A stretch of 21,854 nucleotides of DNA from Candidatus Zixiibacteriota bacterium (GTDB lineage Bacteria; Zixibacteria; MSB-5A5; GN15; FEB-12). The position numbers and the translations under genes are program-made. Positions 1 to 21,854 of the stretch are shown here, in pieces. The notes beneath the pieces are model-generated. The model had not been told where the DNA came from. It ran no database searches and saw only the letters and a program-made list of their open reading frames with translations. The stretch covers positions 1-21,854 of the forward strand of contig JBGSIV010000275.1 of assembly GCA_041742355.1 (NCBI GenBank). The letters are read 5' to 3'. The stretch's first letter is position 1; the number at the start of each line of letters is the position of its first letter.

Positions 1-2
1 AC

Positions 3-827
3 GCGCTGATCGCCGAGAGCTCCGACGCCAACTCCCATGGCCGTTCGTTTGGGTTTCATCGCGCGCTTGACACGCTCGGCGCGGTGATCGGGCCGCTGAT
101 TGCGCTCATGCTGATGTCGGCGTCGCAGTCGAACTATCGCCTCGTTTTCGCGCTCGCCATTATTCCCGGCCTGATCGGTGTCGGCCTCCTGATTGCGTTT
201 GTGCGCGAGCGCCGGGTGTCGGAGGATCACACTCCCCTGCCGCGATTCACCTGGAATAGTTTGAACCCGCAATTCAGGATTTTCCTGATTGTGAGCGCGC
301 TCTTTGCGCTGGGCAACAGCTCGGATGCGTTTTTGATTCTGCGCGCACAGGATCTCGGCTTTTCATCGGTGCCGGTCATTCTCCTCTACACGGCGTTCAA
401 CCTGACGTACGCGTTGTGCTCGGTTCCGGCCGGGCTGGTGAGTGACCGAATCGGCCCGCGGCGGGTTCTGCTGGTCGGGTTCGTGCTCTTTGCGATGGTG
501 TACGCGGCTTTCGGGTGGATCGACGACCGACGGCTCCTGTGGGTCCTCTTCCCTGCCTACGGCCTGTACATGGCGCTCACCGAGGGGGTGGGGAAAGCGT
601 TTATCGCGTCGCTGGTGCCGGCCCGTCAGCGCGGGACGGCGTTTGGCGTCTACCAGATGGCGTTGGGATTGTGCACGTTTGCGGCATCGATGGCGGCGGG
701 ATTGCTGTGGGAACAGGTAGGGGTGGCGGCGCCGTTTGTCTTCGGGGCGGTGATGTCGGTGCTGGCGGCGCTGCTCTTCGCGTTGCTCCTGCGGCGGTTG
801 CCGCAGGCAGCAACAATAAATAGCTGA
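3..827 (+). CDS. MFS transporter (5'-truncated by window edge)
   Basis: Frame is open from base 3 (ALIAESSDANSHGRSFGFHRALDTLGAVIGP...). Multiple hydrophobic helices; MFS motif-A-like GLVSDRIGPRR; QRGTAFG loop. Confidence 0.9.
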   Translation, partial: ALIAESSDANSHGRSFGFHRALDTLGAVIGPLIALMLMSASQSNYRLVFALAIIPGLIGVGLLIAFVRERRVSEDHTPLPRFTWNSLNPQFRIFLIVSALFALGNSSDAFLILRAQDLGFSSVPVILLYTAFNLTYALCSVPAGLVSDRIGPRRVLLVGFVLFAMVYAAFGWIDDRRLLWVLFPAYGLYMALTEGVGKAFIASLVPARQRGTAFGVYQMALGLCTFAASMAAGLLWEQVGVAAPFVFGAVMSVLAALLFALLLRRLPQAATINS

Positions 828-860
828 ATAAGAAACCGGCCCGCTTTCTGCGGGCCGGTT
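828..860 (-). terminator. Intrinsic terminator between convergent MFS and hppA (may be bidirectional)
   Basis: Perfect 11-bp stem AACCGGCCCGC(834-844)/GCGGGCCGGTT(850-860) with a 5-nt loop; the minus strand ends in TTTCTTATT. Confidence 0.75.
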
Positions 861-874
861 GGTAAGTCGGAAGA

Positions 875-903
875 CTGGATCCCTGCTTTCGCAGGGATGA
901 CAG
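875..903. repeat. REP-like palindrome of the GTCATTCCCGCGAAAGCGGGAATCCAG (dRS3/RPE-like) class
   Basis: Minus strand reads CTGTCATCCCTGCGAAAGCAGGGATCCAG: 8-bp stem ATCCCTGC/GCAGGGAT, GAAA loop, with the typical GTC...CCAG flanks. Confidence 0.7.
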
Positions 904-973
904 TATCTGGGCGCTCGCTCGTACAGGACGCGTTCCATCTTGTTCGACGCGTTCGAGCGAGTCCGAACGGGCG

Positions 974-3517
<2,544 letters not shown>

Positions 3518-3537
3518 ACGATCGTTTTCTCCTTTGC

Positions 3538-3645
3538 CAGAAATCGTACCGGTGAAAGACCGGCACAACGTTAATAGGCAACCCGCAATCGGCCGGGGCG
3601 TAGTGCCCGCCCGGGGCCGAAAACACGGATCAGCCTGCTATTAAA
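3538..3645 (-). promoter_or_regulatory. Structured 5' leader of hppA (long hairpin plus attenuator-like hairpin)
   Basis: Hairpin 3571-3644 and hairpin 3543-3569 followed by UUCU, just before the RBS. Mismatches resolve as G-U pairs on the mRNA strand. Confidence 0.5.
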
Positions 3646-3651
3646 GATCGG

Positions 3652-3681
3652 ATAATATACGTCCGCTTGAATTTTGCGCAA
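3652..3681 (-). promoter_or_regulatory. Putative sigma-70 promoter of hppA
   Basis: Minus strand TTGCGC-N18-TATTAT (alternative -10 TATATT at N16). Confidence 0.5.
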
Positions 3682-3957
3682 GGTTTTTGAGCGACAGAAT
3701 GTGACGGAAATACCGGCCCCGAACATCGCAAACGAGGCTATTTCGGGTCCAGTATACCGGCGGTCGCCCGCTCGATTACAACGACTTCAGTGTCTCCGAT
3801 GGTTGAGTCTCTTGTCCTTTCACGCCAGTACACAACCGCGCTCAGAGCCGGAAGTTCCGCAGACCCTCTATGGGGAAGCTACTTCTTTTGGTGGGGGTTG
3901 GGGCGGAATAGGCTCGCCCGGGCCGCCTGGTGCGTTCCCGGGAAGCGACACCGTGGT

Positions 3958-3999
3958 GGGAAGACGAACCGGCGACCGTCTCTCAAGACGGCCGCCGGT
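3958..3999 (-). terminator. Hairpin/terminator after the beta-propeller gene
   Basis: 14-bp stem ACCGGCGGCCGTCT-TGAG-AGACGGTCGCCGGT (one G-U on the minus strand), ~30 nt after the stop; weak U tract. Confidence 0.55.
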
Positions 4000-4028
4000 A
4001 ACCGAGTCCGTGAAATGAAAACGGCGTG

Positions 4029-6467
4029 CTACCAGGTCGGGCAGGAGTCCGGAGTCTCCCCTCCTTTGAACAGGTATCCGACGAGGAGCACGAGGTCGGA
4101 CATGTTGATGACGCCGGCGCCGTCGATATCGGCGTGTTCGAAGCACATGGCGGCGGGGCCGCCTTTGAAGAGGTGGTTGACGAGGTAGGTCAGGTCGGAG
4201 ATGGCAACCTGGCCGGACTCATCAAGATCGCCACGCAGGAGGCAGCAGCCGTGCTCGCCGTGCCAGATGGCAAAACCGCAGGAGCCTTTTCCGCCGACTG
4301 ATACGAAAGGGCCGCCGAGGTAGAGATTTCCTTCGCACTCAACCAAGGCGTCGACACTCCAGCCGGATGTGACGCCGCTGCCGAACGTGCGCCACGATGT
4401 ACCATCCCAGCGACCGAACAACAGCCCGCCGCCGATCTGCTGCCAGCCGGCAATCACAAGTTCACCGTCATACACCAGCATGTCCTCGATGCGGAAGCCG
4501 CTGGGATCTGTGCCGAAAGGCGCAGGCATCCCGGACCACGTGCTGCCGTCGAATCGAGCGAGGCGCCCTGTCGAGATGCCATCAACGGTGTTGAAAGTTC
4601 CGGCAACGATGAGATCGCCGTCGGCAACGGTCATATCGAGGATATTGGCGGGAATGTCGGCGAAGCTCTCCCATTCGGCGCCGTTAAATCGTGCGAGGCT
4701 GCGTGGACCGGTGCCGTCGACCGGCGCGAACCATCCCCCGGCGAGGAGTTGATCCTGGTAGACAGTGAGTGCAGCAACAGACGCCAACGTGGAACTGGCG
4801 CTATCGAGGCCAGTTCCAAGTGCCGACCATTGGGCGCCGTCCCACGCCGCGACATAGCGGATCGGGAGGCCGTCGATACCGGTGAAATAGCCGCCGATGA
4901 TCAGCTTGCCTTCGAAGACCTCAATGTCTTCAACGAGGGATACGCCCCCACCCCCGGGAGTCATTGAGGTTGCCAGCGGAGTCCAGTTGCTGCCGTCCCA
5001 CAGGGCGATATTGCTCGCCGGGATGCCGCCGACGGCCGAGAAGTTACCGCCGACGACGAGTTGGTCATTCCAGACACCGAGAGCAAAAACCGAGCCGGTA
5101 ATGCCGCCACCGACTTCGGCCCATGAGGAGCCATCCCATTCGGCCAGACTTCGCAAAGGCACATCCTCTGTTCCGGTGATGTTGCCGCCGACTATCACTT
5201 TTCCGTTGTAGACTACCATGGCATCAATGTAGTTGAAAAGGCCCATTCCGGGCACCAGTGTCCCCACGGGTCCCCAGCCGGCCTCGGACCATCGGGTGAG
5301 ATTGGCGGCGCGTCCGTTCTCAGTCCCCCAGAATTGCCCGCTGGCTATGAGAGATCCGTTGAAGTCGACGAGATCGCTCACCGTTCCTGAGGATCCCGGT
5401 CCAGTGGAGGCACCCCAGATGCCTGTGCCCAGAGACAGCCACTCAGAGCCGCTCCATCGAGCAACACGGTTGACGGCGGTTGAGCCTGCTGTGAAGAACC
5501 GGCCGCCGATATAGATGTCATCCCCGACATGGCACATAGCGTAGATCGGACCGTCCGTGCCGGGGTACAGGTAGTAGCCCCAGAAGTAGCCATCCCAGGT
5601 CGCGATATTGGCGGCAGCGACGGTGCCGGCCGAATCGAAGCCGCCGGCGGCGATGAGAACGCCGTTGTGGACGAGCAACTGATTGACCGTTCCGTGAATG
5701 CCTCCGGCGACCGGTTCCCAGGCGGTGCCGTTCCATCGAGCAATCCCCCGAGCGGTCGAACCATCGAAGTCAACAAAGTCTCCGCCGACGTACAATTGGC
5801 CGTTGTATATCGCAAAGGTCCGGGATCCGCCGCCGTTGCCGTACTTGCTTCCTATCGTTACCCATGTGGTGCCGATGTACCGGTATATGTGATAGTCGGT
5901 CGCGAGTATCAGGGATCCATCGAATTCCGCGAGAACATAGTGGAACGACTGCCCGCCTACCGGGAGGTAAACCCAAGTGGTGCCGGTCCAGCGGGCGACG
6001 CCGGTGGTCGAGCTGAAGTAACCGGCTGCATAGAGCTCGCCGTTGAAGACATAGAAGCAGTCGGCGAGGTTGGTGAGTCCTGCACCCATGGACTGCCATG
6101 AGGTGCCGTCGAACCGGGCGACGTTGTTGAACGGCTGGCCGTCGATGCAGAGGCGTTCCCCGCTGACGATCAGGTCGCCATTGAAAACCGCAGAAGCCGA
6201 CAGGCGGTAGACGACACCCGAAATTCCGAAGCGATCGTCCCATCGGGCATCGTAAGGATTGGCCGAGGCGGCGAGAGGTGAATCGAACAGGGGTGCCAGG
6301 GCCGGGACATCTGATTCAGGTTGTGACTGCTCGATGTGATGCGCGCCGGGCACGAAGACGCTGTGGTCGATGTAGTCGGGCGGTTCCACTCCGGCCCATG
6401 AGGTCGAGAGTGGCAGAACTGCAAGAACAGCCCCCACGGCGGTCAGTTGCAGTAGCTTTGGACGCAT
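4029..6467 (-). CDS. Secreted beta-propeller repeat protein with C-terminal dockerin-like domain
   Basis: Signal peptide (MRPKLLQLTAVGAVLAVLPLSTSWA); ~14 repeats of LYVGGxF...A(R)WDGxxW; tail CCLLRGDLDESGQVAISDLTYLVNHLFKGG...ADIDGAGVINMSDLVLLVGYLFKGG..C; GGAGG RBS. Confidence 0.88.
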   Translation of the reverse strand: MRPKLLQLTAVGAVLAVLPLSTSWAGVEPPDYIDHSVFVPGAHHIEQSQPESDVPALAPLFDSPLAASANPYDARWDDRFGISGVVYRLSASAVFNGDLIVSGERLCIDGQPFNNVARFDGTSWQSMGAGLTNLADCFYVFNGELYAAGYFSSTTGVARWTGTTWVYLPVGGQSFHYVLAEFDGSLILATDYHIYRYIGTTWVTIGSKYGNGGGSRTFAIYNGQLYVGGDFVDFDGSTARGIARWNGTAWEPVAGGIHGTVNQLLVHNGVLIAAGGFDSAGTVAAANIATWDGYFWGYYLYPGTDGPIYAMCHVGDDIYIGGRFFTAGSTAVNRVARWSGSEWLSLGTGIWGASTGPGSSGTVSDLVDFNGSLIASGQFWGTENGRAANLTRWSEAGWGPVGTLVPGMGLFNYIDAMVVYNGKVIVGGNITGTEDVPLRSLAEWDGSSWAEVGGGITGSVFALGVWNDQLVVGGNFSAVGGIPASNIALWDGSNWTPLATSMTPGGGGVSLVEDIEVFEGKLIIGGYFTGIDGLPIRYVAAWDGAQWSALGTGLDSASSTLASVAALTVYQDQLLAGGWFAPVDGTGPRSLARFNGAEWESFADIPANILDMTVADGDLIVAGTFNTVDGISTGRLARFDGSTWSGMPAPFGTDPSGFRIEDMLVYDGELVIAGWQQIGGGLLFGRWDGTSWRTFGSGVTSGWSVDALVECEGNLYLGGPFVSVGGKGSCGFAIWHGEHGCCLLRGDLDESGQVAISDLTYLVNHLFKGGPAAMCFEHADIDGAGVINMSDLVLLVGYLFKGGETPDSCPTW

Positions 6468-6589
6468 ACACGATCCTCCCTAGCGGATTTTCCCGAATTG
6501 GTGATGATTGCGACGAGAACTCTCAGCCGACATGCACGAATGGATTCCCAGTTCCTCCGCAACTGGTACGCCCCGCTATACATGTAGTT

Positions 6590-6628
6590 GAATTACCTGC
6601 AAGATACAAAGCTGTCAAATCCTGTCAA
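6590..6628 (-). promoter_or_regulatory. Putative sigma-70 promoter with tandem TTGACAG repeats
   Basis: Minus strand TTGACAggatTTGACAgctttgTATCTT; the repeats (plus-strand CTGTCAA) lie at 6612-6618 and 6622-6628. Confidence 0.4.
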
Positions 6629-6695
6629 GGGCTCAACAGGAGAAAATGGGCTGATTTGTCAATCAAAATGCAGCGTGCTGGGCAGAGGCGGGGCG

Positions 6696-8729
6696 TCAGG
6701 AGGGAAGGGTGATCACAAAGCGGGCGCCGCCGAGGTCGGAGGGATCGACATGGACCTCTCCCCCGAGTTCGCTGACGACCCGATGGACGGTCGGCAGGCC
6801 GAGGCCGGTGCCGGCATCTTTGGTGGTGAAATAGGGGGTGAAAACCTTTTCGCGCAGGGCAGGAGGCACACCGGGGCCGGAGTCCTCGAATGTGATTACC
6901 ACCGCGGCCCGATCGGGGGCGCCAGTGGACCGGTGGGCCCGGATGCGGAGCGTCCCCGGCCTGCCTGCCAAGGCTTCTTTGGCATTGTTGAACAGATTGG
7001 TGAAGATCTGCCGGAGGCTGTCCGGGTCGGCCTCGATCCGGAGGGCCGGCTCCACCTCGGCGGTCAGTTCGATGCCCAGTTGGTCGGCCTCGATGCGGAG
7101 GAACGCGGCGGTTTCCGAGATGAAGCGGTCGAGCGCGACCGTCGTCCGGCCGCGTTTCTCGTCGCGGGCGAGGGCCAGGAAGCGGGTTATGATTTCGTTG
7201 AGGCGTTTGGTTTCAGCGCGGATCTGCGCGGTGAAGTCGGCGAATTCATTGCGGTTCTCGGTCGGCGTGAATTCTGCGGCCAGGCGCTGGGCGGCGATGG
7301 AGATAGTGTTGAGTGGATTGCGGATCTCGTGGGCGACGCCGGCGGCGAGATCGCCCAGTTCCGACAACCGGGCCCGGCGAACCGCGCGGCGCTCGAGCTC
7401 TTTGAGGCGGGTCACATCGTACATGACAATTACCATTCCGGAATCTTCGCGTCGGAGTCCGATCGGCGAGACCGCGAGCACGAGGGTCTTCTCCGCGCCG
7501 TCGACCCGGACGGTGACCTCCTGTTCTTCGGCCGTGAGCATCCAGCGACGGAGCTGGTCGCGGCTGAGCTCAGGTATGGTCACCGCCTCGTCCCAGGGCC
7601 GTCCGAGCACGCCCCGGGCGCCGACTGTCCGCTCAAAGGCCCGGTTGGCGAGTGTCACCCTCCCGCGCTCGTCGGTCGCAGCGACCCCGGTGCGCATCTG
7701 GTCGAAGATGACATCGGTGAGCGATTTGATGTCGGTGTAGCGGCGGCCGAGTTCGCGGCGTTTCCGGCGGGAGTTGATGTAGAGCACGGCGACCAGCAGC
7801 AGCCCGAAGAGGGCGACCGACAGGAGGGCCATCTGGATGTCGAAGCGGCGCGAGACGCTGTAGTAGCGGTCCAGCGAGAGCCCGACCCGGAAGAGGCCGA
7901 AGGGATACTCGCTGGTTGCGAAAGGGCGGATTAGTTCGAGTACGCGCTGATCCTGGAAGAGGTACTGGCGGTGAACGATCGTGTCGGACTCGAGGGCATC
8001 TTTCAGGAACGGGTCGGAATCGATCGATAGAAGCGGCCCGGTGCGCTGCGACGAGAAGATGATGCCGTCGGAAGATTGGTAGATGATGTATTCGACCGAG
8101 GGTTCGCGGGACATGCGCTGGACGAGGTAGCCGATCTGAGTCTGTCGAAGAGCTTCGACGTAGTACTGGGCGTCGGCCACCAGCACGATGATCCGGTCGA
8201 GGGTATTGGCGACCTGGAGGTAGTAGTGCAGGGCGCCGTGGTCGAGGGTGGCCGGTTCGAGGAGGAGCACGTAGTTGGTCTGGGGGTTATCACCGAGTGC
8301 GCGGATCTCGTTGAGCACGAAATCGGGGAGCGGCAGATTCCAGTTAGGCATGGCGCCTGAGGCGAGAATATTTCCCTCGAGGTCAAGGATATGAATGGCC
8401 ATGAGATCGTGCAGGACGGCGGCGTCCGCCAACCGCGTCGGGGTCGTTCGGTCGAGCTCGATCTGGGAAAGGGTGACGAAGATCTCTTCGTAGCGCAGGT
8501 GGATGAGGTAGTCGAAAAACGTCTCGGCTTCGATGACGTCGGTAGCGGCCTGGGCGAGCGCCTCGGTGAAGGCAGTTCCCTGAGCCACCAGCAGGCCGAG
8601 ACTGTCTTTGCGGCTTTCGCTGATACCGATCCAGGTGTAGACGGCGACTGCGATCGCCAGCACCACCGCCACCGATACGGTTATTCTGCGTTCAAACCAC
8701 GAGGCCTTACCGTCCGCTCGCTCTGCCAT
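6696..8729 (-). CDS. Membrane sensor histidine kinase (ZraS/NtrB-like; periplasmic domain, PAS, HisKA, HATPase)
   Basis: Two TM segments; PAS-like GVAATDERGRVTLANRAF; H-box LAAGVAHEIRNPL; N-box NLFNNA; DSGPG; FTTKDAGTGLGL. Confidence 0.93.
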   Translation of the reverse strand: MAERADGKASWFERRITVSVAVVLAIAVAVYTWIGISESRKDSLGLLVAQGTAFTEALAQAATDVIEAETFFDYLIHLRYEEIFVTLSQIELDRTTPTRLADAAVLHDLMAIHILDLEGNILASGAMPNWNLPLPDFVLNEIRALGDNPQTNYVLLLEPATLDHGALHYYLQVANTLDRIIVLVADAQYYVEALRQTQIGYLVQRMSREPSVEYIIYQSSDGIIFSSQRTGPLLSIDSDPFLKDALESDTIVHRQYLFQDQRVLELIRPFATSEYPFGLFRVGLSLDRYYSVSRRFDIQMALLSVALFGLLLVAVLYINSRRKRRELGRRYTDIKSLTDVIFDQMRTGVAATDERGRVTLANRAFERTVGARGVLGRPWDEAVTIPELSRDQLRRWMLTAEEQEVTVRVDGAEKTLVLAVSPIGLRREDSGMVIVMYDVTRLKELERRAVRRARLSELGDLAAGVAHEIRNPLNTISIAAQRLAAEFTPTENRNEFADFTAQIRAETKRLNEIITRFLALARDEKRGRTTVALDRFISETAAFLRIEADQLGIELTAEVEPALRIEADPDSLRQIFTNLFNNAKEALAGRPGTLRIRAHRSTGAPDRAAVVITFEDSGPGVPPALREKVFTPYFTTKDAGTGLGLPTVHRVVSELGGEVHVDPSDLGGARFVITLPS

Positions 8730-8764
8730 AGGGGGAAGCTACAGAAGCAATACTGCAGGGACAA
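8730..8764 (-). promoter_or_regulatory. Putative sigma-70 promoter giving a leaderless kinase mRNA
   Basis: TTGTCC(8764-8759)-N17-TAGCTT(8741-8736)-6 nt-ATG; fills the 35-bp intergenic gap; no SD. Confidence 0.5.
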
Positions 8765-10762
8765 CTAAAAGTTGGCGGGGACTGGGCGGTCGGCTGTGGC
8801 CGGGGCAGGTTCGGGCATCGCTGCGGCCGGCACGGGGTGTTCGACGGGAATCGTGACGGTAAAGAGTGCGCCATCAGCATATGAGTAGGTGATGTCGCCG
8901 TGGTGGGCGGTGATGATTTTGCGGCAGGCCAGAAGGCCGATGCCGTGGCCGTGGGCCTTGGTCGTGAAGCGCTTCTTGAACATGAGCGGCAGTTTGACCG
9001 GGGTCACGCCGGGGCCGTTGTCCTGCACTATGAATTCGAGGGTCGGTACGGCCGCACCCGGCACAAGCCCGGTGGAGACTTTGATCTTACGATTCTCGGG
9101 GCGCTCGAAGACGGCTTCGCCGGCATTGTAGATGAGGTTCACCAGGACCTGCTGCATGAGGCCCGGATCCATGTCGGCCAGCAGGACCTCGGGGGACAGT
9201 TCCATGACGAGGTCGGTATTGTCAAACTTGTTCTGCGGTTTGAGGAAGGCGACGACAATCTGTACGAGTTGATTGGCGTCGCAGCGGTCGAAGCGGGGTT
9301 CGCCGCGGGTGCCGTCGAGGAGTCCGTCGGTGAGTCGGGCGATCTTTTCCACCGTGCCGTGCATCAGGTCGAGTTTCTGATTGAGGCGGTCCATGTCCCC
9401 TTTGCGCAGGATGAGCGGCACCAGCTCGATATTCCCCATGAGGATGGAGAGGAAGTTGTTGATTTCGTGGGCAATTTCACCGGCCATTTCGCCGCGGGTA
9501 TAGTAGCGGTCGAGCCGGACCATCATCTCCTGGAAATCGTCGGACTGGGACATGTCGCTGACGATCAGGACATAGCCGATGCAGGCGCCCTGATCGTTGC
9601 GCAGCGTGGAGGTGACGAGGTTGGCGGCGAACTGCGAGCCGTCACAGCGCCGTCCGACGACCTCGAGGCCGTGTTCGTCGGCCTCTCCCTCGTGCCGCAG
9701 CGCCCGTTCTTCTATGTCGCTGACGAACAGCTCGCCCACCATTCGGCCCATCGCGTTGAGTTCGTCGCAGCCAAAGATCTCAGCCGCCTTGCGGTTGAAC
9801 AGGAGGATTCTTCCCGACGGGCCGGTCGTGATGACGCCAACCGGCGAGTGGTCGATGACGCTGGACAGGAGCAACTGCGACTCCTCGAGTGACGCGCTCG
9901 CATCGCGGAGCTTCTCATCGTAAACGGCGAGACGGCGGTGCCCGTCGTAGAGATTCTTCGCCAGTCGGGAGGAGACCTCCTCAAGCTGCGTCAGCTCTCC
10001 CTCGCCGTCGCGTTCGAGGAGACTGTACAACTCACCATCGGATGCTTTCTCGAGGCGGTGGATAACGCGCCGGAACGGTTCGGTGAAACGACGATGGATG
10101 AGGTACACAGTCAGGAGCGCGATGAGCGCGGCGCAAAGGAACAGGAGCACGAGGGCGTAGGTCAGAACGGTGCGGTTGGACAGAATCAGGTTGTGCTCCC
10201 AGGCGACGACGAGCATGCCGTGGGTTCCATCGGCGAACGCCACCGGCGCCCCGAGGACGATGTAGTCCGTGGCCATCGAGAGCGGGAAGACGGGCCAGGC
10301 GAGATCCGTGGTCGGGACGCCATGGGCGAGGCCGACTTCGCGCATCCGGGAGACATCCCAGGCCTGGACCGCGGCGGAAGCATCGCTCTGCTGAAACGTA
10401 AAGATCGGAGAGAACTCGAGGTTGTCGTGGCGGTAGATGGTCGCCTTGAGGATTTCCGGCTCGGCGCGGAGTGTCCCGCGCAGCGACTCCGCCAGGCCGT
10501 TGTCGGCGTTCAGCAGTGTGTTGGGGGCATCGCCGACGGCGACCATCTCCCCCACGCTCCGAGCCACGGACGCGAAGGCGGCCTGCTGGCTGCGGGTGCT
10601 GATATCGTGGGCGATATCGGTCTGGGGGGCAAAGATGATGAGGAACACCGCGGCGAACACAATGAACACCTGGACGATGATCAAGTGGCTCAGGCGGGCC
10701 ATGAGTCCCGGCTTGTGCCCCAGGCCAATTCGCTTCAGCAACGGTTCACGGGTCGGCTCCAT
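8765..10762 (-). CDS. Membrane sensor histidine kinase (HAMP, PAS, HisKA, HATPase)
   Basis: Two TM segments; HAMP-like segment; PAS GVITTGPSGRILLFNRKAAEIFG; H-box AGEIAHEINNFL; NLIYNA; DNGPG; FTTKAHGHGIGL. Start taken at ATG 10762 because the ORF-track extension overlaps promoter and sRNA signals. Confidence 0.9.
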   Translation of the reverse strand: MEPTREPLLKRIGLGHKPGLMARLSHLIIVQVFIVFAAVFLIIFAPQTDIAHDISTRSQQAAFASVARSVGEMVAVGDAPNTLLNADNGLAESLRGTLRAEPEILKATIYRHDNLEFSPIFTFQQSDASAAVQAWDVSRMREVGLAHGVPTTDLAWPVFPLSMATDYIVLGAPVAFADGTHGMLVVAWEHNLILSNRTVLTYALVLLFLCAALIALLTVYLIHRRFTEPFRRVIHRLEKASDGELYSLLERDGEGELTQLEEVSSRLAKNLYDGHRRLAVYDEKLRDASASLEESQLLLSSVIDHSPVGVITTGPSGRILLFNRKAAEIFGCDELNAMGRMVGELFVSDIEERALRHEGEADEHGLEVVGRRCDGSQFAANLVTSTLRNDQGACIGYVLIVSDMSQSDDFQEMMVRLDRYYTRGEMAGEIAHEINNFLSILMGNIELVPLILRKGDMDRLNQKLDLMHGTVEKIARLTDGLLDGTRGEPRFDRCDANQLVQIVVAFLKPQNKFDNTDLVMELSPEVLLADMDPGLMQQVLVNLIYNAGEAVFERPENRKIKVSTGLVPGAAVPTLEFIVQDNGPGVTPVKLPLMFKKRFTTKAHGHGIGLLACRKIITAHHGDITYSYADGALFTVTIPVEHPVPAAAMPEPAPATADRPVPANF

Positions 10763-10769
10763 AGCCCAT

Positions 10770-10796
10770 ATATCGGACGACGCGGGGAATGTGTTA
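10770..10796 (-). promoter_or_regulatory. Sigma-28 (FliA)-like promoter
   Basis: TAAC-N15-TCCGATAT versus consensus TAAA-N15-GCCGATAA; ends 7 nt before the kinase ATG. Confidence 0.5.
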
Positions 10797-10819
10797 GGGA
10801 GTCGTGACGGCGAAGGGGA

Positions 10820-10922
10820 ATAAAAAAACTGGGAGTGGTGGAGGGGGATGCCCGACTCTAACGTCAGGTGGCTGGAGAGTCCAGCGCACACCACTCCCAG
10901 AATTTTGTCAGTGGTAGTACAG
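10820..10922 (-). ncRNA. Candidate sigma-54-dependent small RNA with exposed anti-SD tract
   Basis: 12-bp closing stem 10829-10840/10889-10900, two inner hairpins, unpaired CAUCCCCCUC, 3' U7 tract, and an upstream -24/-12 promoter. Confidence 0.6.
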
Positions 10923-10932
10923 GATAGATCCG

Positions 10933-10948
10933 AGCAAACATTGTGCCT
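10933..10948 (-). promoter_or_regulatory. Sigma-54 (-24/-12) promoter
   Basis: Minus strand AGGCAC-AATGT-TTGCT matches TGGCAC-N5-TTGCW with exact GG-N10-GC spacing. Confidence 0.7.
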
Positions 10949-11119
10949 GCCCGGGAATTTCGGCGGGAACGTGGTTACATCTACTAACCTCTTTTACGTC
11001 AGATGGTTCCAATCGCGCCATGATTCTTCACAAAGATCCGTGCCGCCTCTCTGTTCATTCGTCAGCTTCTGTCATGCATCACCGTGCATACAGCATTCTG
11101 CAGAGAGCGCGATACAGGC

Positions 11120-11153
11120 AAAAGAAAGGCCGAAAGGTATGCACCTTTCGGCC
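11120..11153 (-). terminator. Intrinsic terminator of trxB
   Basis: Perfect 11-bp stem GGCCGAAAGGT/ACCTTTCGGCC with a 4-nt loop, then TTTCTTTT on the minus strand. Confidence 0.85.
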
Positions 11154-11176
11154 GGAAGGTTCGCCGGGCGGTCCGC

Positions 11177-12133
11177 TTAGACGAGTCGAGCCGCCTTCTT
11201 GTCTTCGAGCTGCTCGATGTATTTCTCGGCCGCTACGGCGGCGGTAGTGCCATCGCCGACCGCGTTGGTGATCTGGCGGACGAGCTGGGCGCGGACATCG
11301 CCGCAGGCGAAGATCCCCTGCAGCGAGGTCTCCATCTTCTCGTCAGTGATAATGTAGCCGCCCTGATCCTTGCGGAGCGGTTCGCGAGTAATGTCAGAAT
11401 TCGGTTTGAAGCCAATGAACGGGAAGCAGGCGCCGACCGGGAGCGTCGAGACCGCGCCGGTCTTGATGTTTTTCAGCGTGAGGTTCTGAATCTTGCGGCC
11501 GTCGCCGTTGATCGATTCGACCACGGTGTCCCAGATGAATTCCATCTTGGGGTTGTCGAACGCGCGCTGCTGGATGATTTTCTGGGCGCGCAGTTCGTTG
11601 CGGCGGTGGATGACGTAGACGCGGGAGCCGAACTTGGTGAGGAAATTACCTTCCTCGACCGCGGCGTCGCCGCCGCCGACGACGGCGATGACCTGGTCTT
11701 TGAAAAACGCGCCGTCGCAGATGGCGCAGTAGGAAACGCCGCGCCCGGTGTACTCGTATTCGCCGGGGACGCCGAGTTTGATGGGGGAGCCGCCGGTAGC
11801 GAGAATGACCGCTTTGGCGCGGTAGATGTTGCCGGAGGCGCAGGCGACAATTCGCTCGTCGCCGTCGCTGTAGATTTCGTCGACTTCTTCAGAGCCGATT
11901 TCCAGGCCGAACTTCTTGGCGTGGTCGGCCATGCGCATGGCCAGCTCGGATCCGGCGATCAGGTCAAAGCCGATGTAATCCTCGACTTCGCCGGTGTTGG
12001 CGATCTGCCCGCCGGGGAGGTATTTTTCCAGGCATATCACTGTGCGCCGGGCCCGGGCGCCGTACAGGCCGGCACACAATCCGCCGGGCCCCGCGCCCAC
12101 AACCACGATATCGTACTCGAATTCTTTCGCCAT
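11177..12133 (-). CDS. trxB: Thioredoxin-disulfide reductase
   Basis: GAGPGG FAD motif; GRGVSYCAICDG active site; GGGDAAVEE; IHRR; GIFACGDV; 318 aa. Confidence 0.96.
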   Translation of the reverse strand: MAKEFEYDIVVVGAGPGGLCAGLYGARARRTVICLEKYLPGGQIANTGEVEDYIGFDLIAGSELAMRMADHAKKFGLEIGSEEVDEIYSDGDERIVACASGNIYRAKAVILATGGSPIKLGVPGEYEYTGRGVSYCAICDGAFFKDQVIAVVGGGDAAVEEGNFLTKFGSRVYVIHRRNELRAQKIIQQRAFDNPKMEFIWDTVVESINGDGRKIQNLTLKNIKTGAVSTLPVGACFPFIGFKPNSDITREPLRKDQGGYIITDEKMETSLQGIFACGDVRAQLVRQITNAVGDGTTAAVAAEKYIEQLEDKKAARLV

Positions 12134-12274
12134 TGTAACCTCGTCAGCTGTTTTCTCACACGCGTTTGATGTCAGGCTTCACCGGTATCCGGCGACCGGA
12201 CCCATGCCCTCACGGGACATTACTGCATAACACCGGGACTCGTTCCGGGTTCACGGAATTTGCGGCCCATGAGT

Positions 12275-12832
12275 CTACCAGTCAATGCCTTTCTGGGCCA
12301 GGACCCCTTTCTGGTAGGGGTGTTTGACCTCGCGCATTTCGGTCACGAGGTCGGCTTTGTCCATGAGCCAATCGCGGGCGCCGCGGCCGGTGATGACCAG
12401 GTGCTGCGCGTCGTCGCGGGCGGCGAGAATTTCCTCTATTTCGTCGTCGGTCACCAGGCCGAGGTCCGCCGCGACGTTGAGCTCGTCGAGGATTATGAGG
12501 CGGTGCCGTCGGGAACGAATCGTTTCGAGGGCGAATTCCACGCCTTTGCGGGCGGCGGCCCGATGTTCCTCGAAATCCTTGGTATCGTCGACGATACCGA
12601 CAAACCCCTCCCCCACCGTGTGGAGTTCCACGTTGGGTTCGAGGCGTTTGACGCCTTTGAGCTCGCCGTACTTCCAGGAGCCCTTGACGAACTGGATTAT
12701 GCTCACGTTCCAGTTATACCCGACGGCCCGGACACACATGCCGAGGGCGGCGGTAGTTTTTCCCTTGCCGTTGCCGGTGTAGACGATGAGCAGCCCTTTT
12801 TCGGGCTGTTTGGCCCGGTCATCCGCGGTCAT
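12275..12832 (-). CDS. cobO: Cob(I)yrinic acid a,c-diamide adenosyltransferase (CobA/CobO/BtuR)
   Basis: YTGNGKGKTTAALG, QFVKG, ILDEL, VITGR, ADLVTEM..KHPY..G..AQKGIDW; start set at ATG 12832. Confidence 0.95.
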   Translation of the reverse strand: MTADDRAKQPEKGLLIVYTGNGKGKTTAALGMCVRAVGYNWNVSIIQFVKGSWKYGELKGVKRLEPNVELHTVGEGFVGIVDDTKDFEEHRAAARKGVEFALETIRSRRHRLIILDELNVAADLGLVTDDEIEEILAARDDAQHLVITGRGARDWLMDKADLVTEMREVKHPYQKGVLAQKGIDW

Positions 12833-12969
12833 AATCTTTCCGATCCTTGTACCGTTGAAAGTTCCTTTCGGGCAAGTTAGTACAATCATGCGGAAAGTCA
12901 AATGGCTTTGGCGCAATACTTACGACAAAACAAAATCGGTAGATTTGTCCTTTTTAAAGCACATTTTAT

Positions 12970-12998
12970 TTGACTAATCTGTCGATGATTACTATACT
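12970..12998 (+). promoter_or_regulatory. Sigma-70 promoter of the Rrf2 gene
   Basis: TTGACT-N17-TATACT, near consensus. Confidence 0.75.
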
Positions 12999-13082
12999 GA
13001 ACCGAACAAATGAGGTTCAACTTGTCGCCTTACGGTAACCGACGGCAGGTAACCGAGACAGCCATTGCGAAAGAAGGAAGCC

Positions 13083-13508
13083 ATGCAGTTCACCAAAGCC
13101 GAAGAATACGGCATTCACGGCGTGCTCTACCTCGCCGAGCGGAATGACTCGGCTGTGACGCCCCTGTCGGAGATTTCAGAGGCTAAAGACATCCCGGAGA
13201 AGTTTCTGGCCAAGATTTTCCAGTCACTCTCCCGGGCCGGGATCGTCCGTTCCCATCGTGGTGTCCGCGGCGGGTTCACCCTTGCCAAAGCGCCCGGTGA
13301 GATCACGGTGAAAGAGGTCCTGGAAGCGATTCAGGGGCCGTACCACCTCACGAAGTGCATTAAAGACGACCAGATCTGCGAGCGTTCGGAGTTCTGCGCC
13401 CTGCGGCAACTGCTGCGCGCGGCGGAAGATCGTCTGGTCGCGGTTTTCGAAGAACACACGGTCGCCGATCTCCTCGCGGCTGACAAAGCACGGGTTCACG
13501 TTATCTAA
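13083..13508 (+). CDS. Rrf2-family transcriptional regulator (three Cys, likely Fe-S binding)
   Basis: MQFTKAEEYG; IPEKFLAKIFQSL; VRSHRGVRGGFTLA; EAIQG; C-x6-C-x5-C; AAGGAAG RBS. Confidence 0.93.
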   Translation: MQFTKAEEYGIHGVLYLAERNDSAVTPLSEISEAKDIPEKFLAKIFQSLSRAGIVRSHRGVRGGFTLAKAPGEITVKEVLEAIQGPYHLTKCIKDDQICERSEFCALRQLLRAAEDRLVAVFEEHTVADLLAADKARVHVI

Positions 13509-13529
13509 CCGACACTGAAAAAAACACAG

Positions 13530-13565
13530 TTTCTGGTTTACATCCAGAAATCAGGGCCGTATCTT
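13530..13565 (+). promoter_or_regulatory. Putative dcd promoter with overlapping palindrome
   Basis: TTTACA(13537)-N17-TATCTT(13560); TTTCTGG-N7-CCAGAAA (13530-13550) brackets the -35. Confidence 0.5.
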
Positions 13566-13605
13566 CCCGCTTGTGAATTTATGAACAAGGAGAGGATTCG
13601 GCCCG

Positions 13606-14160
13606 ATGCCGGTTAAGCCCGATCGATGGATCATACAGATGGCTCAGCATCATCAGATGATTGAGCCATTTGCGCCCGAACAAGTGCGCTCGGGCATCAG
13701 TTTTGGCGTCTCCTGCTACGGCTACGATTTCCGCCTGTCCGACGAGTTCAAGATTCCCGATTTCACCCGAATCCAGCGGCTCGATCCCAAGCAGCCCTCC
13801 CCCGAGTGCTGGGATGATGTCAGGGCTGACATGGTCGAGATACCGGCCAACTCCTTTGTCCTCGGACGGTCGCTGGAGTATTTCCGCATACCCCGCGACG
13901 TGATAACGATATGCACCGGCAAATCGACCTACGCCCGCTCCGGCCTGATCGTGAACGTCACGCCGTTCGAGCCGGAGTGGGAGGGTTTTGCGACGTTGTC
14001 GCTGTCGAATACGGCGCCGGTTCCGTTGCGGCTCTACGCCGGCGAGGGAATCGCGCAGCTGCTGTTTCTCGAGGGGTCCGAGCCCTGCCTGCAGTCGTAT
14101 AAAGACAAACAAGGCAAGTATCAGAGCCAGAAAAATATTACGTTTTCCCGGTCGGAGTAA
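13606..14160 (+). CDS. dcd: dCTP deaminase
   Basis: [56 protein letters not shown]. Confidence 0.95.
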
Positions 14161-14213
14161 GTGCCGATAGAGGTGTCCGAAGGGAAAAAGAGAGTGCCAT
14201 ACACAGGAGTCTT

Positions 14214-17200
14214 ATGATGCCGCACGAAGCTGTAACATCGATGGAAGAGAAGAAAGCGAAGACGCCCGGGCCCCAGAAGCGGCGCATGGTTACAATTGAC
14301 GGTAATTCGGCCGCGGCGTATGTCGCGCATGCGACCAACGAAGTTATCGCCATCTACCCGATTACGCCGTCCTCCAATATGGGTGAGATTTCCGACGAGA
14401 AGTCGGCCAGGGGTGAAAAGAACATCTGGGGCATCGTGCCCGAGGTGATCGAGATGCAGTCGGAAGGGGGCGCCTCGGGCGCCGTGCACGGCGCGCTGAC
14501 GACGGGCGCCCTGACGACGACGTTCACCGCCTCGCAGGGCCTCTTGCTCATGATCCCGAACATGTTCAAGATCGCGGGCGAGCTGACGCCGACGGTGTTC
14601 CATGTGACGGCCCGTGCGGTCGCATCGCACGCCCTGTCGATTTTCGGCGACCACTCCGACGTGATGGCCACCCGCTCGACCGGTTTCGGCCTGATGGCCG
14701 CCGGCTCGGTGCAGGAAGTCATGGACCTCGCGCTCATCACCCAGGCCGGGGCGCTCGAGTCGCGCGTGCCGTTCGTGCACTTCTTCGACGGCTTCCGCAC
14801 CTCGCACGAAGTCCAGAAAGTGGAAGAGATCACATTTGACGATATGCGGCGGGTACTCGACGCCGGCACGATCATGGCGCACCGCCGGCGGGCCCTCACC
14901 CCGGACAATCCGACAATCAAGGGGACCTCGCAGAACCCGGACGTCTTCTTCCAGCACCGCGAGACGGTCAACCGGTACTACGCGGCAGCCCCGGCGATCA
15001 TGCAGAAGGCGATGGACAAGTTCGCCTCGGTCGTCGGCCGCGCCTACCACCTGTTCGACTACTTCGGCCATCCGGAAGCGGATCGGGTCGTGGTCATCAT
15101 GGGCAGTGGTTCCGAGGTTGTCCATGAAGTGGTCGACGCGCTCGTCGCCAAGGGCGAGAAGATCGGCGTGATCAAGGTTCGCCTGTACCGCCCGTTCTCG
15201 GTCGAGCACTTCGTCAAGGCGCTGCCGAAGACCGTGCAGCGCATCGCCGTTCTCGACCGGACCAAGGAAGCCGGCTCGGTGGGCGAGCCGCTCTACACCG
15301 ACATCCAGGCGGCCCTTCGGGAAGCGCTGGATAAGGGGATCGCGCCGTTTGCGCACCACCCGCTGGTGGTGGGCGGCCGGTACGGCCTGGGTTCGAAGGA
15401 GTTCAACCCGGGCATGGCCAAAGCGGTGTTCGACAACCTCAAGGCGCAGACGCCCAAAGATCATTTCACCGTCGGCATCAACGACGACGTGACTCATACT
15501 TCGCTCGAACCCGACCGCAGTTTCGATCTGGAAGGAAAGAACTTCCGCGGGCTGTTCTACGGGCTCGGTGCGGACGGCACGGTCGGGGCGAACAAGAACT
15601 CGATCAAGATTATCGGTGAGAACACGGACAACTACGCCCAGGGCTACTTCGTGTACGATTCGAAGAAGTCCGGCGCGATTACCGTCTCCCACGTCCGGTT
15701 CGGCAAGCAGCTCATCCGCAAGCCGTATTTGATCAGCTCGGCCCAATTCGTGGCCTGCCACAATTTCTCGTTCCTCGAGAAGTACGACATGCTCTCCCCT
15801 CTCGTCGAGGGCGGGACATTCCTGCTCAACGCGCCGTACGGCCCGGACCAAGTTTGGGATGCGATGCCGCGCGAGGTGCAGAAACAGCTAATCGACAAGA
15901 AGGCGCGCTTCTTTGTGATCGATGCCATCGCACTGGCCAAGGAACTCGGCCTGGGCGCCCGCATCAACATGATCATGCAGACGGCCTTCTTCTTCATCTC
16001 CGACATCCTGCCGCAGGATGAAGCGATCGCCGCGATCAAGCATGCGATCGAGAAGACCTACGGCGCCAAGGGTGAGAAGGTCGTGAAGATGAACTACGCG
16101 GCGGTGGACGGCGCGGTGGGCGCGCTCACCGAGGTCAAGTACCCGAACAAGGTGACCTCGAAGCTCAGCATGCCCCCGATCGTCCCGAGCTTCGCTCCCG
16201 AGTTTGTCAAGACGACGACGGCCGAGATTATCGCCGGCCGCGGCGACGACCTGCCGGTTTCGGCGTTCCCGGATGACGGGACGTATCCGACGGCCACGAC
16301 GCAGTACGAGAAGCGGAACATCGCGGTCGACATCCCGGAGTGGGACAAGAGTATCTGCACCCAGTGCAATATCTGTGCGATCGTGTGCCCGCACGCCGCC
16401 ATTCGTCCGAAGGTATTCGACAAGGAGCAGGTCGCGCATGCGCCGGCCGACTTCCTGTATGTCGAAGCGAAAACCAAGCAGCTGGCCGGCAAGTACTACG
16501 CCCTGCAGGTTGCGCCTGAAGACTGCACCGGCTGCGAAGTCTGCGTGAACGCCTGCCCGGTCGAGGCAAAGGACGAGAACGGGAACAAGACGGGGCACAA
16601 GGCGATCAACATGACCCTGCAGGCGCCGATCCGCGAGCGCGAGCGCAGGAACTGGGATTTCTTCATGAACGAGCTGCCCGAAAATGACCCGAGTCTGTTC
16701 CGTCTGGACACAGTCAAGGGCTCGCAGTTCGTCCGCCCGCTGTTCGAATTCTCGGGCGCCTGTTCGGGGTGCGGCGAGACGCCGTACCTGAAGCTGATGA
16801 CGCAGCTGTTCGGCGACCGGGCGATCTGCGCCAACGCCACCGGCTGTTCGTCGATTTACGGCGGCAACCTCCCCACCACGCCGTACTGCCGCCGTGCCGA
16901 CGGCCGCGGGCCGGCCTGGTCAAACTCGCTGTTCGAGGACAACGCCGAGTTCGGGCTGGGTATGCGCCTGACGGCCGACAAGCTGCATGACTACGCACTT
17001 CACTTGCTCAAACGGCTGGTGCCCGACATGTACGAGGCGATAGCGAACGCCGACCAGACCGAGCAGGCCGGTATCGAAGAGCAGCGCGCGCGGGTCGAAA
17101 CCCTGCTGGCGAAGCTGGCCACGATGGGCAGCGACGAAACGGTCCAGACGCTCCAGAGTATCGCCTACTACCTCGTCAAGAAGTCGGTGTGGGTCATCGG

Positions 17201-17846
17201 CGGCGACGGCTGGGCGTACGATATCGGTTTCGGCGGGCTGGATCACGTGCTGGCGTCCGGTAAGAATATCAACCTGCTGGTGCTCGACACCGAGGTGTAT
17301 TCGAACACAGGCGGCCAGATGTCCAAGTCGACGCCGCGCGGATCGGTCGCGAAGTTCGCCGCGGCGGGAAAGCCGGCCGGCAAGAAGGATCTCGGCCTCA
17401 TGATGATGTCCTACGGGACGGTCTACGTGGCCCAGGTCGCGCTCGGCGCCAGCCACGGTCAGCTGGTCAAGGCGATGGTCGAGGCGGAGAAGTACAACGG
17501 TCCGTCGATCATCATCGCCTACAGCGCCTGTATCGCACACGGAATCGACATGGCCCACGGGATGGATCAGGAGGACAAGGCGGTCCAGTGCGGTCACTGG
17601 CTGCTCTACCGCTACAATCCGGAACTGGCCGAGCAGGGAAAGAACCCGCTCCAGCTCGACTGCAAGGCGCCGTCGATTCCGTTCTCCGAGTACGCCTACA
17701 ACGAGATCCGGTTCCGTTCGCTCAAGGCGATCGATGCCGAGCGGGCGAAGATGCTGCTTGAACTCGGGCAGCAGGACTGCGACCGTCGGTGGAGACTGTA
17801 CTCGCAGCTGGCGCAGATGGATTACTCGCTGCCTGAGAAGAAATAG
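14214..17846 (+). CDS. nifJ: Pyruvate:ferredoxin (flavodoxin) oxidoreductase, single-chain
   Basis: YPITPSS, MQSEGGASGA, GLGADGTVGANKN, two CxxCxxCxxxCP motifs, ACSGCGETPY, GGDGWAYDIG (TPP); start 14214 or 14217 after AGGAG. Confidence 0.97.
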   Translation: MMPHEAVTSMEEKKAKTPGPQKRRMVTIDGNSAAAYVAHATNEVIAIYPITPSSNMGEISDEKSARGEKNIWGIVPEVIEMQSEGGASGAVHGALTTGALTTTFTASQGLLLMIPNMFKIAGELTPTVFHVTARAVASHALSIFGDHSDVMATRSTGFGLMAAGSVQEVMDLALITQAGALESRVPFVHFFDGFRTSHEVQKVEEITFDDMRRVLDAGTIMAHRRRALTPDNPTIKGTSQNPDVFFQHRETVNRYYAAAPAIMQKAMDKFASVVGRAYHLFDYFGHPEADRVVVIMGSGSEVVHEVVDALVAKGEKIGVIKVRLYRPFSVEHFVKALPKTVQRIAVLDRTKEAGSVGEPLYTDIQAALREALDKGIAPFAHHPLVVGGRYGLGSKEFNPGMAKAVFDNLKAQTPKDHFTVGINDDVTHTSLEPDRSFDLEGKNFRGLFYGLGADGTVGANKNSIKIIGENTDNYAQGYFVYDSKKSGAITVSHVRFGKQLIRKPYLISSAQFVACHNFSFLEKYDMLSPLVEGGTFLLNAPYGPDQVWDAMPREVQKQLIDKKARFFVIDAIALAKELGLGARINMIMQTAFFFISDILPQDEAIAAIKHAIEKTYGAKGEKVVKMNYAAVDGAVGALTEVKYPNKVTSKLSMPPIVPSFAPEFVKTTTAEIIAGRGDDLPVSAFPDDGTYPTATTQYEKRNIAVDIPEWDKSICTQCNICAIVCPHAAIRPKVFDKEQVAHAPADFLYVEAKTKQLAGKYYALQVAPEDCTGCEVCVNACPVEAKDENGNKTGHKAINMTLQAPIRERERRNWDFFMNELPENDPSLFRLDTVKGSQFVRPLFEFSGACSGCGETPYLKLMTQLFGDRAICANATGCSSIYGGNLPTTPYCRRADGRGPAWSNSLFEDNAEFGLGMRLTADKLHDYALHLLKRLVPDMYEAIANADQTEQAGIEEQRARVETLLAKLATMGSDETVQTLQSIAYYLVKKSVWVIGGDGWAYDIGFGGLDHVLASGKNINLLVLDTEVYSNTGGQMSKSTPRGSVAKFAAAGKPAGKKDLGLMMMSYGTVYVAQVALGASHGQLVKAMVEAEKYNGPSIIIAYSACIAHGIDMAHGMDQEDKAVQCGHWLLYRYNPELAEQGKNPLQLDCKAPSIPFSEYAYNEIRFRSLKAIDAERAKMLLELGQQDCDRRWRLYSQLAQMDYSLPEKK

Positions 17847-17850
17847 TGCT

Positions 17851-17928
17851 CCGGTAGGTCAGGCACGGCTCTGCGTGCCTGACGTGTTTGGTTCGCTCAA
17901 GCACCCGGAGCGGTGCTTGACCTACCGG
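17851..17928. repeat. Inverted pair of GTAG-type REP elements (REPIN-like)
   Basis: GTAG-GTCAGGCAC-N8-GTGCCTGAC on plus and GTAG-GTCAAGCAC-N8-GTGCTTGAG on minus; outer ends CCGGTAGGTCA/TGACCTACCGG are perfectly complementary. Confidence 0.75.
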
Positions 17929-17943
17929 CAGAACGGCTGATAC

Positions 17944-17987
17944 AAGACGTGCGGTTGGGTGCAAGCCTGACCGCACGTCTTCATTTG
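17944..17987 (+). terminator. Long hairpin, probable terminator after nifJ
   Basis: 17-bp stem AAGACGUGCGGUUGGGU-GCAA-GCCUGACCGCACGUCUU with a GNRA loop and G-U pairs on the plus strand, followed by CAUUU. Confidence 0.6.
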
Positions 17988-18074
17988 CCTGCTTCACCCC
18001 TCCCCAACAAACGTTGCGCGGGGTGGAGGACTATGCGTATTATGGAGAGAACCTTCTCGCAGAAAGGGACGTTC

Positions 18075-18326
18075 ATGCTCAACATTCTCTGGTATATCAT
18101 TGTCGGGTTCTTTGCCGGGCTGATCGCCCGGGCAGTGCTTCCCGGCGCAGACCACATGGGGTTTTTCGCCACCACGGCGGTCGGGATAGTCGGCGGCATA
18201 ATCGGCGGCTTCATCGGCGACCGGTTCAGCAAGAAGGACCGGGACGCGAAGTTCAAGCCGGCGGGGTTCTTCATGTCGATTATCGGGGCGGTCGTGCTGC
18301 TGTTGATTTTGCGTCTGCTGCGGTAG
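18075..18326 (+). CDS. GlsB/YeaQ/YmgE-family (transglycosylase-associated) small membrane protein
   Basis: MLNILWYIIVGFFAGLIARAVLPG...GIVGGIIGGFIG...SIIGAVVLL; 83 aa; AAAGGGA RBS before ATG 18075. Confidence 0.9.
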   Translation: MLNILWYIIVGFFAGLIARAVLPGADHMGFFATTAVGIVGGIIGGFIGDRFSKKDRDAKFKPAGFFMSIIGAVVLLLILRLLR

Positions 18327-18327
18327 G

Positions 18328-18360
18328 AAAAGGGTGCGACTGGTTCGCGATCGCACCCTT
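18328..18360. terminator. Hairpin between convergent genes
   Basis: 10-bp stem AAGGGTGCGA(18330-18339)/TCGCACCCTT(18351-18360). Confidence 0.6.
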
Positions 18361-18430
18361 ACACTATTCATTGATTGCGCTGCCGACCCGCCGACCGCCG
18401 AATGCCGGTTTGCACGGCGAGGATTCTGTT

Positions 18431-21400
18431 TTACCTGAGCAGCAGCATCTTTCTTGTCTGCACCACACCATTGACTTCAAGCCGGTAGAGGTACACTCCG
18501 CTGGCGGCAACGGAGCCATCGGCGCTCGTGCCGTCCCAGGTGAGTCGGTATGTCCCGGCGGCCTGTGATCCCTTATGTAACGTAGTCAGTTTCTGCCCGA
18601 GCACGTTGTAAACGGCCAGGGTAACGTCGGCACGAGCGGTCAGGCTGTACTCGATAACCGTGGAGGGGTTGAACGGATTCGGGTAGTTCTGGCCCAGTTC
18701 AAACGATGACGGCAACGACTGGCCGGGATCGTCATCCCCAATTCCGGTCGAGCTGGCCACCGTGAAGGCAGCGTAGGTTCCCGCTTCGGAAATTGCGGAA
18801 GATACTTCGTTGAAGGCGGTGTCGACCTGTCCGCCAAGGAGGTTCCAGACGCGGGCGGACTCATCCCATCGGAATATGCGAAGCCACTCCTCATCTGCGG
18901 CGACGAGCAGCTCATCGTCAGAATAGCGAATGGTCAGCCTCGCGTTGAGCGCAGGGCTTGTCGCCCCGGTTATCGCGTGGGCCTGACCGGCCTGTTGCAC
19001 CGATATGTCCAGGCCGTTGGGGATTATGGGGTACGGCGACGACAGCAGCAGGAGGCTGTCCTCAGCGGTAACGGAGTCGAAAGCGAGCCCCAGCGATCCG
19101 TCGCCGGAGAAGATCTCACCCGTAGTCGAGTCGATCCGGACAATGCTGTAGAGGAGGTTTATCGGAAATTCCGTCGCCGGTTCATCGGGCGCGGTTACGA
19201 CGATTCCCCCGGTGCCATCAAAGGCGCCAAGCGCAAACTGGTACTGGTCCGGCGACGCTGCGGCGATGAACGGGCCCATGGTCGAGTCTTCCCCGAACAC
19301 CTGCAACTGCGGGAGAGCTGCAAAGGGATTGAGGAATGACGCCGCGATGCTGGTAACCCCGTTGGAGTAGTCTGCGCCAAAGACGAGCGGGTACTCCCCG
19401 GCAACCGGCTGCAATACCACCTCGCTGTCGTCGACACTCTGAACGGGGGCAAACCACCACTCATAGGCCAGCGGCTGCCGGGCGCTCTTCCCCACGCCGA
19501 TCGAGGCGCCCACAAAGGTATAGAACGAATCTCCCGGTCTTACGCCCAGCGCCCGGATCTTTCCGTTGGCTGCGGTTTGCCCCTGAGGGAGGACAAACAG
19601 ATTAGCACCGTCGGGGCGGACTACCCAGATGTCGACGCCGCCCAGTGGTGTTGTCGGCGTGCCCGGCGAGGAGCAGGTAATGATGCGGGTGGCGGCGTCC
19701 GGGGCGGTGTGGGCAATGGGGAAGTCGATCAATGCCCCAACATCGAACGTCCAGTTGGTCGAATCGTTGTTTGGACCCGGCAGGTAATCGTTTCCCGCCG
19801 CGAGCACGCGTTCATCGGGTTTGCTTATGGGAGCGAAGATGGCGTCGGCGGAGTAGGTACCCTCGAAATTGACTTCGAAGAGCCCCCAGCACGAAGTGCC
19901 ATGGGTGGTCCACTGATCAGAATTCTGGCAATCGGCTCCGGCGTAGCGATCGGCCGTCGACATCTCCGAGGTATACGGATGCGGTCCGGGGTACTGGTTA
20001 TCCATGAATCCGTATATTGGCGTTGCGGCGCATCGAACAGTCCCCTCGGCAAAATGGTACTCATCGCGGAATCCGAGTCCGAAGTGTCCGAACTCATGGG
20101 CCAGCGTCCGCGCAAAGATCGCTGAATTAGGAAGGAGTGGGTTTTCGTCGAAGCTGCCCTGGATGTTCGAAGGACGGTTGCCGAAGAAGTCCCGGGGCAT
20201 GAACAGATGCCACCCCGCGTACTTGATACCCCCCGGGTTCGCGCGGGGCCACTCGATGTTGCTGGCGTGGATCCGGATATCGGCTTCACCCCAGAGATCC
20301 TTGTTATCGAGAATCACGATAGTGTCGAACCGCGCCTGACCGTCGGTGACATCGTACAGATAATTGGAGGCGTGGCGGAAGCCGTTCTGCAGCCCGGCGA
20401 TGTAGGACAGTTCGGCATCCCATTCAACCGATGCCACGAGGTTGAACGACACGGTCGTGTGCTGGAGCGTGATGATCTGTTCGGCGACGCTGTCGACGCG
20501 ATCAAACCGAATGTTGCCGGTTGCGTTCAGGTGCTTATTGTCGATTCCGACTGAGTACATCGTGCCCAGATGCGCGAGGTGTTTGCTGAAGGGTTGGCTG
20601 TGGAGAAGTTTCGACACACGTATCGTATCTCCTGTCGCCAGAGGCAATTGACTTAAAGGAATCAGGCCGCCGCTGTTGGTGGTGAATTCGCCTAGAGGGG
20701 TTTCGAGGAAGTCGGAACCTGTGTGGTCGACTTTCGCAATGGCGACGGTTATGCCGGCGAGCGGAGTCTGGGTGGTGTCGACGATTCGGAGTGCGGGCAC
20801 GGGGTTCATCACGAAGGCCCGTCCGAGGCCGCCGATTTTCCCATAGCCGACGATCTGTCCCTTCTCGTTGATGTCCGACGCAAAGTACAACTGGTCCCAG
20901 CCTGACCCGGCCGGAATCAAGTCAGCGAGTTTGCGCATACCCACGATCGTGTCGTAGACGAAAGCCTGCTGCTGGTTGGCTGCGTCGTACGCCTGACCGA
21001 CGATCACGCCGAATTCGTTGATGGCGAGCGCTTCCGAACCTCGTCCGCCAAAGGCCGGCAGTTCATACATCAGACCATCCTCCCAGAAGAAACCCCGCCA
21101 TGCGGTGCAATCAAGGTCGACACATGACCAGCCGACGATAACTCCTTTGTTGTTGATGTCGTTCGCCTGGGCCTCAATTCCCCCAAGAGTGCCGAGGAGT
21201 ATCAGGGAGTCATTGCGGAAAATGCATGCCTCGCCATAACAGTCCTGCGTACAGTCGGTGTACCAGTATCCAACGGCAACCCCGCTGTCATTAATCGCGA
21301 GGGCCTCAGATCCCCAGTAGCTTGTAGGCAGATAATCGAAGACGCCGTTGTGGTAAATGTACAGGCTGTCATACGTCCAACCCACCACCTGCCCCAGATT

Positions 21401-21784
21401 GTTCATGCCTTCCGTGGAGCCGAGACCGAGGTCTATGCCGTTAAAAAAGCCGTGGGTTCCATCCGGCTTCGGACCAGTCCCGAGATAGTCCCCGAGGTCA
21501 TTAATTCCTCTGGGAGTGGTTCGGTTGTATCCGTGAAAGTAGATTTGGTCCGGGTATGCAGCGCCCGGCTCCCAGATGCACATGATGTCGGTAGTGAACT
21601 GGGCTGATCCGGCGCCGGACACCACGCCCAGGTTGTTGATGGCTGTCGCGCTACTGAAGTTCCCGAAGTTCGTGGAAGGGGGATCAAGCTGGAATATTTC
21701 GTACGCTTGCCCTCGGGCGGTGTCCGCGCCAAAGAGAAGGACTACGACGACGCAGACCACTGCAACTTCGACGCGGTTAACCAT
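18431..21784 (-). CDS. Secreted multidomain protein: HAF repeats + CLCA-like Zn metalloprotease + T9SS-type-A/FlgD-like CTD
   Basis: Signal peptide; repeats such as LGTLGG..A.DINNKG.IVGWS; ASNYLYDVTDGQ..F; HEFGHFGLGFRDEY; C-terminal LGQNYPNPFNPST...YNVLGQ...WDG...SGVYLYRL...KMLLLR. Start set at ATG 21784. Confidence 0.85.
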   Translation of the reverse strand: MVNRVEVAVVCVVVVLLFGADTARGQAYEIFQLDPPSTNFGNFSSATAINNLGVVSGAGSAQFTTDIMCIWEPGAAYPDQIYFHGYNRTTPRGINDLGDYLGTGPKPDGTHGFFNGIDLGLGSTEGMNNLGQVVGWTYDSLYIYHNGVFDYLPTSYWGSEALAINDSGVAVGYWYTDCTQDCYGEACIFRNDSLILLGTLGGIEAQANDINNKGVIVGWSCVDLDCTAWRGFFWEDGLMYELPAFGGRGSEALAINEFGVIVGQAYDAANQQQAFVYDTIVGMRKLADLIPAGSGWDQLYFASDINEKGQIVGYGKIGGLGRAFVMNPVPALRIVDTTQTPLAGITVAIAKVDHTGSDFLETPLGEFTTNSGGLIPLSQLPLATGDTIRVSKLLHSQPFSKHLAHLGTMYSVGIDNKHLNATGNIRFDRVDSVAEQIITLQHTTVSFNLVASVEWDAELSYIAGLQNGFRHASNYLYDVTDGQARFDTIVILDNKDLWGEADIRIHASNIEWPRANPGGIKYAGWHLFMPRDFFGNRPSNIQGSFDENPLLPNSAIFARTLAHEFGHFGLGFRDEYHFAEGTVRCAATPIYGFMDNQYPGPHPYTSEMSTADRYAGADCQNSDQWTTHGTSCWGLFEVNFEGTYSADAIFAPISKPDERVLAAGNDYLPGPNNDSTNWTFDVGALIDFPIAHTAPDAATRIITCSSPGTPTTPLGGVDIWVVRPDGANLFVLPQGQTAANGKIRALGVRPGDSFYTFVGASIGVGKSARQPLAYEWWFAPVQSVDDSEVVLQPVAGEYPLVFGADYSNGVTSIAASFLNPFAALPQLQVFGEDSTMGPFIAAASPDQYQFALGAFDGTGGIVVTAPDEPATEFPINLLYSIVRIDSTTGEIFSGDGSLGLAFDSVTAEDSLLLLSSPYPIIPNGLDISVQQAGQAHAITGATSPALNARLTIRYSDDELLVAADEEWLRIFRWDESARVWNLLGGQVDTAFNEVSSAISEAGTYAAFTVASSTGIGDDDPGQSLPSSFELGQNYPNPFNPSTVIEYSLTARADVTLAVYNVLGQKLTTLHKGSQAAGTYRLTWDGTSADGSVAASGVYLYRLEVNGVVQTRKMLLLR

Positions 21785-21854
21785 GGAACACCCTTTCGAC
21801 AACCGTAACGTGGAGTTTTATGATCTAATATAAGGGACCGACAGGATTTGTCAC

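Follow-up and report, generated by a model that had tools for sequence, protein, structure and literature searches.

Small RNA (sRNA) families seldom extend beyond one family or order. CrcZ of Pseudomonas is an sRNA under sigma-54 and an enhancer-binding protein, and both Qrr and CrcZ need Hfq. Such control is also reported for Qrr of Vibrio and for flagellar sRNAs of Campylobacter jejuni (PMC10162802, PMC11187230), and GlmY is reported to have a sigma-54 promoter, upstream activator sites and two-component control (PMC3045617). Unpaired C-rich seeds are known in Hfq-independent sRNAs (PMC2790875, PMC8216469).

The locus described here lies in a 21,854-nt stretch of DNA from a Candidatus Zixiibacteriota bacterium (contig JBGSIV010000275.1 of assembly GCA_041742355.1; the window). 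As in the GlmY/GlmZ system, the sRNA gene adjoins sensor kinase genes, in this order only, yet the RNA has no Rfam match, RapZ was not found in the source genome, G000, and the fold and C-rich junction are unrelated. Unlike the situation with Qrr and CrcZ, Hfq (PF17209) was not found in any of 30 genomes searched here. The source host shares flagellar genes, a FliA-type sigma and CsrA with C. jejuni. The likeness to RsaE, RoxS and FsrA of Firmicutes (PMC2790875, PMC8216469) lies in a conserved unpaired UCCC-type tract, the feature by which C-rich anti-Shine-Dalgarno (anti-SD) sRNAs are recognized, and in a host without detected Hfq; a G-rich second sRNA, RNA-B, is a candidate partner in the manner of RosA. 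However, there is no shared sequence or Rfam similarity with these RNAs, there is a single tract, located in a three-way junction that the paired ends close, and control would be by sigma-54. Judged by sequence, the RNA would work like a sigma-54-controlled sRNA such as GlmY or Qrr with an RsaE/RoxS-like C-rich surface, while being a member of none of these families.

The RNA, its fold and its distribution

The element is very probably a free-standing small folded RNA gene of about 100 nt on the minus strand. All the parts named in a sequence-only reading of this DNA were found in place on that strand by inspection of the sequence:

10922-10901, minus strand: 5' leader from the predicted start at about 10922, the start being placed by promoter spacing
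10900-10889, minus strand: 5' strand of the closing helix P1, core GGGAG.GG.G nearly invariant
10885-10871, minus strand: hairpin P2, stem covarying, loop length and sequence free
10868-10851, minus strand: hairpin P3, stem covarying, loop different between families
10850-10841, minus strand: unpaired junction strand, CCCCCUC invariant, likely the functional surface
10840-10829, minus strand: 3' strand of P1, 12 bp with 10900-10889
10828-10822, minus strand: U7 tail, probable 3' end in the source genome

The perfect 12-bp closing helix that had been proposed to enclose two hairpins was confirmed at 10900-10889/10840-10829 and has no bulge, and none of 200 shuffles was as stable as the predicted fold (-42.9 kcal/mol, z = -5.65). 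The proposed unpaired anti-SD tract stood for ten bases, which are exposed with an unpaired probability of 0.94-1.0, and failed for the final C of CAUCCCCCUCC, which is paired in the closing helix (0.04); the CCUCC anti-SD core is therefore just partly exposed. The RNA contains one conserved GGA only, paired inside P1 and not in a loop.

Conservation of the fold in relatives was borne out by covariation, which supports all three helices. Among 43 diverse sense-strand hits, changes on both sides were seen in 15 of 23 pairs and 96.9% of cells pair, in an alignment that was fitted to the model and whose kin are not independent; none of 500 shuffles reached this and slid controls gave at most 8 pairs. 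Changes on both sides affected 5/5 pairs of P2 and 5/6 of P3, while seven of ten core pairs of P1 never or almost never vary. Individual folding, a check separate from the alignment, returned P1 with two hairpins in 163 of 171 cores; six more have P1 with a single hairpin, as in family f3. The sequences of P2 and P3 vary freely, and we infer that both hairpins are scaffold; only the P1 core and the junction tract (UCCCCCUC, unpaired) are fixed among relatives. The CCCCCUC junction strand occurs in 72 of 72 distinct covariance-model hits, its C run measures 5 to 7 nt, and 157 of 171 folds leave CCCCUC more than 80% unpaired; these counts are somewhat high because the sets were collected by a model or pattern built on the same features. 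A degenerate copy (L285, G026:C59:1591-1662), located by position and not by the model, has a shortened and remodelled interior and keeps both P1 and CCCCUC. The 5' leader, by comparison, varies among relatives in length and sequence. A U-rich tail follows P1 in 107 of 171 loci; of the remaining 64, 13 carry a hairpin and U run of their own within 75 nt. Since in some families P1 lacks the U tail and is followed by a separate terminator, termination alone does not account for its conservation. We also considered a C-G-C triplex formed within the molecule by the tract and P1, but rejected it by reasoning, as the turn would have no linker bases. Taken as a whole, the sRNA probably regulates other RNAs through its exposed cytosine run, which does not change.

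Searches with a covariance model derived from 29 copies placed the sRNA in 128 of 151 genomes sampled across Zixibacteria, representing 15 of 19 families, and in 51 of 67 genomes of other orders; with blastn, an 80-nt core without flanks was recovered from 30 of 41 genomes at 82-95% identity. With neither the exact pattern nor a broader model was it found in family f2 (0/5), family f7 (0/11) or single genomes of f15 and f17. It therefore seems that the sRNA is widespread yet dispensable in whole lineages, and as rpoN and csrA are both present in 151/151 genomes, neither gene explains why it was not found in f2 and f7. Among the matches listed, most named motif-bearing records are labelled Zixibacteria, and near-identical copies stand under the depositor names Ignavibacteria, Calditrichota, Bacteroidetes and others, these being depositor labels only.

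The RNA had been described as unassignable to a known family, and Rfam 15 indeed returned no match at the element (E up to 5, positions 9500-12500) or at the copies in L032, L033, L206, L209, L211, L214, L223 and L224. Nor does it appear to stand in for SRP RNA or 6S RNA: SRP RNA is encoded elsewhere in the genome, the sRNA does not match RF00013, and 6S RNA (RF00013) was found in none of the 30 genomes searched, with or without the sRNA. We found no published Zixibacteria sRNA in a search that covered subscription literature thinly, and an unnamed listing in motif-discovery supplements is possible. On sequence evidence, this is a real, phylum-wide, undescribed family with a complete predicted sigma-54 promoter.

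Nine extra copies of the module lie inside longer non-coding units that lack the strict sigma-54 motif:

L032:2947-3025 and 3686-3766: extra module copies
L033:3163-3243: extra module copy
L222-L227: extra module copies

In six of the nine, a sigma-70-like promoter that contains a palindrome lies no more than 300 nt away, and several are arranged in tandem arrays behind such a promoter, the palindrome GTGASCGSTYAC resembling a LacI-family operator. Arrayed copies are flanked by further conserved hairpins, one of which closes a second C-rich loop before the terminator, and two of the extra-copy loci adjoin fibronectin-III proteins.

Promoter and enhancer

Two elements precede the RNA:

11102-11089 (one mismatch) and 11088-11075 (perfect), minus strand: tandem TGCA-N6-TGCA dyads, predicted enhancer-binding-protein sites
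10948-10933, minus strand: sigma-54 (-24/-12) motif, AGGCAC-N5-TTGCT

The sigma-54-type promoter proposed from the single sequence proved to be conserved: a loose scan, which includes two second-class copies, places a motif 40-89 nt before P1 at 151 of 169 loci, against 375 of 3380 shuffles (11%); a stricter pattern retained 148 loci. The strict motif [AT]GGCAC-N5-TTGC[AT] occurs just nine times in the 4.37-Mb genome, where rpoN is present, as the earlier proposal demanded. The TGCA-N6-TGCA dyad, which the sequence-only reading had not picked up, is most frequent 120-170 nt before the -24 box. Of 131 non-redundant upstream regions, 35 have it in perfect form (0.26% of shuffles) and 97 with at most one mismatch (4.6% of shuffles). 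As predicted elements, promoter and dyad together have the layout of an enhancer-dependent promoter, and the conserved promoter, upstream enhancer and rpoN would place the RNA in the class of sigma-54-dependent sRNAs.

The source genome encodes 22 sigma-54 activators, and a perfect dyad stands at four of its 77 non-coding sigma-54 motifs. No perfect dyad was found at the sigma-54 promoter of a flagellar gene that we take, from its sequence, to be flgB-like; the sRNA is therefore probably not a simple flagellar class gene. The other perfect-dyad motifs are at G000:C34, C125 and C228, and their genes are a possible regulon of the same activator. The C125 and C228 motifs go with a 392-aa protein, which we take to resemble a pilus-assembly protein, and a 964-aa secreted-looking protein, while that at C34 precedes a GGA-rich non-coding stretch. 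This stretch was considered as a CsrA sponge and rejected, for only its promoter is conserved. At three loci, L006 (G023), L003 and L004, there is no sigma-54 motif and a YCGAT(A/T)-type motif lies just upstream, which suggests a switch to a sigma-28-like promoter.

Proposed mechanism and its alternatives

The best explanation, to which we give about an even chance, is a standalone sRNA that base-pairs with mRNA-type targets through its open C-rich strand. One of the 22 activators would act at the TGCA-N6-TGCA sites to switch the gene on. Pairing between the 5' and 3' ends would stabilize the RNA without Hfq, and the three-way junction would keep the C-rich strand open. This strand could then pair with G-rich single-stranded RNA at sites of the GAGGGG type, which would lie in mRNA leaders and possibly also in a second sRNA's loop, and pairing would alter the translation or stability of the partner, like RsaE and RoxS. 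That the C-rich strand stays open and fixed while its scaffold varies points to recognition there. Start-codon pairing forms no part of the model: the repression by SD-plus-AUG pairing that had been suggested found no support, as 37 of 171 loci lack the CAU and no enriched or conserved ribosome-binding-site target was found. Seed matches occurred at 79 of 3268 gene starts versus 92 of 2906 coding windows, hence no enrichment, with crude gene calls and a short seed. Between two families, 2 conserved strong targets were observed versus 2.4 expected among 754 orthologue pairs, a comparison of two genomes based on crude gene calls and on 1.6 of the 2.1 Mb of the second. Exact GGAGGGGGATG occurs ten times in the genome, none of them at a gene start in the start lists. 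Two different 16S rRNA 3' ends are present (G000:C77 and C106), both with the standard GAUCACCUCCUUU, and one of the two copies may be contamination of the bin.

The fixed paired sequence of P1 is not explained by the seed model, and this keeps alive a second explanation, which we hold at perhaps half the weight of target pairing: a protein-binding decoy or scaffold comparable to GlmY, CrcZ or Y RNA, in which a protein reads the fixed P1 and C-rich strand and is titrated or redirected by the RNA. The lack of an mRNA target signal would fit such a role, as would the insertion of the same 70-nt module, whole, into longer non-coding transcripts with another type of promoter (nine copies). Yet the known decoy partners were not found, namely Hfq in the genomes mentioned above, and RapZ (PF03668) and Ro60/TROVE in G000 (93.8% complete), the genome searched for RapZ. 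CsrA is encoded in all 151 genomes, but the sole conserved GGA is inside P1 instead of a loop, and the several loop GGA of CsrB/RsmY-type RNAs are absent. As for Y RNA, TROVE was not found and P1 has no bulged helix.

A candidate RNA partner came from sigma-54 promoters without a following ORF. This second conserved sigma-54 RNA, RNA-B, is about 105 nt long and has no Rfam match:

G000:C217:1642-1750, plus strand (also L260:1534-1642): RNA-B

It lies downstream of an enhancer-binding-protein gene and consists of a conserved 5' UGUCAUUUU, a U/C-rich linker and a terminator with a GAGGGG loop. RNA-B was detected in 75 of 151 genomes and is essentially order-wide; a search of other orders for the activator gene that lies beside it, run at an overly strict threshold, recovered 2 of 30. 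Its loop is the exact complement of the CCCCUC tract (6 bp, -12.1 kcal/mol for isolated strands). Of 20 further hits, two weak ones were set aside as false; the other 18 are clear homologues, and all of them have the loop.

Two readings build on this complementarity. The broader one, which we regard as speculative and rather unlikely, is that P1 and the C tract form a portable, chaperone-free recognition domain of an undescribed Zixibacteria RNA network, in which loop-to-junction pairing (CCCCUC/GAGGGG) of the two sigma-54 sRNAs would cross-regulate two enhancer-binding-protein pathways, and copies of the module would form part of longer non-coding RNAs with several domains, transcribed from a sigma-70-type promoter under operator control. 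The narrower one, a shade less probable still, is a dedicated sRNA pair whose main job is CCCCUC-GAGGGG kissing, one RNA sponging the other like RoxS and RosA. Here the GAGGGG loop exactly complements the invariant tract and is itself unchanged in 27/27 aligned copies while the terminator stem of RNA-B covaries; just 2 of 2797 genomic GAGGGG sites sit in such a hairpin, and one genome, G019, is without both RNAs. The match is, however, a post hoc find of 6 bp only, and co-occurrence is partial: the loop is kept where the sRNA was not found (f2, 3/3; G151). Moreover, RNA-B was detected only within the order: 67 genomes from other orders gave it a single weak hit, apparently a false one, versus 51 of 67 for the sRNA, and nothing like it was seen in 1.6 of the 2.1 Mb of G071.

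Base-pairing by a standalone sRNA also has to be weighed against a role in cis, and here the neighbouring genes are informative:

12133-11177, minus strand: trxB, thioredoxin-reductase-like, upstream neighbour in many, not all, relatives
11153-11120, minus strand: trxB intrinsic terminator, an 11-bp hairpin with a U-rich tail that separates the sRNA from upstream transcription
10797-10771, minus strand: sigma-28-like promoter motif of the kinase, CTAA-N16-YCGATA, separate from the sRNA
10762-8765, minus strand: PAS histidine kinase (HAMP-PAS), neighbour of the sRNA in this order only

The trxB terminator lies upstream as had been claimed (hairpin 11153-11128). The kinase probably starts at ATG 10762, and a GTG at 10894 inside the sRNA is a frame artefact. 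That the sRNA is a cis-acting attenuator or riboswitch-like 5' leader of the kinase, with P1 and the U tail as a conditional terminator, is largely refuted and in our judgement very improbable. In this order a same-strand PAS kinase nearly always lies just downstream of the sRNA, and in the source genome a leader stretch is complementary to the 5' strand of P1, but the leader is not conserved, the kinase carries its own promoter motif, and the next gene in other families encodes YdjC, UvrC or a PLP enzyme, or is convergent (MutS2-like, SpoIIE-like, TonB receptor, peptidase or secreted protein; six Pfam-supported cases). The element thus lacks the constant position before related same-strand genes that marks a riboswitch or attenuator. 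Sensor and RNA also part company by gene loss: G023 retains the sRNA at a locus from which the PAS kinase has gone, whereas G151 has kept the kinase and cleanly lost the sRNA from the trxB-kinase gap (L284). The separate sigma-28-like promoter, and a downstream gene that elsewhere differs or converges, are the reasons for which we reject a simple kinase 5' UTR, an outcome that the earlier reading had itself named as a threat.

YCGATA is found 20-90 nt downstream of the sRNA in 97 of 171 loci, and the genome encodes a FliA/WhiG-family sigma scoring above the cut-off. YTAA-N15-17-YCGATA has 35 matches genome-wide, before many genes that are not flagellar-looking, which suggests a broad FliA/WhiG-type regulon in the source organism. 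Elsewhere in the window, 4029-6467 and 18431-21802, minus strand, encode large proteins that look secreted and whose C-terminal domain is dockerin-like or FlgD Ig-like.

Finally, the ideas that this is a dispersed repeat, an element acting at the DNA level or the beginning of a gene for a small antisense protein can practically be dismissed, for although some genomes carry extra sRNA copies in tandem arrays and a plus-strand SD and AUG open an ORF at 10848-11180, the sRNA is single-copy in the 4.37-Mb source genome (no paralogues by blastn or nhmmer) and so is not a repeat here, viral contigs gave no match (0), the U-G wobble pairs of P1 fit the minus strand, and the antisense ORF, whose length ranges from 4 codons to over 110, has no ATG at 37 of 171 loci.

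Implications for Zixibacteria

The same junction tract and helix core recur across 15 of 19 sampled families in a group where Hfq was not found, and the sRNA offers a clean marker for post-transcriptional control in a lineage that has not been cultured. With a defined promoter, an enhancer and a candidate partner RNA, the main questions are testable in vitro or through community transcriptomes, with no need for culturing.
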